A stretch of DNA of 64,000 nucleotides from Gammaproteobacteria bacterium (GCA_965238225.1 OZ250183.1:512001-576000), one strand, 5' to 3'; positions 1 to 64,000 are shown, counted from the stretch's first letter. Notes: generated by a model from the letters alone, not told the origin. Made by a program: numbers and translations.

Positions 1-136
1 GCATAATCAATATTATGAACCATTAATTGATCCAGTGTTTTCTGAACATCATTTGTGTCCAGTCCACTTCCATCTAGCAGATGTGATTTGGCGATTTCCA
101 GTACGTTATTCATATATTTTACTTATCCCAGTATTT

Positions 137-961
137 TTAATTTAAATTTAATTTTTTATGTTCTAAACAGGGAAAATTCTTGCGTAGCGTTTTTTGTTTT
201 TCCAGATTAATATCCGCGATAGCAAAACCAGACTCTTTTTCAACGCAGTCGAGAATATTTCCCCATGGGTCAATAATCATACTGTGCCCCCAGGTTTCTC
301 GATTATTAACATGTTTCCCTCCTTGGTTGGATGCGATGACATAGCAAAGATTCTCGACTGCACGGGTACGGAGCAAAGATTCCCAGTGTACCTTGCCTGT
401 GGCTGCCGTGAATGCGGAGGGCACTGTGATGATATTGACATCACTTTTATGCATAGCGCGATAAAGCTCAGGGAAACGCAGATCATAACAGATCGACATA
501 CCAATATTGCCAAATGGTGTCTTGGTTACCACAATCTTATTGCCTGCCTCCAGCGTGCGTGACTCCTGATAACTTTCTTTGCTGTTTCCTTTATGAACCG
601 TGGCATCAAATAAATGTATCTTGTCATATCTGTCGATGCATTTTCCTTCTGGATTATAAAGCAGGCAGGCCGACCGAGCTTTGTTTACATCGTTTGCTTG
701 TAAAGGAATTGTGCCGCCCATTAGCCATACCCCATGTTTTTTTGACTGTGCAGCCAAAAAATCCTGCATTAGTCCCTGTCCAAAAGGCTCCATGATGGTA
801 ATTTTATCGTGTTCTTTATGACCCATCAGGGTGAAATTTTCAGGCAAAAGCAGAAATTTTGCGCCTTGTGCAACGCTACTGGCGATTAACTTCGATGCCC
901 AATGCAGATTTTCATCCACATCTGCGGTGGAAATCATTTGTATTGATGCAACTTTTATCAT
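137..961 (-). CDS. Carbon-nitrogen hydrolase (nitrilase family, Nit1/YafV-like amidase)
   Basis: E-K-C catalytic triad motifs: LLPENF, YDKIHLFD, ICYDLRFPE. Confidence 0.9.
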   Translation of the reverse strand: MIKVASIQMISTADVDENLHWASKLIASSVAQGAKFLLLPENFTLMGHKEHDKITIMEPFGQGLMQDFLAAQSKKHGVWLMGGTIPLQANDVNKARSACLLYNPEGKCIDRYDKIHLFDATVHKGNSKESYQESRTLEAGNKIVVTKTPFGNIGMSICYDLRFPELYRAMHKSDVNIITVPSAFTAATGKVHWESLLRTRAVENLCYVIASNQGGKHVNNRETWGHSMIIDPWGNILDCVEKESGFAIADINLEKQKTLRKNFPCLEHKKLNLN

Positions 962-1078
962 GAATAACCCTTGTGAATGCTCTTAACTACAGGATATAAC
1001 AGTTATGAAAATGACTCTATCTCTTACATGTCATATAATCACGCGTTTTTTAAACATTAAATTAGGTGTACTGCAAAG

Positions 1079-2281
1079 TTGCACGAAGAATTTTCAAGAA
1101 TACAGCGCTTACCGCCTTACGTCTTCGATATTGTGAATGATTTGAAGATGGAAGCGCGCAAACGCGGTGAGGATATTGTTGATTTTGGGATGGGCAACCC
1201 AGACAAGGCTACGCCCAGACATATCATTGCCAAAATGACTGAAGCATTGAATCAGAGCGACATGCATCGGTACTCACTGTCTCGCGGGATTGCACCACTA
1301 CGTGAGGCAATTTGTAATTGGTATAAGCGTCGATATGATATTGATCTGAATCCTGACACAGAAGCAATCGTTACCATAGGCTCCAAAGAGGGCTTGGCGC
1401 ACTTGGCCATGGCCGTTGTCGACCGAGGCGACACTGTTTTAGTACCAAACCCTTCTTATCCAATACACCCCTATGGATTTATTATTGCAGGTGCGGATGT
1501 ATTGCACGTACCGATTGGCGCAGACGTTGATTTTTTTGAAGAACTGGAAAGGTCTATCAAAAACACTTTGCCAAAACCAAAGATGTTACTAATAAATTTC
1601 CCAAGCAACCCGACAGCACAATGTGTCGATTTAGAGTTTTTTGAACGTGTGATTGAAATTGCCAAAGAACATGGTATTTGGGTGGTTCAGGATTTAGCTT
1701 ATGCCGATATTGTTTTTGATGGCTATAAAGCGCCTTCGATTTTAGAAGTATCTGGCTCTAAAGATATTGCAGTGGAATTTTTTTCATTATCCAAAAGTTA
1801 TAACATGCCTGGGTGGCGCGTTGGTTTTATGGTTGGAAATCCAACGCTGGTAAGTGCCTTAACACGATTAAAATCTTATCTGGATTATGGTTTATTTGCG
1901 CCGATTCAGGTAGCTGCAGTCGCAGCACTAGAAGAAGATCAGCAATGTGTCGCTGATATTTGTAGTATGTATCAACATCGCAGAGACGTTTTATGTGATG
2001 GTTTGAACGCTGCAGGCTGGAACGTTGAAAAACCTAAGGCCACGATGTTTGTCTGGGCGGAGATTCCTGAACAATTCCAGCACATGGGTTCTTTGGAGTT
2101 CTCTAAGAAACTGCTAACCGATACAAATATTGCTGTCGCACCTGGTATTGGTTTTGGTTATCATGGCGATAAACATGTTCGTTTTGCTTTGATCGAAGAT
2201 GAGGAAAGAACAAACAAAGCCATGTTTGGCATTCAAACGATGCTGCAAGATGAAACTCCATCAGTGGTGTCTAAAAGATAA
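1079..2281 (+). CDS. alaC: PLP-dependent class I aminotransferase, alanine transaminase AlaC-like
   Basis: [13 protein letters not shown]-terminus, [17 protein letters not shown]-lysine motif, located upstream of hom-thrC. Confidence 0.85.
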
Positions 2282-2355
2282 GATTAATCATTGTTTACAC
2301 TCCTCAAGAACATTTCTATCATTATATTGTATCCACAAAGAAAAAATAAAGAAGT

Positions 2356-3672
2356 ATGGGAACAGTAGTTAAAATAGGTTTATTAGGCTTAGGTACTGTC
2401 GGTGGCGGCACTGTCAGTGTGTTGAGTCAGAATGCTGAAGAGATTGCACGTAGATCAGGACGTGAGATCCAGATAATTCATGCAGCTGCAAAAGAATACA
2501 ATGCAGACGCAATTACAGGTCTTGAAAGAATTAAGAAAATATCTTCTGATGCATTTGCTGTTGTTAATGATCCTGAAGTCGAAATTGTTGTTGAGCTTAT
2601 CGGTGGCTATTGTCCAGCAAGAGAGCTGATATTAGAAGCGATTAAAAATGGTAAGCATATTGTCACAGCGAATAAAGCTTTAATCGCTATGCATGGTAAT
2701 GAGATTTTTGCAGCTGCTCAGGAGCAAGGTGTGACTGTTGCATTTGAAGCCGCTGTCGCCGGTGGTATTCCGATTATTAAGGTCATGCGTGAAGGTTTGT
2801 CTGCTAATCGGATCGAATGGGTAGCTGGCATTATTAATGGTACAGGTAATTTTATCCTGACTGAGATGAATGAAAAAGCCAGAGACTTTGATGACGTATT
2901 AAAAGAAGCTCAGAAACTCGGTTATGCAGAAGCTGATCCAAGCTTCGATGTTAAAGGTACTGATGCCGCACATAAGTTAACTATTATTGCATCAATTGCG
3001 TTTGGTATTCCGCTACAGTTTGAAAAGATATACGCAGAAGGCATCGACAAAATTGAACAGCAAGATGTTGTTTATGCATCTGAGCTAGGTTATCGGATTA
3101 AACATTTAGGTATTACGCGCAAAACAGATAATGGCATTGAAATGCGCGTGCATCCAACCTTGATTCCAAGTCGGCGGCTGATTGCCAATGTTGATGGGGT
3201 GATGAATGCTGTATTAATTAAAGCTGATGCTGTTGGATCGACACTTTATTATGGCGCTGGCGCAGGTTCGCAGCAGACTGCTTCAGCCGTGATTGCTGAT
3301 ATCGTGGATATTGTTCGTGTCTTGGCAAGTGACCCCGAAAATCGTGTGCCACATCTGGCATTTCAGCCTGGTGAATTATTGGACACGCCTATATTACCCA
3401 TGGAAGAAGTGGAGACGGCTTATTATTTGCGTATGCAGGCCGTTGACCGTCAGGGTGTATTGGCTGAAGTTACTAAAATTTTTGGAGACTCAGGCATCAG
3501 TATAGAGGCCATTTTGCAAAAAGAACCTGAAGTTGGGGTAACGCATGTGCCAATTATTTTTCTAACACAACGTGTACAAGAAAAATGTATGAATGCAGCT
3601 ATCGCAAGAATTAAAGATCTTGATGTAATAGAAGGCGACATTACACGTATCCGTATGGAAATTCTAAAATGA
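2356..3672 (+). CDS. hom: Homoserine dehydrogenase with C-terminal ACT domain
   Basis: GLGTVGGG, VTANKA, EAAVAGGIP, GIINGT, GYAEADP motifs. Confidence 0.95.
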   Translation: MGTVVKIGLLGLGTVGGGTVSVLSQNAEEIARRSGREIQIIHAAAKEYNADAITGLERIKKISSDAFAVVNDPEVEIVVELIGGYCPARELILEAIKNGKHIVTANKALIAMHGNEIFAAAQEQGVTVAFEAAVAGGIPIIKVMREGLSANRIEWVAGIINGTGNFILTEMNEKARDFDDVLKEAQKLGYAEADPSFDVKGTDAAHKLTIIASIAFGIPLQFEKIYAEGIDKIEQQDVVYASELGYRIKHLGITRKTDNGIEMRVHPTLIPSRRLIANVDGVMNAVLIKADAVGSTLYYGAGAGSQQTASAVIADIVDIVRVLASDPENRVPHLAFQPGELLDTPILPMEEVETAYYLRMQAVDRQGVLAEVTKIFGDSGISIEAILQKEPEVGVTHVPIIFLTQRVQEKCMNAAIARIKDLDVIEGDITRIRMEILK

Positions 3673-4790
3673 CTTTTAGAAAACATTATACCGGGCTGAT
3701 AGATCGTTATCGTGATCGTTTGCCAGTAAGTGATGACACACACATTATTAGTTTGGGTGAAGGCAATACCCCTTTAATCAAATTAAGCAATCTTCCTCGT
3801 TCCCTAGGCAAGAATGTCGATATTTATATCAAGTACGAAGGCTTAAATCCTACATGTTCTTTTAAGGATCGTGGTATGACTTTGGCAGTAACCAAGGCTT
3901 GCGAAGAGGGATCAAAAGCAATCATCTGTGCATCGACAGGCAATACCTCAGCCTCAGCAGCAGCGTATGCTGCTCGAGCAGGAATTTCTGTCTTCGTTTT
4001 GATTCCTGATGGCAAAATTGCTCAAGGTAAATTAGCACAGGCGATGATAAAAGGTGCTGTGATTATTCAAGTTAAAGGTAATTTTGATGATGGTATGCGT
4101 TTAGTTAAAGAAATAGCAACTGAATCACCTGTCGTGATTGTTAATTCAATCAACCCTTATCGTTTACAAGGACAAAAGACAGCCGCATTTGAAATTATAG
4201 AAGAATTAGAAAGAGCGCCAGATTTTCATTGCTTGCCAGTCGGTAATGCTGGAAATATTTCAGCGCATTGGATTGGTTATAGTGAATATGCCAATCAGCC
4301 AACCGGCATTTGTTCACCGCATAAATGTGCACAAGATAACGAAGCCATCGTCAATAGTCGCCCGAAGATGGTGGGCTATCAGGCGAGTGGCTCAGCTCCA
4401 TTTATGCGTGGCGCGATGGTTCACTCTCCCGAAACAGTCGCAACAGCCATTCGCATTGGTCATCCACAGTCTTGGGATAATGCCTGGATTGTAAATAAGG
4501 AATCTGGCGGTTGGTTTGATGAATGTGATGATGAAGAAATTCTGGCGACGCAGAAACTTCTGGCAGAAAAGGAAGGCATATTTTGTGAACCAGCATCAGC
4601 GACATCTCTATCTGGCGCAATGCGCGATATTCAGTCTGGACGAATTCCGGAAGGCAGTACCATCGTCTGTACTTTAACCGGACATGGTTTGAAAGACCCT
4701 GATACTGCTATTGCCCAAAGCACAGCGCCAATAGTGAAGATTAATGTTGAAGCGGAAGAAGTTAAAAGTGCAATTTTGGATAATATGTAA
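3669..4790 (+). CDS. thrC: Threonine synthase
   Basis: EGLNPTCSFKDRG, CASTGNTS, PVGNAGN, EPASA; ATGA overlap with hom. Confidence 0.95.
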   Translation: MTFRKHYTGLIDRYRDRLPVSDDTHIISLGEGNTPLIKLSNLPRSLGKNVDIYIKYEGLNPTCSFKDRGMTLAVTKACEEGSKAIICASTGNTSASAAAYAARAGISVFVLIPDGKIAQGKLAQAMIKGAVIIQVKGNFDDGMRLVKEIATESPVVIVNSINPYRLQGQKTAAFEIIEELERAPDFHCLPVGNAGNISAHWIGYSEYANQPTGICSPHKCAQDNEAIVNSRPKMVGYQASGSAPFMRGAMVHSPETVATAIRIGHPQSWDNAWIVNKESGGWFDECDDEEILATQKLLAEKEGIFCEPASATSLSGAMRDIQSGRIPEGSTIVCTLTGHGLKDPDTAIAQSTAPIVKINVEAEEVKSAILDNM

Positions 4791-4860
4791 TGATTCTTTG
4801 AATGAGATGCCAAGCATTAAAAATAAAATGCGTACTATTCAAGAATTTCACTTATAAAAA

Positions 4861-5892
4861 ATGCGCAAGCTGACACTTTTCATTCCAGGCTTCTTCAGTC
4901 CTGTCAGTGAAACGCTTTCTAAAATTACACCAGATGTTCCTGCTATAGAAAGATGTTTCAGATTTGGCACATCAAAAAGTGTTCAAGGCGCAAGTACTCA
5001 AACTACGGGGTTTACCCACTCCTTATTTAGGTTGTTCGGTTTCCCAGAAAAGGAGCATGATTATCCAGTGGCAGCAGTTACACGTCTTGTTGATAATGAT
5101 CATGATCTTGAGGGCTTTTGGATGCGCGCCGATCCAGTCCACCTGCGTCCAGAGCGTGATACCGTTGTGTTGCTGGATGATTCTTCATTCAATATTGACA
5201 AGCATGAGGCGTTAATTTTTGCCGCCGATCTTCAGAAAGTCTTTACCGAGAGAGGTATTGAGTTAGAAGCGCCTACTAATAATCGTTGGTATATTAAGTT
5301 AAAGAAATTGCCCGATGTAAGCACCACACCAATACATGAAGTTTGCGGTAATGATATTGATAAAAATCCAGTCGTAGGCGTAGGCAAGGTTTTATGGGAT
5401 CAACTGTCCAATGAAGCTCAGATGAGCCTGCACAATTGTCCGTTGAACTCTGCGCGTGAAAAGCGCGGTGAATTGTCTGTGAATGGTTTATGGCTATGGG
5501 GGGCAGGCGAATTGCCAAAGCCTGAAAAGCGAATCTGGTCACGCGTATTTTCTGATGAGATTACGACTCAAGGCTTGTCTATTTTGACGGGATCTCCCTA
5601 TGCAGATTTGCCTGACTCACTCAAAGTGCTTATCAATCAATCAGAAGAACAGGATGATATATTGGCTGTTATTTCCTTTGGTTTGCGTCATCAGCAGTAT
5701 TTTGATCATAATGGTTGGCAGGATTTCATTGCTTATCTAGAAGAAGAATGGTTTTCTGAGGTTGAAAATTTAATCCAGAAAAAAGAGCTGGATGAATTAA
5801 TATTGTTAACAGGAGAATATAAGTTAACTGTTTCAAAATTTTCATACAAAAAATTCTGGCGCAGACAAAAGTCATTTTTAAGTTATCGTTAA
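4861..5892 (+). CDS. Conserved protein of the RpfE / cofactor-independent phosphoglycerate mutase-like family
   Basis: WMRADPVHL and NEAQMxLH...VNGLWLWG motifs; position between thrC and recJ. Confidence 0.7.
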   Translation: MRKLTLFIPGFFSPVSETLSKITPDVPAIERCFRFGTSKSVQGASTQTTGFTHSLFRLFGFPEKEHDYPVAAVTRLVDNDHDLEGFWMRADPVHLRPERDTVVLLDDSSFNIDKHEALIFAADLQKVFTERGIELEAPTNNRWYIKLKKLPDVSTTPIHEVCGNDIDKNPVVGVGKVLWDQLSNEAQMSLHNCPLNSAREKRGELSVNGLWLWGAGELPKPEKRIWSRVFSDEITTQGLSILTGSPYADLPDSLKVLINQSEEQDDILAVISFGLRHQQYFDHNGWQDFIAYLEEEWFSEVENLIQKKELDELILLTGEYKLTVSKFSYKKFWRRQKSFLSYR

Positions 5893-5910
5893 ATAGTTTA
5901 TTTTTATAAT

Positions 5911-7644
5911 ATGCCCATTGCAATTAAACGCCGCCTCATTGAAGAAATTGATTTAGCCTGCGATATTCATCCTGTCTTAAAGCGTATTTATGCCGCTAGA
6001 AATATTAAAACCGCTGATAATCTTGACTACTCCTTGCAAAAATTATTGCCTTATGAAGACCTAAGTAATATTCAGAATGCCGTTGCACTATTAGAAGATG
6101 CCTTAAGATCGGAAAAGAAAATACTCATCGTCGCAGACTTTGATGCCGATGGCGCCACGAGTTGTACTGTCGGTATGCAGGGCTTAAGGCAAATGGGGGC
6201 AACTGATGTGTCTTATATCGTGCCAAATCGTTTTGAGTTTGGTTATGGTTTAAGTCCGGAAATTGTTGAAGTGGCGGCGGCAATGGCTCCTGATCTTTTG
6301 GTGACGGTGGACAATGGAATTTCCAGTGTAGCGGGCGTACAGCTTGCGCGTGACAAAGGCATTGATGTATTGATTACTGATCACCATTTGCCTGGAAAGC
6401 AATTGCCAAATGCCAACGCTATTGTGAATCCAAATCAAATCGGAGATAAATTTCCAAGCAAGATGTTAGCAGGTGTCGGCGTTATGTTTTATATCCTGAT
6501 TGCTTTGAGAGCACATCTTCAGGCTAAAAACTGGTTTCAGGATCAAAAAATACCTAAGCCAAACTTGGCAGAGCTACTGGATTTGGTTGCGTTGGGCACT
6601 GTGGCAGATGTCGTTCCTTTGGATCAAAATAACCGTTTGCTCGTCGCCCAAGGTTTAGCACGTATTCGTTCTGGTCATTGTTGCCCAGGAATAAAAGCCT
6701 TATTGCTTATTGCGAATAAAACATTAGAAAGCGTGACAGCACAGGATATGGGCTTTGCCATAGGGCCTAGGCTAAATGCAGCAGGACGTTTAAGTGATAT
6801 GTCATTAGGGATTGAATGTTTGATGAGTGATGATGAGATACAAGCTAAAGATATGGCGACCAGCCTAGATGAACTGAATAAGGAAAGGCGCGAGATTCAA
6901 GATGAAATGCAGGAGCAGGCATTGCTGGATATTGCAGAACTTGATCTGGATACAATAGCAATGCCATTTGGCGTGTGTTTATTTAACGAAAGTTGGCATC
7001 AGGGCGTTATTGGTATTCTAGCATCAAAGATAAAAGACAAACTTCACAGACCAGTGATTGCTTTTGCTAAAGACAAAGATGGGTTCATTAAAGGCTCAGC
7101 GCGTTCAATTTCTTGTGTCCACATTCGTGATGTACTGGACACCATTGCCGGACAATATCCCGGGTTAATCGACAAGTTCGGCGGTCATGCTATGGCTGCT
7201 GGCATGACACTTAAAGAGGCAGACTTCGAGGCGTTTAAACAAGCATTTGATAAGGAGCTAAAACGATTCGTACGTGCAGAAGATCTAAATGGCAGTTTGC
7301 TTTCAGACGGAGAACTTACTACAGCAGAAATTACCTTCGGTTTAGCCAAAGACATTCAAAAAGCAGGGCCATGGGGGCAGGGGTTTTCTGAACCTCAATT
7401 TGATGGCGAGTTTTACTTGGTTGAGCGCCAAATAATTGGCGAGAAACATCTAAAATTAAAACTGCGCACACAGGAAAATGGACAAGGACAAGGCAAAGCG
7501 ATAGATGCAATCGCCTTTAATTTTACTGATGAAGAATGGATAGAAAAACCAGAGCGAGTGCATGTAGTCTATCGCCTGTGTATCAACGAGTTTCGCGGCA
7601 GGAGTAAGCTACAACTGATCGTAGAAAATATAGAGCCTGTTTGA
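5911..7644 (+). CDS. recJ: Single-stranded DNA exonuclease RecJ
   Basis: DFDADGATS, TVDNG, ITDHH (DHH), GGHAMAAG motifs. Confidence 0.97.
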   Translation: MPIAIKRRLIEEIDLACDIHPVLKRIYAARNIKTADNLDYSLQKLLPYEDLSNIQNAVALLEDALRSEKKILIVADFDADGATSCTVGMQGLRQMGATDVSYIVPNRFEFGYGLSPEIVEVAAAMAPDLLVTVDNGISSVAGVQLARDKGIDVLITDHHLPGKQLPNANAIVNPNQIGDKFPSKMLAGVGVMFYILIALRAHLQAKNWFQDQKIPKPNLAELLDLVALGTVADVVPLDQNNRLLVAQGLARIRSGHCCPGIKALLLIANKTLESVTAQDMGFAIGPRLNAAGRLSDMSLGIECLMSDDEIQAKDMATSLDELNKERREIQDEMQEQALLDIAELDLDTIAMPFGVCLFNESWHQGVIGILASKIKDKLHRPVIAFAKDKDGFIKGSARSISCVHIRDVLDTIAGQYPGLIDKFGGHAMAAGMTLKEADFEAFKQAFDKELKRFVRAEDLNGSLLSDGELTTAEITFGLAKDIQKAGPWGQGFSEPQFDGEFYLVERQIIGEKHLKLKLRTQENGQGQGKAIDAIAFNFTDEEWIEKPERVHVVYRLCINEFRGRSKLQLIVENIEPV

Positions 7645-7749
7645 AATGCACTTATTCTTGAATTTTTCACATAAAAATATTATAAAGGACATACGTAAGT
7701 ATTATTGGCATTTGCAGATATTGTTGTTTCATAAGATTAGGAATATAAA

Positions 7750-8244
7750 ATGATTTATGTAGATATATTTTCAGCTTTGCTGACACCGGTTATTGCTATC
7801 GTGGCAATTTACATCGCATATCAACAGTACAAAATTGGTGATCTGCGCTTACGTCATGAATTATATGAAAGACGTATTAAAATATATAAAGCAGTCCAAA
7901 AGTATTTGTTGGACGTAGTCGGTGGAGGAAATACAACATATTCAGCATGTATGTTAAAACATAAAGAATTTTCCGAAGAGATATCGGAAATACCATTTCT
8001 TTTCGATATTTCAGTGCAAAAAGAAATTTATACAATCTATGCAAAATCTATAGCTATGGCTGGAAAAAGTGAAGAATTGCATCTTTCAGATGGTTTGCTT
8101 ATGGCACAGGATGATCAAGAACGAGGCAAAGTAATAAAAGAGCATACTAATTTACTTAAGTGGCATGTAGAACAACTATCAGTTATAAAAGAAATTTTTG
8201 TAAAAGAAATTGGAATTAAAAATACGTGTAAATTATTCGGATGA
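7750..8244 (+). CDS. Hypothetical protein with an N-terminal membrane helix
   Basis: 164-aa AT-rich ORF with an AGGA RBS and a hydrophobic N-terminus; no family recognised. Confidence 0.65.
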   Translation: MIYVDIFSALLTPVIAIVAIYIAYQQYKIGDLRLRHELYERRIKIYKAVQKYLLDVVGGGNTTYSACMLKHKEFSEEISEIPFLFDISVQKEIYTIYAKSIAMAGKSEELHLSDGLLMAQDDQERGKVIKEHTNLLKWHVEQLSVIKEIFVKEIGIKNTCKLFG

Positions 8245-8302
8245 GTCCGTAAAAATTCCGTATCCCTTATAGAAATTTTCTACCTGTTATTGTTAAACCA
8301 CT

Positions 8303-9398
8303 ATGGAAATTAGCCCCTACCTCAATCATGTTAATGATATGCAAGGACGAACCGATGCCTTGAGGGGGTATCTTTGACTATGAAAATAAATCCGAACGTC
8401 TCGTCGAAATTCTGCGTGAACTAGAAAATCCTGCCATTTGGAATGATCCTGCGTTCGCTCAGGCCTTGGGCAAGGAGCGCGCATCTCTAGAGCTAGTAGT
8501 TAAGACCATCAATGATATGGATAGCGGTTTACATGATACGAGTGATCTGTTGATTATGGCACGCGAAGATGCCGATGAAGAGATGCTTGAGTCAATCATT
8601 GAAGATTTAGAAGGTTTTGAAAAACGCTTGGCCGAGCTTGAATTTCGCCGTATGTTTTCTGGTGAGATGGATGCCAGTAATACATTTTTGGATATTCAAT
8701 CAGGTTCGGGTGGTACGGAAGCACAGGACTGGGCCGATATGTTATTACGCATGTATTTACGTTGGGGCGAACAACATGGATTCAAGACTGAGTTGATTGC
8801 AGTTTCTTCTGGTGATGTAGCAGGTATTAAAAGCGCAACTATTAAATATGAAGGAGATTACGCGTTTGGTTGGTTGCGTACAGAGACTGGCGTACATCGC
8901 CTGGTCAGGAAATCCCCCTTTGATTCTGGCAATCGTCGGCACACTTCATTTGCCTCTGTTTTCGTCTCGCCTGAGATAGATGACAATATCGATATAGAAA
9001 TCAATTCTGCCTGCCTGCGTGTTGATACCTATCGCGCCAGCGGTGCAGGCGGGCAGCACGTAAACAAGACTGATTCTGCGGTGCGGCTGACACATCTACC
9101 AACAGGCATTGTGGCACAATGTCAGAATGATCGTTCACAGCACAAAAACCGAGCTCAGGCCATGAAATTATTGCGCGCTAAACTTTATGAGATGGAAATG
9201 CAAAAAAGAAATTCTGACAAACAAATACTGGAAGATGCGAAGTCTGATATTGGCTGGGGCAGTCAGATTCGATCCTATGTGTTAGATCAATCTCGGATTA
9301 AGGACTTGCGCACAGGGGTTGAAACAGGAAATACGCAAGCAGTGCTGGATGGCGACTTGGATAAGTTTATTAAAGCCAGTTTGAAGTCAGGACTTTAG
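8303..9398 (+). CDS. prfB: Peptide chain release factor 2, translated via programmed +1 frameshift
   Basis: ATG at 8303 is in frame with CTT-TGA-C at 8372-8378; the +1 frame joins ORF 8466..9398, which has the SPF and GGQ motifs. Confidence 0.97.
8363..8378 (+). promoter_or_regulatory. prfB programmed frameshift site
   Basis: AGGGGG-TAT-CTT-TGA-C, the canonical internal SD plus slippery codon and stop. Confidence 0.95.
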
Positions 9399-9544
9399 GA
9401 TGAAAGATGAGAGGTTAGGAAACAGAATGTCGAAATATTTTCTGAAGTTATTTTTTGTTATTCTTGCGTTTCATGCTTCACATCTTACAACTTGGCAATA
9501 CACACTCAAATTTTTGTTATTAAAATTTAGAAAATAATAAATTT

Positions 9545-11059
9545 ATGTCAAACACAAAAGACAGAAAATCTGACGAGAATAAATTAATTGCCCAGCGCCG
9601 TGAGCAGCTAGAGGCTTTGCGTAAAAATGGTCAGGCCTATCCGAATAATTTTAGACGCGATGCCCTAGCGTATGATTTACATAAAACGTATGCAGAGTCT
9701 GATAAAGAAACTCTTAAGTCCAGCAGTACGCGCGTTAAAGTTGCTGGTCGAATGATGACACGCCGAGTGATGGGTAAGGCTTCGTTTGCGCATATTCAAG
9801 ATATGTCGGGCAAGATCCAGCTCTATATAAAACGAGATAATCTACCTGAGGGGCTTTACGTTGATTTTAAGCGGTGGGATATTGGCGATATCATTGGCGT
9901 AGAAGGCAAATTAATGAAAACCAATAAAGGCGAGTTGAGTGTTGATGTTGGTAATATTTGTTTGCTGACTAAATCATTGCGCCCCCTGCCTGAAAAATTT
10001 CATGGTCTTACAGATCAAGAAACTAAATATCGACAACGTTATGTCGACCTTATTATGAACGAAGATACACGTAAAACATTTTTTGTACGTTCACGCGTTA
10101 TTGATTTCATAAGAAATTATTTAAAAAAAGATGGCTTTATCGAAGTCGAGACACCGATGATGCACGCGATTCCGGGTGGTGCAGCGGCAAGACCTTTTAG
10201 CACGCATCATAACGTCTTGGACATGGATTTATTTTTACGCATTGCGCCGGAGTTATACCTAAAGCGTTTGGTTATCGGTGGTGTTGAAAGAGTCTTTGAA
10301 ATTAACCGCAGCTTTCGTAACGAAGGATTATCACCCAGACATAATCCTGAATTCACTATGCTCGAATTTTATCAAGCCTATGCGGATCATGAAGATTTAA
10401 TGAATCTTACGGAAGATTTAGTGCGAAAGTTGGTGATAGAAGTGTCAGGCGGTACAACGATCACTTATCAAGGTGACGAATACGACTTGGATCAAGCCTT
10501 CGTCAGGATGACAGTGAAGCAATCAATCTTGAATTTTAATCCTGCTATCAATGCGACTCACCTGAATTCCATGGAATCTGCCAGCATTCTTGCGAAAAAA
10601 CTGGGGATACATGTAGAAGATGGCTATGGACTTGGCAAGGTACAGATAGAAATTTTTGAGAAAACCGTTGAACCTCATTTAATGGCGCCAACATTCATTA
10701 CTGCCTATCCTGTCGAGGTATCGCCTTTGGCACGTACGAATGATGACGATCCTTTTATCACCGATAGATTTGAATTCTTTATTGGTGGGCGAGAGATTGC
10801 TAATGGTTTTTCTGAATTAAATGATCCGGATGATCAGGCACAACGTTTTCGAAAGCAGGTTGAAAACAAAGAATCTGGTGATATAGAAGCCATGCATTTT
10901 GATGAGGATTACATTACTGCTTTGGAATACGGTATGCCGCCAACAGCGGGAGAAGGTATCGGCATAGACCGACTAGTCATGTTTTTGACTAATTGTCCCA
11001 CAATTCGCGATGTTATTTTATTTCCGCATATGCGTCCGCAAATAAAAAATAAGCAGTAA
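9545..11059 (+). CDS. lysS: Lysine--tRNA ligase (class II)
   Basis: [11 protein letters not shown]-like motif, FRNEG, HNPEFT, GIGIDRL; follows prfB. Confidence 0.97.
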
Positions 11060-11419
11060 TGGCTTTGTGTTTAGCCCTAAACCAGAAATTTATCCTTAAT
11101 TGTCATTCCTTTGTAAATGAAAATGAAGACGAACGTCTTGTTGATACTAGGGTTTCTTATGCGTAGTAGATCGCTAAAAAATTAAGAATTAGTTTGAGAA
11201 TCTGATTGATAATCGGGAGCTTATTCTAGCTACCCCAGACTATATCAATAAAACAATGGTTCTGCCGAATATGATCGACAGGATATATGGTATAGAATGC
11301 ACGCTGAAAGGCTAAGACTAGAAATAGCCAGATAAAATTTGCATAATCTACTTTTGTAAAGTTCGATCGTTTTTTTTGATGTTCAGAAAATTTTATTAAC
11401 AATTTAAGAGGACTTTAAA

Positions 11420-11917
11420 ATGCCTAAAGAAAGAAAATTAACGCCAATTGCTGCAGCTCTTGGCGCAACTTTTGCTGTTTCATTAGCTACTAGCCCAGTT
11501 ACACAAGCAGCTGAGAACCCTTTTACCATGACAGAACATGGTACTGGCTATATGGTTTCTGAAGGTAAATGCGGCGAAGGTAAATGCGGCGAAGGTAAAA
11601 AAATGGAAGGTAAATGCGGCGAAGGTAAGTGCGGCGAAGGTAAAAAAATGGAAGGTAAATGCGGCGAAGGTAAATGCGGCGAAGGTAAGTGCGGCGAAGG
11701 TAAATGCGGCGAAGGTAAATGCGGCGAAGGTAAAAAAATGGAAGGTAAATGCGGCGAAGGTAAGTGCGGCGAAGGTAAAAAAATGGAAGGTAAATGCGGC
11801 GAAGGCAAGTGCGGCGAAGGTAAAAAAATGGAAGGTAAATGCGGCGAAGGCAAGTGCGGCGAAGGTAAAAAAATGGAAGGTAAATGCGGCGAAGGCAAGT
11901 GCGGCGATAGTCAATAG
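11420..11917 (+). CDS. HvfA/oxazolin-type (EGKCG-repeat, bufferin-related) RiPP precursor with signal peptide
   Basis: 47-aa leader with Sec-type signal and AENPF motif, then 17 EGKCG plus 6 EGKKM, then DSQ; directly upstream of DUF692. Confidence 0.9.
   Translation: MPKERKLTPIAAALGATFAVSLATSPVTQAAENPFTMTEHGTGYMVSEGKCGEGKCGEGKKMEGKCGEGKCGEGKKMEGKCGEGKCGEGKCGEGKCGEGKCGEGKKMEGKCGEGKCGEGKKMEGKCGEGKCGEGKKMEGKCGEGKCGEGKKMEGKCGEGKCGDSQ
11561..11905 (+). repeat. 23 tandem 15-nt coding repeats with a 45-nt higher-order unit
   Basis: gaaggtaaatgcggc and gaaggtaaaaaaatg units read directly from the sequence. Confidence 0.97.
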
Positions 11918-11934
11918 TCCCAAGATTTTTTAGC

Positions 11935-12792
11935 ATGTCCGAAACATATCCTGTGCAAGGTACAGGACTAGGTCTGCGGCGAGCCTTTATTGGCTCGCTT
12001 GTAGATGACCTCCCTTCCCAAGTGAATTTTATGGAAGTTGCGCCAGAGAACTGGATCGATGTTGGCGGCAATCTTGGTCGCCAATTCCGGAAAATCTCAG
12101 AACAAGTGCCGATGGTCTGTCATGGACTGTCCCTCAATATTGGTGGTTCAGCACCACTGGACGAACCATTTGTTAAACGTGTTAAGAAATTCCTAGAAAC
12201 GCATAATATACGTGTTTATAGCGAACATTTGAGTTATTGTGCTGATGATGGTCATCTTTATGACTTAATGCCAATCCCTTTTACCAAAGAGGCTGTGCGT
12301 TACGTTGCTGACAGGATAAAGCGCGTACAGGATATTATTGGACAACGCATGGCTATGGAAAATGTCTCTTATTACGCCGCCCTTGGCAAAGAGATGGAGG
12401 AAATAGAGTTTATTAATGCAGTTCTGGAAAAGGCAGATTGCCTGCTGCATATTGATATCAACAATATTTATGTAAATAGTATTAATCACAAATATGATGC
12501 TCTGGAATTTCTTAGGGCATTGCCAGGTGACAGAATCGCTTATGCACACATTGCTGGTCACTATGTTGAAGCAGAAGATCTGCGAGTCGATACCCATGGT
12601 GCAGATGTTATCAACCCGGTCTGGCAATTACTAGATGCTGCCTATGAACATTTTGGCGTACTTCCGACTTTATTGGAAAGAGATTTCAATATTCCTCCTA
12701 TGGATATCTTGTTGAAGGAAGTTGATTCAATTCGTTACTACCAAGAGAAACATCAAGCAGATGGCAATAATATCAAACAGCAAAAACACTGA
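11935..12792 (+). CDS. DUF692 multinuclear non-heme iron oxidase (HvfB/BufB-type RiPP maturase)
   Basis: GLGLRR, EVAPENW, HGLSLNIG, SEHLSY, ENVSYY, HIAGH, DTHG, LLERDFN motifs. Confidence 0.92.
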   Translation: MSETYPVQGTGLGLRRAFIGSLVDDLPSQVNFMEVAPENWIDVGGNLGRQFRKISEQVPMVCHGLSLNIGGSAPLDEPFVKRVKKFLETHNIRVYSEHLSYCADDGHLYDLMPIPFTKEAVRYVADRIKRVQDIIGQRMAMENVSYYAALGKEMEEIEFINAVLEKADCLLHIDINNIYVNSINHKYDALEFLRALPGDRIAYAHIAGHYVEAEDLRVDTHGADVINPVWQLLDAAYEHFGVLPTLLERDFNIPPMDILLKEVDSIRYYQEKHQADGNNIKQQKH

Positions 12793-13543
12793 GTCTTTTA
12801 AAGACATACAATATGCCTTTACACGGCATATGCGCGATCCTGAAAATAATCCCGCACCGGAAGATGTAGAGGATCGGCGTATCGGCGTGTATCGAGATCT
12901 GGTGTATAACAACATAGAGGGACTTATTGCTGGTAGTTTTCCAGTATTACGCAAGATTACAGCAGACAAAGAATGGCATGACATGTTACGTGATTACGTT
13001 TGTAATCACAGAGCGCATACACCTTTGTTTCCAAGAATGCCTCTGGAGTTTATACAATACCTTGAGGATGAACGTTGTGGGCATCCGCAAGACCCAAGTT
13101 TTCTGCTGGAGTTGGCGACTTATGAATGGGCAGAAATAGCAATTTCTCTCGATGTCAGAGAAATTGAGTTAGATGGTATTGATATTGAAGGTGATTTTCT
13201 GGCGGGTATTCCGGTGTTAAACCCCATCATCATGTCGCAGACCTATCAGTATCCGGTGCATCAAATCAGTCCTGATTATTTACCAGACACTGAACCTGAA
13301 TCACCGACATATTTATTGGTTTACCGACGCAAGGGTTATGAGGTCGGATTTCTGGAATTAAATCCGGTTTCCGCGAGGTTGGTTGAATGTATGCAAGGCA
13401 ATAGTGATAAAACTGGTTTACAGTTACTAGAAGGGATAATCGAGGAGCTCAACCATTCCAGTTCCCAAGTCGTTATTGATGGCGGCCATGAAATTATGCG
13501 AGATATGCACGCTAAAGATATTCTACTTGGCACCAAAATATAG
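12761..13543 (+). CDS. DUF2063 partner protein (HvfC/BufC-type)
   Basis: QYAFTRHMRDP...RRIGVYRDLVYNN, FPVLR, ELATYEWAE; ATG at 12761 is in frame and overlaps the DUF692 end. Confidence 0.85.
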   Translation: MAIISNSKNTESFKDIQYAFTRHMRDPENNPAPEDVEDRRIGVYRDLVYNNIEGLIAGSFPVLRKITADKEWHDMLRDYVCNHRAHTPLFPRMPLEFIQYLEDERCGHPQDPSFLLELATYEWAEIAISLDVREIELDGIDIEGDFLAGIPVLNPIIMSQTYQYPVHQISPDYLPDTEPESPTYLLVYRRKGYEVGFLELNPVSARLVECMQGNSDKTGLQLLEGIIEELNHSSSQVVIDGGHEIMRDMHAKDILLGTKI

Positions 13544-13665
13544 CTACTTTAACTAAATAGAAAACATTATCAAAGTTATTGATTTGCCAATAACTGGGGT
13601 CGATAATGGGCGTTAAGTAAGTATCTTTCCGGTCATTCATTTAGGTTTTTCTAAGGGAGTTATCT

Positions 13666-15293
13666 ATGAAAGCAGCAGAGCTATTCGTGAAGTGTTTGGA
13701 GAACGAAGAGGTTGAACGTATCTACGGTATCCCTGGCGAAGAGAATATTGATGTAATGGATGCCTTGCTAGATAGCAAGATTAAATTTGTTACTACACGT
13801 CATGAACAGGGTGCCGCTTTTATGGCCGATGTTTATGGTCGGCTGACAGGACGTGCGGGGGTCTGTTTGGCAACTTTGGGTCCAGGCGCAACAAATCTTA
13901 TTACAGGCGTTGCTGATGCCAACATGGATTTGGCACCTATCATTGCCATTGCGGGTCAAGGCTCAACAAAGAGATTACACAAAGAGAGTCATCAAATTCT
14001 TGATCTGGTCAATCTTTTTGATCCAATTTCAAAATACAGTACACAAATCAGAGAGGGCGAAATTATACCTGAAATTGTGCGTAAGGCCTTTAAGGTTGCG
14101 CAGACGGAAAAGCCAGGCTGTAGTTTTATTGATTTTCCAGAAAATATTGCTGCTTCGGAAGTTGAAGGTAAGGAACCTTTATTGGTTCAAAGCCCAATGA
14201 CGCCAACACCACCAGAATCTACAATAGATGCAGCGGCAAAAATTATCTCGAATGCACGTTTTCCATGGCAGGTAATGGCGTAATACGCGCCAATGCAGAA
14301 AAACAATTGGTAAACTTTGCAGAGAAATTAAACATCCCTGTTGCTACGACCTTTATGGCAAAAGGGACAATCCCATTCTCACATAATCTATCATTGGGGG
14401 CAGTTGGTCTCCAAGCCAGTGATTATGTTTCCTGTGGTTTTGATCGCGCAGATGTTGTGATTTGTGTCGGTTATGACATTGTCGAATATCATCCGCATCT
14501 TTGGCACAAAAATCAAGACATCAAAATTATTCATATTAGCGCATTGCCCGCCGAGGTTGATGAGCACTATATTGTTGAAGTTGGTGTCATTGGAGATATT
14601 GCGCAAGCGCTAAATGGTATCGCTGAAAAATCTGATGTCAAAAACGAATATTTTGCGGCAAATCTCAGACAAACTATTGTTGATGAGATGGCTGCGCACG
14701 CTGATGACAGTGGTTTTCCTGTGAAGCCACAAAAAATATTATGGGACTTGAGGCAGGCGTTAAATCCAGAAGATGTCGTAATCAGTGATGTCGGCGCACA
14801 TAAAATGTGGGTGGCCAGAATGTATCAAGAAGAAGTATCCAATACCTGTATTATTTCAAATGGCTTTGCTTCAATGGGGATAGCTGTTCCAGGTGCCCTG
14901 GCCGCTAAGCTTGTGTTTCCAGAGCGGATAGCGGTCGCTGTGACAGGTGATGCTGGGTTTATGATGAATTCACAGGAGATAGAAACAGCCTTACGGCATA
15001 ATCTGGCATTCGTAATATTGATCTGGACGGATTCTGAATATGGATTGATTAAGTGGCATCAGCTCAGGAATTTTGGCAGACCCTCCAATATCACTTTTAA
15101 CAACCCAGATTTTATTAAATATGCCGAGAGTTTTGGTGCCAAAGGTTATCGGGTAGAAAGCGCAGCAGATTTATTGCCAACTCTTAAACAAGCGATCGCT
15201 GATAATACAGTTGTGATTGTCGATTGCCCAGTTGATTACCGTGAAAACATGAAGCTTACAGAAAAACTTGGCGATCTGGTGTGTCCAATATAG
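13666..15293 (+). pseudogene. ThDP-dependent acetolactate synthase-like / 2-oxoglutarate decarboxylase-like gene split by a frameshift near 14265
   Basis: ORF 13666..14283 (RHEQGAAFMA, GPGATN) and ORF 14265..15293 (AGNG, GDAGF ThDP motif) are two halves of one protein in different frames. Confidence 0.8.
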
Positions 15294-15377
15294 TTATATA
15301 AATAAAATTGGGAACCATATGTTGTAATCTATAAAACTTTAAGAAACTACAAACAAATCAACAAGCATTGACACTCT

Positions 15378-16391
15378 ATGGACAGAAAAGAAACATTAAA
15401 TAAAAATTTACACAAAGCAAAGACAGATAAAAAAGATGAGTTTTATACACAATTATTTGATATTGAGAAAGAATTAACACATCATAAAGAGCACTTTAAA
15501 GACAAGGTTGTTTTTTGTAATTGTGATGACCCTAGAGTAAGTAATTTTTTCCATTATTTTTCATATAATTTTGAACAATTAGGGCTTAAAAAACTCATCA
15601 CTACCTGTTATAAAAATCAGAATACGGATTTATTCAGTCAAAACACTTCAGAAAAAGCAATTTATTTAGTAAATGCAGGAGACAAAAATAAAAATAGAAA
15701 GCCCGATCCTGATGAAATTGGTATTAAGAATTTAAAAGGTGATGGCGATTTTCGTAGCCAAGAATGTATTGAGCTTTTGAAAGAGGCGGGTATTGTGGTA
15801 ACCAACCCACCTTTTTCTTTATTCAGAGAATATGTAGAACAGTTAATGGAATATGACAAAGAGTTTTTGATTATAGGAAATCAAAATGCTATAACCTACA
15901 AAGAAATTTTCAAACTGATTAAAAGAAATAAATTATGGTTAGGGGCTAGTATTCATAGCGGAGATAGAGAGTTTGGGGTTCCTAAAGATTATCCATTAAA
16001 AGCAGCGAGCAGTAGAATTGATGAAAATGGCAATAAATTTATTAGAGTTAAAGGGGTTCGTTGGTTCACTAATTTGGACTATAAAGAAAGACACGAGAAT
16101 TTAATTCTTTATAAAACATACAACGAAAAGGAATATCCAAAATACGATAATTATGATGCCATAAATATTGATAAAGCAAAAGATATTCCAATGGATTATG
16201 AAGGTGCTATGGGCGTTCCAATTACTTTTATGGATAAATATAATCCCGATCAATTTGAGATTATTGGCATTGATAGAGTTTTAGTAGAGAAATTAACAGG
16301 AAAAGTAAGTCGTTTTCGTATAGAGGGTAAAGAAAAATATGCTCGTATTCTTATTAAAAACAAAAAAATAAACTATGAGAATAGAACTTAA
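15378..16391 (+). CDS. Adenine-specific DNA methyltransferase, EcoRI-methylase family
   Basis: KKDEFYTQ, VFCNCDDP, GDGDFRSQECIELL, VTNPPFSLFREY, MGVPITFMDKYNPDQFEIIG; very AT-rich. Confidence 0.88.
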   Translation: MDRKETLNKNLHKAKTDKKDEFYTQLFDIEKELTHHKEHFKDKVVFCNCDDPRVSNFFHYFSYNFEQLGLKKLITTCYKNQNTDLFSQNTSEKAIYLVNAGDKNKNRKPDPDEIGIKNLKGDGDFRSQECIELLKEAGIVVTNPPFSLFREYVEQLMEYDKEFLIIGNQNAITYKEIFKLIKRNKLWLGASIHSGDREFGVPKDYPLKAASSRIDENGNKFIRVKGVRWFTNLDYKERHENLILYKTYNEKEYPKYDNYDAINIDKAKDIPMDYEGAMGVPITFMDKYNPDQFEIIGIDRVLVEKLTGKVSRFRIEGKEKYARILIKNKKINYENRT

Positions 16392-16679
16392 AGAAATTAC
16401 AGTAGGTGAATTAGCAGACAGCTTTGAGGATAACGCTGAAGACAGGATAGTAGGTTTTAAAGGCAAATTAGATATTTGTCCACCCTACCAACGAGAATTT
16501 ATATACGGGGATAAACAAAGAGATGCTGTTATTCATACCTTAAGAAAAGATTTCCCCTTAAATGTGATGAAAAATTTGCAATAGAAGAAATGGAAGCTGG
16601 AAAAGCGGGGAAATTGAGAGGGGAGTTTGTAGATTTAAAGTATATTATTCCCAATAAAATCACAGAGATTTATATTTAA
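16375..16679 (+). pseudogene. Remnant of a DUF262 plus HNH-type nuclease gene, internally deleted
   Basis: N-terminus with PPYQREFIY...FPLNVM, followed in another frame by KCDEKFAIEEMEA, resembling the segment before the HNH motif. Confidence 0.7.
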
Positions 16680-16680
16680 T

Positions 16681-18120
16681 ATGACTGAACATTTTTCAAT
16701 CATGATAGCTCACGTAAATTCAAAAGATAATTGCTTGGAAGTGCGTGCGCCTTATGACAGTGCGCTGATCGCAACAGTCGATACCGCTGATTCAAGCGCA
16801 GTTGAGCAAGCATTAGAAACGGCAACATCGCTTTATCAAAACCGAGACGCTTGGTTACCTGCCGAGCAAAGAATTCGCATACTGGAAAAAACTATTAACC
16901 TCATGCAAAAACGGCAGGAGGTCTTGGCTTTAGAAGCTGCGCGTGAAGGTGGTAAACCCTTACCTGACTCCAGAGTTGAAGTGGTGCGTGCTATTGATGG
17001 TGTAAAACTTTGCATAGAAACCTTACGAACCGAGTCAGGGCGCGAAATTCCGATGGGTCTTAATGTAGCTTCTAAAAGTCGTTTGGCTTTTACCCGCAAG
17101 GAACCCATTGGCGTAGTCGTTGCAGTTAGTGCATTTAATCATCCTTTAAATTTAATTGTGCATCAAATTACACCTGCTATTACAGTTGGGTGTCCTGTTA
17201 TTGTAAAACCTGCAGAAGATACACCTTTATCTTGCTTTCGCTTTGTTGAAATCTTACGAGAAGCAGGTTTGCCTGATGAATGGTGTCAGGCGCTTACTGT
17301 ATCTGATCTTGCTGTTGCATCTCAATTAGTTACTGATGAACGTGTCGATTTCTTTACTTTCATTGGCAGTGGCAAGGTTGGTTGGATGCTGCGCTCACAA
17401 CTTTCACCAGGTACACGCTGTGCGCTGGAACATGGCGGTGCGGCACCTGTAATTGTTGCGGAAGACGCTGATATTGAAGATGTGGCACCTTTACTGGCAA
17501 AAGGCGGGTTTTATCATGCAGGCCAGGTATGTGTTTCAGTGCAACGTATTTTTGCACATCACTCAGTGGCAAAGAATCTTGCGTATGCAATCGCAAAAAT
17601 AAGCGAACAATATACGATTGGTGATCCAACGTTGGCAACATCAGACATTGGCCCTTTGATTAGGAATGCGGAAACCGATCGTGTGGAAACCTGGGTCAAT
17701 GAAGCCATTGAAGAAGGTGCTGAATTAATCAGTGGCGGGAAAAGGCTATCGGATTCCTGTTATGGCTGTACGATTTTATATAAGCCATCGAACGAATCCA
17801 AAGTGAGTCAAATGGAGATATTTGGCCCTGTCATTTGTATTTACCCTTACACAGACATGGATGTTGCTATTGGACAGGCAAATGCGTTACCACTCTCGTT
17901 TCAAGCCTCGGTATTTACGCGTGATATTGATAGGGCAATGCGAGTTGCAAAAAGGATCAATGCATCTTCTGTTATGGTCAATGATCATACAGCATTTAGA
18001 ACAGACTGGATGCCCTTTGCTGGCTTGAAGCAGTCTGGTTTGGGTGTGGGAGGCATTCCCTATACTATGGAAGATATGCAGATTGAAAAAATGACAGTAT
18101 TGTATTCAAAAGAACTTTAA
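16681..18120 (+). CDS. NAD(P)-dependent aldehyde dehydrogenase (possible succinate-semialdehyde dehydrogenase)
   Basis: FNHPLN, VKPA, FIGSGKVG, LEHGG, AGQVCVS catalytic Cys, EIFGPV. Confidence 0.88.
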   Translation: MTEHFSIMIAHVNSKDNCLEVRAPYDSALIATVDTADSSAVEQALETATSLYQNRDAWLPAEQRIRILEKTINLMQKRQEVLALEAAREGGKPLPDSRVEVVRAIDGVKLCIETLRTESGREIPMGLNVASKSRLAFTRKEPIGVVVAVSAFNHPLNLIVHQITPAITVGCPVIVKPAEDTPLSCFRFVEILREAGLPDEWCQALTVSDLAVASQLVTDERVDFFTFIGSGKVGWMLRSQLSPGTRCALEHGGAAPVIVAEDADIEDVAPLLAKGGFYHAGQVCVSVQRIFAHHSVAKNLAYAIAKISEQYTIGDPTLATSDIGPLIRNAETDRVETWVNEAIEEGAELISGGKRLSDSCYGCTILYKPSNESKVSQMEIFGPVICIYPYTDMDVAIGQANALPLSFQASVFTRDIDRAMRVAKRINASSVMVNDHTAFRTDWMPFAGLKQSGLGVGGIPYTMEDMQIEKMTVLYSKEL

Positions 18121-18224
18121 AGCTTTTAACCTTGTTTTTAAACCTAAAAATTATGATGATAAATCTCACCTTAAAGTTAAAAAAGCAGTCACAAAAAACG
18201 CTGGCAAATAGAGGTAATTAACTA

Positions 18225-19733
18225 ATGTCAGAAAACATGCGAGGGTTTCTGTTTAGCGCAATGGAGTTTATGGCAGCATTGTTTATTATCATATTGGGTC
18301 TTGTTGCTTTTGCTATCGTTATCATCTACATCTTTGATGTTGCTCAGACGAAATCTTCAATTAAACGAAATTACCCTGTTGTAGGTCGCTTCAGATATTT
18401 TTTCGAACATATAGGCGAATTTTTCCGTCAGTATTTTTTCTCAATGGATCGCGAAGAGATGCCATTTAACAGGGCGCAGCGTTCTTGGGTTTATCGCGCA
18501 GCAAAAAATATTGATAATACGGTTGCCTTTGGATCAACGCGAGATCTTAGGCCGCCAGGAACAATATTATTTGCAAACTGTCCGTTTCCAACATTAGGCG
18601 AAGATACTGTCACCCCTGATGCTGTAACGATTGGGTTTTATTCAGATAAACCGTACACGACTTCATCAATATTCAACATATCAGGAATGAGTTTTGGTGC
18701 GATATCGAAGCCAGCTGTGTTGGCGTTATCAAATGGTGCACGAAGAGCAGGTTGTTGGATGAATACAGGCGAGGGCGGCTTGTCGCCTTTTCACCTTGAA
18801 GGTGGCGCGGATATCGTTTTTCAAATTGGTACTGCAAAATATGGCGTCAGAGATGAGTCAGGTGAATTGTCAGATGAAAAATTGCGTGAAATAGCAGAGC
18901 ATGACCAAGTGAAAATGTTTGAAATCAAGTTGAGCCAGGGTGCAAAACCTGGTAAGGGCGGTATATTGCCTAGCGGCAAGGTGACTAAGCAAATTGCAAA
19001 GATCAGAGGGATTGATGTCGGCATTGCTTCCATTAGTCCAAATCGGCATACGGATATTAGAAACAATGCTGACTTGCTTGATATGATTGCACACATCAGA
19101 AAAGTCACTGGTAAACCAGTAGGATTTAAATCCGCGATTGGTGTATACGGGTGGCTTGATAGTTTATTTAACGAGATTAGAGAACGTGGTGTGGAAAGCG
19201 CACCAGACTTCATCGCCGTTGATGGTTCAGATGGAGGTACAGGTGCGGCACCTATGCCTCTTATTGATGATATGGGCTTGCCTTTACGTGAAGCTCTACC
19301 TTTAGTCATTGATAGATTGAACAAATATGGCCTAAGAGACAGAGTCAAAATAATATCTTCTGGGAAATTAATTACGCCAGCAGGTGTTGCCTGGGCGCTG
19401 TGCGTCGGCGCTGACTTTGTGACATCAGCGAGAGGGTTTATGTTTGCGCTCGGGTGTATTCAAGCCTTGCAATGTAATAAGAATACCTGTCCTACAGGCA
19501 TTACAACACATAATAAGAAGCTACAACGTGGATTAAATGCTAGTGATAAGGCTATTCGTGTAATGCATTATGCAAAGAATATGACTTATGAAGTTGGCAC
19601 CATCGCTCATTCTTGCGGTGTGGCCACACCAAGGAAATTACGTCGTTTACACGCAAGAGTTGTGACTGACAACGGATTATCAGTACCATTGAATGAGTTG
19701 CATCCGGATGTTGAGTCATTATTTACATCTTGA
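18225..19733 (+). CDS. FMN-binding glutamate synthase family protein with N-terminal membrane anchor
   Basis: MSFGAIS, NTGEGG, EIKLSQGAKPGKGG, CIQALQCNKNTCPTGI Fe-S motif. Confidence 0.88.
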   Translation: MSENMRGFLFSAMEFMAALFIIILGLVAFAIVIIYIFDVAQTKSSIKRNYPVVGRFRYFFEHIGEFFRQYFFSMDREEMPFNRAQRSWVYRAAKNIDNTVAFGSTRDLRPPGTILFANCPFPTLGEDTVTPDAVTIGFYSDKPYTTSSIFNISGMSFGAISKPAVLALSNGARRAGCWMNTGEGGLSPFHLEGGADIVFQIGTAKYGVRDESGELSDEKLREIAEHDQVKMFEIKLSQGAKPGKGGILPSGKVTKQIAKIRGIDVGIASISPNRHTDIRNNADLLDMIAHIRKVTGKPVGFKSAIGVYGWLDSLFNEIRERGVESAPDFIAVDGSDGGTGAAPMPLIDDMGLPLREALPLVIDRLNKYGLRDRVKIISSGKLITPAGVAWALCVGADFVTSARGFMFALGCIQALQCNKNTCPTGITTHNKKLQRGLNASDKAIRVMHYAKNMTYEVGTIAHSCGVATPRKLRRLHARVVTDNGLSVPLNELHPDVESLFTS

Positions 19734-19846
19734 TGCTTTAATTTCCAAGTTACATATTCATGTCAAAGCTTTGGTATACTCAATAGTGTCGAATTGTTAT
19801 ACAAGCATCGCAAAATAGTTAGAGAAGAATCAGGAGAATAATAAAC

Positions 19847-20494
19847 ATGATCACATGCATTATCAGTAAGGTACAAGATATCTGCAATAAGGCACAGGAT
19901 ATCTTTGACAAAATACGCTCAAATATTGATTTTATAGGGCCACTGTTACTAAGAATTTATATTGTCCCTGTATTCTGGGCGGCCAGTAATAATAAATGGA
20001 ATCCATTTGCGCCAAATGGCACCCTTAATCCCATAGCAGGTTTAAAGCACACATCTGAATGGTTTGGCAGTTCATTGGGAATGCCTCTTCCGGAATTAAT
20101 GGCATTCATGGCTTGGGGCGCTGAATATTTTGGTGCCATTTTGCTTGCCTTGGGATTGGCAACACGTTGGATATCAATTCCTTTGATGTTCACAATGATT
20201 GTTGCTGCTGTGACTGTCCATTGGAAGAATTGTTGGCAGGCAGTGCACGATTTATCAAGCCCATACGCCTCTGCCAACGTAGGTGAGGCCATTGAAAGAC
20301 TCTCTCGTGCGAAAGATATTTTAAGAGAGCATGGGAATTACGATTGGCTGACGGAACATGGTAGCTTTGTTGTTTCCAATCACGGCATTGAATGGTCTGC
20401 GACTTATTTTATTATCTTGTTGGCTCTGTTCGTTACTGGCGGTGGTAAATTTGTTAGCGCTGATTATTGGTTGGCAAAGAAATTTAGGAAATAA
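19847..20494 (+). CDS. DoxX family membrane protein of the type associated with oxazolin/bufferin loci
   Basis: LLLRIYIVPVFW, LGLATRWISIPLMFTMIVAAVTVHW, ILREHGNYDWLTEHGSFVV, NHGIE motifs. Confidence 0.85.
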   Translation: MITCIISKVQDICNKAQDIFDKIRSNIDFIGPLLLRIYIVPVFWAASNNKWNPFAPNGTLNPIAGLKHTSEWFGSSLGMPLPELMAFMAWGAEYFGAILLALGLATRWISIPLMFTMIVAAVTVHWKNCWQAVHDLSSPYASANVGEAIERLSRAKDILREHGNYDWLTEHGSFVVSNHGIEWSATYFIILLALFVTGGGKFVSADYWLAKKFRK

Positions 20495-20535
20495 TGCAGG
20501 ATATATAAAATAATAGACTGCTTATGACGACTCAC

Positions 20536-20590
20536 ATGGCCGTTCCATATTTTAGAAAGAGACTGAAATATGGAACGGCCATTTTTATTT
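20536..20590 (+). terminator. Intrinsic terminator downstream of the DoxX gene
   Basis: Perfect 17-bp inverted repeat atggccgttccatattt / aaatatggaacggccat followed by a T-rich tract. Confidence 0.75.
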
Positions 20591-20603
20591 GGTAAAGCAT
20601 TAA

Positions 20604-21830
20604 ATGTTAACGTCTCATACTGCACTATTTTTAATGACATTATTGCTTGTGGCAACGCTTATTGAGCCGCTAACAGAAAAGATACGTCTGCCTTTCAGTA
20701 TTATTCTAGTTATTATTGGTTTCCTTGGTTCAGAGCTAGTTAGCAAAAAACTAGGTATAGATACTGGTATACGTTGGGATAATTTTGGCACGATTATCTT
20801 TTATTTCATTTTGCCAATTCTCATTTTTCAGGCAGCGCTGGAAATTGATATTGGGCTTTTGTGGAAGAATATTATCCCCATCGGGTTTCTAGCATTGCCA
20901 TTGATGCTGGTGTCAGTAGTGGTCATTGCAAGTTGTGTCTATTATGGAATTAGCCATGCCAGCGGGTTTCCATGGATGGCTGCTTTTATTACCGGCGCCT
21001 TGTTATCAGCCACAGATCCTGCTGCCGTTCTGGCTTTATTAAAAAGCGCAAATGCGCCTGAAAGATTAAGCATATTGCTGGAAGGAGAAAGCCTTTTTAA
21101 TGATGCAACTGCAGTGCTTATGTTCAGTTTATTGGTCGCAATAGCGACAGGGACACAGTCGGTAGGTTCTATGGGCGAGGTTTTATTTCATTTCGCAACA
21201 GTGTTCTTTGGCGGTATATTTGTTGGGCTGGTTTCTGGTCTGTGCATATATTTGATGATAAAAATAGCAGGGAGATACGCCCCATTTCCGTTGCTTAGCC
21301 TTATATGCGCTTATATGACATTTTTGATTGCCGAAGATTTATTGCATTTATCCGGGGTAATGGCTGTCCTTATTGCAGGCTTGACGATAGGAAGATGCCG
21401 ACGTCAGGAACAGTTAGAAATCGATGACGATTTTGCCGAAAAGTTCTGGGGCTTATTGGGGCATATTGCCGAAGCAACAATCTTTCTATTGGCTGGGATT
21501 ACGGTTACCTTGTCTATGTTTATAGAGCAGTGGCTGGCCATAGCGATTGGTATATTTTCTGTTATTATTGCCAGATTTGTAATGATGTTTGGAGCTTTCT
21601 CGGTATTACAAATTATTCCTGACATTGATGCAATACCACTGAAACAACAAACAGTGTTGGCATGGGGGGGTGTTAGAGGCACAGTGACGTTGGCACTGGC
21701 ACTATCATTGCCATTGACACTGGATTATTGGTACACAATTCAATCTATCGCCTATGGGGTCGTTTTATTTACCTTGTTCGTACAGGCAACAACCATCGGA
21801 TGGTTAATACGAAAACTTGATATAACATAG
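20604..21830 (+). CDS. Na+/H+ antiporter, CPA1 (NhaP-like) family
   Basis: SATDPAAV, LEGESLFNDA, WGGVRG motifs; highly hydrophobic. Confidence 0.9.
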   Translation: MLTSHTALFLMTLLLVATLIEPLTEKIRLPFSIILVIIGFLGSELVSKKLGIDTGIRWDNFGTIIFYFILPILIFQAALEIDIGLLWKNIIPIGFLALPLMLVSVVVIASCVYYGISHASGFPWMAAFITGALLSATDPAAVLALLKSANAPERLSILLEGESLFNDATAVLMFSLLVAIATGTQSVGSMGEVLFHFATVFFGGIFVGLVSGLCIYLMIKIAGRYAPFPLLSLICAYMTFLIAEDLLHLSGVMAVLIAGLTIGRCRRQEQLEIDDDFAEKFWGLLGHIAEATIFLLAGITVTLSMFIEQWLAIAIGIFSVIIARFVMMFGAFSVLQIIPDIDAIPLKQQTVLAWGGVRGTVTLALALSLPLTLDYWYTIQSIAYGVVLFTLFVQATTIGWLIRKLDIT

Positions 21831-21980
21831 TCACAAGGCTTTAAATTCTCTCTGTAGTATTGAGAGAAACTGTCAATCTTTTTCATTTTTCGCCAATATT
21901 ACTTTCCGCAACAGTTTTTTACCTGATTTAGCTGGGTTATTATCAAGGTTAATTTTTTTAACTACTGCATATCATTTGTA

Positions 21981-22697
21981 ATGAACGCACAATCAAAATT
22001 TAAAATTCATTCATTTGAGCTTGGGCCAATGAATAATTTTGTTTATCTTGTAGAAGATACATCATCTAAACGTGCTGCGGTTGTTGACCCAGCGTGGGAC
22101 ATCCAAAAAATATTTGATCTGGCGGAAAATCGTGGCGCGACCATTACAGATGTCTTGTTAACTCACAGTCACTCTGATCATGTTAACGGTGTTAGTGACG
22201 TATTAGATAAGTTTGATGCGCAGTTGCATTTATCTCAGGCTGAATCTGAGTTTTGGGGGGTACAGTTAGCTAAGCCTTTTTTGCATTATGGCGGGGATAC
22301 GATTCAGTTAGGCAAGACTGAGATTGAGATGTTGCACACACCTGGGCATACGCCTGGATCTGCCTGTTATAAAATTGAGAATGAATTAATTACCGGAGAC
22401 ACTATGTTTGTGTTTGGTTGTGGGCGTTGTGACCTTAGCGGCGGTGATCCGGAACTTATGTTTAATACCCTAAGGCATATGAAAAATGTTTTACCCTCTT
22501 CAACAGTAATACATCCAGGGCATAATTATTCTGCTACACCGACTGCAACCATGGAGGATCAAGTAGCGGGTAATCCATTTATGCATTTTGATAATCTGGA
22601 TGATTTTACTAAATTTCGCATGCATACGCATTCACGAATTCGCAGTACACCATACCAGCCTGTCACTGCAGAGCAGGTTGATAAGATATTAAAATAA
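21981..22697 (+). CDS. MBL-fold metallo-hydrolase (glyoxalase II-like)
   Basis: THSHSDH, HTPGHTPG, TGDTMF, GCGRCD, PGHNY. Confidence 0.88.
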   Translation: MNAQSKFKIHSFELGPMNNFVYLVEDTSSKRAAVVDPAWDIQKIFDLAENRGATITDVLLTHSHSDHVNGVSDVLDKFDAQLHLSQAESEFWGVQLAKPFLHYGGDTIQLGKTEIEMLHTPGHTPGSACYKIENELITGDTMFVFGCGRCDLSGGDPELMFNTLRHMKNVLPSSTVIHPGHNYSATPTATMEDQVAGNPFMHFDNLDDFTKFRMHTHSRIRSTPYQPVTAEQVDKILK

Positions 22698-22821
22698 GAT
22701 CTTAATTTTAGTCTGAAAGTTGAATCTAAAAATTGAGTGTGAACCAAAAATTTTGATTATTAACCGGGTTCACTTGTCGCAGTCAGTCAATTATTATTGG
22801 TATAAATTAAGCTAAATATTA

Positions 22822-24036
22822 TTATTTTTTCTTGTTAAGGATTCGTAAACGCAGTGCATTTAATTTAATAAAGCCTTCAGCATCTTTATGGTTATAAGTA
22901 TCCGTATCATCTTCAAAGGTTGCAATATTTTCATCAAACAGGCTGTCTGATTCAGACTTCCTGCCTAAAATCATAACATTACCTTTGTAAAGTTTAAGAC
23001 GTACTATACCATTGACACAAAATTGAGTTTGGTTAATCAGAGTTTGCATGGCTTCACGCTCTGGACTCCACCAATAACCATTATAAATTAAGCTGGCATA
23101 ACGCGGCATAAGATCATCTTTAAGGTGCGCTACTTCACGATCCAGTGTAATCGACTCAATCGCCCTATGTGCTTTTAACATGACGGTGCCGCCTGGTGTT
23201 TCATAACATCCACGAGATTTCATACCTATATAACGATTTTCAACAATATCAGCACGCCCAATACCGTGGGAAGAAGCAATCTTATTTAGTGTTGTGAGCA
23301 CCATTGTTGGCGACATTGATTTGCCATTTATGGCAGTAACATCACCTTTACGATATCCAAGCTCAATAATTTCAGCCTTGTCTGGGGCTTGTTCTGGTGC
23401 AACACTCCAGTGCCACATAGCCTCTTCTGGTGCGCTCCATGGATCTTCAAGAATGCCACCTTCATAAGAGATGTGTAGCAGGTTTGCATCCATAGAATAA
23501 GGAGAACCACCACCGATTTTTTTTTCAACAGCAATATTATGTTGTTCGGCATAGGCTAAGAGTTTTTTTCGTGAATTCAAGTCCCATTCGCGCCATGGGG
23601 CAATGATTTTGATATCGGGACTAAGCGCATAGGCACCGAGTTCAAAACGTATCTGATCATTGCCTTTGCCCGTTGCGCCATGTGAGATGGCATCAGCACC
23701 AGTTTCATTGACAATCTCTATAAGTCGTTTGGCAATCAAGGGGCGAGCAATCGATGTTCCTAGTAAGTATTCGCCCTCGTATAAGGTATTAGCACGAAAC
23801 ATAGGATAGACAAAGTCGCTGACAAATTCTTCAGTCAGGTCATCAGTATAAATTTCCTTGACACCTAGAGCCTGTGCTTTGGCGCGTGCCGGTTTAACTT
23901 CCCCACTTTGACCAATATTCGCGGTAAAGGTGACGACCTCACATTGATATTGATCCTGTAACCATTTCAGGATGACAGAAGTATCTAAGCCCCCTGAATA
24001 GGCGAGAACAATTTTTAATGGTGCATTTTTAGTCAT
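22822..24036 (-). CDS. argG: Argininosuccinate synthase
   Basis: [32 protein letters not shown]. Confidence 0.97.
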
Positions 24037-24276
24037 TTAATCAAAACCCCGGTTACTAAATATCTTCCTCGAAAATTTTCGACAAGGTAAAAAAGCGCAT
24101 CATTGTAACTGCTTAATAATACTGAGTGAAGGATAGGTGATAATTAATGTGAGATATTTTATGGCAATATACAGTAAATTAAAGGCTTGTTTAATGAATC
24201 CCCTAATTCCCTATACGATAAAATTAAGGATCTCTTGCATATAGTCAGTAGTCAAGAACAGTGTTCGTTATAAAAA

Positions 24277-26064
24277 TTATTTTTTTTGTTTAGGAATATA
24301 TAAATCAGTGATCGTCCCCTCAAATACTTCAGCTGCAAGTCCAATGGTTTCTGATAATGTCGGGTGCGGATGGATGGTGAGGCTTATATCTTCGGCATCG
24401 GCACCCATTTCAATGGCTAAAGCACATTCAGCAATGAGCTCTCCGGCATTAGGTCCGACAATCGCAGCGCCAATAATTCTATTAGATTTTTTTTCAAATA
24501 AAATTTTTGTGATGCCATCATCCCTACAGACAGATAAAGATCTGCTGCTTGCAGACCATGGGAATATACCTTTACCATAATCAATGCCATTTTCTTTGGC
24601 TTCTATTTCTGTGACACCGACCCAGGCAACTTCGGGGTCGGTGTAGGCAACTGATGGAATCACACGATTATCAAAACAAATCTTTAAGCCAACGATAACC
24701 TCAGCGGCAACTTTACCTTCATGGCTTGCCTTATGCGCTAACATGGGCTGTCCGACAATATCACCGATAGCAAAAATATTTTGAATATTTGTTCTTTGTT
24801 GATCATCTACTGGTATAAATCCATATTCGTTAACATTAATACCTACATTTTCTGCGCCGATCTTTAAACCATTAGGCTTCCTGCCAACAGATAATAATAT
24901 TGCATCAAACTTATCAAACTCTGGCGAGTTTTTGCCACTAAATGAAACATTGAGATATTTCTTTGTCTTCTCAATTTTTGTAACTGCGGTGTCCAAATAA
25001 ATATTTTCATAACGTTTATTGATACGTTTTTGTAAGGGACGAATAATATCTTTATCACAGTCAGCAACTAATACATCGAGCATTTCTACAATGGTAATTT
25101 TCGATCCGAATGCTTCGTATACTGTGGCCATTTCCAGACCAATCACGCCACCACCTATAATAAGCAGTCTTTTAGGGATGTTATCAAGCAATAAGGCATC
25201 TGTTGAATCCATAATTCGAGGATCGTCCGGGAAAGAAGGAATACTAGCGGGCTGAGAACCTGCCGCGATGATGGCATGTTCAAATGAGATTGTTTTCTTG
25301 CCCGCATTACTTTCTATTTCTAACATATTCGCTGAAATAAATTTACCTGTGCCATGAACTACTTTTATCTTGCGTTGTTTGGCCATGGCTTTAAGGCCAA
25401 CAGTTAATTTATTAATGACATTAGCTGCAAATTGTCGGATTGTATTTGTATTGATGTTCGATGAACCAAGATCGATTCCTTGTTCTTTTAATTCGTCAAT
25501 TTCTGAAATGACTTTGGCGATGTGCAGAAGTGCTTTGGAAGGGATACAGCCAACATTAAGACAGACACCTCCCAGTGTTTCGTAGCGTTCAATGAGTATC
25601 GTTCGTTTTCCAAGGTCTGCTGCACGAAACGCTGCAGTGTAACCTCCAGGCCCTCCACCTAGCACAGCAACTTCACAATGTAAGTCGCCTTGCTTAATGT
25701 TTGCATTAGTTTTTCTGGTTTCTTTGTTAATTTCAGAGATATTTTTAGATGTAGCGCTGCTGGCGCTATCAGAATTAGCTTCTGGTTTTTGTTCCGAGTC
25801 ACGACCGTTTTCTTGTTCATCACCTTCTAGTTTCATGGTTAAAATTAATTCACCCTGTGAAACCTTATCGCCAACTTTTATGGATATATCCTTGGCTACA
25901 CCACTGTATGGGGAGGGGATATCTATTGCAGCTTTATCACTTTCCAAGGTTATCAGTGTGTCCTCTTGTTGAATCTTGTCGTTTCTATTGACCATGACTT
26001 CTATCACTTCAACAGCTTGAAAGTCACCAATATCGGGGACTAGAATTTCTTTAAATTTAGACAC
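24277..26064 (-). CDS. lpdA: Dihydrolipoamide dehydrogenase with N-terminal lipoyl domain (PDH E3)
   Basis: LESDKA lipoyl motif, GGVCLNVGCIPSK, HPHPTLSE. Confidence 0.95.
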   Translation of the reverse strand: MSKFKEILVPDIGDFQAVEVIEVMVNRNDKIQQEDTLITLESDKAAIDIPSPYSGVAKDISIKVGDKVSQGELILTMKLEGDEQENGRDSEQKPEANSDSASSATSKNISEINKETRKTNANIKQGDLHCEVAVLGGGPGGYTAAFRAADLGKRTILIERYETLGGVCLNVGCIPSKALLHIAKVISEIDELKEQGIDLGSSNINTNTIRQFAANVINKLTVGLKAMAKQRKIKVVHGTGKFISANMLEIESNAGKKTISFEHAIIAAGSQPASIPSFPDDPRIMDSTDALLLDNIPKRLLIIGGGVIGLEMATVYEAFGSKITIVEMLDVLVADCDKDIIRPLQKRINKRYENIYLDTAVTKIEKTKKYLNVSFSGKNSPEFDKFDAILLSVGRKPNGLKIGAENVGINVNEYGFIPVDDQQRTNIQNIFAIGDIVGQPMLAHKASHEGKVAAEVIVGLKICFDNRVIPSVAYTDPEVAWVGVTEIEAKENGIDYGKGIFPWSASSRSLSVCRDDGITKILFEKKSNRIIGAAIVGPNAGELIAECALAIEMGADAEDISLTIHPHPTLSETIGLAAEVFEGTITDLYIPKQKK

Positions 26065-26103
26065 AGTTTATGAGTAAGCGCTTGGTTTGTTTGATTTTTT
26101 CGG

Positions 26104-27399
26104 CTATAAGAGTATGTGGCGGATGTCCGTTAGGATAGTGTTGAGAAATTGTGCGAATTGAGCACCGGCAACGCCATCAATAACACGATGATCATATGAC
26201 AATGCATAAGGCATAATTAACCGCGGAACAAATTTTCCATTCTCATAAACAGGCTTCATGGCAGATCGGGATATACCCAGAATAGCGACCTCAGGCGCAT
26301 TAATGATAGGTGTAAATCCTGTTCCTCCGATACCCCCAAGACTTGATATAGTGAAGCATCCTCCCCGCATGTCAGCAGGGCTTAATTTTTCTTCCTGTGC
26401 TTTATTATTTAGCTGGCTAATTTCAGCTGCGATTTCAAACAAACTTTTTTTGTCGGCATCTTTAATGACAGGTACGATAAGACCATTTTTGGTATTTACT
26501 GCGATACCAATATGAAAATATTTTTTTATTACCAGATTCTCACCATCTGAAGTAAGAGAAGAATTAAATTCTGGAAATTTCTGTAAAGCGATAACAGTAG
26601 CTTTTACTAGAAAGGCCACTAGAGTGAGTTTAATACCTTCGGCTTTTGCCTCATCCAATTTTAATTTTCTAAATTCTTCGAGATCAGAAATATCCGCTTC
26701 ATTGAATTGTGTGACATGAGGTGCGGTTACCCAATTGCGATGTAATGCCTGCCCACCAAGCCGTTTTAGTCGACTCAGTGGCTGTATCTTGGTTTGTCCG
26801 AACTTTGAAAAATCAACTGGTGGGATTCCAGGGAAACCAGAACTACCATCCAATTTATTTCCAGACAATATACCTTTGGCAAAGATCTTAACATCCTCTT
26901 TGAGGATGCGACCCTTGCGACCTTTACCATAAACTAGTCCAAGATCAACGCCCAGCTCTCTGGCAAAGCGCCGCACCGAAGGACTGGCATGCGCCTTTTC
27001 TGAACGGCTTTCCCCCACAATCTTTGCGGTTTCCATGAACACAGGGGGAGGTTGGTGGCATGTTATCTGGGGTACTTCTTGTACGGGCTCTGAAGTCTCA
27101 AGAGTAGATTCAATTTGTATCTCGTCTTGCTGTTTTTCTGTTGATGAAGTATCTGCTTCAGACTCATCCAGTAATAGAATCGGTGTGCCTTCTGATATTG
27201 CATCTCCAACACTAACGAAAAATTTGATCACTGTTCCTGCTACGGGAGAAGGGATATCCATAGTGGCCTTATCACTTTCCAGTGATACAATCGTGTCCTC
27301 TGCGTTAACGCTATCACCGACTTTAATTGGTATTTCAATGATATCAACCGCTTCAAAGTCTCCAATATTAGGGAGTAATATTTTCTTGGGGCTAGCCAT
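26104..27399 (-). CDS. aceF: Pyruvate dehydrogenase E2 acetyltransferase with one lipoyl domain
   Basis: [29 protein letters not shown]. Confidence 0.95.
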
Positions 27400-27400
27400 G

Positions 27401-30091
27401 TTATACAGTTACAGGATTGGGTTTGTCGGGGTCAATGTCATATTTCTTTATGGCTTCTGTGACTTTTGCAACAGGGAGCAAATCATCATCAGCCAGCACT
27501 TTTAGTGCAGCAATAACAATATAGTAACGATCCACTTCGAAGAATTTCCTTAATTTGATCCGAGTGTCGCTGCGGCCATAACCATCTGTTCCTAATACCA
27601 CATAACGACCTGGTACGAACTCTCTTATTTGATCAGCATATATTTTCATATAATCTGTTGATGCAATCACAGGGCAATCAACATTAAGTAGAGATGATGT
27701 AACATAAGGTACCTTTGGTTTTTTATTTGGATGCAACATATTCCATCGTTTTATGTCCAGTCCATCTCGACGTAATTCATTAAAACTGGTCACGCTCCAG
27801 ATATCGGAAGCTACAGCAAAGTCTTCCTTAAGAAGAACTGCGGCAGCAATGATTTCACGCACAATTGTGCCCGAGCCCAGAAGCGTTACTTTTAATTTTT
27901 TCTTACCGCCTGGTTTTAATAGATACATGCCTTTAAGAATGCCTTCTTCAGCCATATTTGGCATCGGCGGATGTTGGTAATTTTCATTCATGACTGTGAT
28001 GTAATAAAAAATATCTTCAAAATCCTGATACATGCGCTTTAAGCCGTCTTGAATAATAACCGCAAGCTCGTAGGCATAGGTCGGGTCATAAGAAACACAG
28101 TTTGGAATGGTCGATGCTTGCACATGGCTATGACCATCCTGATGTTGTAAGCCTTCACCGTTTAAAGTGGTTCTGCCCGCAGTGCCGCCAAGTAAGAAGC
28201 CTCTGGAACGCATATCACCACCAGCCCAAGCCAGATCGCCTACACGCTGGAAGCCAAACATGGAATAATAAATATAAAAAGGAATCATGTGTACGCCATG
28301 ATTCTTGTAGGAAGTTGCTGCAGCAATCCATGATGAATAAGCGCCAGCTTCATTGATCCCTTCTTCAAGGATCTGACCTTTGATATCTTCACGGTAATAC
28401 ATGACTTGTTCGTGATCAACGGGTTGGTAGAGTTGTCCAGCACTGGAATAAATGCCTAATTGTCTAAACATACCTTCCATGCCAAAAGTACGTGCCTCAT
28501 CCGGAACGATGGGGACAATATTCTTGCCAATATCCTTACTTTTAAGTAGTGCATTCAGGATACGGACAAAAGACATGGTTGTAGAGATTTCTCTTGCGCC
28601 CGTGCCATCTAATAATTTTTGATGAATATCCAGCTTTGGTATTTTAAGTGGTGCCAGTTTCTTCCGCTTAGTAAAGAAATAACCGCCTAATGCCTCACGA
28701 TGTTCCTTAAGGTATTTAATTTCTTCGCTATCTTGCGGCGGGCGATAATAGGGCGTATCTGCAATTTCTTCATCAGAGACAGGGATATTAAAACGATCAC
28801 GAAATTGTTTGAGTGCCTCTTCACCCAGTTTTTTCTGTTGATGACTGATATTTTGACCTTCTCCCGCGTCCCCCATACCATACCCTTTTACTGTTTTGAC
28901 GAGTATTACAGTGGGTTGTCCGGTGTGTTTCACTGCGGCAGCATAAGCTGCGTATACCTTATGTGGATCGTGCCCACCACGATTGAGTCGCCAGATATCA
29001 TCATCAGTCATATTGGCGACCATGGCTTTTAATTCAGGATATTTGCCAAAAAAATGTTCTCTGACAAAAGCACCATCATTGGCCTTATAAGCCTGATATT
29101 CACCGTCAACAACTTCTTCCATACGCTTATGAAGTAGACCATTTGTGTCACGTGAAATTAGTGGATCCCAGTAGGAGCCCCAGATAACCTTGATGACATT
29201 CCAGCCTGCACCACGAAATATCCCTTCCAGTTCCTGAATGATCTTGCCATTACCGCGCACCGGTCCATCCAATCTTTGCAAGTTACAGTTGACAACAAAG
29301 ATTAAGTTATCAAGTTTTTCGCGCGCCGCAAGGCCAATAGCCCCCATTGATTCTGGTTCATCGGTTTCACCGTCACCAATAAAGACCCAAACTTTTCTAT
29401 CGCTCGGTTTTTTCAAACCACGATTTTCCATATAACGCATAAATCGCGCCTGATAGATAGCCATAATAGGCCCAAGTCCCATGGAGACTGTCGGGAATTG
29501 CCAGTAATCTGGCATCAGCCAAGGATGAGGATAAGACGATAAACCCTCGCCATCGACTTCTTGGCGAAAGTTGTTCATTTGTTTTTTGGTAATTCTTCCT
29601 GTCAAAAATGCACGGGCATAAATCCCGGGTGCAGAATGCCCTTGTACAAATAACATATCGCCGTCATGATCATGGCTTGGAGCGCGGAAGAAGTGATTAA
29701 AACCAACATCGTAAAGTGTTGCAGAAGAGGCAAAGCTTGAAATATGTCCGCCTAAATCACCCGCCTTCCTATTTGCCTTAACAACCATAGCCATAGCGTT
29801 CCAACGCACAATAGATCGTATACGCCACTCAATCCCTGGGTCACCTGGCGAGCGTTCTTCTTTGTTTGGAGGGATGGTATTGAGGTAAGCCGTATTTGCT
29901 GAATAGGGAAGGTAAGCGCCAGTTTTACGTGCCTTGGCTATTAGTTGTTCAAGGATAAAATGGGCACGTTCGATCCCTTCGTGCTCAAGAATAGATTCCA
30001 ACGCCTCAAGCCATTCTTGCGTCTCTTGCCTGTCAATATCTTGTTGTTTTTCCATCATTATTTGGCTCTGGTCTGTACTTTTCCCGTACAT
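27401..30091 (-). CDS. aceE: Pyruvate dehydrogenase E1, homodimeric type
   Basis: [37 protein letters not shown]. Confidence 0.97.
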
Positions 30092-30396
30092 TTATAATCT
30101 TATCATAAATGCCCATTTTAGAATTTTTTTTGAGCAAACACCAAATAAGTGTCCGGAAAAAAACTAGAAGATTTTGGATGTGAATCTCTCTCACGCAGGC
30201 AGAATGTATTCCGATCATAATATAATCAGAAATATAAGAAGATTTAGAGCGGGGGTTTGTATCATGATTCCCGTATTATTTTGGTATTTTGATTGGTTTG
30301 TGTAAGCATCTTTACTGATTACAATAGGCAAATATCTTAGCGTTTATGTTGGATGATAATGAATTATGTATTCCATACAATCAGGAGAAATATTCG

Positions 30397-31860
30397 ATGC
30401 ACATTAAATTACACCAAAATGCAGCACCACCTAAAAAGCTGAACCTCGATAAAATCTGTAACTGGATCATAGTGTTTTCTGAAAAAATCAATGAAGCACA
30501 CCCTTATTCATATGTATTTACGGAAAGAAAGCGGGCAATGGGGTGCGAAAAGGAAGACACAAGTCCGGTTGTTTGTGATTTACCCAATAAAAAAATAAGC
30601 CATGTTGCATTAGCCTGCATTAAGGCAGATATTTCAAGTTTCAAATTATTGACTCTGGCAAGAAAACTGGTTTCTGAACACACTTCATTTTCAGCAAATG
30701 AAATTGCTGTATCGGTTGAAAATTTTAATGAAACACAAGCCGAAAGAATTACAGAGGCAATCATTGTCGCCATTCTCGCAGCCTTTGAGGATATGCCCAG
30801 TTTCAAGAGCAAAAAAAAGCAATCAGAAAAACTTTCCAGAATACATATTTATGGGGTGAAAAAACCTCACAGGTTCAAGCGCACTTTTGCAGAAGCAGAG
30901 GGCAATGCTTTAGCACGTTCATTGAGCATGTTGCCATCGAATAAATTAACGCCATCTATTTATTTAAGACGCGTCAAGGAGCTGGGAAAAGATAATAAGT
31001 GGAAGCTGGAATTTTATGACACTAAAGCATTGCAGAGGAAAAAGGCAGGTGCTTTTTTAGCCGTATCACAGGGAAGCCCAATAGCTGATGCAGGAATTGT
31101 AAGATTACAATACAAGCCTACAGCAAAGATACGCAAAGGAAAAATAATATTTGTCGGCAAAGGTATTTGTTATGACACTGGAGGAACAAACTTAAAGCCT
31201 GCAAATTACATGTTTGGTATGCACGAAGATATGCAGGGCAGTGCTGTTGCGCTGGGAGTATTTTTGGCTTTAACGCGTATGCAAGTGGATTTTCCGATGG
31301 AGTGTTGGTTGGCATTGGCAATGAATCATATCGGCCCTAAAGCATATAAACCGAATGACGTGGTTACAGCGTCCGATGGTACGAGCATTGAAATTGTGCA
31401 TACCGATGCAGAAGGTCGTATGGTATTAGCCGATACTTTGGCCATGGCTTCAAAATTAAAACCAGAATTAATTATTGATTACGCAACATTGACTGGTGCC
31501 TGTATATATTCATTAGGTACAGCCTACAGCGGTGTCTTTACCAATAAAGAGAAATTGATTCCAGTTTTGATTGCAGCAGGTAAAGATAGCGGTGAACGTG
31601 TCTGGCCTTTCCCGATGGATGAAGATTTTGATAAAGCAATAGAAAGTGATATCGCCGATGTTAAACAATGTGCTTTGGAGGCAGGCACGGATCATATTCT
31701 TGCATCAAGATTTCTTCAGCGCTTCGTAAAAAATGATACGCCTTGGATACATGTTGATTTGTCCAGTAGCAATCGTAAAGGTGGTCTCGCACATATCCCC
31801 ACAGACACCACAGGCTTCGGTATCCGTTTTACACTCAATTTTCTACTAGATAAAAGATAG
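30397..31860 (+). CDS. M17 leucyl aminopeptidase family protein
   Basis: VGKGICYDTGG, HTDAEGRMVLAD, DYATLTGA; start placed at the ATG after the AGGAG RBS. Confidence 0.88.
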   Translation: MHIKLHQNAAPPKKLNLDKICNWIIVFSEKINEAHPYSYVFTERKRAMGCEKEDTSPVVCDLPNKKISHVALACIKADISSFKLLTLARKLVSEHTSFSANEIAVSVENFNETQAERITEAIIVAILAAFEDMPSFKSKKKQSEKLSRIHIYGVKKPHRFKRTFAEAEGNALARSLSMLPSNKLTPSIYLRRVKELGKDNKWKLEFYDTKALQRKKAGAFLAVSQGSPIADAGIVRLQYKPTAKIRKGKIIFVGKGICYDTGGTNLKPANYMFGMHEDMQGSAVALGVFLALTRMQVDFPMECWLALAMNHIGPKAYKPNDVVTASDGTSIEIVHTDAEGRMVLADTLAMASKLKPELIIDYATLTGACIYSLGTAYSGVFTNKEKLIPVLIAAGKDSGERVWPFPMDEDFDKAIESDIADVKQCALEAGTDHILASRFLQRFVKNDTPWIHVDLSSSNRKGGLAHIPTDTTGFGIRFTLNFLLDKR

Positions 31861-31900
31861 TTAGATGTGCGCAGAAAATTTAAATTTATGAGGAAATAAA

Positions 31901-32692
31901 ATGTCTGGCGGCATGATAAGAAAATTTAGAATCTTGATTCTGTTTTGTGTGTTGTTGATTGTTGTTCTATCTGCTTGGCAGGCAAAAGAACGCAGCACTG
32001 ATTGGGACGATCCTTTGGCTATTGTGATCTACCCTATTAATGGCGATGGTAGAGTGGCGACTGCAAAATACATTAATGATATCAATGAGGAGACTTTTTC
32101 AGACATTGAAAAATTTTTTAATCGTGAAGCAAAACGTTATCATCTCTCTATAAAAAAACCTGTTGATATTAATTTATCTAAACAAATTCATGAATTGCCT
32201 CCGACACCACCTAAAAACCGTGCGTCAGTTCTGCCAGTTATGATTTGGAGCCTGAAAATGCGTTATTGGTCGTGGAAAATAGATAATTATAATTACTTAA
32301 AAGATATTCAGGTGTTTGTTGTCTACTTTGACCCAAAGGTGCATAAAAAAGTTGCCCATTCATTTGGACTACAAAAAGGCTTGATCGGCTTGGTTAATGC
32401 TTTTGCAAGCAAGAGAATGTCTAAACAAAATAATATCATTATTACCCATGAAATTCTCCATACAGTAGGCGCATCAGATAAATATGATCCAAAATCAAAT
32501 CAGCCTTTATTCCCCATTGGTTTTGCAAAACCAGATAAAGAGCCTTTATTCCCCCAGAAGAAAGCAGAAATCATGGCTGGCCGTATCCCTGTAGACGCAG
32601 ATAAAACAAAAATGCCTAAAAATTTAAGAAAAGTAATCGTCGGAGAAGTAACTGCACAGGAAATACAATGGACAACACTAGATGGTAAATAA
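31901..32692 (+). CDS. Conserved exported protein with HExxH zincin-like motif
   Basis: N-terminal hydrophobic helix; THEILHTVGASDKYD. Confidence 0.65.
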   Translation: MSGGMIRKFRILILFCVLLIVVLSAWQAKERSTDWDDPLAIVIYPINGDGRVATAKYINDINEETFSDIEKFFNREAKRYHLSIKKPVDINLSKQIHELPPTPPKNRASVLPVMIWSLKMRYWSWKIDNYNYLKDIQVFVVYFDPKVHKKVAHSFGLQKGLIGLVNAFASKRMSKQNNIIITHEILHTVGASDKYDPKSNQPLFPIGFAKPDKEPLFPQKKAEIMAGRIPVDADKTKMPKNLRKVIVGEVTAQEIQWTTLDGK

Positions 32693-32978
32693 ATCATTAT
32701 GGATAATTAATGATACCTTAATAATTAAATTCCTTATGTTTTCGATTTTTGTGATATGGAGATGATTGTTATTTTGGTAAAGCTTATTATGCAGCAAGGT
32801 GTGGGTAGGTAAGTTATTGGCCAAAAACAGGATGACTCTGCGTATCAGAAATATCGTGCTATTTAATTCACAATGTTTAATTATTACATTTTATATTAAT
32901 TTTAAGCCTCTTTATAACTGCTACAGATGTTTTTTTACAGTATGAATATTTTGGATAAATGTTGTACATGATAATTAT

Positions 32979-33287
32979 TTAAGTTCTGGCAATACCGCAA
33001 TTCCAGCAGTCGGTAAACTGACCTTCTATCCTCTCTCCGCATTGACATACCCAAGAAGTTTTATATTCAGTCGATTCCTTTAGCAGCATCCCGATAATAT
33101 TATTCGCGCGGTCATAATCATCATCTTCCAGAACCCAAATTTCAGGCCAACATTCAATGGGAGGTATTTCGCCCATACCTCCAGACAAGCCGAGATTTTT
33201 TATCATGCAAACAATATTTTCTTTTTCAAGAATATCCTTAATGCGCTCTATTATCATGCCGCGTTCTCCAACATAGACTTTCTTCAC
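32979..33287 (-). CDS. DUF2007-like protein with C-terminal zinc ribbon
   Basis: GEIPPIECWPEIWV; WVCQCGE...CWNCG. Confidence 0.75.
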   Translation of the reverse strand: MKKVYVGERGMIIERIKDILEKENIVCMIKNLGLSGGMGEIPPIECWPEIWVLEDDDYDRANNIIGMLLKESTEYKTSWVCQCGERIEGQFTDCWNCGIART

Positions 33288-33513
33288 TTTTTTACCTCTC
33301 GGGATTTAATCCTTGCAATAGCTTATTGCAGAATATCATGTTTGCAAAAGCGGGATTCTAATGAATTGACTTAACGTTTGTTTCAATTTCTTGTATTGTT
33401 ATAGCGTTTAAGTCTATTTAAGTGTTTGCAGAGGTGATGCAGGGGTAATTCAATGAATATTTAATTTTTCTATAGTTTTTCTATTAATTTTTTGAGACAT
33501 ATATACAGATAAA

Positions 33514-33930
33514 TTATTTATTGTCACTAGAGTCGGATTTGTCTAGGTCAATCGAGATTGAATTAATGCAATAACGTAAGCCGGTTGGCTGTGGCCCATC
33601 TTTAAATACATGCCCAAGATGAGCATCGCAGGTATTGCACATTACTTCTACCCGTTGCACCCCATGACTGGTATCAATTTCTGTTTTTACCGCACCTTCA
33701 TTTATTGGTTTAAAATAACTTGGCCAGCCTGAACCAGAATCGTATTTTGCTTCAGAACTAAACAAGGAATTACCGCAACAGGAACATACATAAATGCCCT
33801 TATCTTTGCAGTCATAATATTTTCCAGTAAAGGCAGGCTCTGTTCCTTTTTGTCTGCAAACGGAAACTTGTTCTGGAGTGAGTTTCTGACGCCATTCTTT
33901 TTCAGTTTTATCAACACGATTTTTAATCAT
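33514..33930 (-). CDS. msrB: Peptide-methionine (R)-S-oxide reductase
   Basis: [32 protein letters not shown]. Confidence 0.96.
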
Positions 33931-34006
33931 GAAATTATACCTTTTGTTATTAACCTCTCAAGCTAAGTAGATGTAGATTTATAACTGATCTCAATTAAGG
34001 GTACTA

Positions 34007-34381
34007 TCATCTTGGTAAAAAGTAATTTCTTTTTGCTCTTTTGCAGGCATTATCGCGCATCATTTCATTGTAACTATTTCGTTCTTTAGAATAGGCATCA
34101 GACCAGGTTTGGCAAACCTCTCTATTTATTCTTTGCGCATTAGTTTCTCTCTCTTGATATCTTTTGCGTTGTTTAAGTTGAGATTTTCTTTTCTCTTGTT
34201 GTAATGCAAGATTTCTTTCCAATTCTGCAGCTGTGCGTTCCAGCGCAAGCGATGCTTGTTCAAGTGCAATCTTGGCTTCATATTCAATCCAATATTTAAA
34301 AACTGCACCAGCAGATAAGTTTGCAATAAAAACTGACAAAAGTACTGTAAAGAATATTTTTTTATAGCTTATTCCTTCCAT
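34007..34381 (-). CDS. Hypothetical membrane-anchored coiled-coil protein, most distal integron cassette
   Basis: Starts 30 nt after the GTTATAT core site of the attC at 34411-34493; N-terminal hydrophobic helix and a Cys pair. Confidence 0.7.
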   Translation of the reverse strand: MEGISYKKIFFTVLLSVFIANLSAGAVFKYWIEYEAKIALEQASLALERTAAELERNLALQQEKRKSQLKQRKRYQERETNAQRINREVCQTWSDAYSKERNSYNEMMRDNACKRAKRNYFLPR

Positions 34382-34410
34382 ACTATTTAATTCTCATTTT
34401 TTATGGTGGC

Positions 34411-34493
34411 ATATAACGCCCGCCTCAGCGGCACCAAAAAGCAGTGGCAGTCCAGCGCAGCTTGCTGCGCGATTGTGCGCAAACTTGTTATGC
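34411..34493 (-). mobile_element. attC site (83 bp)
   Basis: Minus strand GCATAAC-AAG...GCGCAGCAAGCTGCGC...GCTGAGGCGGGC-GTTATAT; the upstream ORF stop TAA lies inside R''. Confidence 0.85.
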
Positions 34494-34764
34494 GGCGTCA
34501 TGTAGTTTTTCTAATATCTTTACGGTTTTAAAACGATATTTCCAAGATAAGTAAATACCGCCTACTAAGGTAACCCACCAAAAAAAGTAAGCACCACCTT
34601 TTGTCCTCGTTAGATCTACGTAAAAGTCAAAAACCATTGTGTCATTTATATCGCTACCAAATAACCCCCCTTGAAACAAAAGAGCTATCGTTTAGAAAGA
34701 GGATAGCGACAATGATTAGAGAACTTAGCCCCCAGCTAATATATCTTAATATTTTAGTGCTCAT
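34488..34764 (-). pseudogene. Frameshifted small membrane-protein cassette gene
   Basis: RBS AAGGA plus ATG at 34764 (MSTKILRYISWG...), continuing in another frame (FQGGLFG...HDAA*) to a stop inside the attC; 277 nt is not a multiple of 3. Confidence 0.65.
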
Positions 34765-34784
34765 ATCTTTCCTTATTTTAAAAA

Positions 34785-34844
34785 ATATAACGTCTTGCTC
34801 ATCGGCGCAGCTTTTTGCGCGTCCGCTGGAGCTATTTGTTAGCC
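34785..34844 (-). mobile_element. attC site (60 bp, classic 59-base-element form)
   Basis: GGCTAAC-AAATAGCTCCAGCGGACGCGCAAAAAGCTGCGCCGATGAGCAAGAC-GTTATAT. Confidence 0.92.
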
Positions 34845-34849
34845 ATTTT

Positions 34850-35253
34850 TTATTGATGATCATTAAGCCATTGCTGTACGAGGTGATCATTTTTAGGACC
34901 CCACTGTGTGCAAATTGCATAGCAAAAACCATTCCGTATGAATTCAAACTTCCATGTCCAGCGATTGACACCATCACGAGATTTTACTGCTTGCCTTTTT
35001 GTTGCTTGATTTTCAGTTGAAGGCACTTTGATAAATAGAGGGAAACCAATTCCAAAAAGGTCTTTTGATGTGGGTTTATTACATAGTTGTTCTAGCTCAT
35101 GGTCTGCGATGGATTTCGCAGCAGACGAGATACTTTATTGTTGTTCTATTTACTTCATAAGAAGGGCCGAGCCTAGGAATTTCAGGTTGCTGAATCAATA
35201 ACGACCGTTTGTGGGCCATGTCTGCGATTTTAGGAATTTCAATAGTTGGTCAT
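34850..35253 (-). pseudogene. Frameshifted cassette gene of unknown function
   Basis: RBS plus ATG at 35253 stops after 4 codons; a startless open frame of about 94 codons (ADHELEQLCNK...YAICTQWGPKNDHLVQQWLNDHQ*) ends 5 nt before the attC. Confidence 0.6.
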
Positions 35254-35368
35254 TGATCCTTTATTTTTTTCGAAAAAATCAAGTGTAAATTCTGTTTTTA
35301 TGGCTAACTATTAGTAGACATCCTAATATACTATAAAATACCACATGCCTTCACCGTTCTCTTTAGCG

Positions 35369-35426
35369 GCCTAACCTTTGAATTCAGCGAATTGCATAAG
35401 CAGTCGACTGGAATGATTTGTTAGCT
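35369..35426 (-). mobile_element. attC site (58 bp) of the nirK cassette
   Basis: AGCTAAC-AAATCATTCCAGTCGACTGCTTATGCAATTCGCTGAATTCAAAG-GTTAGGC, starting 4 nt after the nirK stop. Confidence 0.88.
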
Positions 35427-35430
35427 GTTT

Positions 35431-36546
35431 TTAGTTTTTGATAGGGCTAGGCTTTTTAACCTGCTCCATCAAATCATTATTCCATTTACCTTTAACTTGA
35501 ACATGTGCCACACCACCGAGTATGAATGCCTGAATTAAATCATGATTTAAATAGGCATATAAACCTGGTTGTTTAAAGGTGTAGATAGCGGCGACTGCCT
35601 CGCCACCATTCACATGCCAAGTTTCTCTATCAACAGTTGGGGTGTTTCTAAACGAACCACCTGGCCAAACTAAATCCCCATGACCACCTATTAGATGAAT
35701 GCGGGAATCTTCATTAGCTTGTGAATGAATAAATAAAACCGTTTCGCCCACTTTAGCTTTCATTGCATTTTTACCCGTTAAGGCACCTTTTTTACCGTTA
35801 TAAGTTACATGAGTTGGTACCAATCCACGCATAACTTTTAGGGTGTCGCCAAAAGGCTCTAGTGCATTTGAATATCGTTTATATTTACCATTTTCATCTT
35901 GTGGAATATACCAACCCTGCTCACCAATGTAATAGGCTCTATCATAAGTAACATTTTTACCTTTATTGTCTTTTAGTCCATCTTTTGGCAAAATCATAAT
36001 TGCCCCATACATTCCTGAAACTACGTGATAAGGTATCATAAGCCCACCTGGCGCACAGTGGTAAACATAAGTGCCTGGTTTGTCTGCCTTAAAACGAAGA
36101 ACTACTTGCTCACCTGGGGATACTTTAGTCAAAGCCCCGCCACCAAGAGCACCAGTTGAGGCGTGAAAATCAATGTTGTGCAGCAATAAATTGGTTTTGG
36201 GATTTTTGAGTGTTAATTCAACATAATCACCTTCATGCACGACCATGATTGGTCCTGGATTAGTGCCATTAAAAGTCATTGCTTGGACAAAAACACTTGG
36301 TTCAATTTCAATTTCTTTTTCTTCAATTATCATTTCCATTTCAATAATTCTAGGTTTACCAGAATATTTTTGTTGATGTTTGGGTAGAAAAGGTGGCACA
36401 ACTAGGATTTGTTTCACTCGCTCCAAACCTTTGATATTTGATTGAACGCCAATATCAGCAATATAAGGTTTCGAATTTTCACCAGAAAATAATGATGATG
36501 AAAATAACATTGACGCACATAGCAAACTTATTTTTAAATTTTTCAT
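35431..36546 (-). CDS. nirK: Copper-containing nitrite reductase (NO-forming), in an integron cassette
   Basis: Signal peptide; HNIDFH, YVYHCAP, HVVSGM, HLIGGHG, YLNHDL supply the type 1 and type 2 Cu ligands and catalytic Asp/His. Confidence 0.95.
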
Positions 36547-36633
36547 TTTATTTCTCCAAAGCCCTCAATAAAAAAACAGTTAGATGTGAGGACAGCCACA
36601 TAACTTGTTATTAGATTAGATGAGTTAACTAAC

Positions 36634-36725
36634 ACCTAACGTTGTGTTAAGGGGCGCAAGCCGCATCGCGATGCAGCTTTACTGCGTCCAGTGCCGAAGG
36701 CGCTCAGTTGATTGACTTGTTAAAC
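36634..36725 (-). mobile_element. attC site (92 bp) of the TIR cassette
   Basis: GTTTAAC-AAGTCAATCAAC...GCCTTCGGC...GCATCGCGATGC...CCCCTTAACACAAC-GTTAGGT. Confidence 0.88.
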
Positions 36726-36758
36726 GTTTTTCTTGCCACGTGCCAATGGAATGCTAGC

Positions 36759-37516
36759 CTATTTGTCTCTTTTCTTTTCATGCATTACGCCTTGGATCAC
36801 TACCTGCTTGTTTGTTGGTGAAGTGACCTCGACCAAAAAAGGAAAACCGGGAACAGTATTTCCATCTACGCCAATAAATTGCGCATTGTAGGTTTTGCCA
36901 TCGCTTAAGGGTATTATATTTTCGTGAAAATTAGTGGTAAACATATTACCAGATTTATATTGAAATTCGACATCATCTTTTTCCATGTTGGTTAGAAACA
37001 TATAGTGCGATACGGGCTCTAAGTAATGTTCAGCATGAATTTCAACGAATGTTTATTGGAATCATCCTCAGTAAATTGACATGCTTTAAGATTTGAAAAC
37101 TGTTGAGAATCGAGGTTGAAGGTATTGTGCCCAGATAGAACATCTACCATTTGGCGAATGGCGACTTCGAAGCCATTGTTAAATAGGTCTATGTTGAGAT
37201 TTTGCATTAGTATAGGTGGCATCAAACAATCATCAAGTCTGACAGGTATTATTTTAATATCGCCGTTTACCTTTTTCATTAAAGCATTGTGCCACTCTAG
37301 CTTGACCATTTCGCTCTGAAGGCTATTTCTGGAGACAAAGAGAAAAAAAAGCTTAGAGTCACCAAGCCCTTCATTCATTTTGCCTACAATGCTGTTCCCG
37401 GGCTGTATAGACCAAGAATCGTAAAATACATTTTCCTGACCGACAGCATCACGCAATCTTAATGCTACCCGTTCAACTATGGCCTTGTCCCTGTGATTGT
37501 ATGATATGAATATCAA
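36759..37516 (-). pseudogene. TIR-domain protein cassette gene with one frameshift near 37055
   Basis: IFISYNHRDK, VFYDSWSIQPG, VSRNSLQSEMVKLEW, IIPVRLDD; the frame TFVEIHAEHYLEPVSHY runs into ORF 36759..37001. Confidence 0.8.
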
Positions 37517-37539
37517 GGTGCTTTCTCCTTGGCGTGTAC

Positions 37540-37565
37540 GTTTAACGCCGTATTCATTTTTGGTG
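37540..37565 (-). mobile_element. Core recombination site at the start of the first cassette (attI, or the right end of a truncated attC)
   Basis: GTTAAAC at 37546-37540 exactly complements the GTTTAAC R'' of the same cassette's attC and abuts the intI remnant. Confidence 0.65.
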
Positions 37566-37724
37566 CATGTTTTGCGGAGTTTCTTTTGCTACGCACCTTT
37601 TAGAGACAGGCTATGACATTCGTACGATTCAAGATTTATAGGGCATAAGAATGTAGAACCCACAATGATTTACACCCATATACTAAAATCTGGCGGGCAA
37701 GGTGCTCAAAGTCCATTAGACAAT
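37566..37724 (+). pseudogene. intI: Integron integrase C-terminal remnant
   Basis: [50 protein letters not shown] with frameshifts, matching IntI box II and the C-terminal SPLD. Confidence 0.9.
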
Positions 37725-37730
37725 ACTTCG

Positions 37731-37910
37731 ATGAATTTTTCAAATACTGAATTTGCGTTAATCTGGCTGATTTTTATTTGGACTGGTTTTGTACGTGCAG
37801 GTTTGGGTTTGCCATTAATGTTGTTAATTGGTGCTAACCCTATTTATTGGTTGCCTATTATTAGCATTCATTTGTTGTTTTTTCATCCCTCACTTTGTTT
37901 AAGTCTTTAG
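37731..37910 (+). pseudogene. N-terminal remnant of a TauE/SafE-like permease
   Basis: [20 protein letters not shown]...[12 protein letters not shown]; lacks the usual FGG segment and terminates early. Confidence 0.55.
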
Positions 37911-38113
37911 TTGGCTGTGCCTATTTTCAGTAATATCAGGATATCTTGTGCGCAGCTTTGACTAAAGCGCACATAGGAAATACCTGTGGCATTTCGATTT
38001 CTTTCGATTTTAGTTGCAGATCGCTTTGCATATGTTTAGCGTTATCCTTATCCAAAACAGGACTAACATTCAATGCAGTGTTGCCCACATTAATGAATAA
38101 GATAGAATAAATT

Positions 38114-40885
38114 ATGGATACGGAAATTAGACATTCTATTGAGCAGGAATTCACCATTGTGACGCCAACCAAGCGTCTTAGTCGAGCGTTACGTAAGCAA
38201 TACATCTCAAAGCAGCTATCAGAGCAAAAGAAAACTTGGGAGACACCAGATATTCTGCCTTGGGCTGTGTGGATATCGCGTATCTGGGATGATTTTACAA
38301 CGCAACAAGACTCAGCCCCCATGTTACTTAAGCCGCAACAAAGAAAATGGGTCTGGCAAAAGATTGTCGCTGAATCCAGCATTGCTAAGGAATTTTTGCA
38401 ACCTGCTGCTGTTTACCACTTAGCCTATGATGCTTGGAAAACCATGTGCCAATGGCAATTAGATATATTTCCAGAAGGTCTTTGGCTTAATAAAGATAAT
38501 CTTGCTTTTAAGTCATGGGTTACAACCTTTCAACAACAGTGTAAAAAACATAATTGGTTGGATATCGCCAGTCTCGAAGGGTATTTATTAAACGATGTCT
38601 CACAATGGGCAGCATATAAAGCCGAAAAAATTCATCTGTTTGGATTTGATGAACTGACACCAGTTCAAGAAGCCTTGCTTAAAGCAATGCAACAAGAAGG
38701 TTGTAAGATTAAACAAGATGAAATTAAACAGACCGTTTACGCTCGCAATACAAATAAAACTGTAAATCTAAATACAGTAATTGTAAGGCGAGCCTATGCA
38801 GACACAAGGCATGAAATAAAAGCTATTGCATATTGGTTAAGAGAACAGCTAAGTTTAGATAGCAGTGCTTCCATAGGTGTTGTTGTTCCAGATCTGGAAA
38901 ATCTGCGCGCAGACATCGAAAATATTTTTGATGATGTACTCACACCTTGCAATCTATTTGCAACCGACAGCGAGATAAATAACGCTCGTCCTTATAATTT
39001 TTCTCTAGGAAAACCCTTGTCAGATTATCCAGTAATACATACTGCTTTTGAAATTCTTGGGTTGGAAAAAAAGATCATCTGTTTAGAAGATCTAGGTGCT
39101 TTATTACGCTCGCCGTTTCTGGGCGGAGCAGAAACAGAAATGATTGCCCGTGCCGAACTAGATGCGTATTTAAAAGAGAAGGGGGAGCCAGAGGTATCTC
39201 TCACTATTTTTCAAAAATATTTAGAGAAAAATGAATTATGGTCAAAGCAGTGTCCGCAATTCATCGCATCATTACAAAAATGGCATGAGGTTCTTCAGCG
39301 ACAAGCAGAAAAACAAACTTGTATAGAATGGATTAAATCCTTCATTGACCTATTAAATACATTTGCTTGGCCTGGTGAACGCAATAAACAAGGAGATGAA
39401 TTGCAAACCATAGAAACATGGAGAGGATTATTCGATCAATTTGCGTCTTTGGATCTGGTATCGGGTAAATTAACCTATCATGGCGCACTGTCACTATTAC
39501 AAAGTCTGGCACGTGAGCAAATCTATCAAGTAGAGTCAGATGAAGTCCCGGTTCAGATCATGGGCTTGCTCGAAGCCTCTGGCTTGCAGTTTGACAAGCT
39601 CTGGGTCATGGGTCTGCATGAAGAAAAATGGCCATTAATGGCTAGGGCTAATCCTTTTCTGCCAGTAAAATTGCAAAGAGAGAATAATATGCCTCACGCT
39701 TCTGCTGAGCGTGAGCTGGAATACGCACGCGGGGTAACGTCGCGTTTAGAGGCATCGGCAAACGAAGTATTTTTCAGTTCACCTTTAAATGAAGCCGGAA
39801 GAGCATTAAAACCGAGCCCTTTGTTAAAACATTTGCCATTGCAGAAAATAGAACAATCTTCGTATTCTGATTATGCAGAGATGATTTTCGACTCCAGTAA
39901 AATGGAATATTTTTATGATGATGTGGCACCTGAAGTTAAAGAATCAAAAGTGGGCGGCGGCACGACTTTATTTAAGGATCAGGCTGCTTGCCCATTTCGT
40001 GCCTTTGCAAAACATCGTCTTGGTGCCAAGCCGTTGGCTAAAGTAGATATTGGTTTAAGCGCGATACAGCGCGGTCAGTTAGTCCATGAGTGTTTGCAAT
40101 TATTTTGGGAGAAAATTAGCACTCATGAAGAATTAATAGGGTTATCAGATGATGCGCTGCAATTAAATATTAATCAGTGTGTTGCCAAGGTTGTTAAACA
40201 TTTTCAAGCAAAACATCTATTTATGGTGACTAGGCGATTTATGTTGATCGAACAAGGCAGGCTAGAAAAGATGATGCATGAATGGTTATCATTGGAAAAA
40301 TGTCGCCAACCTTTCACTGTTGTTGAAAGAGAACAAGAACACGCTTTCACCATTGAAGGTTTAAAGATTCAAACCCGCGTCGATCGTATTGATCAACTCC
40401 CCGACGGTAGTTTTATTATAATCGACTATAAAACTGGCATGTTGTCCTCACTAGCAAAATGCTGGATAGATGAGCGTCCTGATGAACCACAATTGCCGCT
40501 CTATGCCGTTAAAGCGGAGGGTAATATTGCCGCTGTGGTCTTTGCTCATATAAAACCGGGCGAAATGAAATTTGTTGGCTTGGTTGACGATGTTTATGCC
40601 CAAACCACAAGCGATGATGCAAGTGCAAAGGCAAGTCAAGCATTAATTCCAGGAGTACAAACATTAAAACAAAATAGAGCCATTAAAGAATTTCCTGATT
40701 GGGAAAGTTTATTTCTATTCTGGAAAAAGCGCCTACAAACTCTTGCAGAGAATTATCGCAAAGGAGATGCGCATGTTGATCCACATAAGGGAAATAATAC
40801 CTGTAGATATTGCGGTCTAGAAACCTTGTGTCGCATTGATGAGATTGGTAAACCACCTATTTACTTATCGGACGATGACGAGTGA
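38114..40885 (+). CDS. AddB/RexB-like DNA repair protein with C-terminal PD-(D/E)XK nuclease and Fe-S cysteines
   Basis: DQAACPFRAFA, RVDRID...IIDYKTG, PQLPLY, CRYCGLETLC. Confidence 0.85.
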   Translation: MDTEIRHSIEQEFTIVTPTKRLSRALRKQYISKQLSEQKKTWETPDILPWAVWISRIWDDFTTQQDSAPMLLKPQQRKWVWQKIVAESSIAKEFLQPAAVYHLAYDAWKTMCQWQLDIFPEGLWLNKDNLAFKSWVTTFQQQCKKHNWLDIASLEGYLLNDVSQWAAYKAEKIHLFGFDELTPVQEALLKAMQQEGCKIKQDEIKQTVYARNTNKTVNLNTVIVRRAYADTRHEIKAIAYWLREQLSLDSSASIGVVVPDLENLRADIENIFDDVLTPCNLFATDSEINNARPYNFSLGKPLSDYPVIHTAFEILGLEKKIICLEDLGALLRSPFLGGAETEMIARAELDAYLKEKGEPEVSLTIFQKYLEKNELWSKQCPQFIASLQKWHEVLQRQAEKQTCIEWIKSFIDLLNTFAWPGERNKQGDELQTIETWRGLFDQFASLDLVSGKLTYHGALSLLQSLAREQIYQVESDEVPVQIMGLLEASGLQFDKLWVMGLHEEKWPLMARANPFLPVKLQRENNMPHASAERELEYARGVTSRLEASANEVFFSSPLNEAGRALKPSPLLKHLPLQKIEQSSYSDYAEMIFDSSKMEYFYDDVAPEVKESKVGGGTTLFKDQAACPFRAFAKHRLGAKPLAKVDIGLSAIQRGQLVHECLQLFWEKISTHEELIGLSDDALQLNINQCVAKVVKHFQAKHLFMVTRRFMLIEQGRLEKMMHEWLSLEKCRQPFTVVEREQEHAFTIEGLKIQTRVDRIDQLPDGSFIIIDYKTGMLSSLAKCWIDERPDEPQLPLYAVKAEGNIAAVVFAHIKPGEMKFVGLVDDVYAQTTSDDASAKASQALIPGVQTLKQNRAIKEFPDWESLFLFWKKRLQTLAENYRKGDAHVDPHKGNNTCRYCGLETLCRIDEIGKPPIYLSDDDE

Positions 40886-43800
40886 GTAATATTCCAGACA
40901 GCAAACAACGCAATATGGCGCTGGATCCAAGGCAGTCTTTTATTGTGCGTGCGCCTGCGGGCTCTGGAAAAACAGAATTACTCATTCGTCGTTATCTAAA
41001 ATTGCTCTCCGGTGTTGAATACCCGGAAGAGATTATTGCAATTACCTTCACTCGCAAAGCAGCAAAAGAAATGCGTGATCGAATTATTTCTGCGCTCGAA
41101 CTTGCTCGTACGGGAGGCATACCTACAGACGATTATCAAAAAGAAACCCATGTCCTAGCAACAGAAATAACCAAGCGAGATAAGGATAAAAAATGGCAGT
41201 TACAAGATAATCCTATGCGACTACGCATACAGACGCTTGATTCTTTATGGTCAGATATTACCCGGAAAATGCCGGTGCTCTCACAGTTGGGCGCACAACC
41301 AGAAACACTGGATGATGCAAGCCAGTTCTATTTGCAAGCTGCTGAACGTACCCTTCTTGCATTAGAGGATGGGGGTAATAAGAACGCAACAAGTTGGTCT
41401 GATGCTGTCGCCAAATTACTGGCGCACTTGGATAATGACCTGCCAAAATTAAAAGAGTTATTAGCAAATATGTTAGAACGTCGGAACCAATGGCTGCGAT
41501 ATATTGCCGATGATAATATCAGTCGTGAAAAACTTGATGAGGCTTTTACTTATAATTTTTCTGCAATATTGAGAAGAGCTAGGGAGGCAATAACAAACAG
41601 TGAAGAACTTATAGAGTGTATTAAATATGCAGCAAAAAATCTGCAAGATGAAGGCAAAGAATCATTAATCATTCAATGCGCAGGACTTGATGCACTTCCT
41701 GAAGCCAATCCAGATGCACTAGCACAATGGCGCGGCATTGTAGAGCTGTTACTTACCAGAGAAAATTCATGGCGCAAGACTGTTAATAAAAACAATGGTT
41801 TTCCAGCTGGCGAAAAAATATTCAAACCTCTATTCAAGCAATTGCTTGAACAATATTCAGGTAATGAAAATCTGTTAGAGAAGCTTATAGGGATACGCTA
41901 CATACCTGAAATCTGGAATTTAAAAGAAAACGGCAAGACAGCTTGGCTTGATGATGACCAATGGAAAATACTTCAGGCTTTGCCAAGCTTACTGGTTTTT
42001 GCTGAGGCACAATTACGGGTTCTATTTTCAGAACATAGCAAGATTGATTTCATTGGCATTGAACAATCTGCTTTGCTAGCCTTAAGAGATAATGAAAAGC
42101 CAACGGATTTGGCATTACAGCTTGATTATCGAATTCAGCATATCTTGGTGGATGAGTTTCAGGATGTCTCCGTCACGCAGTATGATTTATTGGAAAAACT
42201 CACTGAAGGCTGGTGTGAAAATGATGGCCGCACATTGTTTCTAGTCGGCGACCCCATGCAATCAATCTATTGTTTTCGAGCGGCAGAGGTCGGTAAATTT
42301 TTAAGCGTGTTTAACAAGAAAAAATTAGGTCAGCTACAGCTACAGCCACTCACATTGACTATTAATTTTCGTTCACAGCAGGGGGTCGTAACATGGATTA
42401 ATGACGCTTTTGAAACAATATTCCCACAACAACAAGACATCACAAAAAGTGCCGTGAATTATTCGCCAGTGTTTGCCGTAGATAAATCAGGCGCAGGACA
42501 AGTAGTAATACACCCACTATTTCAAGACAATAGCCATGAGGAGGAGGCGAAACAGATCGTTCATACCGTAAAGCGGATAGAAAAGGAAGCCACAGTTAAA
42601 GACATTGCTATTTTAGTACGCGCTAGGTCACAATTGGATGCAATTATTGCGCATTTCAGACAAGCTAAAATCTGTTTTCAGGCAGTAGATATAGAACTAT
42701 TAAGTCACCGCACTGCGGTTCAGGATTGCTTGGCATTAACGCGGGCATTATTACACCCGTCAGATCGCATTGCCTGGCTAGCCATATTACGCGCTCCTTG
42801 GTGTGGCTTGACTTTAGCCGACTTGAATACCCTTGCCAGCGATAAAAAGACATCTATCTGGTCATGCATGAATGATGAATTAAGAATAAAAAAAATGAGT
42901 AACGATGGTCAGAAACGTCTCTCGAAACTAAGAGAAATTCTTGAAAAGGCGATGACAAACCGTCAACGCAGATCACTGCGTCGTATGGTTGAAATGGTTT
43001 GGATGAAAATAGGTGGGCCAGCAACACTGGAAGATGACTCTGATCTGGAAAATGTTCAGACATATTTCGATGCCTTACAGAAAGAAGAAAAAAGTGGTGA
43101 TCTTAAAACGCTCGCCAAGCTGGAAAAGATTGTCGAAGAACTCTATGCCGCAACAGATACGCAAAGTTTAGATGAATTAGATGGCTCAAATAAACTGAAT
43201 ATTCAAATAATGACCATCCACAAGGCCAAAGGCCTTGAGTTTGATGTTGTTATCTTGCCAGGGCTAAACTATAGAATCCCTTCAATGGATAAGCGTTTAT
43301 TGTTATGGCAGGAGCAGCAACGCGAAGATAACACTAATGATTTATTGCTTGCGCCCATCAAAGAAATCGGCATCAATACTGATAATACATTATGTAGTTA
43401 TTTGGAAATGCTTGAAAAAACCAAGCTTGAAAATGAGCGAGATCGCCTGCTTTATGTTGCCGCAACACGTGCAAAAAAACAATTACATTTATTCGGGTCG
43501 GTCAGGCTGAAGAAAAAAAATAAACCATTCTTGTCGAAGGAGAATCCTTTGCTTGCAGCCATATGGCCGATAAAATATAAGCTACCCTCGCCGGGAAAGA
43601 ACTCTCTGCTTGCAACGCTCTGGCCGATGGTAAAAGAAGATTATCAAAAAGAATATTGCCTAGCTTATCCATCAGGACATCTAGAAGATATCATAAAAGA
43701 AACAACTTTGCCTGTTGAGGTAAAAAATTATTTTTATCGTCAGATAAGCGCATGGGAAATTCCAGAGCCACCAGAAAATATAAATTGGCAAAAAAATGAA

Positions 43801-44385
43801 GCAACCGTGGCAGAAACATCAGATAGCGATATTAAATTTGAATGGGCGGAAGAAACCATACGACACGTCGGTATTGTGGTGCACCGCTGTATTCAATTAA
43901 TATGTGAAGACCAAACTAATAATCGTTATATTTGGGATAAAAAAAGAATACAAGAAAAACGCGCTTGGTTTAGGCAAGCATTGGTGTGGCGAGGCGTTGG
44001 AGTAGAAGAAATTAACTTAGCAAGTAAGCAGGTAGAAGAAGCCTTGATTAATATGATTCAAGATAAGCGTGGACAATGGCTGTTTTCTGCAGAACATAAA
44101 CAACAAAAAAATGAATATGCCTTAAGCGGGATATATCAAGACAAGGTTATTAGTATTAAAATTGACCGCACCTTCGTCGATAAGGATGGCACGCGATGGA
44201 TCATTGATTATAAAACCAGTCGTCATGAAGGCAAAGATGTAGATATTTTTCTAGATCAACAACAAGAACGTTATAAAGAACAATTAGAAAAATACGGTGT
44301 TCTAATGAAAGGTTATGGCGAGCAATCAATCAAGCTTGGGCTTTATTTTCCCTTGTTGCAGGGTTGGAGAGCTTGGGAATATTAG
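40882..44385 (+). CDS. AddA-like UvrD helicase / RecB-type nuclease
   Basis: APAGSGKT, ITFTRKAA, LVDEFQD, VGDPMQSIY, TIHKAKGLEF, YVAATRAK, IIDYKT. Confidence 0.9.
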   Translation: MSNIPDSKQRNMALDPRQSFIVRAPAGSGKTELLIRRYLKLLSGVEYPEEIIAITFTRKAAKEMRDRIISALELARTGGIPTDDYQKETHVLATEITKRDKDKKWQLQDNPMRLRIQTLDSLWSDITRKMPVLSQLGAQPETLDDASQFYLQAAERTLLALEDGGNKNATSWSDAVAKLLAHLDNDLPKLKELLANMLERRNQWLRYIADDNISREKLDEAFTYNFSAILRRAREAITNSEELIECIKYAAKNLQDEGKESLIIQCAGLDALPEANPDALAQWRGIVELLLTRENSWRKTVNKNNGFPAGEKIFKPLFKQLLEQYSGNENLLEKLIGIRYIPEIWNLKENGKTAWLDDDQWKILQALPSLLVFAEAQLRVLFSEHSKIDFIGIEQSALLALRDNEKPTDLALQLDYRIQHILVDEFQDVSVTQYDLLEKLTEGWCENDGRTLFLVGDPMQSIYCFRAAEVGKFLSVFNKKKLGQLQLQPLTLTINFRSQQGVVTWINDAFETIFPQQQDITKSAVNYSPVFAVDKSGAGQVVIHPLFQDNSHEEEAKQIVHTVKRIEKEATVKDIAILVRARSQLDAIIAHFRQAKICFQAVDIELLSHRTAVQDCLALTRALLHPSDRIAWLAILRAPWCGLTLADLNTLASDKKTSIWSCMNDELRIKKMSNDGQKRLSKLREILEKAMTNRQRRSLRRMVEMVWMKIGGPATLEDDSDLENVQTYFDALQKEEKSGDLKTLAKLEKIVEELYAATDTQSLDELDGSNKLNIQIMTIHKAKGLEFDVVILPGLNYRIPSMDKRLLLWQEQQREDNTNDLLLAPIKEIGINTDNTLCSYLEMLEKTKLENERDRLLYVAATRAKKQLHLFGSVRLKKKNKPFLSKENPLLAAIWPIKYKLPSPGKNSLLATLWPMVKEDYQKEYCLAYPSGHLEDIIKETTLPVEVKNYFYRQISAWEIPEPPENINWQKNEATVAETSDSDIKFEWAEETIRHVGIVVHRCIQLICEDQTNNRYIWDKKRIQEKRAWFRQALVWRGVGVEEINLASKQVEEALINMIQDKRGQWLFSAEHKQQKNEYALSGIYQDKVISIKIDRTFVDKDGTRWIIDYKTSRHEGKDVDIFLDQQQERYKEQLEKYGVLMKGYGEQSIKLGLYFPLLQGWRAWEY

Positions 44386-44751
44386 TGGAAAATATGTAAA
44401 CAGCAATGGATTAAACGTGTACCTGAGAATTATACTAATTCATCATGTTTTGATAATATGACACCAACATAAGCGTGAGCTTTTATCTTGATATTTACAA
44501 CTATTACTAATTTTTTAGGGTTTCCTGTGAATGGGTGGCGGGTACTAGGCGGAAAAGCTAAGCGTAGCTTGTTAGTCAGGATAATCTCCGTTGAAAAGTG
44601 AAGCTATTGTTAATAGCATCTTAAAACTTGGAAGCACCGCTTAGATTTCTATTGTTTTTTTTGTCAAAAAACAGCTACACTGTGCGTCGCTATATTCTGT
44701 GCTGGTATTTTGTCAGAAATACTTTTCAATGTTTTAAATGAGATGATGATT

Positions 44752-44965
44752 CTGGCAACAGAATCCATTAAATGGCTTAACAACAAATTGTTTAACGATG
44801 CTAAGGGTTTCGGCTTTATTACACCTGACGATAGCAGTTAAGGACGTATTTTTTTGTTCCTGTGTCTATCGCGAGCGAAGATTTCCGTACATTTGTGAAG
44901 ACCAGCAGGTCAATTTCGACCTTGAAGAGGGAGTATATAAGGGCTACAGGCGTAAATTGTGATAA
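44752..44965 (+). pseudogene. Cold-shock protein (CspA family) pseudogene
   Basis: ATESIKWLNNKLFNDAKGFGFITPDDSS (RNP1), then KDVF, EDFRT, QQVNFDLEEG and GLQA fragments in shifting frames. Confidence 0.85.
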
Positions 44966-44998
44966 TCTCAAGGGTTTGATTGATTTAATGTTTTAAGT

Positions 44999-45034
44999 AA
45001 AATCCTGAGAAATTTCTTAAGCGGATTTTTTTTA
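44999..45034 (+). terminator. Possible intrinsic terminator after the csp pseudogene
   Basis: aaaatcc...ggatttt stem followed by a T tract. Confidence 0.5.
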
Positions 45035-45056
45035 ACGTAAGAATGGGAGTTTCAAA

Positions 45057-45320
45057 GTGAAGAAATTATTTGTTGGCAGTTTGCCACCCAGTACTACAGA
45101 AGATTCTCTAAAGGCTTTATTTTCAGAGTTTGGTACGGTGCGTTCTATGAATCTTGTGAAAGATTTATTTTCAGGAAATTGTAAAGGGTTTGCCTTTCTG
45201 GAAATGGAAGGTCATGAGGCGCGTGCTGCTATTGCCGGATTGGATGGTAAGTCATTTGGAGGTAATTTTCTTAAGGTAAAATTCGAAGAACCACGTAAAA
45301 GTAGAGGCAGGCGTCGCTAA
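45057..45320 (+). CDS. RRM (RNP-1) RNA-binding protein
   Basis: KLFVGSL (RNP2), KGFAFLEM (RNP1), Arg/Gly-rich tail. Confidence 0.9.
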   Translation: MKKLFVGSLPPSTTEDSLKALFSEFGTVRSMNLVKDLFSGNCKGFAFLEMEGHEARAAIAGLDGKSFGGNFLKVKFEEPRKSRGRRR

Positions 45321-45564
45321 AATAGGGCATCAGATTTTTAATTTACTAGATTCTTAATTCAAATGGTAGATGTGCTGTTATCAAAATTATTCCCAAAATA
45401 TATAAGCTAGATATATAAACTTCGTCTGTATCTTTAAACTCCTATCCTTATTAACCACTTAAACAATCCAAAAAAAACGAAGCAAATCAGAGCTTCATTC
45501 GCAAAATTAATGACTGAATATGTAGAAAAATTTTGTAGTTTGTTGCCGAGTCAGGTGTCTAGTT

Positions 45565-45996
45565 ATGATTAAACCATCTTGCCTCTTACAGCGACCGAGG
45601 AATCATCGATTGTCAGCTAAAGAGAAAATTTTGGCGCAAGCTCGTTCGTTTATTGAGTCCGCCAAGCAGAATGAAGCACGACTTTGTTTGCTTGATTTAC
45701 TAACAGAAGATCCGAACAATCATGCGGCATTATTGATGTTGGGCGGATCATATTTTATTGACGAGAAATATTCAGAAGCAGAAATAGTTTTTGAAAGATT
45801 AATTTTAATAGATCCGGGTGAAGGAAAATTCTCAATAGCCTTATTTAATACATTATGGAAATCAGATCGGACAGAAGAAGCCATTGAAGAAATAAAACGT
45901 TTCATATCTACTGCTAATTCTGTGAAAGAGAAAGAGACAATCGGTAAATATATGGAAATTACAAATTCAATTGCAGACAATCTTGACCATGTATAG
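45565..45996 (+). CDS. Tetratricopeptide repeat protein
   Basis: DPNNHAALLMLGGSYF...YSEAEIVFERLILIDP TPR pattern; start codon uncertain. Confidence 0.7.
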   Translation: MIKPSCLLQRPRNHRLSAKEKILAQARSFIESAKQNEARLCLLDLLTEDPNNHAALLMLGGSYFIDEKYSEAEIVFERLILIDPGEGKFSIALFNTLWKSDRTEEAIEEIKRFISTANSVKEKETIGKYMEITNSIADNLDHV

Positions 45997-46005
45997 GAAT
46001 TTATC

Positions 46006-46473
46006 ATGTTAAATATAATTAAGAATTTTTTTGAACAAAGAAATTCCCAAAAAGATGGTGATGAGCTTGAGCTTGAGCATCAGTTGAAATTGGCAACAGC
46101 TGCTTTGTTGATTGAGATGATGCAACAAGATGACGAGGTGCATGAGAAAGAAATTGAAACAATAAAAAATTCATTAAAAGAGAGATTCAGTCTTACTGAT
46201 GACGAATGCCACGCATTGTTTGAGCTGGCAGAAGAAAGGGTTGGGGATGCTGTTGATTATCATCGATTTACCAGTCTTATTGTTAGAGAATTTACACAGG
46301 CACAGAAGATTAAGGTTATAGAATTGCTATGGTCTGTGGCTTATGCAGATTCACATCTAGATTCTTTGGAAGAACATATGGTGCGGAAGATCTCCGATTT
46401 GATTCATGTTTCTCATAAAGATTTTATTAAATCTAAGCATAAGATACAGGATGCATTAGCAAATGATAATTAA
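46006..46473 (+). CDS. TerB family protein
   Basis: LATAALLIEM..D, LWSVAYADSHLDSLEEHMVRKISDL. Confidence 0.85.
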   Translation: MLNIIKNFFEQRNSQKDGDELELEHQLKLATAALLIEMMQQDDEVHEKEIETIKNSLKERFSLTDDECHALFELAEERVGDAVDYHRFTSLIVREFTQAQKIKVIELLWSVAYADSHLDSLEEHMVRKISDLIHVSHKDFIKSKHKIQDALANDN

Positions 46474-47274
46474 TATACAAAAAATAAATCGCTTAAATTA
46501 GCGTAATTTTATCTTCATCTATACATATTAATATTTTTATACAGTGCTCCTGTTGCTTTTTACAGTTTTTTTACCAATAAAAAATAATAATAAATATCAT
46601 CAGCTGATCTTTTATCAGTCAGGGTTGGTTTTTTGTAATTTTTCTTAAGATGATCGAGAATCCTTGTGTTTAGATCATCTAGAGTATTCTTAAATCTCAA
46701 GCTTGACCATCTCAAAAAATAAAACCATGATCTCAGAAACAGAAACATTTTCTTAAGCAGATTGTTAACTATCTTAGTGGTATGGAGATATCCTAACAAT
46801 ATGGGTATCTCAAAATAAAAAAACCTTATACCGAAGAACAAATTATTCGAGCCATCAAGCAGCATGAGGCAGATGCCAAAATCGTTCTCGCGCTGCCCTT
46901 GTGTTTTGCGCATTGGGTCATCCATGACCAAAGTTGAAGATATTTATCGAGATGTAGTTATCCGCCAAGGTTTTTATCATTGACGAAATAAATATTCTGG
47001 ATTGAAAACGAATCAAGCCAAACGATTAGAGCGTTTTAGACTAAGCATGATAAACCGAAAAGATTGTAATTGTATTATTAAAATTAAAACACCATCCTGT
47101 CAGATAAGGCGCTGTAAGCGTGGGTCAATTTTTCTGTCTTTACGAATGGATTTGATAAAACTTTTTAACCCCTCATGATATGAGTGTCTGCAAGAATGCT
47201 GGAAAATGTCAATGCCAGAGGTTGCTTTATCTTATCTCTCACGATCCTCACAGATACTATTATCTTGTATGTTA

Positions 47275-48489
47275 CTAAGCAGGGCGCTTGAATACTAATG
47301 CGGCATTAGTCCCACCAAAACCAAAACTATTAGATATAATAGTGTTGAGGCCTGCGTTATCTTGTCTTGTAGTGATAATTTTCATTCCAGCAGCACCTTC
47401 ATCTAGTTCAGTGATATTTGCAGAGGAAGCAATGAAATCATGTTTCATCATGAGCAGCGAATAGATAGCTTCATTGGCACCTGCTGCGCCAAGTCCATGT
47501 CCTGTCAAAGATTTAGTTCCACTGATCCTAGGTGTATCGTCACCAAATAATTTTTTTATGGCTTCAAGTTCAACAATGTCTCCAACGGGTGTGCTGGTTG
47601 CGTGGGTATTTATGTAATCAACAGGCGTATCGATTGTTGAAGTTGCCTGTTGCATACAACGCAGTGCTCCTTCACCAGAAGGTTTAACCATATCCGATCC
47701 ATCAGACGTAGCGCCATAACCAACGACTTCAGCATAGATATGCGCATTTCTGCATAATGCATGCTCTAGTTCTTCCATGACAACGATTCCACCGCCACCA
47801 GAAATAACAAAACCATCACGCTTTGTATCGTAAGGTCTTGATGCGGTTTCTGGTGTGTTATTGTATGTTGAGGAAAGCACGCCCATGCTATCGAACAGAA
47901 ATGCAGTAGTCCAGTGCACCTCATCAGCACCACCAGCAAAAATAATATCCTGTTTTCCAGATTGAATTATTTCGTAGGCATTACCAATACAATGTGCACT
48001 GGTGGCGCATGCTGAACTAATGGAATAGTTAACGCCTTTGATTTTATAGGCAACAGAAAGGCAGGCACTGACAGTACTTGCCATAATTCGAGGCACCATT
48101 GTCAGCCCCACTTTGCGTACGCCTTTTGCCCGCATTAGCTCGACTGCCTTAAGAAAATTCTGGTTTGAACCGCTCCCTGATCCGACAATTAATCCAGATT
48201 TTGGGTTTGAAATTTGTTCCTCACTGAGACCTGAATCTTCTATAGCTTCCTTCATAGCCAAATAGGCAAAAGCCGATGCATCACCCATGAAGCGTTTAAG
48301 TTTTCTATTAATCAATTCTTCAAGATTGAGGCAAATTCGCCCATGTATATGAGAGCGAAGCCCATGCGCTGCATATTCTTCACAGAATTCAATTCCAGAT
48401 TTACCAGTTTTTAGGGACTCAGTGACTTCTGTCTTGTTATTGCCAATACTAGAGATAATACCAAGCCCGGTAATTACAACACGCTTCAT
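47275..48489 (-). CDS. fabB: Beta-ketoacyl-ACP synthase I
   Basis: [36 protein letters not shown]. Confidence 0.95.
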
Positions 48490-48516
48490 TCAAAATTCCT
48501 TAGTTAAAAAGCATCA

Positions 48517-49020
48517 TTATAGTTTGAATAAGCCTACGCGCAAATCCTTGGCTGTATATATTTCTTTATCATCAATAAGCATTGATCCATCTGCAAAACC
48601 TATCACCAGTTTTTTGAAGATGATCCGTTTAATATTAATACGGTATGTGATCGACTGTGTTTCTGGTAACACTTGACCCATAAATTTTACATCACCCACC
48701 CCAAGCGCCCTACCTTTTCCTAGTTCACCTGTCCAAGAGAGGTAAAATCCAAGTAATTGCCACATTGCATCAAGGCCAAGACAACCAGGCATCACAGGGT
48801 CACCATGAAAGTGGCAGTCAAAAAACCAGAGGTTCGGTTTAATGTCCATTTCTGCTACTACCAATCCTTTATCATAATTTCCACCCTCTTCACTGATTGA
48901 AATGATTCGATCAAACATAAGCAGCGGTGGCGAGGGTAATTTAGCATGGGTTTCTCCAAATAATTTGCCTTGACCTGATTTAATCAAGTCTTCATATATA
49001 TAGTTATTTTTTTTATTCAT
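48517..49020 (-). CDS. fabA: 3-hydroxydecanoyl-ACP dehydratase/isomerase
   Basis: [24 protein letters not shown]. Confidence 0.96.
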
Positions 49021-49225
49021 GCCGTTTACAATATCTCATATATAGCCCACTTAAAAAACCAGTTTTTACGAGTAAATCTTCCAAACATTTGAAATATAAA
49101 GTATTAATAAATCTAATTATTGATGCTGGCACCTATTTAGTTGCTTGAGTTACCATCCCTTGACACTGTCCATCCTATCGCTAGACTTCCCTTGGAAGTG
49201 GCGCAAGATAAATTAGGATAATCGA

Positions 49226-50458
49226 ATGTCAGCAGACAATATTTTAATAAATAGAAGAAAAAGCGTCGGTGTGAAGGTCGGGTCAGTATTGCTGGGTGGT
49301 GGCGCACCTATCGTTGTCCAGTCAATGACAAATACAGATACTGCAGATGCCAAATCAACGGCGAAACAGGTGCAAAAACTTGCCTCTGCCGGATCCGAAC
49401 TTGTCCGCATCACAGTGGATACTGAAAAATCGGCCAGTCAGGTTGCCTTGATTAGAGAAAAGCTGGATGCGATGGGATGTTATGTTCCTTTGATCGGTGA
49501 TTTTCATTACAACGGCCATACGCTACTGGAACAATATCCTGACTGCGCAGAAGCACTGGCGAAGTATCGAATTAACCCAGGTAATGTTGGTTTTGGCAGG
49601 AAAAAAGATGATCAGTTTGCTGTGATGGTAGAAAAGGCTATTCAATATAATAAGTCAATTCGTATCGGTGTTAATTGGGGCAGCCTAGATCAGAAACTAT
49701 TAACACAAATGATGGATGATAACGCCAGTTTAGCTGAACCACATGATGCTGATGATGTAATGAAAGAGGCTTTGATTGTTTCTGCTTTGAACAGTGCAAA
49801 AAAAGCTGAAGAGATTGGTCTAGCCCGGAGTAAAATTGTTCTTTCATGTAAAGTAAGCGGTGTACAGAAACTGATTTCTGTGTATCGAGACCTTGGCATG
49901 CGATGCGATTATGCGATTCACCTAGGACTCACTGAAGCAGGCATGGGTTCAAAGGGAATTGTCGCTTCAACTGCGGCAATGGCTGTGCTGTTACAGGAAG
50001 GTATTGGCGACACCATTCGTGTCTCGTTAACACCTGAACCCAATGGAGACAGAACCAACGAGGTAATTGTTGCTCAGGAAATGTTACAAACTATGGGGTT
50101 ACGTTCGTTTACACCACTGGTTACTGCATGCCCGGGTTGCGGCAGGACTACCAGTACCGTATTCCAAGATCTTGCCAACTCTATTCAAACCTATGTTCGT
50201 AGTCAAATGCCCATTTGGCGAGAGAAATATATTGGTGTTGAAGATATGAATCTAGCGGTGATGGGTTGTGTTGTAAACGGGCCTGGCGAAAGCAAACATG
50301 CAGATATTGGCATCAGTTTGCCAGGTACGGGGGAGACACCCATCGCCCCAGTTTTTATTGACGGCAAAAAAGCTATGACGCTTAGAGGTGATAATATCTC
50401 TGAAGAATTTCGTGCGATTGTGAGTGACTATGTTGAAAGTCATTATTCACAGAGGTGA
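49226..50458 (+). CDS. ispG: HMBPP synthase (MEP pathway)
   Basis: [46 protein letters not shown]. Confidence 0.96.
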
Positions 50459-50617
50459 TTTTGGTTTTGCAAGAAAGATAAATAATTACAGTATTTTCTA
50501 TTATTTAAAAGAGTCTAGTCTTTGCCAATTCAGTGCACGCACACTTAAGTAAACACGGTTAAACAGTAATTTTAACAGACGGGCTGTTAGTTAAGGATCA
50601 ATAACTAGCAGCTTGGG

Positions 50618-51073
50618 CTAGCAGCCTGACACACGCAGATACTTTTGATACTCCACAGGCAGATTTCCAAAAAGACAAGTCCAAGGAGGGTCATCAGTAG
50701 AACTATAAAGCAATGTAATGAGTTCCCCTTCAAAGGGCTTTTGATTGATAACGTACAGTAGCGAAGAACCAAAAACTTGTATCTTGCATGCGCCACCTTT
50801 GCTAAACAACCCACTTTCTACACCAATCCAGCCAGCAATATTTGGGTCATTACTTGGGGACCCCGAATTATTGCTAGATCATACCCTTTCTTGGCATTTG
50901 TAAGCTCTGCCGAAACAGCCGCCAGCGTCGCTTTTTTGGTGTACCCCCCCCATAAACTGGTAGCGCGATTGCAGACAAAATACCAATAATTGAATTGCAA
51001 CCACGATCATTAGTTCAATCAGCGTAAAACCCTGTTGATTATCTTGCTGCCTGTGCCATTTTTTATTGCTCAT
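50618..51073 (-). pseudogene. Type IV major pilin pseudogene with at least three frameshifts
   Basis: QQGFTLIELMIVVAI / IGILSAIALPVY / YTKKA.../ C-terminal WTC...C region lie in different frames. Confidence 0.85.
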
Positions 51074-51225
51074 GCTTTAATTTTACCTACGCTAAATCTA
51101 TAAGGGGACAAGGTTTAATCTTACCTCAATTCAGCACGCACACGGCTAGACAATCTGGCACACTGTAAATTCTATCGGCGATTGATAGTTTAAGTAAGCG
51201 TTTTTATCTTATCCACCATAAAATA

Positions 51226-51512
51226 TTTCAAAGAAAATAGCTGCTTTTTTTAAGATCTCGCGCTCCTTTCGGAATCGCTTATTCTCTCTTTCGATGGTTC
51301 TAATATATGTTTTGATAAATGATTATTACGCTTGTCTGTTTTATAAAAAGCATCCGCACCATATTGGTCGATTTCTCCCCACCGGGACAAATGATCACGT
51401 GCCACTCCCAATATTTTGACTGACTGTGAGCGTTTTTATCCCTTTGTTCAAGCAGGTCGAACTGCCGCATGTTTAAATGTCTTGGTTGTATACCGTTTTT
51501 TTGTTTTGTCAT
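51226..51512 (-). mobile_element. IS3-family transposase OrfA remnant
   Basis: Fragments KRYTTKTFKHAAVR, KILGVARDHLSRW (HTH) and ERENKRFRKEREILKKAAIFF (OrfA C-terminus) with stops and frameshifts; no orfB seen. Confidence 0.75.
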
Positions 51513-51803
51513 CTTCACTCATTCTCTGGGGTGATTGCCTTTGAAAAAATATGTGTCAAACTTATGCGCTTGGCATTTTACTACAAGCATAAAGCTATGC
51601 CTGATTATGTTGCAAATAACAATATACCAGCAGACAATGAGCAGATAATGCTTTTTATCTCCAAAGCAAATTAATCTCTTCTCTGAGAGATCGTTGTGTA
51701 TGGATTATCGTTAAAAGTTTCTCCTAATTAAGGTTTATTGATTTAGGTTTTTTCTAGGAGGGCTACGGTGTGACAAGTTAAATTAATTGAAGGGAAAATA
51801 TTT

Positions 51804-53753
51804 ATGTCTGAAATTAAAACCTATGAAGTTTCTGCAGTGGTCAAAAGACAAGCCCATATCAATAATGAGCAATATCTAAAGATGTATCAACAATCAATTT
51901 CCCACCCTGATGAATTCTGGGCAGAACAAGCAGAGGTCTTTGTTAGTTGGTTTACACGCTGGGATAAGGTGCAGTCCTGTCATTTTGGTGCAGATGTTAG
52001 TGTTAAATGGTTTGAAGGAGCCAAACTGAATGTTTCTTTTAATTGCCTTGATAGACATTTAAAAACACGAGGGGATCAAATTGCAATTATTTGGGAAGGC
52101 GATGACCATCACATCAGCAAAACAATTACCTATAAAGAACTGTATGAAGAAGTTTGTCGTTTTGCCAATGTGTTGAAAGATCGAGGCGTGAAAAAGGGAG
52201 ATTGTATTTCTATCTATATGCCCATGGTTCCTGAAGCGGCGGTTGCTATGCTGGCTTGTACGCGCATTGGCGCCGTGCATTCAGTCGTCTTTGGTGGTTT
52301 TTCTCCAGAAGCACTCAAGGGTAGGATTCTTGATTCTGACTGTCAGGTCGTTATTACGGCCGATGAAGGTGTGCGTGGCGGCAAACCTGTGCCATTAAAA
52401 GAGAACGTCAACAAAGCCCTGCAATCTTGCCCTCGTGTGCATACTGTTGTCGTTACAAAAGTGACGGGTAGCGTGGTTGAATGGAATAATGAGCGGGATA
52501 TTTGGTATGCAGAATCTGTTGCAGATGCATCATCAGATTGCCCGCCCGAAGAGATGGATGCAGAAGATCCCCTGTTTATTCTTTATACCTCTGGCTCAAC
52601 AGGCAAGCCGAAAGGAGTGTTACATACGACAGGTGGTTATTTGTTATATGCCGCCATGACCCATAAATATATTTTTGATTATCATGATGGTGATATTTAT
52701 TGGTGTACTGCTGATGTTGGTTGGGTAACAGGTCATACGTATATTATCTATGGACCTTTGTGTAATGGAGCAACGACCCTTATGTTTGAAGGTATTCCAA
52801 CCTATCCTGATGCGGGACGTTTCTGGCAAGTCGTTGACAAACATCAAGTAAATATTTTTTATACAGCACCAACAGCCATTCGCGCGCTTATGGGGGCGGG
52901 CGATGACTTCGTCACCAAACACTCTCGTAAGAGTTTACGCATATTAGGTTCTGTTGGGGAGCCTATAAACCCGGAAGCATGGGAGTGGTATTACCATGTT
53001 GTAGGCAATGGAGATTGCCCGATAATGGATACTTGGTGGCAAACGGAAACAGGAGGCATCATGATTACACCTTTGTCTGGTGCGACTGTTCTAAAGCCCG
53101 GTTCTGCAACACGGCCTTTTTTTGGTATTGAACCTGCCATTGTCGATGACCAGGGAAAAGAATTAGAAGGTGAGGCTTCTGGTAATTTAGTTATCAAGCG
53201 TTCTTGGCCCGGACAAATGCGTACAATTTTTGGTGATCATGACCGCTTTATCGAAACCTATTTTAAAATGTACTCAGGAAATTACTTTAGTGGAGATGGT
53301 GCAAGACGTGATGAGGATGGTTATTACTGGATCACAGGTCGAATAGACGATGTGATTAATGTATCTGGACACAGGATGGGTACAGCAGAAGTTGAAAGTG
53401 CATTGGTGTTGCATGATGTTGTTTCTGAGGCAGCGGTTGTTGGCTACCCGCATGATATTAAAGGACAGGGTATTTATGCCTATGTGACATTAATGGCAGG
53501 AACTCCTGCCAGCGACGAATTGCGTGAAGAATTGATTCAACATGTACGCAAGGAGATAGGCGCGATTGCAGCACCGGATTTATTGCAGTGGGCACCTGGA
53601 CTACCAAAAACACGTTCAGGAAAAATCATGCGAAGAATCTTGCGCAAGCTTGCAGAAAATGAATTGCAGGCACTGGGTGACACCAGCACCTTGGCTGACC
53701 CTTCTGTGCTCGATCATCTCATCGAAAATCGGCTAAATAAGTCAGCCGAATAA
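51804..53753 (+). CDS. acs: Acetyl-CoA synthetase
   Basis: [33 protein letters not shown]. Confidence 0.97.
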
Positions 53754-54481
53754 GTAATCGCTATAATTATTTTGACCATGGATGACTTGGGTGCAAAGCA
53801 TAGGAAGTGTGAGAAGACTTTTTAGCGAGCATTCTGAATAAATCTAAAATCAACCAAAATAGACAAAAAATTAAGACTATAATTATAGAGAATTTTCTAT
53901 AAAACGGATAAATAGGCCAGCCTAAAGAAATAAAAACTTTATGGTTTTATGTTGAAAATATTTATATATCAAAATCTGCACGTGTATTTAAATTGATAAT
54001 TATCAATATCTATTTCTCTATCGCTTTGCTTAGCGATTATCGAATCGCTTTATGACACCATTATTACGACAGAAAAGAAGCTCTAAGAGAAAGATAATAA
54101 GAGAACAATACTGGAGAGACTGATAACTTGAAAAAAGATAGTACAAGGACTTTTTTAGCCTTCTTACTGACACCGCTATAACAGGCTGTTTGTGTATGCC
54201 GATTCATTTAGCCTTCTTAAGAACGAGAAACTTGCACTACGAAGCAGTGTCCGCAGAAGCGTTTGGAATAGTATTCCTCGGATCGCCCAGATTAGCGTCC
54301 GTAGTAGCGCTCTTCGCAGGCTCTATTGTATGTGTTGCTATATATATATTTGAAATTACCTTGTTTTGCCTATGTATGTATATTTGTCGCGCAAAAAATG
54401 TGCGAACATTGTTAACGTTACGCTTAGCGCAATATGCGTCAGTCTGATTGCATGTGCAATTAGTATATATTATACCCGGCG

Positions 54482-55144
54482 ATGGCACATGTTTATTCGG
54501 CGGCGGCAAATATTTATTCTCTCTTATTTTCTACCATAATTGGTGCGCTTTCAGGTCTTGTATTTTTCTTTATTTGCGGGGAAGGTCAAGCCAACAAAAA
54601 CAAAAAAAATATTCATAAATCTCTTTTGTTCATTACGTTGATGTTAATTGCGTCGATTATCTTTGAGTATAATTATTTTAACATAGAGAGGCAGGGCGTA
54701 CTTCATCAGCGTCTTGAAGCTATGAATGTAAATAAGTATCAATACCTGAAGGAAATTTATGATGAATCTTGGGACGAGGTGTGTGTTTTGAGCCCGTACA
54801 CGCGCAATGTTTCAAGCGATTCAGACAACCGTGAATTTTATCATAAAAAAATTCGTCAGCATCATCTCGATACTAGTAGAGACAATTTGTGGTATTTATT
54901 ATTCAAAAGAGATGAAGAATTTTTTTCTGTAAGTTTTGAGGGACGTCTTTCGTTCAAACAACACGGATTTGATGAGAGTATTCAAGAAAGCTTTAAAGCA
55001 TCAGGTTTTAAACCAAAAGACTGTGTCGATTTTGAAAACGCAGTATTTTTTAGATTTATAGAAAGCTATAACAGCATACATAACAACCTTAAACTTAACT
55101 TTGAAAATATAAGCCTGGGAGAATATAATAATGGCAAGAAATGA
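54482..55144 (+). CDS. Hypothetical membrane protein, possibly the 3' part of a decayed longer gene starting near 54128
   Basis: 220-aa ORF with two hydrophobic helices; hydrophobic broken frames lie upstream. Confidence 0.5.
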   Translation: MAHVYSAAANIYSLLFSTIIGALSGLVFFFICGEGQANKNKKNIHKSLLFITLMLIASIIFEYNYFNIERQGVLHQRLEAMNVNKYQYLKEIYDESWDEVCVLSPYTRNVSSDSDNREFYHKKIRQHHLDTSRDNLWYLLFKRDEEFFSVSFEGRLSFKQHGFDESIQESFKASGFKPKDCVDFENAVFFRFIESYNSIHNNLKLNFENISLGEYNNGKK

Positions 55145-55297
55145 CTGTGGTAATACAACAAACGTGGACACCTATAATCAAAGTGATGAGTTTTGTTAGT
55201 ACAACATTTTACATGGTAGCATAGGAACATTCAGATTTTGATTGTAGTATGGATGCAAACTCTTGAGGACAAACAAACTTTTTTAAAGTATTAGATT

Positions 55298-56419
55298 ATG
55301 AACGATAAAATAAAATTCCCTTTTTGGGATGTGGCACGGATGAATCACGACTGGATAGATAGCCAAGCAGATTGGTTTCAAAATCAAAACCAATATATGG
55401 ATGCATGGTCTTCTTTCCAGCAACATCTACCGAATTCATCTTCTGGGATTCTGCCAATGCTTGAAGCGATGAATAGCTGGTGGAGGCAAGCTTCACCTGC
55501 CCTATCAGGGCAGAACCATGATTTTTATAGTAAGATTATAAAGCAGGGACAGGCTTTTTATTTTATGGGAGAACAATTCAATAAAATTCTTGAAGGAATA
55601 AATGATGTCAGCAAGAAATCTGAAGACTGGCAGAAAGTATTGAATGATAACTTCGATCTAATGAAGTCTGCTTTAGAAGATGCCAACACAAGTATGCAAG
55701 GTGTTTTTACAAACCCATCTTTCATGTCAGGTGAGTCATGTGATGAACAATTTAAAATAGCTGACACGGCAGCCTTTTTTGAAAAATTATTATCAATTCC
55801 GGGGTTTGGGCCAGAACGTAAAACGCTAGCTCAGACGCAAAAAGGTATCAAGCTGCTCAACGAATATCATAAGGTTGCTAGTGAACATCAGGCACAGATA
55901 AACAAGGCTGGTGTTGAGGCTTTAGAAACCATGCGTCTTAGAATCCTGAAAATGGCAGAACAAGACAAGAAGATTAATAGTTTGCGTGAGATTTATGATA
56001 TGTGGGTAGATTGCAATGAGACAGCCTACGCCAAACTTGTCCACACAGATAAATACTCTAAGCTTTATGGTTGCCTGACGAACTCTTTGCTTGCTGTTAA
56101 ACAACATCAAGGTAAGGTGATGGGTGAATTTCTGGAAAAATTAGATATACCTACACGCCAAGGGATAGATGCTGCTTTAAAGCGTATTCAAGAAATGAAG
56201 CGAACCCAGTTGGAATATGCTGCGAGAATTACAGCATTGGAAGATGAGATTAAAGATTTGCGTCAACTAACAAAAGGCAAGAGAAAATCCTCTGTATCAG
56301 TTACGCCTCGTTCGGCGAAGGTTGCCAGAAAAAAACCTAAAAATAAAGTAAGGAAAAAAATTTCTAAAAAAACGACTAAAAAGTCTTCCGCCAAAAAAGC
56401 AATTGTTATCGATATTTAA
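55298..56419 (+). CDS. phaE: Class III PHA synthase subunit PhaE with a Lys-rich tail
   Basis: PGFGPER, SLREIYDMWVDCNETAY, LDIPTR; directly upstream of phaC. Confidence 0.88.
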   Translation: MNDKIKFPFWDVARMNHDWIDSQADWFQNQNQYMDAWSSFQQHLPNSSSGILPMLEAMNSWWRQASPALSGQNHDFYSKIIKQGQAFYFMGEQFNKILEGINDVSKKSEDWQKVLNDNFDLMKSALEDANTSMQGVFTNPSFMSGESCDEQFKIADTAAFFEKLLSIPGFGPERKTLAQTQKGIKLLNEYHKVASEHQAQINKAGVEALETMRLRILKMAEQDKKINSLREIYDMWVDCNETAYAKLVHTDKYSKLYGCLTNSLLAVKQHQGKVMGEFLEKLDIPTRQGIDAALKRIQEMKRTQLEYAARITALEDEIKDLRQLTKGKRKSSVSVTPRSAKVARKKPKNKVRKKISKKTTKKSSAKKAIVIDI

Positions 56420-56453
56420 TTGTTATCGATATTTATATATAGGAGCATAACAC

Positions 56454-57518
56454 GTGATTCCTTTCCAAATGAGACCTGATGAAATTATTGAGGAGATATC
56501 AAATTTTAACAGAAAGCTTGCGCAAGGTTTTAATAGCCTAACTGAGATTGGCGAGTTTTGCGACGGTGTTTCGCCAAAGGATGCCGTCTACCAAGAAGAC
56601 AAGATGGTACTTTATCACTACAAACCTCGCGTTAAAAAACAAAACCCCATTCCGTTACTTATCGTCTATGCGCTGGTGAATCGCCCATATATGGCTGATC
56701 TACAGGAAGGTAGATCAATGATTCAAGGCCTGCTCAATACAGGCGTAGATGTCTATCTAGTTGACTGGGGTTATCCAGATGCCGCTGATGGCTACTTAAC
56801 GTTAGAAGACTACATTAATGGTTATATTGATAACTGTGTTGATGTAATACGCGAGCAACATGGTATCGACAAAATCAATATCTTGGGCATTTGTCAGGGC
56901 GGGACTTTTAGTCTTTGTTACACCGCACTGCACCAAGAAAAGATTAAAAATATTATCACTACCGTCACACCGGTAGATTTTCATACCAAGAATGATTTAC
57001 TAAGCAAGATGGTGCGCCATGTTGACGTAGATTTACTTGTCGATACAGAAGGCAATATTCTAGGAGATAGCATAAATTCTATTTATCTGTCTATGAAACC
57101 TTTTAAGTTGATGGGGCAGAAATATATTGAGCTGGTTGATATTTTGGACGATACAGAAAAATTACGTAATTTCATGCGTATGGAAAAATGGATTTTTGAT
57201 AGCCCTGATCAAGGCGGTGAGATCATTAGACAATTTACTAAGAAGTTCTATCAAGAAAATGCTCTAGTGAAAGGTGCTGTCAAAATAGGTGATGATACGG
57301 TCTGTCTGGAGAATATTACAGTGCCCGTATTAAATATTTATGCGGCAGAAGATCACTTGGTACCACCTGATTCATCTAAGGCATTAGGCGGCTGTGTTTC
57401 AAGTAAGGATTATACAGAACTTGAATTTCCTGGCGGGCATATTGGCATTTACGTAAGCAACAAGGCGCAGGCTATGATTCCTCCTGCGGTGGGCGAATGG
57501 CTAGACAAAAGGACTTAA
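56454..57518 (+). CDS. phaC: Class III PHA synthase subunit PhaC
   Basis: YALVNRPYMADLQ, GICQGG lipase box, RMEKWIFDSPDQ, DHLVPP, GGHIG. Confidence 0.96.
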   Translation: MIPFQMRPDEIIEEISNFNRKLAQGFNSLTEIGEFCDGVSPKDAVYQEDKMVLYHYKPRVKKQNPIPLLIVYALVNRPYMADLQEGRSMIQGLLNTGVDVYLVDWGYPDAADGYLTLEDYINGYIDNCVDVIREQHGIDKINILGICQGGTFSLCYTALHQEKIKNIITTVTPVDFHTKNDLLSKMVRHVDVDLLVDTEGNILGDSINSIYLSMKPFKLMGQKYIELVDILDDTEKLRNFMRMEKWIFDSPDQGGEIIRQFTKKFYQENALVKGAVKIGDDTVCLENITVPVLNIYAAEDHLVPPDSSKALGGCVSSKDYTELEFPGGHIGIYVSNKAQAMIPPAVGEWLDKRT

Positions 57519-57702
57519 GTGCAGCACATCTATCTGATTTTAAATTTTATTTAAAATGCATAAAAAATAGAGACATTTAGAATTCTGCGCCAGTATAAAG
57601 TTAACATAATAAAGACAATGCAAGCGAAATCAAAATAAACTCGAGAAAAATAGAATATTTATAACGCTGTTTTTGGCAAATAAAATTCTTGATAAAGAAA
57701 AA

Positions 57703-58116
57703 CTACTTATTTCTACTTTTAGTCTTCTTTCTTGATTTTTTCTTCGCGGTCTTTTTGATTGTTGTAGATGTAGACCTTTTTTCGAAGCCCATAAATTTGT
57801 CAGTCCAGTGAGTAACTTCACTACTACAATTTTTAAGAATTTCTCCAGTAGACTGCACAATTGACATCAATCTATTGTTATATTCAGAAGCCAATTCAGC
57901 TTGTGCTGTTAATAATGATTGTGGATTCTGCATATTCTTACTTGTCGTTGCCATTTCAATTTCTTTTTTACTTGCCTCCATGCAGGTATCTAATATAGCC
58001 AGTTGCTGCTCGGTTAGTTTCTCAATAATTTTCGTGTTGATATTGCCCAGTTCTTTCATTGACTTAATAGCGGTTTTTGAAATCTCACCCCATTTTTTTG
58101 TTGCGTCATTTGTCAT
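57703..58116 (-). CDS. Phasin family protein with a Lys-rich tail
   Basis: Amphipathic helical phasin pattern (EKLTEQQL...LLTAQAEL) inside the pha cluster. Confidence 0.75.
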   Translation of the reverse strand: MTNDATKKWGEISKTAIKSMKELGNINTKIIEKLTEQQLAILDTCMEASKKEIEMATTSKNMQNPQSLLTAQAELASEYNNRLMSIVQSTGEILKNCSSEVTHWTDKFMGFEKRSTSTTIKKTAKKKSRKKTKSRNK

Positions 58117-58144
58117 ATTTATTCATTCCATTTTAAATGATATT

Positions 58145-58184
58145 AAAAAACAAAGCCTGCGTCATGACAACACAGGCTTTTGTC
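58145..58184 (-). terminator. Intrinsic terminator between the phasin genes
   Basis: aaagcctg...caggcttt stem followed by a T tract on the minus strand. Confidence 0.7.
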
Positions 58185-58206
58185 AGATTTGACGTTATTG
58201 CCTAAT

Positions 58207-58578
58207 TTAAGCAGCTTTCACTGTTGGGTTGTTACGAGCAGCTTCCTTCGCTACTGTTTCAAGCCACTCGGACACGCCTTCTTTGGACTCATTGAGAATA
58301 TCCAGTGTGTCGCGGGCAATATCCTGTGATGTGCTACTAATAACATCGGCGATATCAGCTTGACCTGTAACCACTGCTTGATAACTCTTTGCAGTGCCAG
58401 CCAGCTTTAGTTGGCTGGTGATAGACTTCATACCCAATGTTGCCATGGCTACCTGTTGGTCAAAAATCTGTTCGACGGTGTTTGCGCCTATGGTGTAGAA
58501 GTCCTTAGTCATGTTGTAGGTAGATTGCGCCATCTTGTTCACGTTTTCATTTATTTCTTCAAGGTTAATGTTTGTCAT
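58207..58578 (-). CDS. Phasin family protein
   Basis: ATG at 58578 after a GGAGG RBS; EQIFDQQV...QLKLAGTAKSYQAVVTGQ phasin pattern. Confidence 0.78.
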   Translation of the reverse strand: MTNINLEEINENVNKMAQSTYNMTKDFYTIGANTVEQIFDQQVAMATLGMKSITSQLKLAGTAKSYQAVVTGQADIADVISSTSQDIARDTLDILNESKEGVSEWLETVAKEAARNNPTVKAA

Positions 58579-58613
58579 GTTGTAAATCCTCCAAATATTG
58601 AGTAAAAATATAA

Positions 58614-58650
58614 TTTGTGCACTGCAATATATTGCTATGCAGCATAAATG
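58614..58650. promoter_or_regulatory. Putative PhaR operator upstream of the phasin gene
   Basis: tttgtgcactgca-atatattgctatgcagca TGC/GCA-rich box; the same 13-mer occurs inverted at 62421-62433. Confidence 0.6.
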
Positions 58651-58821
58651 AAAACAAGCAGTCTTGTCAAGCAAATTTTAGGAGAAATATTAATTAATAT
58701 AAGTGATTACTTACTTTTATTAATATATATATTTTTTGTAGAATAAAGCTTAAATAGATGGGTGATAATGTACAAAACTTACACCAAAAAAACAGGCAAG
58801 AGTTTGCTGCATCTTATGAAA

Positions 58822-59781
58822 CTAGCCCATGAACAAGCCACCATTGATAGACAGATCTGAGCCTGTGATATAAGCAGAGTCAGCGTGTGCCAAGAAGGCA
58901 ACGGCATTACCAATTTCAGAAGGTTGAGCCAGTCGACCAAGTGGAATTTTTGCAACAATGTTGTCTACAACATCCTTTGGCATAGCTTGTACCATGCTGG
59001 TATTAACATAACCAGGCGAAACGGTATTTACTGTAATACCGTCATCGGCAAGCTCTCTGGCCAAGGATTTTGTGAACCCAAGCATACCCGCTTTGGCAGC
59101 AGAATAATTAGTTTGACCAAATTGACCTTTAAGACCATTCACTGAAGATATATTGATGATTCTTCCATATTTACGCTTAACCATGCCTTCCACAAAACTG
59201 CGGGTCACATTAAAAACACTGTCGAGGTTAGTGTCTAAAACAGCACGCCAGTTCTCTTTTTCCATATTTTTTAGTGTTGCATCACGCGTAATACCAGCAC
59301 AATTGACCAGAATATCGATTCTGTCGTAATCATTTTCCAGTTCTTTTGCCATTTTTTTGCAGGCTTTGAAGTTTGCAGCATCACACTCGATGACATGAAT
59401 ATCTAAGCCTTCCTCAAGTCGTTCTTGCTGCCATTTGATGGCACGTTCTGCCTCAAAAGAAATGTAGGTTGCAATTATCTTATTTCCATGTCTGGCAAGA
59501 CTTTTGCAAATGTCAGTTCCAATCCCACCAATCCCACCTGTGACAACAGCGACGTGACCTGTATTAGGTTGTGATGTTATTGCTGTGTTCTTCTTTTTAA
59601 TAGTGTGTGGGAAAAATAAATTGAATATTGCTGTATGTTGTTTGGCAATTTTCGTGGCTGCACTGTTTGTTATTTCTGTAAATTTAAAAAAATAATTCAT
59701 GGTGGCACTCATGGGGTCATGCCAATTTTCGATCATCTCAGTGTAGATTTTCTGTGGCTGTTTAGTAAATTCTATAGACAT
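58822..59781 (-). CDS. phaB: Acetoacetyl-CoA reductase with an N-terminal extension of about 70 aa
   Basis: VTGGIGGIG, NCAGITRD, ISSVNGLKGQFGQTNYSAAK. Confidence 0.88.
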   Translation of the reverse strand: MSIEFTKQPQKIYTEMIENWHDPMSATMNYFFKFTEITNSAATKIAKQHTAIFNLFFPHTIKKKNTAITSQPNTGHVAVVTGGIGGIGTDICKSLARHGNKIIATYISFEAERAIKWQQERLEEGLDIHVIECDAANFKACKKMAKELENDYDRIDILVNCAGITRDATLKNMEKENWRAVLDTNLDSVFNVTRSFVEGMVKRKYGRIINISSVNGLKGQFGQTNYSAAKAGMLGFTKSLARELADDGITVNTVSPGYVNTSMVQAMPKDVVDNIVAKIPLGRLAQPSEIGNAVAFLAHADSAYITGSDLSINGGLFMG

Positions 59782-59836
59782 GCTTTAAGTAGTTTTTTTT
59801 ATTTTATAAATCGAAACTCACACTCATGTAACCAGT

Positions 59837-60292
59837 CTAGCGTTTTTCTTTATCAGAGTTCAAGTTCGCAGCCTTAAAAAAAACCTCTTGCATATCCTGC
59901 CACATGTTGAGGTTTTTTTCTGTTATCTCATCCATAGCGGTGAGCGGGTTAGCTGTCACAGCATCTTGCATCTGTTTTTGTTGGTTTACAAATAATTCTA
60001 GGCTTTTTGTGATGAAATCACCAGCAAGACTTTGCATGGAGTTGTCATAAAAACGAATGATTTGTGATAACGCCGATGCAGAGAAAAATGGTTCGCCATT
60101 ATGTTCTTGTTCTGAAATTATTTGTAGCAAGATGCCTCTGGTTAGATCTTCATCAGTTTTGATATCTTTGACAATGAAATTAATATTCTTAATAACCAAC
60201 TGTCTGATATTATCAAGCGTGATGTATTTGCTAATTTCCGTATCGTATAAACGACGGTTAGGATATTTCTTAATGATTCGTGTTTTACTCAT
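59837..60292 (-). CDS. phaR: PHA synthesis repressor
   Basis: IIKKYPNRRLYDTEISKYITL, EDLTRGILLQII. Confidence 0.95.
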   Translation of the reverse strand: MSKTRIIKKYPNRRLYDTEISKYITLDNIRQLVIKNINFIVKDIKTDEDLTRGILLQIISEQEHNGEPFFSASALSQIIRFYDNSMQSLAGDFITKSLELFVNQQKQMQDAVTANPLTAMDEITEKNLNMWQDMQEVFFKAANLNSDKEKR

Positions 60293-60380
60293 AACTCTAT
60301 TGATCAGCTGTTTATTATTAAAGTATCGATTGGAATATTCTCTGTACTGTCAAAACATTCAAGGCTTAAGCTAGCATTTT

Positions 60381-61127
60381 TTACATCATATGTTGACCAC
60401 CATTCATTGAAAAGTCAGCGCCAGTTGCAAACCCAGCCTCTTTTGAGGCAAGGAAGTTAACCAAAGCTGCGATTTCTTCCGGGGCGCCAAGACGGTTCAC
60501 TGGAATCCCCGAGATGATAGAGTTACGAATGTCTTCAGGGACAGCCATTACCATTTCTGTTGCTATATACCCGGGAGAAACTGTATTCACAGTCACGCCA
60601 CTACGAGCCACTTCCTGTGCTAAGGCCATGGTAAAACCATGCATGCCAGCCTTTGAGGCGGCATAATTTGTCTGACCTAATTGGCCTTTTTGTCCGTTGA
60701 TTGATGAGATGTTGATAATACGCCCCCAACCACGATCAACCATGCCCTTAATAAGGGGTTTGGTGATATTGAACAGACCATCAAGATTGATACTCATAAC
60801 GGCATCCCATTTTTCCTTGCTCATCTTTTTGAACATACTATCTTTGGTAATACCAGCATTGTTGACAAGGATATCAATTGGATCGAGATCTTTTTCTATC
60901 TGTTCTATCAGTGATTGACAGGCATCGAAATCAGAAATATCAGTACGGTAGATAGCAATATCATGACCAGCTTTCTTTACCTCTGTTTGCCAGATTTTGG
61001 CTTTTTCTTCATTGCGGTAGTTGGTTGCCACCTTGGCACCAGATTCGGCAAATTTACAGCAAATAGCTGCACCAATACCGCCTGTTCCACCTGTAACGAG
61101 TGCTACTCTTCCTTTTAGATTTGACAT
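60381..61127 (-). CDS. phaB: Acetoacetyl-CoA reductase
   Basis: VTGGTGGIG, NNAGITKD, GQTNYAASK; start at ATG 61127 after a GAGG RBS. Confidence 0.93.
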   Translation of the reverse strand: MSNLKGRVALVTGGTGGIGAAICCKFAESGAKVATNYRNEEKAKIWQTEVKKAGHDIAIYRTDISDFDACQSLIEQIEKDLDPIDILVNNAGITKDSMFKKMSKEKWDAVMSINLDGLFNITKPLIKGMVDRGWGRIINISSINGQKGQLGQTNYAASKAGMHGFTMALAQEVARSGVTVNTVSPGYIATEMVMAVPEDIRNSIISGIPVNRLGAPEEIAALVNFLASKEAGFATGADFSMNGGQHMM

Positions 61128-61132
61128 TATTC

Positions 61133-62314
61133 TTACCTCTCGACCGCTAATGCAACGCCCTGACCACCGCCAATACACAGTGTGGCCAAACCTTTTTTGG
61201 CATCACTACGTTTCATTTCGTGTAGCAAGGTGACCAGTACACGGCAACCAGATGCACCAATAGGATGTCCCAAGGCGATGGCACCGCCGTTGACATTTAC
61301 TTTCGTTGTATCCCAACCAATATCGTTGTTGACTGATATTGCCTGTGCAGCAAAAGCCTCGTTGGCTTCAATCAGATCTAGGTCTTCGTGTTTCCAGCCC
61401 GCTTTTTCTAGGCATTTCTGAGAAGCGGGCACTGGGCCTGTACCCATAATGGCAGGGTTTACTCCTGCGCTTGAGTAAGCGACGATGGTAGCCAGTGGTT
61501 TTATGTCTAATTCTTTAGCTTTGTTATGAGACATGACAACTACAGCAGCAGCACCATCATTTAAACCTGAAGCATTGGCGGCAGTCACTGTGCCTTCTTT
61601 ATCAAAAGCAGGACGCATCTTTTTAAGTTTCTCTGCTGTGACACCTGCGCGTGGGAATTCATCTTTATCAAAGACGGTAGGTTCACCTTTGCGCTGAGGA
61701 ATCTCAACAGGGATAATTTCGTCATCAAACTTGTTTGCAGCTGTTGCTGCTTCTGCTTTATTCTGACTGGCAGCAGAAAATTCATCCTGAGCATCGCGTG
61801 AGATATCAAATTCTTTAGCAATATTTTCCGCAGTGATGCCCATATGATAATCATTGAAAGCACACCAGAGACCATCAACAATCATAGAGTCTTTTAATTC
61901 CCAGTCTCCTATCTTCTGACCATCTCGTGATTTAGGCAGAACATGGGGGGATAGACTCATGTTTTCTTGACCACCAGCAACGATGATGTCGGCATCGCCA
62001 CACATAATTGCCTGTGCAGCTAAATGAACAGTTTTAAGACCACTGCCGCAGACCTTGTTGATAGTCATGCTTGGAGTGGTCTCTGGAATATTCGCTGCGA
62101 TAGCAGCTTGTCTTGCCGGATTTTGTCCTGCGCCTGCTGTCAATACTTGACCAAAGATAACTTCATCTATCTGTTCAGGTTTGAGGCCAGCTCGCCCCAG
62201 CACACCGGAAATAACGGTTGCTCCCAATGAGTAGGCTGGTACGCTCGCCAGTGACCCGCCAAACGTGCCAATTGCAGTTCGGCCAGCAGCAACGATAACA
62301 ACTTTATCTGGCAT
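61133..62314 (-). CDS. phaA: Acetyl-CoA C-acetyltransferase (beta-ketothiolase)
   Basis: [30 protein letters not shown]. Confidence 0.95.
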
Positions 62315-62420
62315 ATGGGTATTTTCTCCAAAAAAATAATGCAGTGCTTTATGCCCATAAATCCATGAGTTGTATTACGTTAAATCTCGCATTACTCTAA
62401 GCGTATACTTCAATTTACGC

Positions 62421-62433
62421 TGCAGTGCACAAA
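62421..62433. promoter_or_regulatory. Putative PhaR operator upstream of phaA
   Basis: tgcagtgcacaaa is the exact reverse complement of 58614-58626. Confidence 0.55.
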
Positions 62434-62584
62434 AACTTCAGCGAATCCTAACAGAATCTTTGTGCTGATTCCAGCGCTAGTTTGATGAAAAAATAGGAAA
62501 TCAGATAAACATGAGGCCAGATAAACATGAGGCCAAATGTAAGCGGGGCAATGGGATCGAGTCAATGTATGTTGGATGTGCTCA

Positions 62585-64000
62585 TCAAATGTGCAGAGCG
62601 CGATTGTGCACGTCCAAGGCGGCTTCATGTATCGCCTCAGCCAGTGTAGGATGTCCGTGTATGCTGCGGGCAATGTCTTCGCTACTTCCATCAAATTCCA
62701 TGGCCAATACGGCTTCAGAGATGAGTTCTGAGGCATTTGATCCTAATATATGCACGCCGAGTATCCGATCAGTCTGTTTATTGGCCAGTATCTTAACCAT
62801 CCCTGATGTATCCCCCATAGTTCTTGCTCGGCTGTTGGCAATAAAGGGAAATGTGCCAACCTTGTAATCAATATTGCTTGCCTGTAGCGCTTGTTCGGTC
62901 ATGCCTACCCAGGCAATTTCTGGCCAAGTGTAAATAACCCAAGGAATAGTTTGATAATTGACATGTCCAGCTTGGTTCGCAATTCGTTCTGCCACAGCCA
63001 CACCTTCTTCCGATGCCTTATGAGCAAGCATGGGTCCGCGAACGACATCTCCTACAGCATAGACATTCGGTAGATTCGTTTGGCATTCATCATCAACCAC
63101 AATGAATCCTTTTTCATCTAGAACTAGGCCACAAGTTTCAGTATCCAGACCCTCTGTATTGGGTGTTCGGCCTACGGCAACGATTAATTTATCAACACTT
63201 ATCTGTTGTTTACCTTCCGTATTCTCATAGACGATAATCACTTCTTGATTATTTGAGCCAGTGCCTGTGACCTTTGCGCCGAGTTTGATATTCAAACCTT
63301 GTTGGCTAAGAATTTTATAGGCTTCATCGGACAGCTGATTATCGACGGGCTCAAGAAATGACTCCAATGCTTCGAGAATAACCACGTCGGATCCCATGCG
63401 ATTCCAAACACTGCCTAGCTCAAGACCAATGACTCCTGCGCCAATGATGCCAAGTTTTCTAGGTGTTTCATCAAAGGCAAGGGCGCCAGTTGAGTCGATG
63501 ATTCTGTCGTTATCGACCTTTGCAGGTAGAATTTTTGTTGGTTTTGAGCCTGTGGCGATAATGATATGTTTGGCAGAAACAGTTATTTTTTCTTCATGCT
63601 CAGTGAGAGAATGCGAAACATCTACTATATAATGATCTGAGTTATCTTTTGATGTAATGCGTCCGTGACCATGCAAGAGGTCTATATTATTTTTTTTGAA
63701 TAGACCGCCTATCCCCTGTGTCAGGGTATCGACGATATTGTCTTTGCGCTTCATCATTTTACTAACATTCATACTGGCACCAGAAACATTAATTCCGTGA
63801 TGAGCCGCATCATTTTTCAGGTAAGATAAATGATGCGTCGATTCCAGCAAGGCTTTTGAAGGGATACAGCCGACATTCAGGCAAGTACCCCCTAAGGCTG
63901 TGTCGCCATTTTTTTTACTCCAACTCTCAACACAAGCAACAGAAAGTCCTAATTGAGCACAACGAATAGCGGCGACATATCCTCCAGGTCCTGCACCAAT
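62585..64000 (-). CDS. lpdA: Second dihydrolipoamide dehydrogenase, 5' end outside the window; likely from a sucAB-lpd operon
   Basis: Frame is open to the window edge: IGAGPGGYVAAIRCAQLG...GGTCLNVGCIPSKAL; HGHPTLAE. Confidence 0.92.
   Translation of the reverse strand: MGAGPGGYVAAIRCAQLGLSVACVESWSKKNGDTALGGTCLNVGCIPSKALLESTHHLSYLKNDAAHHGINVSGASMNVSKMMKRKDNIVDTLTQGIGGLFKKNNIDLLHGHGRITSKDNSDHYIVDVSHSLTEHEEKITVSAKHIIIATGSKPTKILPAKVDNDRIIDSTGALAFDETPRKLGIIGAGVIGLELGSVWNRMGSDVVILEALESFLEPVDNQLSDEAYKILSQQGLNIKLGAKVTGTGSNNQEVIIVYENTEGKQQISVDKLIVAVGRTPNTEGLDTETCGLVLDEKGFIVVDDECQTNLPNVYAVGDVVRGPMLAHKASEEGVAVAERIANQAGHVNYQTIPWVIYTWPEIAWVGMTEQALQASNIDYKVGTFPFIANSRARTMGDTSGMVKILANKQTDRILGVHILGSNASELISEAVLAMEFDGSSEDIARSIHGHPTLAEAIHEAALDVHNRALHI

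Follow-up and report, generated by a model that had tools for sequence, protein, structure and literature searches.

The copper nitrite reductase gene nirK found in a 64,000-nucleotide stretch of DNA (hereafter the window) is very probably the second cassette of a degenerate chromosomal integron and would at one time have been moved by an integron integrase. The host is an uncultured gammaproteobacterium of marine type, and the locus points to integrons as one of the routes behind the patchy occurrence of nirK. Three characters of an integron cassette are found at this gene: an attC site on its 3′ side, a 5′ G|TTRRRY boundary that is complementary to its own R″ box, and a place in a co-oriented array that adjoins an integrase gene (intI) remnant. 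An earlier note on this DNA had read nirK as a cassette from its two flanking sites; that reading is borne out here by an attC site recognised by a covariance model, by a co-oriented row of four such sites, and by the divergent intI remnant, which was absent from the note. The features of the locus are collected in the table.

Features of the nirK integron locus, with positions counted from the first nucleotide of the window
Feature	Positions	Strand	Evidence or content
intI remnant	37582-37724	+	TIGR02249 matches of 25.4 and 27.9 bits, in two frames
Core site GTTAAAC, start of cassette 1	37543-37549	-	read from the sequence
Cassette 1 cargo, TIR-domain gene	36759-37516	-	two ORFs, 37019-37516 and 36759-37001
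attC of cassette 1	36634-36725	-	covariance model 15.6 bits, E 0.08
nirK cassette, second in array	35375-36639	-	bounded by G|TTAGGT and by the G of its own R′ (1265 bp)
nirK	35431-36546	-	TIGR02376 460.5 bits; structure alignment 467 bits; dN/dS 0.08-0.09
attC of nirK cassette	35369-35426	-	covariance model 29.9 bits, E 7.5e-6
Cassette 3	34791-35374	-	only short or broken ORFs
attC of cassette 3	34785-34844	-	covariance model 40.4 bits, E 8e-9
Cassette 4	34417-34790	-	small ORFs
attC of cassette 4, last detected	34411-34493	-	covariance model 19.0 bits, E 0.009

The nirK ORF, the only copy in the genome, is intact, encodes a protein of 371 amino acids with a signal-like segment at the N terminus, is preceded by its own ribosome-binding site, and ends in a TAA stop codon (35433-35431). 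Its product covers positions 2-325 of the 326 in the NirK equivalog profile, well over the cut-off of 296.3 bits, contains two cupredoxin-type Pfam domains, and aligns with solved NirK structures. In the alignment to 7p2f_A, the copper-site motifs HNIDFH, YHCAP... and NH are conserved; their residues are presumably the ligands of the type 1 and type 2 copper sites together with the catalytic Asp and His. The dN/dS ratio given in the table was obtained from the window nirK and the copies of two Cycloclasticus MAGs (G001 and G002), at a dS of ~1, and by these values the three copies appear to be old and functionally constrained. The age of this divergence also accounts for the lack of alignment between their non-coding attC sequences. 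The window NirK is predicted to be a periplasmic enzyme that reduces nitrite to NO, and it is probably still functional. The complete gene is bounded by GTTAGGT (36640-36634) and, 4 nt past its stop codon, by a 58-bp attC site, exactly at the positions that had been proposed.

The attC sites were located with a covariance model that was built from 20 attC sites adjoining intact integron integrases in five genomes (G002, G015, G016, G017 and G022); its structure was given by the pairing of the R boxes and of the L boxes. The window sequence was absent from the training set, and the calibration was short, so that the E-values are rough. In a search of both strands of the 64-kb window with the filters off, the four best matches are all confined to 34411-36725 of the minus strand, and the match ranked fifth reaches only E 2.1. 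The element behind nirK, which by the earlier note would have to satisfy an attC model, passes the one built here. The R′ box of the attC site of cassette 1 is the GTTAGGT that forms the 5′ boundary of the nirK cassette; taken alone this site is weak, yet it lies exactly at the predicted place and is the fourth-best match in the window. As for specificity, the model gave no matches at E<=1 in 78 of the 80 nirK loci of the genome collection or in the loci of five relatives, and among those 80 loci it found attC sites at the G002 locus only. The 13 matches listed at E<=1 from 954 kb of other nirK loci all fall inside that one locus, and the model is thus not promiscuous. Six matches were obtained in the 484 kb of metagenome nirK loci.

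Simpler approaches were less useful. Counting of core heptamers was dropped as evidence for attC sites, since GTTAGGY is rarer in the window (four occurrences) than in shuffled sequence (9.4 expected). A hand-made pattern of R″, R′ and L boxes was too unspecific, with 81 matches in the genome (~3 per 64 kb), and a second pattern scan returned the two best window sites together with two that are likely false and missed sites that the covariance model finds. A repeat search on the arrays of relatives recovered no attC family, because the attC sites of the relatives are too unlike one another in sequence. The sites within the window array likewise differ from one another and form no uniform family.

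The attC site of the nirK cassette (35426-35369, AGCTAAC...GTTAGGC) is composed of the R″ box AGCTAAC, a 5-nt spacer, the L boxes, a 6-nt spacer, and the R′ box GTTAGGC; the L boxes carry additional bases on the 5′ arm. When reverse-complemented, AGCTAAC agrees with the GTTAGGT at the start of the cassette at six of seven positions, as the earlier note had correctly counted. In length, boxes and spacers the site resembles 58-bp sites that adjoin the intact IntI (503 bits) of the same-family genome G016 and those of the same-genus genome G015. The box pattern common to the G016 sites and the nirK attC comprises xxCTAAC, AAATY/AAGTC, ATTCCAG.CGAC..., ...GCTGAAT, TCAAAC/TCAAAG and GTTAGxx, and by this comparison the nirK attC appears homologous to the sites beside the intact integrase gene. 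The same 58-nt layout is found three times at one locus (L124:814-871, 1825-1882 and 2725-2782).

Core genes flank the array: those for pyruvate dehydrogenase and an aminopeptidase, together with msrB, lie to one side, and the other side is occupied by addB/addA-like genes. The intI remnant corresponds to positions 267-314 of the 315 in the integrase profile (the last ~48 codons) and is interrupted by a frameshift and a TAG stop; all of intI 5′ of profile position 267 is absent, and the last 20 residues match the true IntI loci of relatives. The remnant is divergent from the cassettes, ~940 bp upstream of the nirK cassette boundary, in the canonical orientation. The first core site, GTTAAAC (37549-37543), is the exact reverse complement of the R″ box GTTTAAC in the attC site of cassette 1, and its position suggests that it is the junction at which this cassette begins. 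Only ~32 nt lie between the intI remnant and the first cassette core (37517-37581 region). Cassette 1 carries a TIR-domain gene (PF13676 TIR_2, 92.2 bits; PADLOC TIR families). In the nirK cassette, the core G|TTAGGT lies 94 nt ahead of the start codon. Cassette 3 contains no clear gene: an ORF at 34850-35026, for example, has no Pfam match, and apparent fragments are present besides. The condition of this cassette suggests that its cargo has decayed.

Integrons are common in the host lineage: integrases over the TIGR02249 cut-off are encoded in 4 of 10 same-genus genomes and in 11 of 24 same-family genomes. In the host genome as a whole no intact intI was found, the best TIGR02249 matches reaching 82 and 81 bits against a cut-off of 265, so that an integrase gene over the family cut-off, as expected of a functional integron, is absent. 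The two matching tyrosine recombinases (full-length frames of 314 and 300 amino acids) are read as probably XerC/D-like. No recognisable attI site is present at the locus or in the genome, and the proteins encoded on either side of the array (AddB-like, PepA-like, MsrB and others) have no match at the short IntI loci of relatives. A single deletion seems to have taken ~800 bp of intI together with attI; it may have been produced by the integrase acting at a secondary site. As there is neither an intact intI nor an attI, nothing in this genome can move the cassette now. The folding of the attC site is also weakened. Bottom-strand folds of attC sites beside working integrases have energies of -13 to -16 kcal/mol with z-scores of -3.8 to -4.9, and the nirK attC folds at -5.9 kcal/mol, with z-scores of -0.44 and -0.99 that are no better than those of shuffled sequence; its central stem has lost G-C pairs, which accounts for the weak fold, and the architecture is retained. 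The nirK cassette thus appears to be a fossil, and the fold predicts that it would probably be a poor substrate even with an integrase supplied in trans.

The distribution of NirK and its tree argue that the gene is foreign to the host genus. NirK is encoded in only two of the ten same-genus genomes, at 72% and 63% identity to the window protein, and the closest proteins (84-86%) come from Cycloclasticus-labelled MAGs, metagenomes, a record labelled 'uncultured Thioglobus', and Nitrosomonas cryotolerans; Nitrosococcus oceani NirK is 79% identical. The best relatives are G001 and G002, with NirK proteins 86% identical to that of the window. At the DNA level, nirK is 82% identical between the window and these MAGs, and the other aligned genes are 64-71% identical. 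In a quick maximum-likelihood tree, from which one truncated row (L059, 260 amino acids) was left out, the window NirK groups with sequences of Cycloclasticus, 'Thioglobus', Nitrosomonas and Nitrosococcus in a clade of 13 rows (SH-aLRT 95), and the same-genus rows lie outside an enclosing 22-row clade with a support of 100. Inside the 13-row clade resolution is poor, and the three rows with a cassette context form no exclusive group.

In both Cycloclasticus MAGs, GTTAGGT is found 63-64 nt ahead of the nirK start codon, with a conserved ribosome-binding stretch on its 3′ side and unrelated sequence on its upstream side. In fact, nirK alone is common to the window locus and the G001 and G002 loci. 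The earlier note had held that homologues sharing the window flanks in non-integron contexts would count against a cassette. Beyond nirK nothing is common to the three loci, and the elements behind nirK in the two MAGs are not recognised by the covariance model. In G001 the model finds no attC site behind nirK, and the core site is all that is present; the element directly behind nirK in G002 has attC geometry with ATT in place of GTT and reaches only 9.6 bits (E 3). The G002 gene does lie at the far end of a co-oriented row with seven attC matches (E 3e-5 to 0.17), and an intI remnant is located ~12 kb away, divergent as in the window. This remnant and that of the window have only a stretch of integrase coding sequence in common, which argues for independent decays. 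G002 additionally carries an integrase over the cut-off (442.7 bits). Its nirK is neighboured by a 365-aa ORF, presumably for an ACR3-type transporter, and by a small ORF that begins like a lipoprotein gene. As the 5′ boundary recurs in other genomes beside different genes, we infer that the nirK cassette was mobilised in the past.

Two kinds of short repeated elements were observed in the relatives. In the array of G002 (L098), a repeat of ~110-120 nt is present in at least three copies (~5745-5860, 7260-7380 and 18200-18315) that lie in or beside attC sites on both sides of nirK; a small mobile element and a structured RNA are candidate identities for it. In addition, short elements built on an inverted repeat around GGGGTCAGAG...CTCTGACCCC (L100 5240-5330 and 5940-5975; L102 205-400) are inserted in or near the attC sites of the intact G002 integron and recur in G001. 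These elements look like MITEs.

Over a broader sample of 162 nirK loci, GTTAGGT occurs within 150 nt upstream of the gene in six, compared with four matches in control stretches, which consisted of the opposite strand of the same 162 stretches and, where available, the next 150 nt upstream; the enrichment is modest. The metagenome comparison comprised 80 nirK loci. On one of these contigs (L187), which encodes a NirK of 64% identity, an attC site of 23.9 bits begins 5 nt past the stop codon, and its R″ box GTCTAAC is the exact reverse complement of a GTTAGAC core located 37 nt ahead of the start codon. On the same contig, ~130 nt comprising the 3′ end of the upstream gene and its tail (985-1115) are repeated directly past the nirK attC (2377-2505). 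The L187 cassette looks as if it lies inside a duplicated segment, which is unusual for integron insertion and may be an effect of assembly. Weaker candidates for nirK cassettes are found at L169 and L138/L104, L104 being the locus of a same-genus genome (G011) that also encodes IntI. A different arrangement is observed on L161, where an integron array adjoins nirK and the gene itself is outside the array. Two attC sites of 44 and 37.6 bits (4984-5499) lie there on the opposite strand, 2.3-2.8 kb downstream of a 62%-identical nirK.

The nirK genes of SUP05-type mussel symbionts (L011, L013, L014 and L136) belong to the same clade as the window gene, with proteins 80-84% identical to it, and are found in a different setting. 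In these loci a regulator gene and a TTGA...TCAA palindrome, which in our judgement resembles a box of the FNR/NnrR type, precede nirK, and a gene of 752 codons, presumably encoding a qNor-type NO reductase, follows it. No attC matches were obtained in these loci; their context is that of a conventional regulated operon, unlike the cassette of the window.

The source sample provides a second view of the locus. Two sequencing runs that contain the stretch were made from one sample, which is probably the source of the assembly. In run X1, a single contig of 1448 nt covers 35275-36722 with no differences from the window, and the attC sites that bound nirK are therefore confirmed by a second assembly. 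The depth of the nirK contig is 28.9, compared with 11.5 and 14.6 for the flanking contigs (~2-2.5 times), although summed contig depth is not equivalent to copy number. Alternative flanks diverge from the window at 36722, 35432 and 35305, none of which is a G|TT crossover point, and one of them supplies a canonical GCCTAAC R″ box. The cassette region is thus polymorphic in the sample, though not at the canonical crossover points, and there are hints that the nirK unit occurs in more than one context within that community. At the joints between contigs, 69 nt (35190-35258) and 423 nt (34382-34804) are left out. The run X1 contigs also lack 5 nt at 37052, which would place both TIR ORFs in one frame, and another 5 nt, at 37557, are absent in both runs; these differences are either assembly indels or differences between strains.

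These data bear on three other accounts of the locus. It is very improbable that nirK was placed in the array by an assembly error in which repeated attC sequence joined strains present in the same sample. None of the contigs listed spans the whole 3.5-kb stretch, and the uneven depth and the presence of other flanks in the same sample would be expected of such a join; the genome, however, is a single contig of 1.72 Mb rated 100% complete, and both bounding attC sites are found inside one error-free contig, so that the anatomy of the cassette is independent of the join. Extremely improbable, in turn, is the account in which the flanks are chance look-alikes of attC sites and nirK is an ordinary chromosomal gene near a decayed integron. 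It could draw on the depletion of core heptamers, on the many genomic matches to the simple pattern scan, and on the weak fold z-scores of the nirK attC, but it leaves unexplained why both sites score as they do under the model while lying flush with the ends of the gene, why the nirK attC is near-identical to sites beside an active integrase, and why nirK is foreign to the genus in both distribution and tree.

A third account accepts the cassette anatomy and attributes the arrival of the gene, together with the variation between strains, to general recombination or the uptake of a multi-cassette segment instead of the movement of a single cassette by an integrase. Several observations would suit it: the unit present in the sample contigs takes in most of the upstream attC site and ~95 nt of the next cassette, the alternative flanks begin off the G|TT points, intI is dead at this locus, and a dS of ~1 among the three 86%-identical nirK genes makes any integrase event an old one. 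It is nevertheless clearly improbable, as the 5′ boundary coincides with a core site in three genomes that differ in their neighbouring genes, and as the R″ box is complementary to the first core of its own cassette (six of seven positions in the window, seven of seven in L187), a relation expected of circular cassettes and not of segment transfer.

On the preferred reading, in which nirK is a cassette of a degenerate integron, the integron integrase would once have excised the 1265-bp unit as a circle by way of folded bottom-strand attC sites, and the circle would then have been inserted into the array. Through this capture, the genome would have gained a nirK that is far less similar to those of its own genus than to the genes of Cycloclasticus-type MAGs, Nitrosomonas cryotolerans and Nitrosococcus oceani. 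The platform later decayed: of intI only the last ~48 codons were left, and both attI and the promoter of the cassettes disappeared. The cassette is now fixed in place, with a weakened attC hairpin, and the enzyme has stayed under purifying selection. A further proposal is that nirK cassettes form an old, dispersed marine lineage, that integron capture has been a real vector of the patchy spread of this NirK clade across classes, and that a mobile cassette was either the ancestor or a descendant of the chromosomal nirK genes (79-86% identical, in two classes) of Cycloclasticus-type bacteria, of SUP05-type sulfur oxidisers, and of the ammonia oxidisers Nitrosomonas cryotolerans and Nitrosococcus oceani. 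This wider proposal is put forward tentatively and is on balance unlikely.

In the host, NirK appears to be an orphan step and may serve nitrite detoxification, NO production, or a pathway shared within the community. The genome contains no match to NarG and no match to NapA anywhere near the cut-off, and a tblastn search of the genome with the 752-aa symbiont protein found no qNor-type NO reductase with that query. Electrons would be supplied by a cupredoxin or a cytochrome c encoded elsewhere; a pseudoazurin-like ORF in another part of the genome (G000:1204645-1204926), which at 88.4 bits is below the cut-off of 109.85, could be the donor. Promoter signals are not above chance (12 found, 12.9 expected), and a terminator scan was likewise at chance level. 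Transcription of nirK would now depend on read-through or on an unrecognised promoter.

The locus can be compared with known types of integrons. Similar to cassettes of the sedentary chromosomal integrons of Vibrio, Xanthomonas and Shewanella, the nirK cassette consists of one ORF with a short leader and a 3′ attC, has G|TTRRRY boundaries, and lies in a co-oriented array that is divergent from intI. The differences are that the window array is tiny (four attC sites), its integrase is a remnant, its attC sites are dissimilar, and its cargo is a respiratory nitrogen-cycle enzyme. IntegronFinder recognises CALIN, clusters of attC sites without an integrase, and degenerate integrons of the In0 type. 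As in these categories, several attC sites are present in a genome that has no working integrase gene; unlike a CALIN, the window keeps an intI pseudogene fragment in the canonical divergent orientation, as in a decaying complete integron and not an orphan cluster. Integron cassettes are reportedly rich in phage-defence genes (bioRxiv 10.1101/2024.07.02.601686), and the TIR cassette beside nirK fits this description.

What is new here is the cargo; the kind of element is already known. Unusual cargo in integron cassettes is itself a known kind of thing. The earlier note knew of no described nirK cassette, and in the portions of the literature covered by a search there is likewise no report of an integron cassette that carries nirK or another gene for a copper nitrite reductase, although supplementary cassette tables could hold one. 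NirK makes NO, the committed step in turning fixed nitrogen into gas, and the distribution of nirK is famously at odds with species trees, its transfer vehicles having rarely been identified. Whereas NirS needs heme d1, NirK is a single-gene enzyme without a dedicated cofactor pathway and is therefore the kind of module that an integron could move. The integron described here is a fossil, and cassette-borne nirK is rare among the loci examined. The locus nevertheless gives a concrete example of a nirK cassette, whose ends are defined and which is suited to a recombination assay, in addition to an integron-rich lineage and related copies in other arrays. It also extends what integron cassettes are known to carry, beyond resistance, toxin-antitoxin and phage-defence genes, towards respiratory metabolism.
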